This document shows, in pieces, positions 1-64,000 of a DNA stretch of 64,000 bases; position 1 is the stretch's first letter, and the number at the start of each line of letters is the position of its first letter. A program made the translations under genes and the position numbers. The DNA is taken from the NCBI RefSeq assembly GCF_030028105.1, contig NC_092377.1, positions 138,486,104 through 138,550,103 on the forward strand, written 5' to 3'. The notes beneath the pieces were generated by a model. The model had not been told where the DNA came from, did no database searches, and saw only the letters and a program-made list of their open reading frames with translations. This stretch comes from Mobula birostris. Its lineage: Eukaryota.

Positions 1-900
1 GTGCATAATTTTACAAACCTCTATATGATCACCCGTCAACTTGCTAAACTTCTGTGAGAACAACCCCAGTCTATTTAATTTCTTCATTGTCCGGGATGTC
101 GCCCTCTATCCCAAGCAACAACTTGGACCAGCTCTTCAGCATTCTCTCTGTTGCGACTGTAGTGCTGGCCAGAACTGTGGGAAATATTCCAAGTGCAGCA
201 TAACCACTCTTTTGTACAGCTCCAACATGGCGTCCCAATTATTATGCTCAATTCATCTGCCAATGAAGAGAAACATTCCAGTATCTGATCCATCAGCGTC
301 ACCACTTTCAGGGAGCTATGGACTTGCACCTCAAGGTCTCTCTGGCCATCAACACTACGGTCTGCCCCCATTTACACTAAATACCCCATCACAATTTGAC
401 CTCCCAAAGTGCATTGCCTCACATATTCTGGATCAAATTGTATCCACTACTGCTCTAACCAATTTTTCAGCACATCCATGTCGCATTGTATCCTTGCTCC
501 ATTTTCTTTGCCGTTTACAACTCCACTTTTTGTGTCACTTGCAAACTTACTAATTATACCTCTTATATTCTCATACAAGTGCAAAGGTCCCAGCACTGAT
601 CCTATGGTACACAACTTGTTTTCCCTGCAGAAATTTATATTGATGCCATCTTCTCTTAATTAGTCCCTGCCTTTCCAAGTAGTCACAAATCCTGTTCCTC
701 AAAAGCTTCAATTTCCCCACCACGGTACAAGGCTAACCAACTTGTAGCTTCTAGGTTTATTCCAAGTGCCCTTTTTGAAAAAGAGGACAAAATTAGACAT
801 CCTTCAGTCTCTGTTGCTTCACCTGTGGCTAACAAAGATGTAAATATCTGTAAGAGCCCCGGGACTCCTCCCTTATCCTCCATGATATTCTCCAATAGAT
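1..900 (-). mobile_element. Degraded CR1 LINE fragment(s)
   Basis: Minus-strand remnants SVDGQRDLEVQVHSSLKV and FKKG...YKLVSLVPW-type ORF2 motifs. Confidence 0.7.
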
Positions 901-1759
901 CTTGCATTTTCACCTTCCTGATATGGATGTGCTTCAGAATATCAGTGTAATTCTCCTCAATTCTCCAAACTCCATCACAAATCTTTCACAAATACACCAG
1001 CCTATTAAATCCCTTTTAGGATTGCCATACCTACTCGCTAAACAAACAACCCAATTTTAAATCTTACAACTTTCAGTTACTTTGAATTTTCATTCTTTTT
1101 AATAGATTCATCTTAAAGTTATAAAAGCAGTCTTCCATCTCAAACTACACACTTTTTCAAACATTAATTCTACTTTCGGTCAACCATGACGGCCAATTAT
1201 ATTAAAACAGTGCAATGATGACTTGCTTTTCCAGAAACAATCAGTGGGGAAAAATATTGTGCAAGGATAAGAACAGTGATTGGTAACAGTTAAGAACACC
1301 AATAGTTACTCAGTAACAAGTCACTTCAAACTTGAAGTTTTAGTCATCCATTCTAGATGCTGCTCATGGCAGAGCACAGTGTCCAACAAGCCAAATATAG
1401 ATGAATAATAGTGTCTTCCATGTTCATCTGAGTAAAAAAGAACACAAATGGCACCAGAATCCAGAATTTAGGCAGTAAAGAAATATTCTAGGCTCCTAGT
1501 CTGGATCGAAGTCTAGGTATTTCCAAAAGAAACGTAAGTGCTATTGTTCAATGCTGGCAGATCAGGCCGTACTGTGAAAGCTACATCAACAGATAACAGT
1601 TTGAGGCATCTTTTTCACTGCACCTAAAATAAGATCAGAGGAGGTAGGATTGTTAAAAAGATTGACACGATTTAATTTTCTTTTAATTGATTGCCATCAT
1701 TTATCGAAATTGGATTGTCAGGATAATTGTTTATTGGTATGCTTCCAATAAGCATATAC

Positions 1760-1982
1760 AACTGTTTATCTGTGTGACTGGAGAACACATATCATAGCAC
1801 AATGGTCTTTATTAATTTGTACATTATTGCACAGTATGGCACATTGGTAAATTATTACTTTATATTATTCTGTACTTTATTAGTTAACATATTTATTATT
1901 ATTGCTAAGTTTATTTTTAAATTTTGCTGCTGTAATAAAATAATTTCCCACTCGGGATTTATAAAGTACTTATTATTATTTT
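1760..1982 (+). mobile_element. 3' tail of Rex1-family LINE (same family as 47325-47950)
   Basis: Near-identical to 47735-47950 (gacaggagaacacacatca...taatttcccactcggga...aaagtactt(att)n). Confidence 0.8.
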
Positions 1983-2869
1983 CCTCGATTTGCACTCAAC
2001 CTTCAGAGTTCTAAAAATGAACAATACAAGGTGAGTAATGAAAATAATTCAATGGCAGCTTCACAAATCATGCCAGCTCAAAGAGGAAGCTACTACTTAA
2101 GAGTATGAACAAATACAAAATATGCAAAATGGTTCCTTCCCTAATCATTTCCTACCAATGTAACCTTCCAGAAAACAAAAATGGAGAATGGCCAATATTT
2201 CACTACCACCCAAGGATGAAATTAAGGTAAAGAGATTAGTGAAATGGAGTTAGCGCATTCTCCCACACACTGAAGTACAGAAGTATTAGCAAAAGGCTTC
2301 AGTTTCATTCATAGTACATCAGCATCGACTTCCAAAGTTCTCAAACTGCACAAAAAAGGGCCTGCACTAGAATTTTAACAGCCACCAAAGCTTCAGCACA
2401 ACATCCTCAATCTATTAAGTTTTTGAAATCACATCTGTCCCTGTCAGACTTACAACTTGCTTACAACATCTTCACAGCCAGAACCATAGCTCTAGGATTC
2501 CAATATATACAGAAGAAACTTTGTGTGTAAGCAATCATCTTACATTATTACAATGAACTGGAATGAGATGGAGTAAGTCCTCTCAAATCATTACCCATAG
2601 TAGAGAAACAATATGTGCTGCTCGTGCATTTTCACACACACAAGAATGCTTCAGCACCTGCAAGGATATTGTTTCACAACAGAAGAAAACTCAAATGTGC
2701 AAAGAGTATAATTATTTCTGCCAAAAATGTAAAAGGATATTCCAAAATTTCATCATAGTCTGAAAAAACCTAGGGAATTAATAATCTTGATATCATACTA
2801 AATTCCAACAATAAGACAGTACTTACTTTGTTTTAATGTATTTCACTGCTATAAAATGTTAACTCTCAT

Positions 2870-3165
2870 CAACTAATCTTCAGGATATTTTGCATCAGTA
2901 CTTCAATTGACTCTTTTAAGTCCAGGCTCAAAACTCACCGTTATTCACTAGCATTTGAATCTTCCTGATATGGCTGATTTTTTGGCTTGTGCTTAGGCTC
3001 ATGTGTTGTTTATTTTATGCCAATAAGCTGTGTACCTTGTTGTTTATATCTGTGTTTCTTGTATTTGTGATTTTAGCTACCTGTTATGGATTGTACAGCA
3101 CTTTGGTCAATATGGGTTGTTTTTAAATGTGCTTTATAAATAAATTTGACTTGACTTAACTTCAA
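2870..3165 (+). mobile_element. L2 LINE 3' end
   Basis: Terminal motif tgtacagcactttggtcaa...gtgctttataaataaatttgacttgactt. Confidence 0.65.
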
Positions 3166-4593
3166 ATAAAGAGCAGTTAACAATAGATGCACACTTTTCA
3201 CCACCACTAAAGGCACAGAAATCTGCTGTGAAACTGGCTCAGCAATAAAGTGAAGTAAGACTTCCTCTTGAAGGAGACAAGAACATGCAGGTCCTGTAGT
3301 CTACAGCTACAGAAAACAAACTGATGGTGGAACTCAATAGGACTAGCAGCATCTGTGGAGGCATAGAGCCTCTCAATCAAGGACTTCTGAGGGAATTTAC
3401 TTCATTATAAGAGCAGGCCCTGGTAACATTTAGATTTTAACTACAGAAGGAGTTAAAAATAGTTTATCCACACTTTGATAAGCATGCAGTAGAGAAAACT
3501 CTGGCCTTTCTGCACACATCTTCTTTCAAAGAACAAATTTCTAAGATGGCATCATTGTGCTCAAAAAATTTGAACAGAAAACAGAATCCTAAAAGCAAAA
3601 CATCAATTTAGCCAATTTCTTATAAATGCAATGGAAAAGACATGGAAGCTATCCAATAAAATGAACTAGTTTGCAAATAATAAAATCTATGATTACACAC
3701 TCAAAAACATGGGATACAATAAAAGCATATTAATAATCCAATCTTGCTTTGGACATTACTGAGGTGCATTGACTCAATTCACTGCTCTTAGTCACACCAA
3801 TCAAAACGCTACAATTTTCTTGGTTGCGGGTAATGAAGTGTTCCCTATTTAGCACCAAAAATGGACATAGAGTATTTATAGGGACAAATTATATTATATG
3901 GAAACAGCAACATACATTGAAAATAATACTTAAAATGACCCAAAGAGATCACCAGACAGGATTTGACAACACAAAGATATTAGAATAGATATCCAAAGTT
4001 TGAAGTGTCATATTGAGGACAAGAGAGAAGCACAAATGAAGAGTTTTGGTGAGGAATAGCCAAACCTCAGAGCCTGGGCAGCTGATAACTGATTGTAAAA
4101 TAAAAGCAACAGGTAAGTGCACAAGAGAACTGGAGACAGACAAGTGTTTAGAGAATTGTAATACCGGACTACTTTACATAGTACAGTCTGAGGTAGAGAG
4201 CAGTGAAGGGAAAGGCACCACTGCGGAATATGAATGAAGATCTTCATAGACCAGTATGGAGGTTAAAATACATTAGGATGACAAAGGAATAATAACAAGC
4301 CAAGAGATGAGAGATTAGAGATTCATAAAAGGATGTATAGATAACAGAGCTCGGCCAGAAGAGAGGCCATTTTAAGATACATTATCTCACTAGTGTTGAG
4401 AATGGAAACTGGTGAAAATAGTCCTAAGTCATCATACGTTTGTTTAAATTATGCCAAAGAATTCTGACAAGTAGTCTAAGTGGACAAAGGAAAACAGCCT
4501 TGAATGTTTACAGAATCAAACAGTAAGAGGAATTATAATGAAAAACAATTACATTACAATTTCTTTGGATATTTGATGACAGTGAAGTTGTAC

Positions 4594-5274
4594 CTTATTT
4601 ACAGAGTTTCCACAGTCTGTCTTGCATTCCTCATGCTCTACCTTAATGACTTTATGTTCCTGTCTCTCGGCACTGACAGATTCATGTTTACTTCTCTTCT
4701 TTTTTTCCCTTTTCTGCTTGCGAGACAATGCGGATTCAGCCGCAAGAGCCTGCTGTTCATTTAGAAGATCCCCACACAGCGAGGACTCAAATAGCGCCTT
4801 CCCATTGTGGTAAGTCTTAGTTATTCGCAGCTTGATCTCAGGAGAGCCTGTCTTCTTTGGGGTGACAGGTTCAGGAACAGGTGGAGAGGGCACTTTCTCC
4901 TGAATTTCATGTTGCTTCACCAAGTAGTTTTCTCCTAAGTAATAGTCACTGGAACCAAAATTCCTATATGTGCCATAACCATTGGCAGATCCATTGGGGA
5001 GTTGGGAATATGCTGGGCATTTGCTCGGTGATTCATACATATTAACGGTTGAGTAGCCATTGGTAACTGGTGGAATAGTATCAGCTCCAGAAGCAGGATA
5101 AGTAAAGCCTTGTTGTAGGGAAGCCTCATACGATTGCCCTCTGTCTTCCCCAATGCCACCACTGGCATTCAGGACGTCAGGAACCTGCCTCATATTGGCT
5201 GAATCAATAAGTTGTTGTGGCAGTTGAATCGTGTTTCCCATGATACCTTTCATGAATGTGAAGGAGAAATCCAT
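4594..5274 (-). CDS. NSD3: NSD3/WHSC1L1 histone-lysine N-methyltransferase, coding part of first coding exon (exon ~4594-5318, 227 codons, phase-0 end)
   Basis: Translation [27 protein letters not shown]...[35 protein letters not shown] closely matches the recalled vertebrate NSD3 N-terminus. Acceptor ...gtcattccatAG|GCTCAA at 5319/5318 leaves 44 nt of 5'UTR. Probable donor AATAAG|GTACAA at 4594/4593. No further exons recognised in 1-4593. Confidence 0.95.
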
Positions 5275-5977
5275 CGTGTTGCCCCAGCATCCTCAACTTT
5301 CCCTCTCTCCAGTTGAGCCTATGGAATGACAACAAATGTACATCATTAATCTTCACCCACCATTTAACAAGCGGCAACTCACAACTAAGTTCCTGCTAAA
5401 ATAAGGCATGCAAAACAAACTCAAATTTATATCAGACACTAAATTCACAGTATTACACAAAAAGTCAGCTAAAATTATTCTGACTTAACAACAAATAATT
5501 GTTTTTATTCCATGAACATTCAAGATTTTGTTCAAACTACTGAGTCTTCCATTACATTCCAGTTCTTTCAAGAAACGATTAGACTAGTCATCTGGTTTGA
5601 CAGTTTAGTGAATTACCATTAAAACAAGGGAAGCAAAGTACAGCAAAAGTTAAAACACTAACTCATTTGAAGGCAGTAACACAACAAATGATTATTCATA
5701 AGAAATTTTGGGTAGAAGGAATCCATAAATGTTTCTTAAAAAAAAAACACTTGGGAACATTTTCCTACACACAAGTGCTGGTGTCATTTGGTCCCATTTG
5801 CTAGCTCTGCGCAAATCCTTTTACGTTGTTATAATTCTAGTGGTTCCAATTAATGGCATGATTCACTTGACTTCAATAGCTTTTTGCGGCAAAGCTGTCC
5901 ATATGGCAGAAAAAGGGAGTGAAAACTTGTTTCTAACTTCATATGAAACTCTTTCTTGTTAATTTCATGCTACCTGT

Positions 5978-6670
5978 AGGATGGCAGCACGCTCAGACGC
6001 AGCAGCTACTTTGGTCCAATCAAGGCGTGCCTGTTCATTGTGTATATTTTTTTACAATCACAAGTCACTACTAGAAACTAAGAACATTAAGTACTGCAGG
6101 TCCACCTCATCAGTGAGTTCCTCAATAGCAATGGAGCTAGACTTATTGCGTACTGTTTGTTGTGTCGCCGCATGGACTCGTTGTGTACTGTTGGACGGTG
6201 CACAAGATTGTCTTGGACATTTTTATTGTGATTGCAAAACCCTGTTCGACATTAGTAACATAGAATAAAAATCCAGTTCACTGGACTGATGGCAGGGCAG
6301 CTGCGTTACCTTGGTTGTGGCAAGGCCTAGGCCGATCAGGAGTGGAGACGCCAAGGTGGTGTGGGAGAGCCCCTGCAGAGCATGCTGGAATCTGTACTTA
6401 TGTTGGAGGCTAGACCCTCCCATCAGTGCTGCCCCCCAGTGTTCACTTGGTGGAAGAATAAACTGGACGAGGATAATTTACCATCAATTCTACAGACATG
6501 CTACTAAGAACTTTGGGCTTTATTTTTTGTTCCTTGCAACTGATTTTCTGAAATTGTAATCATATGCATTATTTGTGCTATGTGTTCATGGTAATCTGTG
6601 TTGCACCTTGGCCTCAGGGGAACACTTTCGTTTGGCTATATTCAAGTACAGTTGAATGATAATTGAACAA
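5978..6670 (+). mobile_element. Putative non-autonomous retroelement (Rex1-like 5' and 3' ends)
   Basis: Begins gatggcagcacgctcagacgcagc (similar to the 5' end of 27588-28270) and ends in tgaatgataattgaac. Confidence 0.45.
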
Positions 6671-7409
6671 TACAACATCATTCAGAACTTCAAAGAGTTT
6701 GAATATTTTATTTAGATTTCTGATCCTCACCCTCCCTCCCCCAAAACGATACTCCCTTACAAACTCTTGCTCTACCAAATACCAGTCTGTCCTTAGAACA
6801 AGACTATCTCCCACTTGAGAAATACCATTGTCTACTGCTAAACCATTCTCCTCACAGGGAATTAAAGACACAGCATTGTTCACAACTGCAGTTAAACTGG
6901 GAAAAAAGGGACAACAAATTGACCGTTTGCTCTGCTCCATTGTTACTGATGTGTAAGTGACTGGCATAAGGCAAAGGCTATGTGATTGCAATTTTCTTTA
7001 CCCACATGCATAACCATAAGAATCACAGGCAAAGAAAAACACAAAAATCCTTGTCATCAGGTTCAAGATGTATTGCAGATTAATGAATAACTGACATCAA
7101 AAGTACCCAATATGAAAAATGATTGAACTCAAGTCTTCCATGGCAAAATTACTTAAAAGCTCTGCTACAGAGAAGGCATGTTTTGCATCCAACTAGCCTC
7201 AGGCTATATAACCTGAGGGAAAACAATGCACCTTAAATGGAACATAACAGAAGGAAGGTTTTTGTGCACACCTACACAGGTGAGCAGGGGGATCTGTGTG
7301 TATCCTATATCACCTGATGCTTGTTACTTGTTACATACACGTTCATAGAGTAACTTTCAGGTGTCATGTGGTTAGTTCATGAGTATCCAACTTCTACATT
7401 GCTCAGAAG

Positions 7410-7702
7410 GCTCAGCAGCTTGAAGACTCGTACGGCCAGATTTGGGAACAGCTTCTTTCCAACTGTGATAAGACTGCTGAACGGATCCTGACCCGGTTCT
7501 GGGCCATATCCTCCAAATATCCGGACCTGCCTCTCAGTTTTTTTGCACTACCTGACTTTCCATTTTCTATTTATGATTTATAATTTAAAATTTTAATGTT
7601 TAATATTTGTAATCCAGGGAGCGGGAAGCACAGAATCAAATATCGCTGTGATGATTGTACATTCTAGCATCAATTGTTCAGTGACAATAAAATATAAAGT
7701 AT
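7410..7702 (+). mobile_element. Rex1-family LINE 3' end
   Basis: LKTRTARFGNSFFPTVIRLLN remnant followed by 3'UTR ending gacaataaa(aaagtat)n. Confidence 0.7.
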
Positions 7703-8729
7703 AAAATTCTGAAACACACTTCATTTTAGCTACACTGAAACTCAGTTTGTACATTGCTTGATTGCAGCCTTTCTCCCAAAAAGTGTTAATTTGTGTGCCG
7801 CTTTTACACTGCAATAAATAAAATAAAAAACAAAATGCTATTATTACAGACATCCAGTTAGACATGTCATGCCCAAGAACAACAAGCTAGAGCATTTATC
7901 ATTTATTGAAAATAACTTAAAACCGTGAATCTGGAGTACATTATCATAAACACATTAACCCAAAGGAATTACCCCAAAAATCAGTAATTTAGATACTTAA
8001 CGCCTAATGGAAGGGATTTGCAAATAGCAGTGAAAATGAGAATTTTCTTTCACGAGTCACTGAATTACAGAAAAACAAGTACTTTCCTAAAATGATAAAG
8101 TAGGGAAGGCTGGGGGTGAAGGGGTGATGACACGGAAGATGTAGAAATGACGTGAAGATACCTTCCTTTAAATATTTGATCGTCTTCAAAAGGAAAAATA
8201 TCCCATTTTCAATCCCCAGATAAAATGTAAATCAAACTAAAATGCAAATGCAGGCAGAGTGATTTTTATCCAAGGTATTTGCTGGTTTAAGGTGATTAAG
8301 ACTTCACAGAATCACTGCCGAACATTCTTTATAAACCTCTGACAAGACATTTCAAAAGCAACTCCTTATCTAAACATTTGCAAGCAATCTGATTGGAATC
8401 CATGCACTTCCTCTCCCCTTCTACAATGCACATCTATTCACTCATTTTCATACAAAAGATGCAAGGAGAACTGCTGAGAAGCTTTTCTATTTTTAAAATG
8501 ACTGCTAAAAATGACAGAACTGCAAACATTATGGAACCTCTTATGCAACAAAGATGCAGCTCTAATCCAATAAGGAGCTACATAAAGGGTAATATACCTA
8601 CTATCAATCTTGTTCCATTACCAATGAGAAAACTGACATGAGGAGAAATTAAATTTTGGATACAGAATTCTAAAAAGCTCCTTTCAAAACTAAAAAATTA
8701 TCTGTTAGAAATTACTCATTTTGCAAATA

Positions 8730-9453
8730 CAGTGGATTCCAGTTAATTAGGACACATCAGGACCAGTACATTTTGACCCAATTAAGCGGCTGCACCAATT
8801 AACCTAAGTTGCATGGAAATAGATAAAACCTTTAAAAAAGACAAACTACCATTTAACTGAGTAACAAATTATGTATGTAAATGAATACATAAATACCACA
8901 AATACTACTACATATTATAAAACTGCGGACAGCATTAGTTCCTGTGAGACAGTATGCTGCTGTTCTTTTGATTAACTATAAATGAAAATCAGCAGACACC
9001 TAGTGCAGATAATCGACTGCCTTCATACAACGCTTTCAATGAATGCATGCAAAAAATCTTCATTTTCATTATAACATTCAAAATGATTGTTGATACCTTT
9101 AAATTATTTGTAGACCCCAACTATGTAGTGAAATAGTTTTATTTTCCCTCTCAGCCATTTCTGGCATCTTCAAGCCTGAATGCTTGAAATCGCAGTGAGC
9201 AAAACAGTTCTGAATTATTTATTTTTATTTATTGCCATACAGCACTTACTCTTCACCAACTATCAGTGACAAAAATCACTGCTCTTTGAACACAAACACA
9301 CGCAATTGACACTAGTCAGAAATTGTTGGGCAACGGTCTCCTATCCCAATGAACTGGCATAGTGTCCCAAATAAATGAAGAGAATTCAGGCTACGTTCTC
9401 AATTAGTTGTTCCAACCCGATTAACCGATGGTCCAATTAACCAGATTCCACTA
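8730..9453. mobile_element. Tigger/pogo-type non-autonomous DNA transposon
   Basis: TA|CAGTGGATTCCAGTTAATTAG ... CCAATTAACCAGATTCCACTA|TA: imperfect TIRs with TA duplication. Confidence 0.8.
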
Positions 9454-10094
9454 TACATGGGAAATATAATTATTTTCAACACATTATAGCTGGCAAATCA
9501 AATTGTAGAGTCTTGCCCCTTCATATTGGATTAAACTCTGCCAATACATTTTCCATAATTTCCAAGTATGCTGTACTTCAATCTGTGCTTCTCAGTAATG
9601 CAATGCTCCCTTCACAATAACTTCTCAACAGTCATGCAAAGTACTGCATGAGCAATTTTTTTTTAAACATCCAAACAGTTCATTTTATTTTACATTTAAT
9701 GAGTTTCAAACAAACCACCATTTCATACGGTCACATATACAGAATTCCTTACAGATCTTACTTCGGCACATCAAGCATTCAAACAAACTTGATGGGTTAA
9801 TGCACCAGTGTAATATTAATCCCCAGACATCAACTGAGGACTCAACAGTCAAATCAACACAAAGAAGAGCTACTACATTTCTTTTCACCCCATTTATTCA
9901 AGTTTTTGAGGAATTATATTTTACGTAACTTTTATTGGGAGTAAATCAAGTCTGGAGAAACAAGTATATGCTCACTTCTATACAGGGACTCTCAGAGTAA
10001 TGAATTGTTTGACTTAGAGAAATCTAACTTTACACGAATTCTCCCATACATTTTTAAAACAATAATAATTAAATGTTTCATGTTATTCATGAAT

Positions 10095-10672
10095 ACTATC
10101 TGCTTTGTCAAAGAGGGGGAAAAGACCAACAGAACACCAGAAACCAACCGGGTTGCTCTTCACTGTGCAGGAATGGAAGCTAAAAGCAGACCTGGGAAAA
10201 CAGCTGCAGTTTCCTTCCCGCATCACAGAGACTACATTGCCGCCGCTTATGCTTGAGCTTACCGTGCCGTGGGAAGAACGCACGGAGGAGGCCTACGAGC
10301 AGAAAAGAGCCAAGTATGAAGATCTGAAGAACAATTGCCAAAGAAGAGGCTGGAGAGCAAAGTGTTGGCCCGTGGAGGTCGGGTGTCGTGGCTTTGCAGG
10401 CCAGTCACTCTGCAAAGTATACACTGCACTTGGAATCACAGGAGAGAGAAGAAGGAGAGCCATTTCTACCACCACAGTGCAGCAGAGAAAGTGTCAACAT
10501 GGCCCTGGATAAAGAGGGCAGATCCATGGGTTGCTGCTAGGGCACAGGTCGGGGTCCGATCAACCCCGGTCGGGTCACCTGGGCGAGGGTGTATGATGTT
10601 GGAAGACCCGAAACACATGACGACCCCAGGTAACATCACTGATGATGTGCCCTAGCTTAGCATCATGCAGAT
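10095..10672 (+). mobile_element. 3' fragment of RLE-type non-LTR retrotransposon (Hero-like)
   Basis: LELTVPWEERTEEAYEQKRAKY...CWPVEVGCRGF restriction-like endonuclease motif (deletion at the RPD motif) plus short 3'UTR. Confidence 0.8.
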
Positions 10673-11919
10673 ATTTCTGTAAGAAGTAGTGACTGGATAC
10701 AGTATGTGCTTCATTAGTTTCATTATGGGTAGTGTTAACATGATTATTGAATGAAATGAGAAATTACATCAACGTACTATGTGGCAGCTATGTAAAATGG
10801 ACATTTCTGACTTACAGAGAAATCAGCTTCTAGACAGAAACAGAATCTGGCAATCCCCTATGTAACCTGGGGATTGCCTATCCCCCTCTACCCTCTCAGT
10901 TCTTATGCAGTCTTGTTCGGGAAATGTCAAACCTTTGCTTCCACAGATGCTTTTCAATCCACCGAGTTCTTCCTGCAGTTTATTTTTTGTTCAAAACCCA
11001 ACTCTATTTGGGTGAAAGTGATAATAGTGGCACAGCAATAGGATTTGGGGTTACAAAATCAATGGGGTAAACAATCAGGCCTTATCACCAAAGCTCTTGC
11101 TGGAATGTACAGTTACACAGAAATCATGTGCTTCAACAGAAGGCAGGGAATTCTGGAGGGAAAATAGAAAACTGGATTACAAAAAAAGTGGGACTGGGGG
11201 TGGGGCGTGGAAAAGGAAAAGTGGAAAATCTCAAACAGCTGAAAGCTACAAGGACACATCACCAGATAATGCAAATTGATGGTCTGTTTCAGTCAGCAGC
11301 ACTTGCATTTTTGTGGTGCAAAGGAATCCAAAAAAGAAATTAAAGTGTTTGAAACACTGTAAGGCATGGAGTAAAATGGTAATAAATAACTCTGATGGCA
11401 AATAAGAAAATCCTTCTTCACTGTTTATCTTCTGCAAGCATTAAATGTTCATTTCAATGTCTCACTTTCCTGACATGCTACATTTCCTTTGCCCAAAAGG
11501 GTGGGAAAAAAGCTGCTGATAGGTTTTCTGCTAGACCGCTGAGCTGCACAGAGTGACTCAGCTGCTCATATTCCTTCCCTATGTACGAGAGACCAAGAAC
11601 ACAATTCTGAGCATGAAGCCACATCCTTTCAGCATCACCTGCCCTATTCAAATCACAACATTTTTAAGTAACAAAGCAGACAGAGCAAAACCCCAGCTGC
11701 ATCCTTCTCCTTGGAATAAAGTAGAATCTTTTTTTCTAAAACAAAATCAAAACCATGTTTCTGAAAGAGGACACTGGAATTGTGGAAATCATCAGAAGCA
11801 GTACTCTGTTTTGAAAGGTACAACATCACAACATCATATCATATCCAACATTTTTTTTCTTAAACCAAGATCATGATCAAATGAATTTTACTTTCCAAAT
11901 CTTGGATGGACAAAGAATG

Positions 11920-12480
11920 CCTATAGGACCATGAGCAGCATTAGGCCATTCAGCCCATCGTGTCTGCTTGCCATGCGATCGTGATTCCCTCTCAATCGTA
12001 TTCTTTTGACTTCCCCTGTAATCATTCACACCCTTACTAATTAAGGACATATCACCCTCCGCTTTAAATATACTCATGACTGGGCCTCCACAGCCATTTG
12101 TGGCAATGAATTCCACATATTCACCACCCCCTGGCTAAAGAAATCCCTCCTCATTTCTGTTCTAAAGGGATGTCCTTCTATTCTGAGGCTGTGCCCTCTG
12201 GTCCTACACGCCCTCATTATTAGAAATACCCTCTCTACATCTACTATCAAGATCTTTCAATATTTGGTAGGTTTTATTGAGATCCCCCTTCATTCTTATG
12301 AACTCCAACAAGTAAGTGCCCAGACCAATCAAATGCTCCTCATACACTAACCCTTTTCCTCCTAGGATTATTCTTGTAAACCTTCTGGACTCTCTGTAAT
12401 ACAAGCAGATTCATTCTCAGATTATGGGCCCAAAATTGCTTGCAATACTATATTCCAAAACGCGGTCTGCCTTATAAAAG
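11920..12480 (-). mobile_element. CR1 LINE 3' fragment
   Basis: YEEHLIGLGTYLLEFIRMKGDL remnant and CR1 3' end (tgggctgaatggcctaatgctgctc). Confidence 0.8.
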
Positions 12481-14164
12481 TTCATTGCTTTGGCATGAAG
12501 GAAACAGAGTATATCCTGGACTGGAGGTGAAATACATTCTTGAAGCTCTGTCCGTGTGGATATACCTACTATGAAGAGCTGATATTGAAAAAGCTTTTAT
12601 CAATTCCAGTAGCCACTCTAAAGAAATTTAACTATTTGACATCAATCTAGTTCAACGGCATTTCTCCAGGAAACCAAATTATAACTCTCAAGGTATTCTT
12701 TTATCTTCTCTGAACAACAGAGACATTTTGTTACACAGTATTAAAGGGCTCACTGCACACAAAATACTATCTGATTATATTAAAAGTGCAAAATTTGTGG
12801 AAGGACCTTGTTGCTCCATTTTCCCCCCTCTAAATATTTTCAGAGGATTCAATACAAAGGTAGATGAGGTTCCACATTATCTTATGCTAACTCCCATCCC
12901 TCATGAATAACTCGAATGACTTCCATCAGTTTCCAATGTCATCTGAAAAACAGTGTTTGTGTACTAAATATTACATCCAGTAGTATCTGCAAACCATCAA
13001 GTGGCTAATGTATTTACAGTTGTTTTGGCAAGTACACGATCAATACAGCACACCGCTCGTTCTTCCTTGATAAACAATATCTCAAATGGTACTCAAGTGA
13101 TAGATTTTGTACTTGCCAATTACCTTAAAAACACACTTTTTCTTAATAAAAAAAGTTGAAAAGGAAAATTTGTCTGAATAAATGTCTTCACATGAAATCT
13201 TCAAATTATTCTTGTAAAGACACAAAATCTTTAACGGATCAATTCAAAGCCAAGTCAGTAAAACTATCAGGATAAATGAGGGCACAGAAAATTAAGGAAC
13301 AAAGTCAAAGCTGCCTTGCTATAGGTAGGTAATACTTTTCAATATTCATAAAAGATTGCTACTAATGTTACAGGAATGGGAGAGATAGTAGAGCAATTAG
13401 AGAGCATAATAACCAATTTAAAGAGAGCAGTCAAAAAGATACCAGTGCTCAAGGTCATAAATCACCTAGTCTGAATTGGATGCATCCTTGGCTGCAGAGA
13501 AAAACAAGGCTGGAAGTAAAGCACACCTTAATTTTAGTTTCCTTAGGGTGCAAAAGTGATGCAAGAGAACTGAGAGATTATAAAGTGTAACGCTCTCATC
13601 CCACCAGAGAGAACAGCTTAAGCTGTTGCTCCATTGTTCACTGTTGGGAAATTTGATAAAAAGAATCCAAGTTTAAAAAATTCATCAAGATAATTAGAAA
13701 AATTATCAAGTAAATAAGCGACAAACAGCTTGCTAAACACAAGCCATGGCCGACAAAACCAATTTGTTGATAATATAATCACGGTTGATACAGCATAAAT
13801 GGACTTTCAAATTGGTTTGATATATAGAATTTGCAGAGCATGCTGGTGAAATGGGCGTCCACTGAATTAGAGAGTTAATGGGAGCATGAATACAAAGCTG
13901 ATGAAATAACCTAAGTGTTGCAAGGAATTGTTTCATTTTTACATTGATGAACTGTATCACTGCTACTGTTCTTCTTGTCAGATACACAAACAATGCATAA
14001 TTATGAAATCTGAGGTGATAAGAAACTCAGATATATAGTAAGTAGTGAGAAAAACACAAGCAGTTTGCATTGATACATGGTGAACAAAATGTAATGTGTA
14101 AAGTGAGACATTTTGGAAAGGAAAACACATTATAAACTGAGAAATCTATTATAACACAAGATTT

Positions 14165-14280
14165 TGGAAATCTACAGCAACACGCACAAAATGCTGGAGG
14201 AACTCAGCAAGTCAGGCAGCATCTGTGGAGGGGAATAAACAGTCAATGTTTCAGACCAAGACCTTTCATCAGGACTGGAA
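14165..14280 (-). mobile_element. Penelope-derived short element with degenerate minimal hammerhead (14240-14277)
   Basis: Reverse complement CAGTC-CTGATGA-AAGGTCTTGGTCT-GAAA-CATT-GACTG followed by GATGCTGCCTGACTTGCTGAGTTCCTCCAGCA. Confidence 0.75.
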
Positions 14281-15739
14281 AACATGTATTAATAAATTTG
14301 ACGTTGAGATCTGGAAGATTTGTGGGTACACATACAAATACGATGGCAGCAAGAAAAAATTGTGATTTTTTAAGAAGACTGCCAACTACCTGGCCCAGCA
14401 TGGAATAAAAGACAAGCTATGCTGAAACTTATAATGTGTCAGATCTCAACTAGAATTTGGTATTTGATTCTGGACAGAATAGCGAGGCCATGGAAAGTGT
14501 GCAATGTGATATACTACAATGGTACCGAGGATGGAGGAGTTCAGTTAGGCACACTGACTGAATATTCATGAGCAGAAAAGGGTAAGTGCAGACCTTGATT
14601 GGAATTATCTTAACTATAAAGGTTTTTTAAAGAGTAAATAATGATAACCAGTTTCACCCTGCACCACAGAGCATGTGTGTGTCTGTTGGCTGCAGGGTGG
14701 TTGTTAGTCCAGAGGCAGATTTACTACAACCTCCAAAGTGACCAGAAGGGAAATAACATTATTCCTTAAGCATTGTAGTGTAGAATCTAAGCTGAAGGGA
14801 TACTGAAAGTAGATTTTAAAATGTGCTAAACAGAATTGAATGCATAATGAAAACCAAAAATATGCAGGTATGTGTAATAAGTGCAAGCTTGTATAACTAT
14901 TTGCACAAATATTTCAAATGAACACTTTACAAATGGCCTCCCATTTTGTTCCATCTTAAAAAAAGAAAACAAGCACAAAAGGAAATACATAATATATTTA
15001 TTACATAAAGCCACACAAGCTCAAAATTATACAATAAACCACATCAGCAAATAATCTAAACATCTATCACCATACTAGAAATGAAATCAGCAGTTATCAT
15101 TATAATCATCCTTCAAATCCATATCTATAAACATCAAAAAAAGTAAAAGAACAAGAACATCATCAGGCAAAAGTACTTATTTCAATAATCTCACAGGCAT
15201 AATAGATATTTCCTTAGACAATTCAGGCAACATTTGCAGCACCTTATCAGATTGCAATCCAAAAGAAAAAGGAAGAAAGAAATCTTAAATGCTTTGAGGT
15301 GCAGGAGTGAGAAAGGAAATATTCATTACCAGGAACAAAAATGGAACTGGGATTTTGAAATAAAACTGCAACTTCATTTTGTGTCCCCAGTTAGCAAAAA
15401 AAGAGAAGTAACAGCAATATGGCTGCCACTGGCCCTTTAAATCCAGCAATGTAGCCACCCATCTCCATCCTCAACCCAATAAGAAAAACAATCCTAACCC
15501 TAGTGAAGTGTTTACTGAAAATCAAACATTTTATGGTACAGTGGGCTTCTGTGGATGATGAGGAGGAAGAGAGAGAGTGAAAAGGAGGGGGAAATATAAT
15601 GAAGACAAATGACAGTGTAAATACTACCTGCAGTTTGTTCCATTCTAATCAGACCCAGGGAAGCTCAACTTGACGGGGATTCACAGTAAATCAGTCCAGC
15701 AAAGGGAGACAGGATGTCCAGGCCGCTTTCAGTTTAAAG

Positions 15740-16145
15740 GGAACTGCTCTGTACCTCAGCTCCGCTCTCGCTCAGCTGCCTGACTCTCCATTCTCGGCTG
15801 CTGGGCGGGGAGGACGGTACCGGCTGTGCGTTGCTAAGGAACGGAGGGAAGGGAAGGCCAGGCGGGGAGCTGGGGCTCGGGCCGCCACCGCTCACCGTTG
15901 TTATTGCCGTTTCTTTCGCTGCCGCACAAAGGCCCCGGCGGCGCATTCAGCGCCGAAAACGCCGCGCTCCCATTGGCCACAATGCTCTGCACAGCCCCGC
16001 TAGGCCTCACGGGAAATGTAGTCCCCTATCTCCCTGCAGGCCCGGAGGCGCAGTAAGGACCCAAACCTTACCCCCCCCACCCCGCTCCCATTGGCTGCGC
16101 CGCACTGCACAGCCACCCAGCATAGTGGGAAATGTAGTTCCTCTT
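15740..16145 (-). promoter_or_regulatory. NSD3: CpG-island promoter of NSD3 with 2 CCAAT boxes and 2 ZNF143/THAP11-type ACTACATTTCCC motifs
   Basis: Only CpG-dense non-repeat stretch upstream of the coding exon. ATTGG at ~15972 and ~16090; GGGAAATGTAGT at 16011-16022 and 16127-16138. Confidence 0.85.
15896..15960 (-). other. NSD3: Predicted non-coding exon 1 of NSD3 (5' end uncertain)
   Basis: Minus-strand donor AACG|GTGAGC at 15896/15895 inside the CpG island, downstream of the CCAAT boxes. Weaker alternative donors near 15755 and 15628. Confidence 0.6.
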
Positions 16146-16150
16146 TACAC

Positions 16151-16152
<2 letters not shown>

Positions 16153-16202
<50 letters not shown>
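16153..16202. repeat. (CA)n microsatellite, ~25 units
   Basis: Perfect AC run directly upstream of the NSD3 promoter. Confidence 0.98.
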
Positions 16203-16204
<2 letters not shown>

Positions 16205-17402
16205 ACTTCATCCTTTTTATCACAAGCGTTGTTATATCTGGTACGCAGACAGTCCTTTTTCTGCTGCACACCTTTCAAAAGCAAATCAAATCAGGGTGTA
16301 CTTCAGTGCAAGGTTGAGTGATCAAGCACTGTCGAAATGCCCTCCTTAGGATGAAAAGTTAAAGACTTACATAACTCTCTGAAAGGTAATTGAACTAAAC
16401 TATTAACTCTGGTTTCTGCCCTCCACAGATCCATCCTTACCTGCTGGGCGTCACAAAGGCTTTCTGTTTCATTGCAGGTTTCCAACATCTGAAAATCGAA
16501 CTTAGTTAAAGTCCAAATGCAAAATACTGCTCACTCAGCCGCACATTAAAATGCACTTAACCATGCAGGAATTAAAACTTCTGAAAGGGGATCTTTAGTT
16601 GTATAACATACACAACATACAAAATATTATTCTCATACTTAATTACTATTGGGAAGTGGCCAGTCCCAAACGCCCCATCCCAAATTACACACTTTGGAAG
16701 TTCAAAGTTCATGTATACATTGTTCATACACTCTAATATAATGAGAGAATGACAGAGGTCCTCTCATCTGGATATGATGTTAAATATGGGTCTGTTCTTC
16801 TAGGTCAGCATAAAAGCAATACAGCAATATCTTGCATAAAAATAATGGAGTCCTTTAACCCCTGCCAAAATAGTTTGTTAATATTGCATTGTTTTTCTTC
16901 TATTGGAATTAATTGTCATTATTTTCATGTTACAATAGGTATTACCATTTCATTAAAAAAAAGTATTTCGTTGGATCAAAGAGGTACTGGGGCCTGAAGA
17001 CTCACATTCAGTGGTTAAGGAGCAACGTCTTCGCCGCTGTCATCAGATTGCCGAATGGTCCAAGAACACTACCAACAGACTTCGCACGATTTACTAATTG
17101 TATAATTTATAGTAATTTTTACACCTTTTTAACTGCACTGCTGCCACAAAATAACAAATTTCATGCCATATAAGACAATTGTATTACGCCTGATTCTGAG
17201 CTGATTGACAAGGGAAAAGAATTTCAGTTCACCTCTGAGTCTTAAAACCACAGCTGATAGCTAAACACCTGCGAAATATTATTCAGAACATTGAACAGTA
17301 CAGCACATGAACAGGCCCTTCATCACAGAATGTTTTCCTGAACTAATTAAACTCATAATTGAATGCCTAACCATAGAAATCCCTTATGCCCACAAAATTA
17401 TA

Positions 17403-18645
17403 TCAAAGTTCGAAGTAAATTTATTATCAAAGTACATAATGTCACCATATACAACACTGAGATTCATTTTCTTGTGGGCATACTCAATAAATCCTTAATA
17501 GAATAATAACTATAATAGAATAAATGAAAGACTGCACCAACTTTGACTTTCAACCAGTGAGCAAAAGACAACAAATTGTGCAAATACAAAAAGAAAGAAA
17601 TAATAATAAATTAAGCAATAAATTTTGAGAACATGAGATGAAGAATCCTTGAAAGTGAGTCCATAAGTCGTGGGAATATTTCAATGATGGGGCAAGTAAA
17701 GTTGAGTGTAGTTATTCTCTTTGGTTCAAGAGCCTGATGGTTGAGGAGTAATAACTGTCCCTAAACCTGGTGGTGAGTCCTGAGGCCTGTACCTTCTTCC
17801 TGATGGTAGCAACGAGAAGGGAGCATGTTCTGGGTGGTGGGAAGCCCTGATGATGGATGCTGTTTTCCTGCGACAGCATTTCATTTAGATGTGCTCAGTG
17901 GTGGGGAGGGCTTTACTCGTGATGTACTGGGCCGTATCCACTACTTTTTGAATGATTTTCCACTCAAGGGCATTGATGTTTCCATACCAGGCTGGGCTGC
18001 TCGGAGTCAATATACTCTCCACTATTATCTATAGAAGTGTGTCAAAGTTTTAGATATCATGTTGAATCTTTGCAAACTCCTAAGCAAGTAGAGGTGCTGC
18101 TGTGCTTTCTTTATAATTGCACTTACGTGCTAGGCCCAGGACCTGTCCTTCATAATAATAAGACCGAGGAATTTAAAGTTTCCTTCTCCTGAAGTCAGTA
18201 ATCAGCTCCTTGGTCTCCCTGACATCGAGTAAGAGGATGTTCTTAAGGCACCACTCAGCCAGATTTTCAATGTCCCTCCTGTATGTTGATTCGGCCTACG
18301 ACAGTGGTGTCGCCTACAAACTTGAACATGGCATTGCAGCTGTGCTTAGCCACACGGCCATAAGTGTAAAGCGAGTAGAGCAGGGGGCCAAGCACACAGC
18401 CTTGTGGAGATCGTGGAGGAGATGTTTCCAATCGGAACTGACTGGGATCTGCCGGTGAGGAAATCAAAGATCCAATTGGCGCAAGGTGGCATTGAGGGCA
18501 GGGTCTTCGAGCTTATTGATTGGTTTTGAGGGGATGGTGGTATTGAATTCTGAGCTGTAGTTGATAAAGAGCATCCAGATGTATGCATGTTTGCTCTCCA
18601 GATGTTCCAGAGTTGAATGGTGAGCCGTGAACCTGTTGCTCTGGT
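17403..18645 (-). mobile_element. Rex1/Babar LINE, 5'-truncated and frameshifted
   Basis: RT motifs [34 protein letters not shown]; tail aataaatttacttcgaactttga. Confidence 0.9.
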
Positions 18646-19109
18646 GGATTTCCATTTTCTGCACATCCACGTGTCTATCTAAGCGTCTTTAAATACTTCC
18701 ATTGTATATTCCTCCTGTACTACAGCTGGCAGTGACTTCCAGTCATCCACCACTCTGTGTAAAAAATTTGACCTGCACATCTCCTTTGAACTTTTCCTCT
18801 CACCTGAAATGCACACTCTCTAATAAAAGACACGTTGATCATGGGGAAAATAAAATCGCTGTCTTCACCATCTGTCTCTCATAATCTTATAAACCTCTAC
18901 CAGGTCTCCCCTCTGCATCCTCCATTGCAGAGAAAACAACCCAAGTTTGTCCAAGCTCTCCTCATAGCACATGTCCTCTAATCCAGATGTTACCCTGGTA
19001 AACCTCTTCTACACTCTCAAAGTGGCATTTTAATGTCATTTTTTGTCACTCCCATATTCTATGTTTTTTTAAAAAACCTTTCGAAAACATAATCTCCTGA
19101 ATAATGTAC

Positions 19110-20335
19110 AAAATCATGAGAGGTATGAAGAGGGCAAATGCAAGCAGGATTGTTCCACTGAGGTTGGGTGGTGCTGCAACCAGAGTTCATGGGTTAAGGG
19201 GTGAAAGCTGAGAAGTTTAAGGGGAACATGAGGGGAAACCTCTTCACTCAGAGGGTCATGAGAGTGTGGAGCTAGCTGCCAGCACAAGTGGTCCATGTGA
19301 GCTCGATCGCAACGTTTAAGAGAAGTTTGGATAGGGGCGTGGAGGGCAATGGTCCTGGTGCAAGTCATTGGGAGCAGGCAGTCTAACTGGTTTTGGCATG
19401 GACTAGATGGGCCGAAAGGCCTGTTTCTCTGCTGTACTCTATGTCTCCAATGTTTTGTCCTCTATCAAGGTCAACTAATACCTTGCCTGGAAGGGATATT
19501 GTCTATTTAGAGTAAGCATCTCATATGACGAGATGAATACCGACTTCTGACCTTTGCAATCAGCTGCCTCTCCCACTTCCTTTCTTTCCGCTCCCCCACA
19601 GTTTGCCTACTTTAACTCTGTCCTTCTCTGATAATTGCGTCAAACTGTATCCTTCGCAACCTTGGTACACATTTGACCTTGAGACCACATATCCATTCTG
19701 TCCCTAAAACTACCTCAGTGACGTCAACTGGCCTCAATCTGCGGCTAAGCATCAATATCTCCTACAGCCTTTTAACTTTCTCACAATAAAAGACTAATTC
19801 TTGTTCCTTTCCCTATTCTCAAATTGAATCAATCCACTGTGAAAGGTGCTTTAACTTCCAAGGCTCTTATCCAGACCTCTTCATCTTGATCTCCTTCATT
19901 GGGTTGATGGCTCCAGGCCTGTACTCACTGGAGTTTAGAAGAATGATGGAGGAGCGCATTGAAATCTATTGAATATTGAAAGGCCTACACAGAGTGGAGG
20001 TGGAGAGGATGCTTCCTATAGTGGAGGAGCCCAGAATCAAAGGGTAACTATCTCAGAATAGAAGGACGTCCCTTTAGAACAGAGATGAAGAGGAATTTCT
20101 TTAGCCAGAGGGTGATGAATCTGTGGAATTTGTTGCCACAGATGGCTATGGAGGCCATGTTATTGGGCACATTTAAACAGAAGTTGATAGTTTCATGATT
20201 AATAAGGGTATCAAAGGTAATGGGGAGGGCGGGAGTTGAAAGGGATAATAAATCAGCCATTTTGGAATAGTGAAGCAGACTCAATGGGCCGAATGGCCTA
20301 ATTCTGCTCCTATGTCTAAGAGTCTTATAGCCTTT
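19110..20335 (+). mobile_element. Two CR1 3' fragments (19110-19445, 19900-20335)
   Basis: CR1 ORF2 end and terminal gggccgaa(t/a)ggcct hairpin motif. Confidence 0.75.
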
Positions 20336-20466
20336 AAGATGCCCCTTGAAACTTAAAGTGTTTAATCCAGTATTTAGCTGCCTGCTTTAAATGGTCCTCA
20401 ATCCTTAAGTGTCAGTTTTGTTTGATAATGTCCCTGTGAAGCATTGGGATATTTTGCTACTTCAGT

Positions 20467-21374
20467 CTTTCTTCTTCAGGTGCCTTGCGCGTTACACACT
20501 TGGGCGATTGTGCCTTTCCACATCCAACGATCCCTCGCAGCGTCAATGATATCTCCCACACTCAGATCTGTTAGTTCTTTCACAGTATCTGTATATTTTC
20601 TTCTTTGCCTTCCTCTACTGCGTTTCCCAGGCTTACGGCCTTGTAAGGCATTCTATTTCTCCCTTTCTGATGACATGGCTCAGGAATTTAAGTTTCCTCT
20701 CATTTAATGTTCTCATTAAAGATCTTTTTGTATGGGCACGTTGGAGTACTGTCTCAATAGTTACCCTATCTCTATATGGTATTTTCAGCATTCTCCTAAG
20801 AAACCACATTTCTGTTGCTTCTAAGTTTCTTTAGAGTTCTAGTCCATGTTTTGGAAGTATACAGCAAGATTGACCAGATGTAATATTTTAGTAGCCTAAG
20901 CTTTGTTGCCATTGAAATGTGTCTTTTGGTAAAAATGGATTTCATTTCTTGGAAGTTGGTTTTGGCAATGGCAATTCTTCTTTTTATTTCTACTTTACTT
21001 CTAGCAGCTTGTGATATAAAGCTACCAAGGTAATTAAAGCTGGTCTTTTGTTCAATCTCCTGGTTGCCGATGTACAATTGGCAGTTGGGAGTATCCTGCT
21101 GTTTTGATATTACTGCTTTTTTTACAGTTGACGGTTAGACCAAAATCTGCATTTGTTTGCACTACTTTGTCTAGGAGGATTTGTAGGTCTTCTGCAGCAC
21201 TTGCTATTAGGGTGCGATCATCTGCATATCTTATATTGTTGATGTTAACACCTCCAATTTTTATCCCATCTGGGTCTTGTATTTCTCTGAGAATCATTTC
21301 ACTATAGATATGAAACAATTCCTGTGAGGCAATGCATCCCTGTCTAACTCCTCTTTGAATTTTAGTCCAACTGC
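20467..21374 (-). mobile_element. RTE-clade LINE, 5'-truncated, with TSD
   Basis: INNIRYADD and FNYLGS motifs; (GAA)n tail at low coordinate; flanking repeat TGCTA(C/T)TTCAGT at 20455-20466 and 21375-21386. Confidence 0.88.
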
Positions 21375-22598
21375 TGCTATTTCAGTAGAGCTACATAAAT
21401 AAAAGTTCTTTTCTGCACAGGCTGCTCGAGTTACCCAGCTGAGAAAATTGTAGCTGAACCCCTCTCCAATTCAATCATAGATAAAGGCGACGGCCACAAA
21501 ATGAGCCTTGGTTTTATCTTTCTCTACCTTGCCTCCCTAATGGATTAGGTCTCATTATTTTTCAAACAATTCAATATGGGAGGAAAATACAAAGAAAACA
21601 TGCATTTTGAATATTGCTGTTCATGCCCTCAGGGCAAAACTGGTTAATTAGTTTTCAAAATGCAATCTCTGTTATGTCAGCAACACATGACAGTTGCAAA
21701 CGGTGTATAGCAAGGCCCAATTAAAACAATGAAAAAAAATTATTATCTGTCTTTCTAATTGAGGGTTAAAGTTGACCAGGCAGGCCTCAGGAAAGTTTCC
21801 AATCCTTCTTTGAAGAGATCTTTCAATTATGTCTGACAAGCAGGTGCATCTTTAGATAAATGTGAAAAGCCCCAGTCTTTTCCCCAGTCCGAAAAGGAGA
21901 GTTAGTCTTGAAGAGAGAGAGGGGAAAGATTTAAAGGTGAACCGAGGGGAGTGCAAGTATGGAAAAAGTGTTGCTGGAGGAAGGGGGTAGAGGCACGTTT
22001 AACCGTTTAATTACGGTATTTAAAAGACATTTGGGCAGGTACATGGGATAGAGGGACAAGGGCCAAATGCAGGCAGATGGGACAAGCTCAGTTATGCGTG
22101 GAAGCAACGGGCTGGAGGCTTGCTTTCCCTGGCTTATCATCCTATGGCATTATGACAATGTTGTATTCCCTCAACATCATACTGGTCCAGTTTGGGTGCA
22201 ATAGACACAGATGAAGTTTGAAATGGAGAGAAGAGTCTGAAAACTAAAATAACATTAGTTACTTTTGTATTGCTGGCTTCCATCACATAGACCATAGAGA
22301 TGAGATGTATCAAAACATAAATAAATTGGTCAGTTGTTCCATGTCTTCAACTTAACCAAACCACTTATTGATTTAACCACAGGGTACTGGCAAGGCTGCA
22401 TTCTTAAGTAGACCTATACTGAGCAGCTTGTGGGCCATCTCAGGGAACAGTTAGACTGGAGCCAACCACTTTGGTGGGTCTGGAATCCTATAAATTTCAC
22501 AGCCAGTAAGAACAGTAGATTTCCTTTCCTGAAGGAATTTAATGATACCAGTAGGTTTTTACAACATTCAGTCAGTTTCATGGTTATAGTTTACTTAG

Positions 22599-23155
22599 GG
22601 TCAAGAATGATGAGTTCGGAGAAGGACATAAAGATATGGAAGGCGCTGGCGTGGAGGGCTATGAACGACATGAAGGAAATCTGGAAGTCGAACCTGACAA
22701 GAGGCCTTAAAAAGAGGATTTTCATAGCGGTCATAGAGTCCATTCGCACGTACGGATGCGAGATGTGGACACTCACCAAGACGATGTGAAAGTCTCTAGA
22801 TGGTTGCTATATGCGAATGCTCCGGATGGCTCTTGATGTGTGTTGGCAACAGCACATGACGAATGCTGAGCTCTGTTACAACCTACCGATGCTCTCCACT
22901 AAAATCGAGGCGAGAAGACTGCAATTAGCGGGGCACTGTCTACGCCACCCTGAGCTACCTGCCAGCCTAGTCATCATATGGGAGCCCAAGCACGGGAGGA
23001 TGAACCCTGGGCGCCCTCCCAAGACACTCCTAGAAAACAGCGGCGCGGCTAATGTAGATGAACTGAGCACACTGATGAGGGAGAGGGAGAAGTGGAGAGT
23101 CCGTCATCGTGCCCGACACCGGCCTCCTAGGCCTGAGTCGACGTAGTAGTAGTAG
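22599..23155 (+). mobile_element. RTE-X-like LINE 3' fragment with (GTA)n tail and TSD
   Basis: YLGS...SIRTYGCEMWTL...RRLQLAGHCLRHPE...GRP motifs; TAGTTTACTTAG at 22587-22598 and 23156-23167. Confidence 0.85.
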
Positions 23156-23741
23156 TAGTTTACTTAGAATACTTAAGTACTGTTTCTGGGGCAGGGAATC
23201 TAGGAAAAAGTCTGAGCCTTTAGATACCTGTCCTATGATTAACCACCTTGTTGCTGTATCCCCAGTCTGACATAATGCCACTAACAACACTAAAGCTAGC
23301 AGCACTTTTACCTCAGGCAGATCAGCTTCATAAAAGCAGAAGCTCATGATCCATAAAACACACAGCAGATTCAAAATCTGTTTGATGTATTTGTAGCTGT
23401 GCTCACTTCTCCGAGTCAAGTCGTTCAAATTGGTTATTATTTCACCAAAATGAATCAATTGTTGTTTAAAGATTACAAAAAAAACCTCTCTGAAGTGATA
23501 ACTTTTTAAAGTAGGCAATAAGACCTTTCAATGTAAAATTTAATTGGACTTTTTTTTGTACAAGATAACAGCTGCCGGGCTTTTACCTTAGTGCCTTCTA
23601 ACATCAGCATACAAAGCTCACTGAGTTATTTGCAAACATTAGCACTGCCGTCCAGTAATTTTAAAATTACAGTTATTTAATGCATTAACTTCCTCATGTT
23701 AGCCACTAGCTGAAAGCTAGAAACAAACTTGTACTCCATAT

Positions 23742-23950
23742 TCAACTTTTCTCCTATCATTCTGGATCTCCCCCTCCCCCTCCAACTTTCAAATCCCTTA
23801 CTCACTCTTCCTTCAGTTAGTCCTGACGAAGGGTCTCGGCCTGAAACGTTGACTGCACCTCTTCCTACAGATGCTGCCTGGCCTGCTGCGTTCACCAGCA
23901 ACTTTGATGTGTGTTGCTTGAATTTCCAGCATCTGCAGAATTCCTGTTGT
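23742..23950 (+). mobile_element. Penelope-derived ~200-bp element with TSD
   Basis: Matches the 3' UTR of the GIY-YIG element at 57810-58480; TTGTACTC(C/T)ATAT at 23729-23741 and 23951-23963. Confidence 0.85.
23819..23854 (+). ncRNA. Minimal type I hammerhead ribozyme motif (intact core)
   Basis: AGTC-CTGACGA-A-GGGT(CTCG)GCCT-GAAA-C-GTT^GACT: stem I AGTC/GACT, stem II, palindromic ACGT in place of stem III, GUU cleavage triplet. Confidence 0.8.
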
Positions 23951-25044
23951 TTGTACTCTATATCCTTTTGTTTATGGATGGTATCCAATGTATGGAAATA
24001 GAGTCTATATAAAACAGTCAATTTTTTAAAAAAATGTGTTTTTGGTTTTTATTTCATTATACCTAAAATAGAAATATATAAATTTATCAAACTAAGTTGG
24101 CTCCTTCTCTTAGAATGCTGCTCGAGTCCAGAAGACAATAAAAAGCCAGATGATATTTTTTACTCTTTTGGGAATTCACAAATTCTGATGTTGTAATTTT
24201 AGAAGACAAGTCTTGGGTACAAAATATCAACACCAAAATTTGACAAAGTTCTCATTTCACAGTAGCAGGCACAACTTTCATGGTCAAATGAATGTTGATA
24301 GTATACTCACAGTATTTTGTCATGCATGCAGCAACTCAAAGGTCTTAGCAACAAGCCCACACAAGAGGTGTATCCTTTATGAAGTTGGCTACTTCAATAT
24401 ACTATGCTTTCTATGGTTCAGTGAATCAGTTACACTGCTGTTATGGTTACTTGTGTTTTGTCCTTTCAGAGTTAAGCTGAAGCGGTACTTTGCTTCAGTC
24501 ATCAAACTACAGAGCTCAGTAAAATAAAATGCTTTTTCTGCCACTGCAAAAAGCCTAATCCCTGGGATAAAACTGTGACTGTGCATTAGAAAAGTGCACG
24601 ATGTTACTGAACACAATATTTGTGTCGTTCTCCACTCTGTTTTTTTTCCAGTTTTCTGTTCCAAGCATTTCTCCAGACGAGGAGGTTCACACACCAGTTG
24701 TTCAAAGTGTTATTGGGAAAGGAATAAGAAGCAAGGTGCATTAGCGCACTGTCCACTAACCAAGACTCAAAGCTCCTGTATTAGTTTATCTAGAGACGTG
24801 CACAAGCTGTGTCTGGAAATGGTACTACAGCTCATAATCCAAATCATAACCCAGTTGCAATCTCACAAAAATCCCTGATTCATTTAATTTTTAATGCCAC
24901 AGGACCATTACTTTGTGAAATTAAAAAGATTAAATTCTGTGAACTTGCTGCAAGTCAGGCAACATCTATGGAAAGAGTTAATACTTCTGGCTGAAGACCA
25001 TTTGAACTTCTCACTATTCGATTTCCAGTGTTGACCACTACCGT

Positions 25045-25600
25045 GAAAGTTCAAAGTAAATTTATTATCAGAGTACATACATGTCAGCACACACAACCCT
25101 GCGATTCATTTAACTGCGGGCATGCTCAGCAAATCTATAGAAGAGTAACTGTAAACAGGATCAATGAAAAACAAATTGTGCAAATGTAAATATTAATAAA
25201 GAGCAATAAATAACAAGATAAAGAGTCCTTAAAGTGAGATCGTTGGTTGTGGGAACACCAGAAAAAGACTGAATGTACTTATCCTCTTTTGTTCAAGAGC
25301 CTGATAGTTGAGGGGTAGTAATAGTTCTTGAACCTGGTGGTGCAAGTCCTGAGGCTCTTGTACCTTCTACCTGAATGGCAGAAGTGAGAAAAGAGCCTGG
25401 GTGATGAGGACCTTTGATGACGGATGCTGCTTTTTTTACGGCAACGTTTCATGCAGATGTGCTCAATGGTTGGGAGGGCTTTACCTGTGACATACTGGGC
25501 CGAATCCACTACCTTTCATCGGATTTTCCACTCAAAGGCATTGGCGTTCCCACACCAGGCTGTAATGCAGCCAGTTGGCACACTTTCCACCACACATGAG
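25045..25600 (-). mobile_element. Rex1 LINE 3' fragment
   Basis: SGRRYKSLRTCTTRFKNYYYPSTIRLLN; tail aataaatttactttgaactt. Confidence 0.85.
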
Positions 25601-25924
25601 AAACTCTTCAACTAAAATCACAGGGATTCTGGAGACCAGTGGAACCTCCATCTAAGCCAGATGTGTGTGTGTGTTTGGTGGAGAGAGCAGGGAGGAATTA
25701 GTGAAGGTATTGCCTTACTGAGAAATTTACAACTCATTGAAGTACTTTGTCAGAACAAGTATTTTTTGTTTGTTTGATAAATAATGGCTAATTTCACTCA
25801 TTATCACCACTGTCTTTTAAGGATGAGCAACGTCCTAATGAATCTGAGTCATAATAGTTGAGTTACAAAGTAATCCTGAACAAAATATAGATACTGCAAC
25901 TAAAAGCTCTATGTAGAATGGAAT

Positions 25925-26233
25925 TTTTATAGGCATCCGTTAGTCTCATGAGACCATGGGTTTGCGCCTTGGAAGGTTTCCAGGGCGCAGGCCTGGGCAA
26001 GGTTGTATGGAAGACCGGCAGTTGCCCATGCTGCAAGTCTCCCCTCTCCACGCCACCGATGTTGTCCAAGGGAAGGGCATTAGGACCCACACAGCTTGGC
26101 ACCGGTGTTGTCGCAGAGCAATGTGTGGTTAAGTGCCTTGCTCAAGGACACAACACGCTGCCTCCGCCAAGGCTCGAACTAGCAACCTTCAGATCACTAG
26201 ATGAACGCCTTAACCACTTGGCCACGCGCCAAC
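25925..26233 (-). mobile_element. tRNA-derived SINE with 10-bp TSD
   Basis: A box TGGCCAAGTGG, B box GTTCGAGCC, central gtgtccttgagcaaggcacttaacc; AGAATGGAAT at 25915-25924 and 26234-26243. Confidence 0.9.
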
Positions 26234-27587
26234 AGAATGGAATGGTCATAATAGTAATAGAAGATTCTTACTCACCAGGTCTGTGTGTTAGTTCATCTGA
26301 ACAAGGACAATGGCAATTGTGCTGGGAGATGATGGCTGGGAAGGATGATGGGGTCAGCAGGGTGGAAATCAGGTAGGTTCCCCCTTTTTATTGATTGCCT
26401 GCAAAAAGTTCACAGGTCCAGCACCAAGTGATGACAGGATCAGGCTCGGAAGAGATTCCTCCCTGATCAAATTGTATGTGTGCAGAGAAAACACCTGGTT
26501 AGGGGTAATTGTTCTTGCAGCCATGATTTCTGGAAACCCACCCAAGAAGGGCAGGGAAAGATTTGGAGGGAAAAATAAAGACAAGGAATAGAATGATATG
26601 TTAAAAGTGAAAGGCAAGCATACTTCTCAAACACAGACAGCACTGGGCTCAAACATGTTTTAATGGAAAGGGTTGTGTTAATCACTATGCCTCTGCAGCA
26701 GAGGGTGCAGGAGTATAAGTGGAAAAAAACAGCAGAAGAATTGTTGGACAAACAGAGTTTTTCTATTCATGAATATACAATCTGAAGCAATAAGGAAAAA
26801 TGATTTAGCTCCAGTTGTTAATATAACTTATTCTTGCAGCTTCTCTCATATATGAAAAGTTCTGATATAAAGATTTCCATTAAGTCCCAAATCCCACTTT
26901 TCTAAAGGGGATCCACATTTATTTCAGTAATGGGAAAATGCACACAATTGCACAGAGACAGTGTGACAAACTGACAGAGACTGACATTATTCGGAATATA
27001 TGCGCAGTATATAAAAGAAAGAAGACAATTACATGACAGGTAATTAACATTATATATGGTTTTCATGAATGCAGTAAATTGAAAAAGAGATAAGAACAGA
27101 AAGTAATTACATAATTTTTACCAGGACCTTTTAGCCTATTTTTCCAGCAGAGCCTCTGTGCAGCCCATATATCACATGCTCAGGCTTTGTTATTGGACAA
27201 ACCTGGAAAGGCCTAAGGCTTGCTTAAATGATAACGTAGTTTGGAGAGTACAAATGTGAAAAAAGGTGGTCTGTGCAAACTAAACAATAATCTGTCCAAA
27301 CATTTGTAGAGGAGAAAAAGATATTTGAATTTCTGATTGCAAGGACAAATTTTGCCATTATGTATTATGCTCTGCTCCCTGTATGTTCATGACTGTGTGG
27401 CCAGATTCTGCTCTAATTACATGCACAAGTTTCAAATATTCAAATATTCAAAGAATATATAAATTATACAACCTTGAGATTTGTCTGCTTACAGGCAGCC
27501 ACAAAGCAAGAAACCTGAATAACCCAATTTATAAAAAAAGACCAAAAAGCGCTGCGCAGAGAAAGAGAGAAAAAAAACACAAATCAT

Positions 27588-28270
27588 TAGATTAGATTAG
27601 GTTATGAGGACACTCAGTCCTCGTTTATTGTCATTTAGAAATGCATGCATTAAAAAATGATACAATGTTCCTCCAGAGTGATATCACAGAAACACAAGAC
27701 AAACCAAGACTAAAACTGACAAAACCACATAATTATAACATATAGTTACAACAGTGCAAAGCAATACCATACTTTGATAAAGAGCAGACCATGGGCACGG
27801 TAAAAAAAAGTCTCAAAGTTCCGATAGCCTCATCATCTCACGCAGACAGTAGAAGGGAGAAACTCTCCCTGCCATGAACCTATAAGCACCGCAAACTTGC
27901 GGATGCCGCACCATTCGAAGCACCCGACCGCAGCCAACTCTGAGTCCGTCCGAAAACTTTGAGCCTCCGACCAGCCCTCCGACACTGAGCACCAAGCGTC
28001 ATCCTCTGCCAAGCGCTTCGACCCCGCCCTGGCCGCCGAGCAACAAGCAAAGCCGAGGACTCAGGGCTTTCCCCTCCGGAGATTCTGGACCACACAGTAG
28101 CAGCGGCAGTGAAACAGGCATTTCAGAAGTTTCACCAGATGTTCCTTCGTGCTCTCACGTTTGTCTCCATCAAATCAGGATTGTGCACGGCACCCTACTT
28201 GACAGGTAACAGATATCACCACTGGAGTGGCTACTGCGAGCTGCGTCGCGCTGCCAACTTCTCCTCCCGC
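27588..28270 (-). mobile_element. Young CpG-rich non-autonomous retroelement with (AATCT)n tail and 8-bp TSD
   Basis: CAAATCAT at 27580-27587 and 28271-28278; attagattagattag tail; no RT ORF. Confidence 0.8.
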
Positions 28271-28297
28271 CAAATCATGCAAACTATAGAAGCAAGC

Positions 28298-29190
28298 TGT
28301 GACAAAAGAGGGTTACAAAAGTACACATAGACTAAGATGTTAACTGTCCTGTGCTATCACAAGTGGAATCATCAGTTGATCTGCCACCTGTCTTCAGGAG
28401 AGAGAGATAAGTAAGACAATAGGACAGCATTTGGAAATGCTAATGAGGAGACGAGAGAGTTTAACGGAAGGAGACACCGGTCTGAGTATTGTCAAGATCG
28501 GCTGCTTTGAACCCTGAACTGTTTGAAGTCTGATGGACAGGCGATACCCCAACAGGGGGGATAAAAAGGGACAGGTTCGCTAAGGCAACAGACACCACGA
28601 GGTAACGAGACCCTGGAAGCAGTGCACCCCCACAAGTCGGTGGGAGTTTTGGAGGGCTGGTCATAGGACCAGCCATAGACGCACAGGGTGGAAAGATACG
28701 GTCGGCGGGAACCTGGTGTGTGTGTCCGCCCTTGCCTGGGTGTCAGGTTCACCACCGAGGAGCGATCGTATCTGGAACGGAGGGGTCACAGTCGGTGACC
28801 TCAGAAGTCATTACAAAGGGCTCGCCCGAAAGCTGACTGCGAGGAATATCGAAGGTCTGTTTGGAATCCGATTTGAATATTCATTCGTTCTCTCTCTCTC
28901 TCTCTCTCCAACAGCGCAACAGCGATTACTGCGAACTGAACTAAACTGAACTCTGTCACTTGTGATTGATCATTTTACCCCTAGACTGCGATAGAGCTGA
29001 TTGACCCTATTATCCTAATTCTGTGTACATGTGTGTTTATTCATTGCTAACCTGTTGCATTTATATTCTTACTATTAGAGTACTGTGTTGCTTATTTCTT
29101 TAATAAAACTTTCTTAGTTCCAGTAATCCAGACTCCAACTGAGTGGTCCATTTCTGCTGGTTTGGCAACCCAGTTACGGGGTACGTAACA
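28298..29190 (+). mobile_element. Solo LTR (Gypsy-like), 893 bp
   Basis: TGTGAC...GTAACA termini, 4-bp TSD AAGC (28294-97, 29191-94), TATA-like GATAAAAA at ~28560, AATAAA at ~29102. Confidence 0.88.
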
Positions 29191-29849
29191 AAGCCAACAG
29201 CCTTCCAAACCAGACTGGGTCCCCAAATCCACTCTCGCAACAGCTGGGGTAGGCCCAAGCCTTGATCCCAGTTCATCACACACCAGCGGGGCAAAATTGT
29301 GTAACAGCCGGATCAGTTCACAGCCTTGGCACCGCTGAGAAAGAATGAACCTTTGCGGGAGAGCGAATAAAATCAGCTCGACCCTTACCTCTGTTCCGAC
29401 CCTCAGGCTTTCTAGTCTATCTGTGCCAACGTTTAAGTTGTCCAAGTACCGGATAGTGCCTCACTCCAAGACCCAGGCCCTGGCGCCTCATTATCCTTGG
29501 GCCACCCGGCCCGAAGTCATTCTCAAGCTCACCAAATCGGCTCAGCGCTTGGAGTGATCCAACCTCACAACCGGGTTAGGCGAACGGGCATCAAAACTCT
29601 TCCGCACCGACTCCTTTCCAAATCACTGACTCCATCTCCAGCAGCGATTACACTAACTGGGTCTGCGAACCTGGGTTGGACACGTTGCACCTTGCAATGC
29701 CCCAGCAAAGCTCAACCCCCAAACCAGCCTCGCCTCCGTCTGCCTCCTCACCGTCTGCAGTGATAGTTCACCACCATTTGCAGGAGATCCCGCCGTAATG
29801 GGCTGATTTCAAATAACAATTGAGTTGGATTTCAGAAAGGGGGTATGAG

Positions 29850-30960
29850 ACCTTAGTAATGTGGTTCCTCGTCAACAAGCTTTCCTTCATTATCAGCAAA
29901 ACAGAAGAGCATGTCAGGAAGGAGGAGTGATACACATGCTCCTGTCTGCATCAGTGGTGTTGAGGATGAGGGGTTGAAGGGTTTAGAGCTTCAAGTTCTG
30001 AGGGGTGAACATGATCAGTAGATTGGCCTGGTTCAACCACATAGAAGCCATGATCAAAGAAGGTCACTATTGCCTCTGCTTCCTCTGGAAACTATAGAAA
30101 TTTGTCAAGCCCCCAACGACCCTGTTGCTACACCATATAAAGCATTCCATCTGGATGCGTCAAAGCTTGGTATAGCAAGTGCTTTGCACGTGACCCCAGG
30201 AAACTGCAGAGATTTGTGAGCGCAGCTGAGGACATCATGGAATTCAGCCTCCTCTCCATAGACTCTGTCTACACTTCCCAGTGTCCCATTAAAGCAGCCA
30301 GCATAATCAAAGCCCACACCCACACCAGACATTCTCTCTTCTCCCCTCTTCCACTGGGGAGAAGATAAATAACTCTGAAAACATGCACCTCCAGGCTCAA
30401 CAACACCTCCTATTCCACTGTTCTAAGACAGCTGGATAGTCTCCTAGTACAATGACATGGACCCTCGACCTCACAGTCTAGCTCGTTATGATCCTACACC
30501 TTCTCTGATGGTGGTAATGAGAAGAGGGCATGTCACAGGTGATGGGGGTCCTTAATAATGGATGCTGTATTTTGAGGCATCGCCTTTTGAGGATGTGCTC
30601 GATGGTGGGGAAGATAGTGCCCACGATGGCGCTGGCTGAGTTTACAACACTGTAGCTTTCTCCCATCCTGTCTATACCAGACGGTGATAACCAGTTAGAA
30701 TGTTCTCCATAGTACATCTGTAGAAATTCGCTAGATTCTTTGGTGACATATCAAACCTCTTAAAACTCCTAATGAAATATAACTTTGGCGTGTCTTCTTT
30801 GTAGTTGCATCAATACGTTGGGCCCAGGACAGATCTTCTGAGGTGCTGATTCCCAGGAACTTGAAGCTGTTCACACTTTCCACCACTGACCCATCAATGA
30901 GAACTGGTGTGTCTTCCCCTGACTTCCCCTTCCTGGAGACCACAATCAATACCTTGGTCT
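29850..30960. mobile_element. Two Rex1 fragments in opposite orientation (+29850-30500; -30500-30960)
   Basis: Both show the VxSFKFLG...LSW Rex1 ORF end on opposite strands. Confidence 0.75.
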
Positions 30961-31416
30961 GGTATTGATGTCAATGGAACTTCTTCTAACCTAAGGGACA
31001 CGGGCAAAGGTAGATACATGGGGGAAGGTCACAGATAAGCCATATATGGCTGAAGGGCCTCAGGAGTCTTTCCCCGTATTTTAGTATCCATGGAGGTAAC
31101 TTACTGAGTCACAGACTGGCACAGCTCAGAAACAGGCCCTTCGGCTCACTAGGCCCACGCTAGCTATTGTGCCAATCTACACAATTCCCATTTGCCCATG
31201 TCAGGTCAGTATTCTTTATTCCTTGTCTATTTATGTGAATATCTAAATGCCTTTTAAACATTGTGATAGTATCTGCCTCCACTACCTTCTCTCTCAGCTT
31301 ATTCCAAGTAGCAACCACTCTCTATGGGAAAAATGTTCCCCTTAAATCTCCTTCCTCTCATCTCAAATCTGTGCCTTTTGTTTTTGATACTCCTACAATG
31401 AGATTAAGTAACTGAC

Positions 31417-31745
31417 CAACGTTCCCTCTAAGGTGTGGGCGTGCACACTTCTTTTACTCCAAGCGCACAGAGGAATTTAAATGGCGCACAAAAGGTTGTC
31501 ACCCTCTACCTCGTTGGCATGTTAAGTATATTTCACAATTGTACACAATCTCATTTCCTTTCCCGGTTTCTGACGCGGACAGTGTTGACAACGTCTGCAG
31601 ATTTTAGAACTGGCTTATTTATACCGTTTTTATTGAAGGAATTAAAGAAATTATTCAGTGCGCACATGTTGTTGTCACTGGGCAAAAAATTGCACAGCAC
31701 AAGGTTATTGTGCACACTGGTCATTACAAATTAGAGGGAACATTG
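31417..31745. mobile_element. hAT-like MITE inserted in a CR1 fragment
   Basis: TIRs CAACGTTCCCTCTAA / TTAGAGGGAACATTG; TSD degenerate. Confidence 0.75.
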
Positions 31746-33685
31746 AATCTTACTATCTAGTCTATCTATGCCTCTCTGAATCTGATGTACCATTATCACC
31801 TCACCCCTCCTTCTGATAGGATGGCTTCTAGAAGTGAATATGTATAACAGTGATGCACCATCTATAACTCCAAAAGACTGGAAGTAGAGTAAATACTGAC
31901 AGGCTTTTATTAGCAGTAAAATGTGACCTCCATCATACTGAGTACCTGCCCCTGGACTGAGGAGGAGGAGCAATGGCACAATCGTCTTTATTCAGGGCTC
32001 TGTGGGAGGAGCCACAGGAGCAGTCAGCAGAGAGGCGTGTCCAGCCAGGTAACCTAGTTACAACATGTATATATGGTTTATCACAAACAGGCAACAATAG
32101 AGTGGTCTCAGTTTTCTCTGAGCAATGCACTTGTATGCTAGATTCTGTGCTTGTACTTATAGTGTCTTTCAAACCAATAATTTAACATTCAACTGTGCTA
32201 TACAAAAGAGAGCCTCATGCTAGTAAAGAGCAACAAATGGAATATTACACTTTACACCACAGCAATATTTAGAATTAATAACTTAACAATTCTTATTTAT
32301 GAGTTCAGTTTTCACAAGTTGCATTTTATTAAATTCTCTCAACTTGTTTATATTGTAAATGAGGTTGAACACTATTAATTTCATTGTTAAAGCCTTCTGA
32401 TGCTCATTATAATTTAACACAAGGCTTTCCCCACATACAAATCAGTATGGAAGGTTGCACAGAGGACAGGAGATACAGATTAACTTCCAGCCCTTAGGGT
32501 AAGCATGTAGAAGAATGGAGATCGTAGGGATGGGTTCTGAACAATAATTTTGTCGGCACCAATTGAAAATTGATCTCTTTTTGTTGGGAAAGCAAATAAA
32601 TTGTCTGAAGTCATGAAAAAAGATGTCACAGAGTCACATAGCATGGAGAAAGCCCTTCAGTACACAGTCTCTGTGTTGACCATTAAGTATCTAGCTATAC
32701 TAGTCTCATTTTCCAGCAGCTGGTCCACAGCCTTTTGTGCCATGGTGCCAAGTGCTCATCGAAACTCATCTTAAATGTGTTAATAGTGGTTATAGTATCT
32801 CACCAACTCCTCAGGCCAGGAGTCCCAGATTTCCCAACCTCAGCGTTAGAAGAAATCCTCTGAACATCTCTTTCCCATTACATTAAACATATATTTTCTT
32901 GCTATAGATACTTCTGCTAAGCCTCTCATTATGTCTCTCATAATTTTATGTACTGAACCTCTATTAAGCATACCTCCAGCCTTCTTCACTACAAAGGAAA
33001 CAAATCTAAGCAACCAGTCTCCCCCTGTAGGTAAAATGTTCCATCACATACAACATCCTAGTGAACCTTCTTCAGTGCAATCACATCCTTTCTGTGGTGT
33101 AGTGACTGGCATTGCACACAATACTCTAGCCGTGGTCTAATGTTTTATGTGATAGCACCATAAATTCCATACTCTTCCATTCCACGCCCTGATAATGAGG
33201 GGAGATATCCCGCATGCCATCTTTACCTTATCTTCTCCCTGCCTCAGATATACATTACATTAAGTATCCTCTATTCCCGAGTTTTCCCTAAGTCCTTTAC
33301 AGTTTATGTATCTGAGCAAAAGTGTCACTTCAAGATTATGTTCCTTCAGCCATTTCTCTGCTCATCAACATTAATGTAGGATTGCTGTAAATGAGTGGTT
33401 AATGGTGACTGATAACTACCTTCTTTATTGATAACGGTACTCGTTTTTGTGTCATCTGCAACTTGCTAATCATACCTCATCATTCTCTTGAGGATCATTA
33501 AAGTACAGGCAGTCGCTTGGTAGCAAACGAGCTCTGTTTTTAGAGACATCCAGAAGTCAATGTTGTTCAGAAGAATCACTTGATGTTGTAATCATATCTC
33601 AGTGGTATTTGGCCCGTCTGGTCTGTGCCAGCTGGATTTATGCTGTCCCATTTACCAGCAACCAGACCTCTCCCATCCATGTGCC

Positions 33686-34037
33686 TAGACAGGGTGGATG
33701 TGGAGAGGATATTTCCTATGGTGGGGGAACCGAGAACTAGAGGGCACAGACTCAAAATTGAGGGGTGACCCTTTAGAACAGAGGTAAGGAGGAATTCTTT
33801 TAGCCTGAGAGTCGTGAATCTGTGGAATGCTCTGCCACACACTGTGGTGGAGGCCAAGTCCATGGATATATTTAAGGCAGAAGTTGATAGTTTCCTGATC
33901 AGTCATGACATCAAAGGACATAGCAAGAAAGCAGGTGTATGGGGTTGAGTGGGATCCGAGATCAGCCACGATGGAATGTCGGGGCAGACTCGATGGGCTG
34001 AATGGCCTAATTCTGCTCCCAAGTCTTATGGTCTTAT
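33686..34037 (+). mobile_element. CR1 LINE 3' end
   Basis: Same family as 19900-20335 and 11920-12480. Confidence 0.8.
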
Positions 34038-34377
34038 GTACATATCCAAACTTCTCAAATGTTACAAGTGAACTCGTATCTACCAATTCTGCTGGCTGCT
34101 CATTTGACAATCAAGGTTCAAAGTAAATTTACTATCAAAGTATGTCACTGTATGCTACTTTGAAGTTCATTTTCTTGCAGGAAAATAAAGAAGTACAATA
34201 GAATTTATGAAAAAACACACCTACACAAAGACCGACAAACAACCTAAGTGCAAAAGAAGATGAATAATACAAATAATAAAAAGGTAAATGAATAATACCA
34301 AGAACATAAGTTGTAGAGTCCTTGAAAGTGAGTCCACAAGTCGTGGAGTCAGTTCAGTGTTGAGGTGAGTGAAGTTC

Positions 34378-35855
34378 AAACTTCCAGCTGTCAAAGACCT
34401 ACTTAAAAAGCCAAACCTTAAAAGTGAGGTACTAGCTAACTACAGGCCTATATCAAATCTTCCCTTCTTGGGCAAGCTTCTTGAGGATGTAATTTTCAGC
34501 CAACCCAACAGCTTTCTGAATGAGAAGAATATTCTAGAAAAGGTTCAGTCAGGTTTTGGAGCAAACCATAGCATGCAGATGGCCCTTCCGAAAGTTGTCA
34601 GTGACCTTAGGCTCAGCACTGATGCCAACAGAGCCTCAGTTGTAATTCTTCTAGATCTAAGTGCTGCCTTCAAAACAATTGACTACAGCACTCTCTGAGA
34701 TCACCTTGAGAACTGGGTTGGCCCCTATGGTAGCACCCTTAATTGACTTTGCTCACATATCTCAGAGGGAAAATTGTTTGCCTGTCTTGGTGATAATTTT
34801 TCTAAAAGATACAATTAACCTTTTGGTGTTGCTCAGGGAAACTGTCTTGGTCCTCTATTCTTCTTGTTATACATACACCCCTTAGGAGACGTCATTGGAG
34901 AGCATAAACGTGATTTCCACAGTTATGATGATGACACACAATTGTATAGGTCAGTTGAGCCTGTAGGTGATAACACCCTATCTTCTCTGACTTCTGTTTT
35001 GGCTGCAATAAACAAATGGACGAGTAATAATTCCCCAAAACTAAATTGTTAAAACTAATATACTTTTAGCTGGTCTCAAAGCCAAAAGAGATAAACTTCT
35101 GGATTAAACTTGGGAGCTTGGCTCCCCTTGTGAAATCAGAAGTAACTAGTCTGGTTTTTAACCTTCATTCAGATTTGGATTTTAAATCCCTCATAAAGAA
35201 GATGACCAGAGCAGCATTTCTACACTTCAGAAATATTACAAAGGTAAGTACTTTTCTGTCATGTAATGATGCTGAAAAACTAATTCATACCTTTTTTATA
35301 GAATAGACTAAATTATTGCAATGCACTTTTTTACTGGCCTTGCAATGCAATCTATAGACAAACTTCAACTCATTCAGAATGTCACTGTTAGATTTTTAGC
35401 AGGACGAGGGAGCATATAATTCCCGTCTTAACTACTCTGCAATGGCTTCCTGTATCTTTTCAAATTGTTTTTAAAGTTCTCTTACTTGCTTTTAAAACTC
35501 CTAATGATCTGGGCTGGAGTACATCACAGAATCACTTTTGTTTTATAATCCTGCTCAAGCTCTCAGGTCTTCTTCCACTGTCTCTTAAATTTAAACAATC
35601 TCCCTCAAAGACAATTGGCGGTCAGCTTTCTTTAAGTACGCTCTTAAACTGTGAAAGTCAATACCTAAAACTATAAGAGATACCCAGACTCAGCTGGCAC
35701 TTTTAAATGCCAACTCAAAACTGATTTATTTAACTTGCTTTTAAGTAACATAATTTTGTCTTTTGCTTTTATGTTTGCACTTTATCCTATTCTAAAACAC
35801 TTTGAACTACATCATTTGTATGAAAAGTGCTCTATAAATAAGTTACTATTATTAT
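34378..35855 (+). mobile_element. L2-clade LINE, truncated and degraded, (TAT)n tail
   Basis: LKKPNL...[44 protein letters not shown]; 3' end aaagtgctctataaataagttactattattatt. Confidence 0.9.
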
Positions 35856-35857
35856 TT

Positions 35858-38800
35858 TTTTCCTCAGCTCAAGCTGGTAAAACCTGAGGTTCGGGCATAG
35901 ACAAGCCCATTCATTTATCAATTGCAAGGAACTTTTGGACTATTCTCATGGTGTTTGGTATTGTGGCTTTCTGAAGATTTACATAGGTATTACTGTGTAG
36001 CCCTAATTGTTTAATACTATTGTGTAAAGCCTTTGGGATGATACCAGTTGTAGATATTACTATTGGGACAATGTATATCCTGTTCATGTTGCATGGTCTT
36101 TCAGCTTCCTCTTTTAATTCAGCATTTTCTGGTGTTTTTCACTTATTGATTTCTTTAAGTTATGTGTGTTTGGAATGGTAATATCCATTAAGTAAGTTGT
36201 TCTTACTTGTTTATCCTGTATTATTATATCCAGCTGGTTATTATGGATTGTCCTATCTCTGATTGATCAGTCATAATACAATTTGTGGTATTCTGACTCT
36301 AAAACCGGATCAGGCTTGTACTTATAGGAAGGTGTGATTCCTTTTATGAGTTTGTATTTTAAAGTAAGATTTTGATGAATAATGTTTGCCACTTGATTGT
36401 GCCTATGTAAAGTAATCAGATTGAGCTAAACTGCTACAGGATCCTGTAATGTGTTGGATTTTTCTAGTTTTTCTCAGTATTTTCTACATTTATCACCTTG
36501 TATTTGTTGGTGTTTTGTTTTATATTTTTGATAATCTTTTGTGTTAACCACTTGGTCCTGTGCTGTCACAAGGAACCTTTCTGTTTCTGGGAAGAGGTCT
36601 CCAACTCTGAGCCAGGAGTTCGATGCTTCTTTGTCGACATCCAGTCTGCTCAGATTGTGGGGATGTTTTCCATGGAGGGTCATGCTCCTCCATTGCTTAA
36701 CTTTTTCTTCAATGGTGATAATGTCTTCATTTTTTCAGGGCTGTCCTCTCATTTAAGTTTAGTGTTGTATATTTCCTATCAGAATTGTGTGGAGTGCTGA
36801 TTCCTGTTTTCATTGATACAAATATATCCTTAGATGTTTTATCCGACTGATGTGTAGTTTTTTTAATGTCTATTATTCCTCTTTCCCCCTTCTGTCCTAG
36901 GTAGTGTTAATCTCAGCTCATATGAATGTATAAAATGTTTACTGAAATTGGTCATTTCATTTCTTATTTTTCTTTATAAATTTTCCACATTGGTTTTGGA
37001 CCAAGATACTATGCCAAAAGAAGACGTTAATATGGGTATAGTGGAAGTGTTTATTGCCTTTGTTATACTTTTACTGTTGCGTTGGCAGATTTTCTTAAGC
37101 CTTGAAATAAATTCTGCCAAAAGTTTTCCCTTTATCATGTTATGATCTATTTTCTTCCCTTGTTGATATCTCAGATGCTTGTACGTTTCATATTCATCCA
37201 TCCATTGTATTGTATCCTGCTGCTCTGTTTTTTTTAAAATTCTATCAGCTTTCTATCATCTTTCTTTATGTTTAATGTTCTGCATTTATCCAGTCCAAAG
37301 TTCATGTCTATATCTTTCGAAAGTAGTTCTGCTATTTGAATTAATTGCTTTAGCTTAACTGATGAAGGAGCATATACAAACGTTTGTAATTTCAAATCAT
37401 CCGTCTATAGAAGGTGTGTTAAGGTACAGCTCATTTAGTTGTTTCTGATTTGATACCCAATTTTCCTCTGATTCGGTAAATTAGAGAGCAAGTTTAAAGC
37501 TATACAGAACCATATTGGGCTTAGAGAGTCAATGTGGAAAATGCCACGGTTTATTTTGATAATGGTGGTTGTTCTTTTCTGGCTGTTAATAGATCGGATG
37601 ATTATAGTACACCAATGTTTCATCAGATGTTGCAGTATTGGGTGTAGTTTATATATATTAAGAACTTTTGCTAACCCTGAGAAAGGGGCCGGGTCAAATA
37701 CCTTTTGGTAGTCAATATAGCAACATGAAAGATTTCTGCTTTTCCACCGGGCTTGATCTAGAGTTACAGAATCTATTATCAGTTGTGCTTTACATTCCTT
37801 CATACCCTTACAGCATCCTCTCTGCTCTTCTGCAAGCGTATTGTGGTTATCTAATTGAGTGGTGATCAGTCGTGAGATATGAAATGTTATAAGTTTTTAC
37901 TTAGCTTGTAAACAAGTAATAGGAGGGTATTTTGATGGATCTTTTGTGATTTCCCCTTCAGGCAAAAGGTATGTTTTACCTTCTGTCAAAAATTTGGGCA
38001 TTTTTTCAGGATTTTTAAGAAAATTGTTGATATGCATTAATAGATGTGCATAAATGGTTGAAGGCAAGTATATGTTTTATACGAATAATTCTGAATATTA
38101 TCACTGCCAGTATTTGGATTTTGGATCTCCCCCTCCCCCTCCAACTTTCAAATCCCTTACTCACTCTTCCTTCAGTTAGTCCTGACGAAGGGTCTTGGCC
38201 TTAAACGTCGACTGTCCCTCTTCCTAGAGATGCTTCCTGGCCTGCTGCGTTCACCAGCAACTTTGATGTGTGTTGCTTGAATTTCCAGCATCTGCAGAAT
38301 TCCTGTTGTTCACTGCCAGTATTTTTCTAGTTTGTGGATATTTTTATAACCTCTTTCAGCGTATCTATTGTAACTTCAGGTATTTGCATTTCTTCAATCG
38401 TTTGCGTGTGTGTGTTCTTTTTCCTCCCCAATCCAGCTTGCTTCTTGATTGCGTGTCACCCTGTTTGACCAGACGTTAGACCAAAATTCGTTATCTCTGT
38501 GTTTGTTGGTAATTCTGTGCTGGGGTTGGTGACGTTGTGGTGTGTCGAATTTAGTTTCGATGTACTGTGTAAACCTTTCTCATTGTTTCTGAACTGATAC
38601 AGTATTCTGTTTTATTTGGTGCATTTCATGTATCTATTTAGTCTGGCTTTGTATGCACCAAGCTCTTGTTTTAGTGTATCTATAAACTTTACAGTGCTTT
38701 TGTTAGGCTGATTTTATCTTGTATGGATCTTATATTTCCATAGTATTTCCTTAACTTTCCTTTTAACTTTCTTGCTCAGGTTATCCTTTCTATACTCCAT

Positions 38801-38876
38801 TAAGCGGTCTATTTCTGCTCTTCAGCTTCAATTTTGTTTTATAATCTCTTCGGCCATTTTGATGTTCTCATTTCAA
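35858..38876 (-). mobile_element. R4/Dong-clade (RLE) non-LTR retrotransposon, ~3 kb, degraded
   Basis: QLIIDS...YIDYQKVFD...RGIFHIDSLSPIWFCIALN, YKHLRYQQ, LHGKH...SNSWL...LFPETERFLVTAQDQV, plus C-terminal NNxPDII-type RLE remnant. Confidence 0.85.
38116..38309 (+). mobile_element. Penelope-derived ~195-bp hammerhead element nested in Dong, perfect 15-bp TSD
   Basis: TCACTGCCAGTATTT at 38101-38115 and 38310-38324; hammerhead 38178-38213 with GAAA changed to TAAA. Confidence 0.9.
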
Positions 38877-38887
38877 TATTATTATCT

Positions 38888-39372
38888 GTTTTTTTCCTCA
38901 GCTCAAGCTGGTAAAACCTGAGGTGAGGGCAGAGCCAAGCATGCTCAGTTGTCAATTGCTAGGAACTTTTGAACTTTCAATGTTGTTTAGCATTGAGGCT
39001 TTCTGAAGATTTATATAGATATTGCTGTGTAGCCCTAACTGTTCAATGCTATTGTGTAGTGACGTTGGGTTGACACCAGTTGTAGATATTACTATCGGGA
39101 CAATGAATACCCTGTTCATGTTCCAAAGTCTTTCAATTTCCTCTCTTAATTCAGCATATTTCTGGTGTTTTTCACTTATTGATTTCTGTAAGTTATGTGT
39201 GTTTGGAATGGCTATATCTATTAAATAAGTTGTTCTTTTTTGTTTATCCTGTATTATTGTATCTGCGCAGTTATTATGGATTGTCCTATCTGTAATAACT
39301 GATCAGCCATAATATAATTTGTGGTTGTCTGACTCTAAAAGTGTATCAGGCTTGTATTTATAGTAAGGTATG
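38888..39372 (-). mobile_element. Second, 5'-truncated R4/Dong copy
   Basis: Same 3' terminus tttttttcctcagctcaagctggtaaaacctgaggt as at 35858; flanked by TAT repeats (38878-38886, 39373-39402). Confidence 0.85.
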
Positions 39373-39789
39373 ATTATTATTGTTATTATTACTATTATTA
39401 TTTTTATAAATTATCCATGCAGGTTCTTTAACCTCTCATTTTGGCAGTCTAGGCTACCCACCTTCTTTAAGCAAACTTCAAACATACTAGTGCTCATGAG
39501 TTGAGAGTTAGGGGGCAAAAGTTTAGGGGTAACATGAGGGGGAACTTCTTTACTCAGAGAGTAGTAGCTGTGTAGAACGAGCTGCCAGCAGAAGTGTTAG
39601 AGGCAGGTTCGATATTGTCATTTAAAGTAAAATTGGATAGGTATATGGACAGGAAAGGAATGGAGGGTTATGGGCTGAGTGCAGGTCGGTGGGACTAGGT
39701 GAGAGTGAGCGTTTGGCATGGACTAGAAGGGCCAAGATGACCTGTTTCTGTGCTGTAATTGTTATATGGTTATACGGTTATAAGAACGT

Positions 39790-41170
39790 GGTAACCTGCC
39801 TCAATGACTATTGTGCAGCAGCACAGTGATGAAGTACTTTGAGAGGCTGGTCATGAAGCATATCAACTCCTGCCTTTGGCGTGACTTGAATCCGCTCCAA
39901 TTTGCCTACTGTCACAATGGGTCAACAGCAAATGCCATTTCATTGGCTCTTCAATCAGCCCTGGAACATCTGGAGAGTGAAGATACATACATCAGCTTGC
40001 TCTTCATTGATTAGAGCTCTGCATTCAACATTATCATGTCCTCAAAACCAATCAATAAGTTCTAAGACCTGTGCCTGGATGCCACCTTATGCATCTAGAT
40101 CCTCGTTTTCCTCACTTGCAGACCCTAGTCAGTTCGGATTGGCAACAACATCTCCTCCATAATCCCCATCAGCACAGGAGCACCACAAGGCTGTGAGCTT
40201 AACCCCCTGCTCTACTCACTTTATACTTTTGACTGTGAGGCCAATGCCATATTCAAGTTTGCAGACGGAACCGCTGTTGTTGGCCGAATCAAAGGTGGTG
40301 ATGAATCAGGATATTGGAGGAGAATGGCTCCACGACATCAGCCTCTCCCTCTTCATCAGTAAAACCAACAAGCTGATAGTTCATTACTGGAGGAGTGCAC
40401 CAGAGGTCCATGAGCCAGTCCTCATCAGGGGGTCGGAGGTGGAGGGGGTCAGTAACTTTAAATCCTTTGACCTTATCATTTCAGATGATGTATACTGGGA
40501 TCAGCATGACAGTGCCATTACAAAGAAGGTAAGGCAGTCCCTTTGCTTTCTTAGAAGTTTGTACAGATTTGGCATGTCATTTAAAGTTTTGACAAGTTTC
40601 TGCAGATGTGCTGTGGAGAGTATCCTGACTGGTTTCATCATGGCCTGGTATGGAAATACCAATGGCCATGAACAGAAAAGCCTATGAATAGTAATGGATA
40701 CAGCCCAGTCCATCACAGGAATAGCCCTCCCCACCAGTGAGCACCTCTACAAAGACTGCTGCCACAAGAAAGCAGCATCCATCATCAAGGACCCCCACCA
40801 TCCAGGCCGTGCTCTCTTCTCACTGCTGCCATCAGGAAGGAGGTACAGGAGCCATGGCTCCCACACCATCAGGTTCACAAACAGTTATTATCCTTCAACC
40901 TTCAGGTTCCTGAACCAGTATGGATAACTTTATTCACCTCAACACTGAATTGTTCCACAATCTCTGGACTCATATCGTCAATGTTATTATTGTTATTATT
41001 TGTTTTTTATTTTGTAAGTGCACAATTTGCCTTCTTAGTCATATTGGCTGTATGTCCATCTTTGTGTGCAGATTTTCTTTGATTCTTTATATCTACTGCG
41101 AAAGCCCGCAAGAAAATAAATCTCAGGGTCATATATGTACTTTGATGTAAAACATGACTTTGAACTTTGA
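39790..41170 (+). mobile_element. Rex1/Babar LINE, truncated
   Basis: STVMKYFERLV...PLQFAY...LLFID, LLPSGRRYRS...NSYYPSTFRFLN; tail actttgaactttga. Confidence 0.9.
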
Positions 41171-41389
41171 ATTCCCCTCACAGGTAATATTCTCCCACTA
41201 ATTCCTTGTATTCTTGCTCCCCCTCCCATATGAAGGTTATGAAGAACTGGGGATGAAACAGTTCTCTCAGTCCTGTGTGTGTATTAATGCAGGAGTTGGA
41301 GCATAGATTCTCAGGGAATATATGAAATGGAAGCAGGAGGCGGTCATACAGCCCATCAAGTCTGCTCTGCTCTTCAATGGTGAATCACT

Positions 41390-42200
41390 GTCCTACATGA
41401 CGTGGAATTTATTGTTTAGCGGCAGCAGTACAACACAAAGATACTATGAAATACAAGAAAAATAAAAAGAGCAAACTAAAAGGAATAATGAGATAGTGTT
41501 CATGGGTTCATGGAGCATTGAGAAAGCTGGCAGCGGAGGGGAGGAAGAGGAGGGAGGAAGGGGAGGGGAGGAAGAGGAGGGAGGAAGGGGAGGGGAGGAG
41601 GAGAGGCAGCGGAGGGGAGGAAGCTATCCCTGAGTCACCATGTGTAGGTCTTTGCACTCCTGTTCCTCCTGCCTGGCAGTAATAATGAGAAGAGGACATA
41701 TTCTGGATAGTGAAAGCATATCCTTCAGTGATGGATGCCTCCTCTTTGAGGCTCCATCTCTTGAAGACATTGTTGATGATGGGGAGGGTTTTCCCAGTGG
41801 TGGAGCTGAATGAATCCATGACCCTCTGCAGACTCTTTCTGTACGTTAGAGTTTCCAAACCACGTAGTAAAGCAGCCAGTCAGAATGGTCTACACCATAC
41901 ATCTGTAGAAACTTGCAAGAGTTTTTGTTGACATACCAAACCTCCGCAAGCTCCTAATGAAGTAGAGCTGCTGGCTTGCCTTCTTTGTAGATGTGTTGGC
42001 TCCCAGACAGATCCTCAGAGATGTTGACACCCAGGAACGAACTGCTCACCCTTTCCATGACTGACCTCGCAATGAAGACTGGCATGTGTTCTCCCGACTT
42101 CCCCTTCCTAAAGTCCACAATCAATTCCTTGGTCTTGCTAATGTAGAGTGTGAGGTTGTTGTTGTGACATCACTCAACCAGCTGATCTATCTCACTCCTT
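41390..42200 (-). mobile_element. Rex1 LINE 3' fragment with internal purine-rich repeat (41535-41622)
   Basis: KSLQRVMDS...TGKTLP remnant; GGAGGGGAGGAAGAGGAG-type expansion. Confidence 0.75.
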
Positions 42201-42622
42201 GAATGGTGGAGCAGACTCAACAGGCTGAATGGCCTACTTCTGCTCCTATATCTTATGGTCTTCTGGTCTCATAGGCATCCCATAAAGATAATAACAGTGG
42301 ATTATATATTTTTCACAGTGTACAATAATCCAGTGAAATAGGCTTGGTTCCAATATTAACTAATACACATATCTCTCTGTAAAAATCTTACTGAAACACA
42401 GAAGATTCTGGGGGCTGCATTGAGAATGTTCCTTCTCCTGGCGGAACCTAGAATGAAGTTTGACAACTTCATAATAAAGGGTCTCCTATTTAGGATGAAA
42501 ATGTAGAAAATTTTCTTCGCTCAGAGAAATGGAAATCTTTGGAAGTCTTCACCCCAAAGTACTCCGGAGGGTGAAGTGCAAAATATATCTAAGACTGAAA
42601 TGGATTGACAAGACACTTAAGT

Positions 42623-42922
42623 GTGGTGCATGGCCAAGTGGTTAGGGCATTGGACTCACAATGTAAAGGTCATGGGTTCGAGTCTTGGCCAGGGCAGCAT
42701 GTTGTGTCTTTGAGCAAGGCACTTAACCACACACTGCTCCAGTCCACCCAGCTGAAAATGGGTACCAGCAAATGCTGGGGGTTAACCTCATGATAGACTG
42801 TCCTCCTATCTGAGGGGGAGGGTGTCGGGGGAAGTCTTGTACTCTCAGTTGCTTTGCGCCACAGAAACTGGCATAAGCACCAGCCTGATGGGCCACAAGG
42901 CTCGGGACAGACTTTAACTTTA
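42623..42922 (+). mobile_element. tRNA-derived SINE (V-SINE-like body) inside a CR1 fragment
   Basis: A box TGGCCAAGTGG, B box GTTCGAGTC, central gtgtctttgagcaaggcacttaacc, tail gactttaactttaa. Confidence 0.85.
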
Positions 42923-44217
42923 AATAGAAGAATAAAGGGTTATAGGGATTAGGCAGGAAAATGCCGCTGAGGTCAAGTACATATCAGCTAGAAACAGGCT
43001 AGGTGGATTAGCTCTATGATCTTGTGTTAAGACCTTTTGATATCATACTAATCCATTCATTATAGTGTTTCTTGAATGATACTACAGAAGGTGAGGGGGG
43101 GTAACTCCAAAGGAGATGTGAGGGACACCTTTTTTTTTTAACACAGAGAGTTGTGGATGCCTGGAATGCACTGCTTGGGGCGGTGGTAGAGGCAGATACA
43201 TTGGAGACTTTAAGAGACGTTAAGATAGGCACGTGAATGTGAGGAGAATGGAAGGATATGAATGTTGTGCAGACAGAGAGGATTAGTTAGTTGGCCATCT
43301 GATTTCTAATCAAACTGGTTCAGCACAACATAATGGGCTGAAGGGCCTGTTCCTGAGCTGTACTGTTTGGTGTTCTATGGTCTAAGGTAAAATCATTCAG
43401 GTGTTTGATATATTTGTCCAATATTCTGTCATTTCTGTTACAGCTAAATGTAGATATTCATACTTAATCTGCTACACTTGTAATTGTCCTTGGGGAAATT
43501 GCCAATTCTTCAGAGCAATTATGAAATTTCCTTCTAGCTGGCATCTTTCCATAATGAAAGGATGACAGTCCTTGCATCATCTGTTACAGCAGGTGCTGGC
43601 TGTTTCTGCTAACTATCCATAGATTCCTCTTCTACCTTTAACCCATTACTATCAACTCATTAACTTGACCATCAAGTTTAATTGGCGAAATGCTTGCGTT
43701 ACGCAGCTTTAGAGGTGGAGCTCAAGGCACCCATCAACTCATTCAATGAAGCATAAGAGGGGCTCGATGTTCCATCCAACATCTGCAAGGCCAAGGTCCT
43801 CTGTCAACCTGGCCCTGCTGCCCGATACTGCTCTCCAACAGAAAAGGTTCATGATAAGAACCAGGGAAAAAATGGACCATCTCCCACATCTTGGGAGCTA
43901 CCTCTCACTGAAGGCAGTTACCGTTGACTAAACTTATTTATCATTCTCAATCCACTGACTTTGCTTGATGGAGGGAAAGAATGTTTTGAGTTTGGCACAA
44001 GACTTACAAATGACCTGTCTCCTGTGCCTCTGAGACCTCTTTCAATCCCTCTTCCTGGAGGTACTGCCGTGTTCTTGGATACTTAATTCTACCTCTCTTC
44101 ATTCAAGGTTCAAGATAAACTACCCTTATTATCAAAGAATGCAAAAATTATACCATCTTGAGATTTGCATGCTCACAGGTAGCCACAAAGCAAGAAACGC
44201 AAAAAAACCCAATTTAA

Positions 44218-45340
44218 AGTTGAGAAAGGCTTGTTGAGAAAGTAAAGAGGCATGGGATCCAAGGGGACATTGCTTTGTGGATCCAGGATTAGCTTGCCCA
44301 CAGAAGGCAAAGAGTGGTTGTAGGTGGGTCTTATTCTGCATGGAGGTCAGTCATCAGTGGAGTGCCTTAGGGATCTGTTCTGGGACCCTTACTCATCATG
44401 AGTTTTATAAATGAACTGGATGAGGAAGTGGAGGGATGGGTTAGTAAGTTTGCTGATGACACAAAGGTTGGAGGTGTTGTGGATAGTGTGGAGGGCTGTC
44501 AGTGGTTACAGCGGGACAGTGATAGGATGCAAAACTGGTCTGAAAAATGGCAGATGGAGTTCAACCCGGATAAGTGTGAAGTGGTTCATTTTGGTAGGTC
44601 AAATATGATGGCAGAATATCGTTTTAACGGTAAGACCCTTGGCAGTGTGGAGGATCAGAGGGATCTTGGGGTCCGAGTCCATAGAACACTCAAAGCTGTT
44701 GTGCACTGGCCTTCATCAATCATGGAATTGAGTTTAGGAGCAGAGAGGTAATGTTGCAGCTATATAGGACCCTGGTCAGACCCCACTTGGAGTACTGTGC
44801 TCAGTTCTGGTCACCTCACTACAGGAGGGATGCGGAAACCATAGAAAGGATGCAGAAGAAATTTACAGGGATGTTGCCTGGATTGGGGAGCATGCCCTAT
44901 GAGAATAGGTTAGATTGAATGAACAGGTTGGGTGAACTTGGCCTTTTCTCCTTGGAGTGATGGAGGATGAGAGGTGACCTGATAGAGGTGTATAAGATGA
45001 TGAGGGCATTGACCGTGTAGATAGTCAGAGGCTTTTTCCTAGGGCTGAAATGGCTAGCATGAAAGGGCATAGTTTTAAGGTGTTTGGAAGTAGGTACAGA
45101 GGAGATATCAGGGTAAGTTTTTTATCAGAGAGTGGTGAGTGCGTGGAATGAGCTGCTGGTGACAGTGGTGGAAGCAGATACGATAGGTTTTTTAAGAGAC
45201 TCCTGGATAGGTAGATGAAGCTTAGAAAATAGAGGGCTCTGGCTAACCCTGGGTAATTTCTAAGGTAAGGACATGCTTGGCACAACTTTGTAGGCCAAAG
45301 AGCCTGTTGTGCTGTAGGTTTTCTACAAACATATGTTTCT
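44218..45340 (+). mobile_element. CR1 LINE, 5'-truncated
   Basis: GVP*GSVLGP, FINELDEEVEGWVSKFADDTK, WQMEFNPDKCEVVHFG, LVRPHLEYCAQFWSPHY. Confidence 0.93.
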
Positions 45341-45412
45341 AAAAGGAAAAAATTACAAAAATAAAAAAAACACTCAATGTGCAAGAGAAATTTAAAAAAA
45401 TACAAATCATGT

Positions 45413-45940
45413 ATCTCTTTCACCTCAGACAGTTGAGGGAGTTTGGTATGGGCCCCCAAATCCTAAGGACTTTCTACAGGAGCACAATTGAGAGCATCCT
45501 GACTGGCTGGATCACTGCTTGGTATGGGAACTGTAATTCCCTCAATCGCAGGACTCTGCAGAGAGTGGTACAGACAGCCCAGCACATCTGTAGATGTGAA
45601 CTTCCCATGATTCAGGACAGTTACAAAGACAGATATGAAAAAAAGGGCCCGAAGGATCACTGGGGACCTAAGCCACCCATCCATAATCTATTCCTGTTGC
45701 TACCGTCCGGGAAACGGTACCACAGCATAAAAGCCAGAACCAACAGGCTCTGGAACAGCTTCTTCCACCAGGCCATCAGACTGATTAAGTCACATTGACT
45801 TGAGTGTATTTTTATGTTACATTGACTGTTGTATTTATCATAAATCACTATGATTGCACATTGCACATTTAAATGGAGATGTAACGTAAAGATTTTTATT
45901 CCTCATGTATGTGAAAGATGTAAGAAATAAAGTCAATTTA
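45413..45940 (+). mobile_element. Rex1 LINE 3' fragment
   Basis: FYRSTIESILTGWITAWYGN...LLPSGKRYHSIKARTNRLWNSFFHQAIRL. Confidence 0.9.
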
Positions 45941-46046
45941 ATTGTAAATAATTGAAGAAAACAACAGCATTTCAAACCAAAATTGAGTCCTTCGATCCGA
46001 AACCCAGAGCAGCCTAGAGTAGGCCCAAAGCCTCACTTATCAGTTC

Positions 46047-46555
46047 CAGACATCCCAGCTCTCCCGGAAGTTCCAGGAGTCTCCCCCGCCCCTCCCCCGC
46101 ATATTGATAGCGGCTCCCTGACGCCCGCAAATTATATATAATATCCCAGAAATTGAATATTTTGAGAGCGAGCGAGAGAGAGCATGAGAGAGCGAGAGCG
46201 CCATGGCAGAGTGTTCCAAAAAAAGAAAATATAAAACACACTTCACCCCAGACTACACTAAAGTGTACCTCTGCCTAATAGGGTTCAAAAATAATGACAG
46301 GTTTGCTTGCTGCACTATTTGCAACAGTGACTTTTCTGTTGCCCATGGTGGGTTAAGACTGTAAAAGACATGTTGAGGTGAGTTTAACAGGTGTCATTCG
46401 TTCATTAGCATAGCTAACGTTATTTAAACTAGCTGGCTGGCTGCTAAGGAGCTACTCTATTGCAGACATCCCACCTCTCCCGGAAGTTCCGGGAGTCTCC
46501 CGCAAATTGATGGTGCTACCTCCCTGAAATGAGTTTTTGCAGGGTGGGATGTCTG
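46047..46555 (+). mobile_element. Non-autonomous hAT-like DNA transposon with 6-bp TSD and zinc-finger exon remnant
   Basis: TIR CAGACATCCCA(G/C)C...GGTGGGATGTCTG; CAGTTC at 46041-46046 and 46556-46561; ATG 46203 gives MAECSKKRKYKTHF...CCTICNSDFSVAHGGL/DCKRHVE then GTGAGT at 46378. Confidence 0.8.
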
Positions 46556-47324
46556 CAGTTCATCATATTAGTGAGATTGTTTGCTTATCATCACTTTTTA
46601 TACACTTCAGATTGCAGTACTACTGTATAATATTTTGTGCCATTCCACTGTTCTGTGCTCATAGTTGTATTTATTGTTGTATTCACTATTAATATCAATG
46701 CTGTTTACTCTGTAGGCTACACACAAGCAAGAAATTCCATTGCACCCTTGTGTCTATGACATCTACTCTGAATCTGAAGGAACAGATGCTGGATAAAACT
46801 CAGTGGCTCAAGCAGCATCTAGGAAGGGAAGTCAACTGTTGATGAACCTGACCTGCTGAGTTCCTCCAGCATCTTCTCTATTGCTCGAGGTTCCAGCATC
46901 TGTACTCTCTTTTGTGGCTCTATCCTCAATCTGAGTTGAAGGGGACCCAAAAACTAAAGGGCAGAGAGTTCCGGTGAGAGGCGGAAGTTTTAAGAGACCT
47001 CAGGGGCAACCTCTTCACATAGAGGATGGTTTGGGCTGCAAAGGTGGTCCAATAACATCATCTAAGTATATGGATGGGTGACGTTTAGAGTGCTGAAGGT
47101 CAAAGGTGGACAAATGGAACTAGTTTGGTGGGTACCATGAACAAATTGGGCTGAAGGGTCTGGTTCAATGCCGTTTTATTACTCAGTGACTCTAAATTAT
47201 GATATGTTTACTGAATTTGAACAACAAGTTGGCTTCAGGTGAAAATTGCTTCATGGTGTTCCCATGCAGTGACATTTTCCTTTTAGTTACCTGTCCCCTA
47301 GCATTATTTAAACAAGGCCATTTA

Positions 47325-47950
47325 CAAGAAGGGGAGGAGCAGACTCTATTTTCCAATGAAAATGAGATCCTTCAATGTGTGCAGCAGGTTGTTGGAGATC
47401 TTTTACCAGTCTGTTGTAGCAAATGCAGTCTTGTTTGTGGCTTTATGTTGGGGGAGCAGCATTGGCGCTGGTGATGCAAAAAGACTAAATAAGCTCATCA
47501 AAATGGCTGGATTTGTCCTAGGCTACATCCCGGACTCTTCTGAGTTAGTGGTGGAGAGGAGGTCACTAAACAAATTGTTATCCATTATGGAAAATCAGGC
47601 ACATGATCCTCTCCATGACCTACTGAATAAGCAGCGGATCATCCTTTGGAACAGATTCATTCAGCTCCGCTGTCACAAGGATCATTACAGAAAATCTTTC
47701 CTACAAATGTAATAATCATATACATCAGTTCATATCTGTGCGACAGGAGAACACACATCACAGCACAATAGTCTCTGCTTTATTATTTAACACATTATTG
47801 CACATTGGTAAATTATTATCATGTATATTATTATTCTGTACTTTATTATTAGTTAACATTATTATTATTGCTAAGTGTGTTTTAGAATGCTGCTGCTGTA
47901 ACGAAATAATTTCCCACTCGGGATCAACAAAGTACTTATTATTATTATTA
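47325..47950 (+). mobile_element. Rex1-family LINE 3' fragment
   Basis: RSFNVCSRLLEIFYQSVVANAVLF...KRLNKLIKMAG...RKSFL; (ATT)n tail. Confidence 0.85.
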
Positions 47951-47999
47951 ATTTGTTGTGTAATCACGAAATTTGTAGACGTCTCCTAGCTCCCAAATG

Positions 48000-48430
48000 A
48001 AGCCACGCCGGCCATTGGTTTCTTTCCCAGTCCTACGTCACAAAGGGACGGGTCAATTGAAGTAAAGTGTCAATCTTAACTCCTGCCTTTTGATTGGAGA
48101 GCTGGACTGTCAATTATTCGCGCCGGCCGCTGTGACGCGCTGGGTGGGCTGAGGCGCGCGGCCGCTTGACGGTTGCCCCCCCCTCAGCCCCAGCCCAGGT
48201 GGTCGTTCCGTCACGGGCCGGTCGGTTGGTCGTCTGGCGCGGCGGCCGCTCTGCCACCGGGAGCCGGGTGTCGGCGGAAGCGCCACATGGGCGGGCTTTG
48301 GCGGGTGAGTGTCAACAGAACGAGGGCGGGGCGAAAGCCCGGGTGGGAAGGGTTAGGCAAATACCGGGGAGTCAGGGGCGGCTCGGCCGGCTGGGTAGGG
48401 AGAGGGAGGGAGACCGGTGGGGGAAGATGG
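48000..48430 (+). promoter_or_regulatory. LETM2: CpG-island promoter of LETM2
   Basis: CpG/GC-dense island. ATTGG at 48014 and 48093, CRE-like TACGTCA at 48034, TGTCAAT (Pbx/Prep-like) at 48068 and 48108, CGGAAG at ~48275, GGGCGGGG at ~48324. Confidence 0.8.
48130..48304 (+). other. LETM2: Predicted exon 1 (5'UTR) of LETM2, TSS uncertain
   Basis: Consensus donor GCGG|GTGAGT at 48304/48305 within the CpG island. Confidence 0.65.
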
Positions 48431-48477
48431 GGAAGTGGTTCGTAGTGGGGAAGGGTGCAGGGGCAAGGCGTCCATAG

Positions 48478-51255
48478 GGAAGGGGTTTGTGGGGGGAAGA
48501 CTATAGGGAGAGGGGTTCGCGGGGAAGGCTGTAGGGGGAGGGGTTTGTGAGGGGAAGGCTGTAGGGGGAGGGGTTTGTGGGGGGAAGGCTGTAGGGGGAG
48601 GGGTTTGTGAGGGGAAGGCTGTAGGGGGAGGGGTTTGTGGGGGAAAGCTGTAGGGGGAGGGGTTTGTGGGGGGAAGGGGTTTGTGGCGGGGAAGGCTGTA
48701 GGGGGAGGCTGTAGGGGGGAGGGGTTTGTGGGGGGAAGACTATAGGGAGAGGGGTTCGCGGGGAAGGCTGTAGGGGAAGGGGTTTGTGGGGGGAAGGCTG
48801 TAGGGGGGAGGGGTTTGTGGGGGGAAGGCTGTAGGGGGAGGGGTTCGCGGGGAAGGCTGTAGGGGAAGGGATTTGTGGGGGAAGGCTGTAGGGGGGAGGG
48901 GTTTGTGGCGGGGAAGGCTGTAGGGGGGAGGGGTTTGTGGGGGGAAGGCTGTAGGGGGAGGGGTTCGCGGGGAAGGCTGTAGGGGAAGGGATTTGTGGGG
49001 GAAGGCTGTAGGGGGGAGGGGTTTGTGGGGGGAAGGCTGTAGGGGGAGGGGTTCGCGGGGAAGGCTGTAGGGGGGATTTGTGGGGGAAGGCTGTAGAGGG
49101 AGGGGTTTGTGGCGGGGAAGGCTGTAGGGGGAGGGGTTTGTGGGGGAAGGCTGTAGGTGGAGGGGTTTGTGGGGGAAGACTGTAGGGGGAGGGGTTTGTG
49201 GGGGAAAGCTGTAGGGGGAGGGGTTTGTGCGGGGAAGGCTGTAGGAGGAGAGGTTTGTGCGGGGAAGGCTGTGGGGGAAGGCTGTAGGGGGAGGGGTTTG
49301 TGGCGGGGAAGGCTGTAGGGGGTAGGGGTTCGCGGGAGAAGGCTGTAGGGGGAGGGGTTTGTGGGGATGGCTGTAGGGGAAGGGGTTTGTGGGTGGAAGG
49401 CTGTAGGGGGAGGGGTTTGTGGGGGAAGGCTGTAGGTGGAGGGGTTTGTGGGGGAAGACTATAGGGGGAGGGGTTCGCGGGGAAGGCTGTAGGGGGAAGG
49501 GGTTCGCGGGGAAGGCTGTAGGGGAAGGGATTCACGGGGGAAGGCTAGGGGAGGGGTTTGTGGGGGAAGGCTGTAGGAGGAGGGGTTTGTGGGGGGAAGG
49601 GGTTTGTGGCGGGGAAGGCTGTAGGGGGAGGGATTTGTGGGGGGAAGGCTGTAGGGGGAAGGGGTTTGTGGCTGGGAAGGCTACAGGGGAGGGTTTTGTG
49701 GTGGGGAAGGCTGTAGGGGGAAGGGGTTTGTGGCGTGGGAGGGGTTTGTGGGGGAAGGCTGTAGGGGAAGAGGTTCGTGGGGAAGGCTGTAGGGGAAGAG
49801 GTTCGTGGGGAAGGCTGTAGGGGGAAGAGATTCGCAGGGAAGGCTGTAGGGGGCAGGGGTTTGTGGGGGAAGGCTGTAGGGGAAGGGGTTTGTGGGGGAA
49901 GGCTGTAGGGGAAGGGGTTTGTGGGGGCAAGGCTGTAGGAGGAGGGGTTTGTGGGGGGAAGGCTGTAGGGGGAGGGGTTTGTGGCGGGGAAGGCTGTGGG
50001 GGGAAGGAGTTTGTGGCGGGGAAGGCTGTGGGGGAGGGGTTTGTGGCGGGGAAGGCTGTAGGGGAGGGGTTTGTGGCGGGGAAGGCTGTAGGGGGAAAGA
50101 GGTTCATGGGGAAGGCTGTAGGGGGAAGGGGTTTGTGGCGGGGAAGGCTGTAGGGGGAAGGAGTTGGTGGCGGGGAAGGCTGTGGGGGAAGGGGTTTGTG
50201 GCGGGGAAGGCTGTAGGGGGAAGGGGTTTGTGGCGGGGAAGGCTGTAGGGGGAGGGGTTTGTGGCGGGGAAGGCTGTAGGGGGAAGAGGTTCGCGGGGAA
50301 GGCTGTAGGGGAGGGGTTTATGGCGGGGAAGGCTGGAGGGGGAAGAGGTTCGCGGGGAAGGCTGTAGGGGGAGGGGTTTGTGGCGGGGAAGGCTGTAGGG
50401 GGAGGGGTTTGTGGCGGGGAAGGCTGTAGGGGGAAGGGGTTTGTGGTGGGGAAGGCTGTAGGGGGAGGGGTTTGTGGCGGGGAAGGCTGTAGGGGGAAGG
50501 GGTTTGTGGCGGGGAAGGCTGTAGGGGGAAGGAGTTTGTGGCGGGGAAGGCTGTAGGGGGAAGAGGTTCGCGGGGAAGGCTGTAGGGGAGGGGTTTATGG
50601 CGGGGAAGGCTGGAGGGGGAAGAGGTTCGCGGGGAAGGCTGTAGAGGGAGGTGTTTGTGGCGGGGAAGGCTGTAGGGGGAGGGGTTTGTGGCGGGGAAGG
50701 CTGTAGGGGGAAGGGGTTTGTGGTGGGGAAGGCTGTAGGGGGAGGGGTTTGTGGCGGGGAAGGCTGCAGGGGGAAGGGGTTTGTGGTGGGGAAGGCTGTA
50801 GGGGGAAGAGGTTCGCGGGGAAGGTTGTAGGGGAGGGGTTTATGGCGGGGAAGGCTGGAGGGGGAAGAGGTTCGCGGGGAAGGCTGTAGAGGGAGGTGTT
50901 TGTGGCGGGGAAGGCTGTAGGGGGAGGGGTTTGTGGCGGGGAAGGCTGTAGGGGGAGGGGTTTGTGGCGGGGAAGGCTGTAGGGGGAAGGGGTTTGTGGT
51001 GGGGAAGGCTGTAGGGGGAGGGGTTTGTGGCGGGGAAGGCTGTAGGGGGAGGGGTTTGTGGCGGGGAAGGCTGTAGGGGAAGAGGTTCGCGGGGAAGGCT
51101 GTAGGGGGAAGGGGTTTGTGGTGGGGAAGGCTGTAGGGGGAAGGGGTTTGTGGCGTGGAAGGCTGTAGGGGGAAGGGGTTTGTGGCGGGGAAGGCTGTAG
51201 GGGCAGGGGTTTGTGGCGGGGAAGGCTGTAGGGGAAGGGGTTTGTGGAGGAAGGG
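48478..51255 (+). repeat. G-rich minisatellite (~90 units of ~29-31 bp, consensus GGGGAAGGCTGTAGGGGGAGGGGTTTGTGGC)
   Basis: Directly visible tandem array with variant units (GTTCGC, GTTTATGGC, GACTAT) and extreme G-over-C skew. Confidence 0.97.
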
Positions 51256-51741
51256 GTTCATGGGGATAGGGGGTCAGGGGAGGGCTGGTATAGAGGTGCA
51301 GGGAAGTGATATTGCAATTGGGTGGGGTGGGGTTGTGGGAAGGGGAACAGCACCAGAGGTCAAATTGAACAGGTTACTAGAGCTGGTGGTGGTGGTGGTG
51401 TGATGCATATGATTTGCAACACACAGACAATGCTGGAGGAACTCAGCATCTGTGGAAAAGAGTAAACAGTCGAGACCCTTCATCAAGATTGGAAAGGAAC
51501 GGCAGAAGTCAGAATACGGTGGGAGGAGGGAAGGAAGTAGTAGAAGGAGGCAGGTGATAAACGAAACTGAGGAAGGGGTGAATTAAAGAGCTGGGAAGTT
51601 GATAGGTGAAAGAAATAAAGGGCTGAGAAGGGGAAATCTGGTTGGTGAGGACAGGAGACCATGGAAGAAAGGGAAGGAAAGGAATGTAGATTGTTCAACA
51701 AATATAATGATTCAATGTAAAATTCATGTCATGTATGACTG

Positions 51742-52029
51742 TCATCATAATACCTACCAATGCTCACCACTAAAATCGAGGTGAGAAGACTGCAATTAGT
51801 GGAATACTGTCTACACCACCCCAAGCTACCTGCCAACCTAGTCATCATATGGGAGCCCAAGCATGGGAGGATGAACCCTGAGCGCCCTCCCAAGACTACG
51901 GTCAACACGCCCCCAGAAGACAGTGGCGCAGCTAATGTAGATGAACTGACCCCACTGATGAGGGAGAAGTGGAGAGTCCGTCATCGTGCCCAACACCGGC
52001 CCTCTAGGCCTGAGTCGACGTCGTAGTAG
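51742..52029 (+). mobile_element. RTE-X-like 3' fragment (same family as 22599-23155), 12-bp TSD
   Basis: CATGTATGACTG at 51730-51741 and 52030-52041; ends RPEST(S)*(GTA)n. Confidence 0.88.
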
Positions 52030-52065
52030 CATGTATGACTGAAGGAAGTATGATTGAACTTGGTA

Positions 52066-52219
52066 CAGGTTGACCTTCACTAATTCGACTACCTATAATC
52101 TGGTTCCTTCGATAAACTGGCACTGATTATGCTTAATGTGATCCTTCTGTAATTTGGCATTTTCACTAATCTAGCACTCCTCTGGTCCCAATGGTGTCAG
52201 ATTAGTGAAGGTTGACCTG
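52066..52219. mobile_element. Tigger/pogo-type MITE, 154 bp
   Basis: TA|CAGGTTGACCTTCACTAAT ... ATTAGTGAAGGTTGACCTG|TA. Confidence 0.85.
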
Positions 52220-52729
52220 TATTTCATTTTGAACTATTACAATATAGCCTGTACACATGCAATTACTGAGTGTATGCTACAAAGCAAAAATGTAAAAAAA
52301 GGTCCTACCAGTTTGTGCAAGATAATTGCTTGACAATAATGGGATTTCTCCTTTTGTCCTTGGTGCTAGGTGAATGGTGGTGATTACCTGCTGGAAAATA
52401 CAAAATTAAATTGGTTTATTATTGTCACGTGTACCAAGGTTCAGTGAAAATTTATACAGATCAATTCATTACAACAGTGAATTGAGGTAGTGCGAGGTAA
52501 AACAATAACAGATTGGTTCTATCGGAGTTCGTTGTGATACTCTCATCCTTGCATTATCAATTTCACTGATAAGACACACATGCAATATGATTAGCTAAAT
52601 GAGCTATGATGGAAGTCCCTTCATGCACATGTTGAGATGGATGAACTTTTTAAGAATATGGAAAACTATTTTGGACCTTCTACAGGGGTAGAGGTGGTCA
52701 GTAGTTGGACCTGGTTTGAATAAACTGAT

Positions 52730-53330
52730 CAAAGTTCAAAATGTGGGCATTCACAGTAAGCACAAAAAAACACAATAAAATCAATGAAAAATGCACACAC
52801 CAGTTAGGACAAACAGCCAGTGTTCAAAAAGACAAACTACAAATACAAACATGAACCGAAGAGTCCTTGAAAGTGAGTCTATAGGTTGTGGGAACAGTTC
52901 AGTGCTGGGGTGAATAAAATTGAGTGCATTTATCCTCACTGGTTCACGAGCCTTTTGGTTCAAGGGTAATTACTGTTTGTGAACCTGGTGGTGAGTTCTG
53001 ACACACTTCCTTCCTGATGGCAGCAGCGAGAAGAGAGCATGTCCTGGGTGGTGTGGGTCCTTGGTGATGGTGCTGCTTTCCTGTGGCAGCGCTGCTTGTG
53101 GATGAGCTCAGTTGTGGGAAGGCTTTACCCATGATTGACGAGCTATATTCATGACTTTTTGTAGGCTTTTCCATTCAAGAGCATTGGTGTTTCCATGCCA
53201 GGCTGTGATGCAACCAGTCAGTATACTGTCCACTGTGCATTTATAGAAATTTGTTAAAAGTCTTCGATGACGTGCTGACTCTTCTAAGAAAGTGGAGGTG
53301 CTTTCATTGTAAAGCACTTCCATGCTGGAC
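52730..53330 (-). mobile_element. Rex1 LINE 3' fragment
   Basis: FYKCTVDSILTGCITAWHGN. Confidence 0.85.
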
Positions 53331-55196
53331 TCGGGAAGAGGACTGGCTCACAGACCTCCAGTTTCCTTCTCCAGCAGACAATCATTGACCATGGAGGTGT
53401 AGTGTGGAGCTAAGTTTTATTAAAAATCTAGAGGAAAGATCAAGCTCACCAGCAAATAAATCAAGGATCAATTTTATTTGCCATAAACATGTATTGGAAA
53501 TTTGCTGTGGTGTGTTGGTCAGGGTGTGTCATGCAACAAACAAACAACATTCAACAAATATAAGAATTATATAAAAATGAAGTTGGAGATTAAAGTATGG
53601 CTATGGAATAAAATGTTCATAACATTTTATGAACATATTGACAATGTAAGCAACATTATAAAAAGTGGTTTAAAGTGTTTATAGTGTTGTGCAAAGACAG
53701 GGGTAATAGGTGGGAATGAGATTCTAATTAGAATGGTTGGGGGAAGAAGCTTTTAAGTTGACTTGAAGTTTTGGTTTTAGTAGCATTATAATGCTTTCCA
53801 GCGGGGAGCTTTTGAAAACGGCTGTTTGCAGGGTGGGTAGTATCCACAATGATTTTTTTCCTGCCCGCTTCATTGTCCTCGACACATACAAGTACTACAG
53901 TGATGGTAGCTAGCAGCCAATGACCTTTTTTTCTGTTGACCTGTGTAGTTTTAGTATATTGTGAGCTGATACTGCATCGAGCCAGACAGTAATGGCTGAT
54001 GTGAGGATGCTCTGTGTGGTGGCAGAGTAGAATTGCACAAGTACGTTCCGGGGAAGATGGAATTTTACCGATAAGCTACAGTACCTAAATAATTTAACTG
54101 GTTCTTTTTAATTTGTCAGGAATCCTAGTTTAGAGTTCAAATAAAATTGCAGTTAAAACATGTATATAGAGTCTTCTTAAGAAGTTTAATTGTTTGATCT
54201 TTTACCAGGAAAAATGAAAGTTGGTGGATGAGTTTGAAATTTTTGTTTTATTTTACTCACTAAACTCCACCTATTGTTTCTTGGTGCTTAAAACTCCCAT
54301 ATGATGTAGTCAGAAAAATCCGCACTAAACCTTCGCACAGTACTTAATTTGTATGCTACCTTAAGTAGCTGATATTTTGGTTTCCACTTCTATGTTTGCT
54401 CATTGCTTTCACTAATTGCAAAATGAATCATGTATCCAATTAAAAGTGAATTAGATAATGCTTGAGAGGAAGTAGCCTGCTGGGCTAGCTGGGAAAAAAC
54501 AGGGCGTTGAGACTGAATAATTTGCTCCACAAGGAACAGGCACCGTCTCAGGTTGGGTGGTTCCTTTCTATACCATTACAATTCTGTGAATAAGGTACTG
54601 TAAGTTGCAAAGGGAGCACAAGAGCTTACTAAATTGTTTCTTATTAAAAATGCCTTCATATAGAAAATTCAACTGACAGAATTTAATCCCTCTAAATCTA
54701 AGGTGATGTACTTTGAGTGGCCAATAAAGGTAGGGGATAAGCAAAAAGGTTCCCAGGGAGTATTAAGGAACAAAGGGAACTTGTTATGCAAGGCCAAAAA
54801 TCCCTGAAGGTGCAACACCAGTCGATAGGGTGGTGAAGAAGGTATGCCAGATGTTTGCCATCATTAGCTAGGGTATAGAATATAAAAGTAGGAAGTTCTT
54901 AATACAAATTATAAAACATTGGTTAGACCACAGCATGTTGTGTCCAGTTCTGGTTACCGTGCAGGATAGAGTGCAGAGACCATTCACTGGGATGATGCCT
55001 GGGAAGGACAATTCAATGATGAGGAGAGAAGGGTTTCTTGGTATGGAGAAGCCTGAGGGGGGAGCTCATGCAGGTTTATCAAACTATGAGGGACGTAGAT
55101 GGGAAGAAACCTGTTTGTGGCAGAAGTGTTTATGGTGAGGGGGAAGTATGGATCTGAGGAAGGTTTTTCAAGAGGGTAAAAAATTGCCTGAGAAGA

Positions 55197-57725
55197 TCAG
55201 AATTAGATTTATTATCACCGGCATGTGTCATGAAATCTGTTAACTTAGCAGCAGCAGTTCAATACATAATATAGAAGAAAAATAAATAAGCAAACCAATT
55301 ACAGTATATGTATTTTGAATAGATTAAAAATCATGCAAAAACAGAAATAATATATATTTAAAAAGTGAGATAGTGTTCAAGGGTTCAATGTCCATTTAGG
55401 AATCGGATGGCAGAGGGGAAAAAGCTGTTCCTGAATTGCTGAGTACGTGACTCAAGGCATCTGTACCTCCTACCTGATGGTAACAGTGAGAAAAGGGTAT
55501 ACCCTGGGTACTGGAGGTCCTTAATAATGGATGCTGTCTTTCTGAGATATCGCTCCTTAAAGATGTCCTGGGTACTTTGTAGGCTAGTACCCAAGATGGA
55601 GCTGACTAGATTTACAACCCTCTGCAGCTTCTTTTGGGCCTGTGCAGTGCCCCCACCCCTCATAACAGACAGTGATGCAGTCTGTAGGAATGCTCTCCAC
55701 AGTACATCTATAGAAGTTTTTGAGTGTATTTGTTGACATACCAAATCTCATCAAACTCCTAATGAAGTATAGTCACTGTCTTGCCTTCTTTATAACTGAA
55801 TCAATATGTTGGGACTAGGTTAGGTCCTCAGAGATCTTGACACCCGGGAACTTGAAACTGCTCAATCTCTCCACTTCTGATCCCTCTCTGAGGATTCGTA
55901 TGTGTTCCTTCATCTTACCCTTCCTGAAGTCCACAATCAGCTCTTTCATCTTACTGACTTTGAGTGCCAGGTTGTTGCTGTGGCACCATTCGCATTCAGT
56001 TAGCATATTTTGCTCCTGTATGCCCTCTCGTCACCATCTGAGATTCTACCAACAATGGTTGTATCATCAGCAAATTTATGGATGGTATTTGAGCTATACC
56101 TAGCCACACAGTCATGCGTATATAGAGAGTAGAGCAATGGGCTAAGCACACTCCCCTGAGGTGCACCAGCATTGATCATCAGCAAGGAGGAGATGTTATC
56201 ACCAGTCCACACAGATTGTGGTCTTCCGGTTAGGAAGTCAAGGATCCATTTGCAGAGGGAGGTACAGAGGTTCAGGTTCTGCAACTTCTCAATCAGGATT
56301 GTGGGAATGATAGTATTAAGTGCTGAGCTTTTGTCAATAAACAGCGTCCTGACATAGGTGTTCGTGTTGTTCAGGCAGTCTAAAGACGTGTGAAGTGTCA
56401 TTGAGATTGCATCTGCCGTTGACCTATTATGGCAATAGGCAAATTACGACGGATCCAGTCTAGTCACGATCAACCTCTCGAAACATTTCATCACTGTATA
56501 TGTGAGTGTTACCGGGCGATAGTTATTAAGGCAGCTCACATTATTCTTCAGCACCGGTATAAGTGTTGCCTTTTTGAAGCAAGTGAAGACTTCCGTCTGT
56601 AGCAGAGAGATGTTGAAAATGTCCTTGAATACTCCACCAGTTAGTTGGCACAGGTTTTCAGAGTCTTACCAGGTACTCCATCGGGACCTTTTGCCTTGCG
56701 AGGGTCCACTCTCTTTAAAGACAGCCTAACATTGGCATTTGAGACAGATTATAGGGTCATCAGTTGCAGCCTTGAATGCCACAGATCTAACCTTCAGCCG
56801 ACGATGTACCTCCTGGTTCATCCACAGCTTTTGGTTTGGGAATCTAAGTCTTTGTAGGCACACACTCATCCACACAGGTTTTAATGAAGGCGAAAACAGC
56901 ATTCTCAGCATTCTCATCCAGGTTTGAAGATGAATCTCTGAATACAGTCTAGTCCACTGATTCAAAGCAGTCCTGTAAGTGCTCCTGTGCTCCCCTTGTT
57001 CATACCTTCTTGGTCCTAACTACTGGTGCTGCAGTCTTCAGTCTTTGCCAGAACTTAGGGAGCAGAAGTACAGCCAGGTGATCAGACTTCCTGAAGTGAG
57101 GGCGTGGAATAGCGTGGTAGGCATTCTTGATGGTGGTGTAACAATGGTCCAGTGTGTTGTTTCCTCTTGTATTGATGGTAATTGCTTAGTGATTTTTTTT
57201 TCAGACCTGCCTGGTGAAAGTAATCTAACACGATGATGAAAGCTTTAGGGCATGCTGTTTCATGCATGTTGATCCTATTGCTCAGATCATCTAAAGCCTG
57301 ATTGACATTGACCTCAGGTGGAATGTATACTGCTACCAAAATGGTCCCAGAAAACTCTCGAGGTAGGTAAAAAGGATGGCACTTAACTGCGAGATCTTCC
57401 AGGTCCGGTGAGCAGAATTAGGATGGCACTGATATATTTGTGCACCAAGAAGAGTTGATCATGAAGCATGTTCCTCCACCTCTGTGTTTGAGAGACTCTA
57501 TAGATGTATCCTGAAGATGTATCATAAACCCGTCGAACTGAATCACTGCATCCAGTACGGAAGGGGTTAACCAGGATTCTGTGAAACAAAGGACACTTGC
57601 AGTCCTAATCTCCCACTGATTCAGCACCCTAGCTTTGAGCTCATCGGTTTTATTCACCAGGGAGAGCACGTTTGCCAGCAAGATACAGTAGTCGGTACTG
57701 GGAGTTTAAAACTCTGTTTCCTTAA
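55197..57725 (-). mobile_element. Near full-length but disrupted Rex1/Babar LINE (APE endonuclease + RT)
   Basis: LANVLSLVNK...LCFTESWL...GGGTCF...VAVYIPP (APE); [13 protein letters not shown]...[20 protein letters not shown]...KFADDTT (RT); multiple frameshifts and deletions. Confidence 0.93.
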
Positions 57726-57809
57726 ATGCACTTATATCCCCGACCCGCAGTCATGTTTTCTGCGTGGAATCCTATGAGGATGGATCCGTCCCAAATCAGC
57801 ATTGTTTCC

Positions 57810-58480
57810 GCAACACACGTCAAAGTTGCTGGTGAACGCAGCAGGCCAGGCAGCATCTCTAGGAAGAGGAACAGTCGACGTTTCAGGCCGAGACACTTCG
57901 TCAGGACTAACTGAAGGAAGAGTTAGAGATTTGAAAGTGGGAGGGGGAGATCCAAAATGATAGGAGAAAACAGGAGTGGGAGGGATGGAGCCAAGAGCTG
58001 GGCAGGTGATTGGCAAAGGGGATATGAGAGGATCATGGGACAGGAGGCCCAGGGAGAAGGAAAGGGGGGGCACCCAAAGGATGGGCAAGGGATATAGTCA
58101 GAGGGAGAAAAAGGAGAGTGAGAGAAAGAAAGTGTGTATAAAAATAAATAATGGGATATGAGGGGGAGGTGGGGCATTAGCGGAAGTTAGAGAAGTCAAT
58201 GTTCATGCCATCAGGTTGGAGGCTACCCAGATGGAATATAAGGTGTTGTTCCTCCAGCCTGAATGTGGCTTCATCTTTACAGTAGAGGAGGCCGTGGATA
58301 GACATGTCAGAATGGGAATGGGATGTGAAATTAAAATGTGTGGCCACTAGGAGATCCTGCTTTCTCTGGCGGACAGAGCGTAGGGGTTCAGCAAAGTGGT
58401 CTCCCAGTCTGCGTTGGGTCTCGCCAATATATAGAAGGCCACATCGGGAGCACCGGACGCAGTATGTCACCCCAGCCGAC
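57810..58480 (-). mobile_element. Penelope-like element 3' fragment: GIY-YIG endonuclease ORF end + 3'UTR with hammerhead (57873-57908)
   Basis: YCVRCSRCGLLYIGETQRRLGDHFAE...VATHFN...RLEEQHLIFHLGSLQPDGMN; downstream AGTC-CTGACGA-AGTGTCTCGGCCT-GAAA-CGTC-GACT. Confidence 0.92.
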
Positions 58481-58494
58481 TCCGCATCCCATTA

Positions 58495-58956
58495 ATTCCA
58501 CATTTATTTTTCCTACATTTACACACTTAGTCCAGCGGTCGTGGAGCATACGGATCCCTTCTTTGTAGAGGTCAGCGTCTTGGACCTCTACAAACCAGCA
58601 CATTTATTTTTCAACATAGTCTCCTCCTACACGTACACACTTAGTCCAGCGGTCGTGGAGCATACGGATCCCTTCTTTGTAGAAGTGGTCCACAGCACGG
58701 GTGATTGATAAGGTGAACTCTTTGAGTGAAAATGCAGAAAGTTTGAAGTTAATAACTCATCGCCTTCTACCTTCGGCCAAGAACTTATCAATCACCCCTG
58801 CTGTGGACCACTTCTACAAAGAAGGGATCCGTATGCTCCACGACCGCTGGACTAAGTGTGTACATGTAGGAGGAGACTATGTTGAAAAATAAATGTGCTG
58901 GTTTTTTAAAATTGACTCCTCCTACCTTAGGCCACAAACTTATCAATCACCCCTCG
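58495..58956. mobile_element. Mariner-derived fold-back element
   Basis: Mariner transposase C-terminus FYKEGIRMLHDRWTKCVHVGGDYVEK* present on both strands; right TIR cttatcaatcacccctcg|TA. Confidence 0.85.
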
Positions 58957-59964
58957 TAAAACTTTTGATTAGTTACATTGATGTGACTTGATGGTTATGC
59001 TTGTGAATTACTGGCAGGGTGGGAACCGTCAAATCTGAGCTTAATTCTGTTCTCAACAGCCTTCATATGCTTTTACAGTGTGACTTAATGATAATGCAAA
59101 ATGAATATTACCTTTTGAACATTGCAGCAATTAATTAAGAACAGAGTTGCTATTGTGAACTAGAAACTGAACTAAGTTCACTTAGGTTATGGGCCAATTT
59201 TTACTTCCTGATAGAGGCAAAAGCATTTAGGAACTACTATAAACAAAATTAGATTTTCTATAGTTGACATGGAAAAGTTACGGACTAGTAATACTGTAGT
59301 TGGTAATGAATAAACAATAGGACATATAAACTTGCTATAAAACTTAAGTTTTAACCTAAATTCTTAATTATATTCTTAGAAATAATTTCCTCTATTTAAA
59401 ACTTAAAATGCTTTTTAAAGATTTTTAACAAATCTGCTGAATGTTCTCGCTTCCTAATAGCACTAGCTACATGAAAAAGGATCTAGATCTAGCACTAGGT
59501 ACAATTTGCTGGATGTGGTGCCGTCTCTTTAATTCCAGGCATACAGATTGAATGGGTAATTTTTTCTATTGTGATAATGAAGTATTAGAAATCTTGACTG
59601 ATATTTCACTGGATAGAGTTCAATTTTGTGCTTTTAATTGGTTTCTACATGGTGAAGTCCCAACTCTGATTTTATAGCTTATTAGTGCAAAATGTAGTAC
59701 ATTTGAGCTTTATGTTTTAATGCCAGGTTTTCTTGAAGAAATTAGAGTATTTAATATACATGTTGCTTCTGTGGTGATGGGTTTAAAATATTGCCCCAAA
59801 TTTCTAACTATGTGTAAGTTTTTTAAAAACATACAAGCTGGCATTCCACTTGTTAAGTAAAACATTGCCTAAACTTATTAATAGTGTCATTTTTGTATTT
59901 TAAAAATAATTAACATGTTATATAAATACATCATTTAAAGTCACGTGTTCTGTTTACAGACGAC

Positions 59965-60011
59965 ATGGCTTATTGCAACTATTCCTTACTTACCTCTGTT
60001 GCCAGATCAAG
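59965..60011 (+). CDS. LETM2: LETM2 (LETM1-domain mitochondrial protein), first coding exon (exon 59960-60011; 47 coding nt, MAYCNYSLLTSVARS(R))
   Basis: tgttctgtttacAG|acgacATG...TCAAG|GTAAGA with good splice sites. Peptide resembles the recalled human LETM2 N-terminus MAFYSYNSVLAIARTR. NSD3-LETM2 head-to-head synteny is established in vertebrates. Too short for the ORF track. Confidence 0.85.
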
Positions 60012-60171
60012 GTAAGATGGAGAACCCTCATATTAAAGTTATATTGCTAAGGAACAGTTATATTTGAAATTGATGAACTCCTGCAATATCATTTTCAGCA
60101 GATGATGTTGTTTTGTATACTGACTGCACAGTCATAATAATTGCTCAGGATTTCTTTTCCTGTCAAAGCTG

Positions 60172-60193
60172 TAAAAAAAAAAAAAAAAAAAAA
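60172..60193. repeat. Poly(A) tract in LETM2 intron 2
   Basis: Run of ~21 A. Confidence 0.9.
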
Positions 60194-61289
60194 TTCAGTG
60201 TTTAATTCTAGTTAGCATGAACGTGTATGTATGCCCATCTCATTTTCTTATATACACATCCACAATTTTCTTGTGGTTCCATTCACATCCTCCATATGAC
60301 AGAAATGTGCACAATCAGTGTTGGAAATTGTGCCTCTCAGTGCTGAGAAAGATAAAGTAATATTCTTTTACTCATTTCTGCTAGTACATAAATGATATAT
60401 ATGGGGAGCTTGTCATTTCTCAAACAACTGGATAAATGTAATTCAGGACATTGTCTTTAACGAATGCTTGGAAAAGAAGGTTTTTATACATAGTGTATTC
60501 AGAGTTTGTGATTGGTATCCTTCATAAATACAGAAATGGAAAATAGTTGTACTGAGGCCATAATTTTGTTGAAAATGGAAGCAGTTTTATTCTCCTAAAC
60601 TAAGCAATCAATATTGAAAAATTAAATTCCTTATTTCTAGAAAAATGTTTCTTCAAGCACCCCTGATGTCTCAATTGTTTAAGGCATTGTGCCATAGAAC
60701 TGCAGACACATAGAGATAGATAGATAATAAAGGTGTAAATAGGCAAGAAAAATGTATATTACATGTATAATATTTGTTCCATCTTGGTCATTTTCATCTT
60801 CAGTTGAGCTGAATGAGTGGGAGGCAAATATAGATACTCTTTGATGTTTCGTGACAGAAGCACAGTGTTTCCTCCAAAATTAGAATGTGTGAAGATATTA
60901 CAATCTTGTGTATGGACTTAGGAAAACAAAATGCTTTGGTGGCAGATGGGCAGGATTATTTATTTCAAATGGAATGTTACTTTTTTAATTGATTAATTGA
61001 ATTTACTACATTTAAAAATGTTCTCCATAATTGTATTGCTGATCTTGGGCTACTTAACTGAGAGAACATAGAATAGTAACAGCACAGATCAGGCCCTTCA
61101 ACCCCAATGTTGGTGCCAATTGTGATGCCATTTTAAACTGTATATTTGCCTACACATAGTCTATATCCCTCAATTCTCTGCTTGTTCATGTAACTGTCTA
61201 CATTCTTTCTAAACATTGCTGCTGACTTCCCTGGTGGCATTCTAGGTGCTACTACTCTTTGTGAATTTCCTAACAAAAAATGCTGTATA

Positions 61290-61995
61290 AACACTTTCCT
61301 TCTCTCACCTGGACAGCAAAGATGCATACATCAGGGTGCTCTTTATTTACTACAGCTCAGCGTTCAATACTATCATCTCTCAAAAGTAATCAAGCTTCAA
61401 GACCTTGCCCTCAATACCTCCTCGATTTCCTCACTTACAGACCAGAGTCAGTTTGGATTGGCAACAACATCTCCTCCGTGATCTCAATCAGCACAGGTGC
61501 ACCACAAGGCTGTGTGCTTAGATACTGCTCTACTGGCTTTACATTTATAACTGTGCGGCTAAACACAGCTCCAATGCCATATTCAAGTTTGCTGATGACA
61601 CCACTATTGTATGCCCACTCAAAGGTAGTGATGAATCACATATAGCAGAGAGATGGAACATCTGGTTGAGTGGTGCCATAACAACAACCAGCAAGACTAA
61701 AGAGCTGATTATTGACTTCAGGAGAAGGAAACGAGGTCTATGAACCAGACCTCATTGGGTCAGAGTTGGGGAGAGTCAACAACTTTAAATTCCTCTGTGT
61801 TATTATTTTGGAGGGTCTACCCTGACCCCAGCATGTAAGTGCAATTTCGAAGAAAGCACGGCAATGCCTCTACTTCCTTAGGAGTTTGTGAAGATTCAGC
61901 ATGATGTTTAAAACTTCGACAAACTTCTGTAGATGTATAGTGGAGAGTATGTTGACTGGCTACATCATAGCATAGTATGGAAACACCAATGCCCT
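61290..61995 (+). mobile_element. Rex1 LINE fragment
   Basis: [51 protein letters not shown]. Confidence 0.88.
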
Positions 61996-62115
61996 TACTA
62001 GCTCTTCCTTCAGTTAGTCCTGAGGAAGGGTCTTAGCCCAAAAAGTCAACTGTACCTCTTCCTAGAGATGCTGCCTGGCCTGCTGCGTTCACCAGCAACT
62101 TTGATGTGTGTTGCT
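61992..62115 (+). mobile_element. Penelope-derived short element, hammerhead core mutated (62016-62051)
   Basis: ctcttccttcagttagtcctgaggaagggtcttagcccaaaaagtcaact...gatgctgcctggcctgctgcgttcaccagcaactttgatgtgtgttgc. Confidence 0.85.
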
Positions 62116-62259
62116 CAACATCATGTGACATGTCATCAATATGTTGATTTGTCATACTGTTTGAGAGTGAAACCTTTTCAATTTCTTATCCTAGCATTTT
62201 ACTCACTATAAATTTTACATGTGGCATTATTAGGTTCTCACTAACTGTGTGTCTTTTCC

Positions 62260-63173
62260 TTTTCTGGGAAACAAGTTCTGCTACTAAATAACTTGTTTCC
62301 TGAGTCTTTTTACTGACTGTGACTTTATTAACAAAAGTTTTACTCTGTTTTGAGATTCCAATAGCTGTTTTAAAATAAACAGCATTTTTTAATGTTATAT
62401 GGCTATGATTTGTAGCTGTGTCTTTTCAATTTTGCGGGAGCCATTGCTGCATTTCTAAGTTGTTTGCCACAGACTAGGCACAATGGAATAGGACAACTTG
62501 GATCACTAGTACATGTAAATCTCATTGATAAGTAGCTTTCATTGTAAATACAGACTTCTTTTTTGTCCATTGCTGCCCTAGTGCAGTGAAATGACTCAGA
62601 AGATTGTAATTCTTTATCATTATTCTTATCAGAATCTGAACAAGAAAACCGCAAAATATATGCAATTCTCTTCTGACCTACACAATCCACCTTTTGCAAC
62701 CTTTACAAAAGCAGCAAGGGAGCAGGCCAGCAGCTGAGTCATGGTGTGTAAAAATTCCTTCTTTAGAATGAAAATTTCCCTCCAATTTTCCACTATAGTT
62801 CGCTCTCATAATTTAGTTGGTGGCGTGCAAGGAGAAGTTGGGGAGGAACACAGCCCAATTTGGACAAGTCTATTCAATGCCTGGAAAACACACTTCACAC
62901 TCATCAGCCTACCATCCTCCCCTCAGTGCAATGCAGTGCTCACCAATTATCGATGGCCTTCCCTATCTCATGTCAAAAACTGAGAATGGACTCAACCAAA
63001 TAAACACAGTCCTACTGCACACTGCCATACTGGGCTGAGAGACCTCTGATGAGATGGCTAATGGAGCTGCTTGGTCACTGCCAGTGCTAGCATCATGCGT
63101 TACAAGAAGTTCAAAAAATGATGTTTATTTTTTTAAGTCGCAACCTTTTGCGAACCCCAGTTGTGAAACCTTG
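62260..63173 (-). mobile_element. hAT Charlie/Buster-type transposon fragment (5' part)
   Basis: [43 protein letters not shown] zinc finger typical of Buster transposases; terminus caaggtttcacaactggggttcgc at ~63173. Confidence 0.82.
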
Positions 63174-64000
63174 TTTTAGCGTTATAGAGGGATGGATCAC
63201 TCTCTTAACTACTTGAAAGCAATAGATACAAATGGTCCTGCTACAACAATCAGCTGTATCCATTGATTAAAGCGTTGCATATTTCTTACCTACAAGATTG
63301 GATGATTGTACGCTAACTTCTTTTCCTGAGAAGCTGGTGATGTATCTGTTTCTATAATCCTATTGGGTAGGAAAGCGTTGGTGATTATATGTCCAGTTCA
63401 GGATGGAATTCATCTTGGAGGTGATTATATTCATATGGTTTGGACTTCTTTCTGGGTGGTGGGGGTTACAATGAAGCAACTTAAAGGGAGTCTTTTACTT
63501 AGCAGTGATGGAGCAATTCAGTATTGAGGACATTGCAGTCACCGTGATGTGTTGTACTACTCGTCCATTTGTAAGTATTTGTAAGTGCTACTTGTATGAA
63601 TTGTATTATTATATTCCAAGCTTGAATGGCCTTAGTGATAAAGAATCTTTCAAGTATTGGGAGCCAAGCCAGTCTCTGTCCAGATCTGATTTTGGGCATG
63701 ATTGTGATAATGGTACTGTTCTTAACAAAAAGAAGCTGATTACAGTTTCTCTTGTTCAAGAGAATCATTGTCTGCTCTTTTAGGGTGTAGATTTCATGTT
63801 CTTATTGTTAACATAAGCAGAATGTACTATGAATCCTGACATAAGTAGGTTTGAATTCTGTATTGTGGGTAGGATTATGAATGGATCTGAACACTGAACT
63901 TGTCTAGCTGTTGCTCTAAACTTGACCTTGTGTTAGAAGGGGAGTCATCAATTAAGAAGCTGAGGATTGGCCTGATAAATTTTGAAAATATTGTATGTAA

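Follow-up and report, generated by a model that had tools for sequence, protein, structure and literature searches.

Short hammerhead-bearing inserts in a 64-kb genomic window are very probably 5'-truncated 3' ends of an endonuclease-bearing Penelope-like element

The minimal hammerhead ribozymes of Penelope-like elements (PLEs) have been described as mostly single motifs that probably derive from truncated PLEs, and in the same account single minimal hammerheads are reported to be inactive (Cervera and de la Pena 2014, PMC4209133). In PAc, a Poseidon PLE of the green anole, the tail is described as lying between two internal start sites of reverse transcription; the enzyme is reported to copy uncut RNA and to require RNA downstream of the point at which it starts (Frangieh et al. 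2024, PMC11167929). A CX2-5CxxC linker is given as common to Neptune and Nematis PLEs (Craig et al. 2021, PMC8557442), and the intron of D. virilis Penelope is described as ending at helix I (PMC2377424; PMC4209133). Non-LTR retrozymes, as published, repeat a fixed unit head to tail, have two or more complete hammerheads in a row and yield linear and circular RNA in abundance (Cervera and de la Pena 2020, PMC7229834; Li et al. bioRxiv 10.64898/2026.07.22.740005). Published descriptions already cover the tail, the inverted arm and the scattered single minimal hammerheads that truncated PLEs leave behind (PMC4209133, PMC8557442, PMC3846280, PMC11167929). We have analysed hammerhead-bearing repeats in a 64-kb stretch of DNA (the window, taken as a whole) from a genome of 4.0 Gb. 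These repeats are the 3' (pseudo-LTR, pLTR) end of an endonuclease-bearing (EN+) PLE, and the individual inserts are very probably 5'-truncated 3' ends of that element.

Positions on the element are counted from the first base of hammerhead stem I (0; window position 23819 in copy 1), on which scale the predicted cut falls between +31 and +32 and the ORF stop near -295. Alignment and profile search recovered the copies that a preliminary description of this DNA had listed, namely copies 1 to 4 and older relatives at ~14165 and ~51415, with two 3' termini at +98 and +132. Copy 1 (23747..23951, + strand, -72 to +132) is a 5'-truncated PLE 3' end with 95% identity to the 3' end of L221, a full-length copy in the same genome, and contains the last 72 nt of the pyrimidine-rich 3' UTR, the hammerhead, a hairpin-rich block up to the inner 3' end at +98 (23855..23917, +) and an optional 34-nt PLE tail up to the outer 3' end at +132 (23918..23951, +). 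The target site duplications (TSDs) claimed for two copies are present, of 13 bp with one mismatch around copy 1 (left 23729..23741, right 23951..23963, both +) and of 15 bp without mismatch (38101-38115 and 38310-38324) around copy 2 (38118-38310, +, -60 to +132). Copy 3 (57810..58482, -, -597 to +98) comprises the GIY-YIG-coding end of the ORF, the 3' UTR and the hammerhead, without the tail, and its 5' end is close to an inverted-repeat element; the GIY-YIG ORF said to be joined to it corresponds to a frame (58180-58491, -) that matches PF01541 at an E-value of 0.0048, weaker than the Pfam cut-off. Copy 4 (61995..62115, +, about -21 to +99) abuts a fragment of another interspersed repeat, and no TSD was seen around it. 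The young copies of the window are 89-96% like copy 1 across the shared part. One older-family copy (14159..14281, -) begins at -5, inside a hot zone of 5' ends (-10 to +10); the other (51416..51683, -) carries ~195 nt of its own 3' UTR with internal deletions, is 74-77% like older-family copies and, at about 270 bp, extends well beyond the interval 51415-51490 first assigned to it. An old head-to-head pair of two short arms (46780..46916, without assigned strand, joined at ~46845, left end approximate) had been missed.

The six copies do not share the common unit of 110-200 bp that had been proposed, as they have six different 5' ends (-597, -195, -72, -60, -21 and -5), those of copies 1 and 2 falling outside the hot zone. 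Nor does the proposed high density stand. The window copies lie 4-24 kb apart, and a motif profile finds 10 matches of any score in the 64-kb window and 263 in a random sample of 130 evenly spaced 10-kb stretches (1.3 Mb, all from large contigs), so that the motif load of the window is average; at scores of at least 35 the sample holds 200 matches, or 154 per Mb.

Read directly from the letters, the hammerhead of copy 1 (23819..23854, +) has the layout first described, with stem I (23819-23822 and 23851-23854), the core CTGACGA (23823-23829) followed by an extra A (23830), stem II (23831-23834 and 23839-23842), GAAA (23843-23846), then CG and TT; the cut is predicted after 23850, and a palindromic ACGT remnant of stem III lies at 23846-23849 (+). 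Its identification as a Penelope minimal type I hammerhead is supported by its fit to the published description of minimal hammerheads (min-HHRs) in PLEs (PMC4209133). An Rfam scan returned no hammerhead family at E<=1. The core of copy 1 had been called fully intact, which is true of the core letters, but stem II opens with a G.U pair and the cut triplet reads GUU. Among 125 aligned copies the first stem II pair is G-C in 62 and G.U in 44, the latter being the state in the youngest subfamily, and the cut triplet is mostly GUC (C in 95); core position 6 is often C in one older family (19/125 copies), and core position 7 is free to vary, which the rules of the hammerhead permit. In copies 2 and 4 the G of GAAA is lost, and copy 3 has a stem II mismatch. 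The covariation in stems I and II expected under the earlier reading was absent from the 125 copies (both-side changes in 0-5 of 125 per pair), a test of little power that is uninformative because the stem pairs are nearly invariant apart from CpG-type changes.

In the predicted fold of the monomer the hammerhead core pairs with the stem III remnant, and such a misfold would be in line with the reported inactivity of single minimal hammerheads. Core positions are invariant between subfamilies, whereas the tail differs, as would be expected if source elements are selected to keep the hammerhead. Selection on the inserted ribozymes was also considered and rejected, since the core deficit in raw changes (2/378 in the core vs 117/2376 in the tail) is not significant once subfamily sites are removed (2/378 vs 36/2129, P 0.11). 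Core and stems are intact in 5/16 short arms vs 37/61 long arms, and the hammerhead of the short copies would seem to be a passenger that decays like neighbouring sequence after insertion.

The Penelope parentage proposed earlier is confirmed by L221, which was reached by walking upstream from short-copy matches and carries the same terminal unit. L221 consists, in order, of a partial upstream copy, a hammerhead, the ORF, the 3' UTR and a second hammerhead, the hammerheads lying at 4341 and 7850; the upstream unit of ~900 bp is 5'-truncated, and 3573-4454 repeats 7082-7962 at 96.5%. The ORF (4511-7558) encodes 1015 aa with no stop, its first ATG being 170 nt behind stem I, and matches RVT_1 (E 0.0027) and GIY-YIG (E 0.00094), both weaker than the Pfam cut-offs. 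The features by which EN+ PLEs are recognised were all found: a single ORF with RT and C-terminal GIY-YIG, a partial tandem pLTR, an inverted 5'-truncated copy, a 30-40 bp tail on one end and a TSD of variable length. In the ORF translations a CX4CXXC linker precedes GIY-YIG, and this Cys linker points to a PLE of the Neptune or Nematis type. Three related families with differing 3' UTRs have the same terminal block. The genome holds a young, very abundant PLE family with at least one full-length open copy, and no description of this family was found in the literature searched (repeat databases and supplements excepted).

The 5' ends of the copies are widely spread. When the own locus (L260) was set aside from the best 30 matches to the 208-bp copy, 28 of the remaining 29 best matches continue upstream through the pyrimidine-rich 3' UTR, many of them as far as the region that codes for GIY-YIG and RT, and their 5' ends lie anywhere between ~270 and >1700 nt upstream; the sole match that does not extend is joined to a long inverted arm. 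The random sample contains 54 young arms (at least 84% like the young family), whose 5' ends range from +90 to beyond -2122, a spread that the preliminary description had itself named as speaking against the discrete unit that it claimed. Twenty-five of these arms reach the ORF, and 24 are no longer than 210 nt, an abundance that counts against a reading by truncation alone. Two tail-selected sets, chosen solely by the 67 nt that follow the cut site (n=29 and n=28, 57 copies), include 24 copies that reach the ORF and 25 that begin no more than 110 nt from stem I. Upstream of -10 their stops are evenly spread, at a rate of 0.10-0.37 per 100 nt whichever bin is taken. Window copies L111 and L225, the query locus L260 and one duplicate BLAST arm in L150 were dropped before counting; L235, which has the same breakpoint as L234, was left out of the hot-zone, diagnostic-base, flank and neighbour tests and kept in the TSD and inverted-arm counts, which cover 58 tail-selected copies.

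The inserts had been taken for a family of short retroelements of retrozyme or SINE type, non-autonomous, driven by the ribozyme and propagated as a discrete unit; this we now regard as very improbable. Short arms are numerous (24/54) and have TSDs, and retrozymes are reported to derive from PLE pLTRs (bioRxiv 10.64898/2026.07.22.740005), all of which would suit such a family; however, TSDs are found alike in short (11/17) and long (22/39) copies, and as such show insertion, not family. Short and long arms share their subfamily clades (tree on 81 columns, the 13 'mid' arms of -110 to -10 being omitted from trees), and two sets of identical alignment rows contain both. A comparison of 22 short with 61 long arms gave no diagnostic base (28 positions tested, smallest P 0.086), and neither the random-sample tree (7 changes vs 7.5 shuffled) nor a nearest-neighbour test (P 0.26) showed clustering of short arms. 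The 52 short arms have no common upstream flank, bar one pair in which both 'flanks' are long arms of the same element. No head-to-tail arrays were seen in the 1.3-Mb sample of the 4-Gb genome; among its 200 profile matches there are 11 same-strand neighbours within 1 kb, at spacings of 74-904 that are all different, and 29 head-to-head neighbours. Copy 1 has no exact match to the consensus of an A or B box, and the 64-kb window has no tRNA genes. Short copies lack the fixed 5' end, own lineage and Pol III head of a SINE, and in the sample they do not form the tandem series of one fixed unit, with two or more complete hammerheads, that marks a retrozyme; they have no better ribozyme than long ones, and they end at the putative start sites of reverse transcription, without what follows in the parent.

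We note that in a pooled tree on 81 columns the short arms cluster weakly (15 changes vs 18.7, stratified P 0.017; in a repeat 16 vs 18.8, 31/500 shuffles). This is not fully explained, and has been counted in favour of a short family and against truncation.

The 3' ends are confined to two clusters, at +95..+109 and +126..+132. The segment between the two is the known 34-nt PLE tail, and the inner end (+98) would correspond to the inner start site of reverse transcription. TSDs were identified in 33 of the 58 tail-selected copies (9-18 bp, mode 13-14), with a finder that scored 0/120 mismatched flank pairs. About half of insertions are head-to-head, an adjoining inverted arm being present in 30/58 copies, and the 34-nt tail is on exactly one arm in 25/28 terminal inverted pairs. 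Inverted pairs comprise 9 short-short, 16 long-long and 3 mixed cases (Fisher 3e-5), BLAST ends at fold-back joints being unreliable; the pairing of short with short is a further point against truncation alone.

It is likely that reverse transcription by the element's own enzyme starts 98 or 132 bases behind the hammerhead start, and that synthesis then stops at a variable point upstream. By analogy with the anole PLE as described (PMC11167929), GIY-YIG would nick the target, priming would take place at two internal sites and uncut RNA would be the template; the anole and Drosophila elements further suggest that the RNA may come from a pLTR promoter and that the second, inverted arm may be copied from the other strand. 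Since short copies end at the start sites, without the sequence that the anole enzyme needs, they would on the same analogy be dead ends, and 5'-truncated inserts are likely to be dead on arrival.

Stops are, in addition, concentrated at the 5' edge of the hammerhead. The hot zone contains the 5' ends of 9/54 young arms of the random sample (P 1e-5) and of 7/29 (P 5e-5) and 4/28 (P 0.026) copies of the tail-selected sets, its limits having been defined after viewing the random and first tail-selected sets, so that only the third set is a clean replication. The rate in the zone is 0.9-1.6 per 100 nt vs 0.15-0.22 upstream, about 4-9 times background, and about a sixth of copies stop there. This excess is real and makes inserts of 100-140 bp common, and it would reflect a preferred stop within one truncation process, not a second family. 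In the young family the ends span -8..+9, with a sharp upstream edge and a downstream trail; the older families, whose 5' ends are less certain than those of the young family, have 15 ends at 0/+1 vs 1-4 at neighbouring positions. In the literature searched, supplements excepted, there is no report of a 5'-end pile-up at PLE hammerheads.

Two other causes of the hot zone were considered. It is not a mere homology boundary of older families, as the young family shows the excess with a known 3' UTR; upstream pyrimidine content is bimodal (82/138 at >=0.7, 56 below). The other, a splice acceptor formed by the pyrimidine tract and an AG ending at +1, which the D. virilis intron ending at helix I had also suggested, was rejected. 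In none of 42 arms ending at -6..+6 does the stretch further upstream match the pLTR (best local score 20), which counts against splicing, and in young short copies TSDs or inverted arms abut directly, which counts against a spliced upstream exon; TSDs were found for few of the 42, mostly old, arms, so that a foreign exon could still adjoin individual arms. Contigs from four of 22 runs, of presumed type, when aligned to L221:3560-5300 favour neither view; they show no pile-up of starts or ends and, among the contigs shown, no GT..AG joint, and loose ends at the hammerhead edge resemble the 3' UTRs of other families.

The predicted cut site is not the peak. That short inserts were copied from RNA with a ribozyme-cleaved 5' end is consistent with 3/57 tail-selected copies that begin at +27, +28 and +32, with 7 older-family ends at +30..+34 and with a fold-back within L221, which joins at +28/+29. 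We nevertheless consider this origin very improbable. None of 48 random young arms at risk ends in +20..+40, and none of the 23 copies with an ORF start that reach +32 begins there. Fold-back joints would in any case be favoured at the cut site, which lies within a 6-bp palindrome, and most 5' ends pile up 30 nt before the predicted cut. Of the 29 ORF-start copies other than L221, 20 continue past 0 into a further unit of variable truncation; the first base is at 0, +1 and +10 in three, at +50 and +110 in two, and 4 have no pLTR block. As 20 of the 23 that reach +10 run through the site, the template is not simply a linear RNA that starts at 0 and is copied without jumps.

Two accounts of the hot zone deserve more weight, although neither would reach an even chance. 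The stronger, which we hold to be a real possibility at somewhat below even, is that, on a long template (tandem or circular), the junction between the pyrimidine tract and the structured hammerhead is where the enzyme leaves or where two cDNA arms anneal. Consistent with this, the site is passed in most full-length copies, fold-backs with their joint in the self-complementary hammerhead are frequent among short insertions (9/17 short copies are inverted pairs), and hot-zone arms are also paired with long arms (L233, L171, L106). On the other hand, 8/17 short copies are single arms, several with abutting TSDs, and few ends lie at the 3' side of stems (about +22 and +36), where stalls are expected.

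The second account, an addition to truncation that we offer tentatively and think rather doubtful, is that the hot zone is the footprint of an RNA start. The RNA would begin at the hammerhead's 5' edge, and synthesis starting in the 5' tail copy of an uncut RNA would run off the RNA end after ~100-135 nt; this strong-stop cDNA from the 5' pLTR would usually jump to the identical stretch in the 3' pLTR, in the manner of retroviral strand transfer, with failed jumps giving short inserts and repeated jumps partial tandems. Such a start would fit the sharp upstream edge and downstream trail of 5' ends in young and older families alike, the pairing of short arms with short arms, and a motif at the hot-zone edge that we take to be initiator-like. 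The ORF-start copies that begin at 0, +1 and +10, up to 3.5 kb into synthesis, with none at +32, also favour it, whereas the 20 of 23 that run through the site into another 3' UTR do not, and the second-pass hot-zone excess in ORF-start copies (2/22, ~0.5 per 100 nt) is not significant. Uncut RNA downstream of the start, as reported to be required in the anole (PMC11167929), would be offered only by the 5' pLTR-ORF junction, but the anole element belongs to another clade. Similarly, the promoter of D. virilis Penelope is described as lying in the pLTR (PMC2377424), but transcription as starting ~120 nt before helix I, from which an intron separates the start (PMC2377424; PMC4209133).

If true, this start and jump would explain partial tandems without a ribozyme-made circle. 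The ~1e5 young insertion ends in the genome could help decide how PLEs regenerate pseudo-LTRs, and whether the hammerhead ever cuts the RNA that is copied, and the young full-length open copy is a good substrate for in vitro work on a PLE with a Cys linker. The repeats themselves are PLE debris of a described kind, which is useful for repeat annotation and cautions against taking short repeats with a hammerhead for retrozymes by default in genomes of this sort.

The copies resemble non-LTR retrozymes, as these are described, in their type I hammerhead, their short non-coding pieces, their PLE origin and TSDs longer than 4 bp (PMC7229834; bioRxiv 10.64898/2026.07.22.740005). Unlike retrozymes, they are dispersed, 5'-variable and continuous with a coding element. 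As in the published account of PAc, two 3' ends bound a tail downstream of the hammerhead, and there is no sign of insertions starting at the cleavage site; in contrast to PAc, whose ORF begins within the hammerhead and includes the tail, the tail here is in the 5' UTR (PMC11167929). In comparison with the min-HHRs described from PLEs (PMC4209133), our hammerheads differ in the absence of covariation, in C at core position 6 in one older family and in the G.U first stem II pair of the youngest subfamily; 4,000-9,000 strict motifs are given for coelacanth and Xenopus, as against 154/Mb, or ~6e5 by extrapolation, here, the methods being different. The likenesses are a short helix I, an extra base 5' of helix II, the want of a real helix III with palindromic positions 15.2-16.2, presence in both flanking repeats, occurrence mostly as scattered single motifs left by truncated copies, pairing on opposite strands at distances of 100-700 bp and several families per genome (PMC4209133). 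A pile-up of 5' ends at the hammerhead edge, as in the present family, is absent from the descriptions consulted of canonical EN+ PLEs of the Neptune/Nematis type (Craig et al. 2021, PMC8557442; Arkhipova et al. 2013, PMC3846280). The family shares with them a single RT/GIY-YIG ORF, a Cys linker and further cysteines between GIY and YIG, and also heavy truncation at the 5' end, partial tandems, an inverted 5'-truncated copy, a 30-40 bp tail on one end and a variable TSD.

The full-length reference copy of the EN+ Penelope-like element (PLE), L221, is a partial tandem in the same genome as the window (G000:C5:205762073-205766462; L221 3573-7962), with an uninterrupted ORF of 1015 amino acids, an intact 5' hammerhead and a 3' hammerhead carrying a core change. 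When this genome was searched with the L221 ORF start, at least 40 copies matched at 99-100% identity, and the family is therefore very young. Older PLE families share its terminal block, further old fragments of which were recovered in the window by profile search at 46844/46846, a head-to-head pair, and at 24999(-) and 3360(-), all absent from the preliminary description. In a random genome sample, core position 6 was C rather than A in 19 of 125 hammerheads; most of these belong to a single older family, in which C looks like a core variant at the family level.

Besides L221, 29 genomic copies carrying the ORF start were compared. Four of these (L263, L272, L276 and L281) lack the hammerhead block and have their 5' end at about +134 to +140 from the first base of stem I, directly behind the tail. 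The query used to select ORF-start copies had its edge at +144, near these ends, which may mark another favoured 5' terminus or may stem from the way the copies were selected. Alignment to L221 was interrupted at one common point, +1020, in 9 of 30 ORF-start copies (L257, L261, L264, L269, L272, L273, L274, L277 and L279), which suggests a common indel or an internally different subfamily. Two loci 283 kb apart, L234 and L235 (G000:C18:97742234 and C18:97459112), have an identical 5' breakpoint and are probably a segmental duplication.

The window also contains a G-rich minisatellite of about 3 kb (48400-51300; units of roughly 30 bp; GC skew near +0.68) that looks able to form G-quadruplexes. 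Adjoining the 5' end of the PLE copy at 57810-58482(-) is an inverted-repeat element (58496-58957) with 121-bp arms that are 98% alike (58592-58712/58784-58904). Similar sequence also lies close to PLE copies in L007 and L052, and the terminus of the window element resembles that of a mariner-type MITE.
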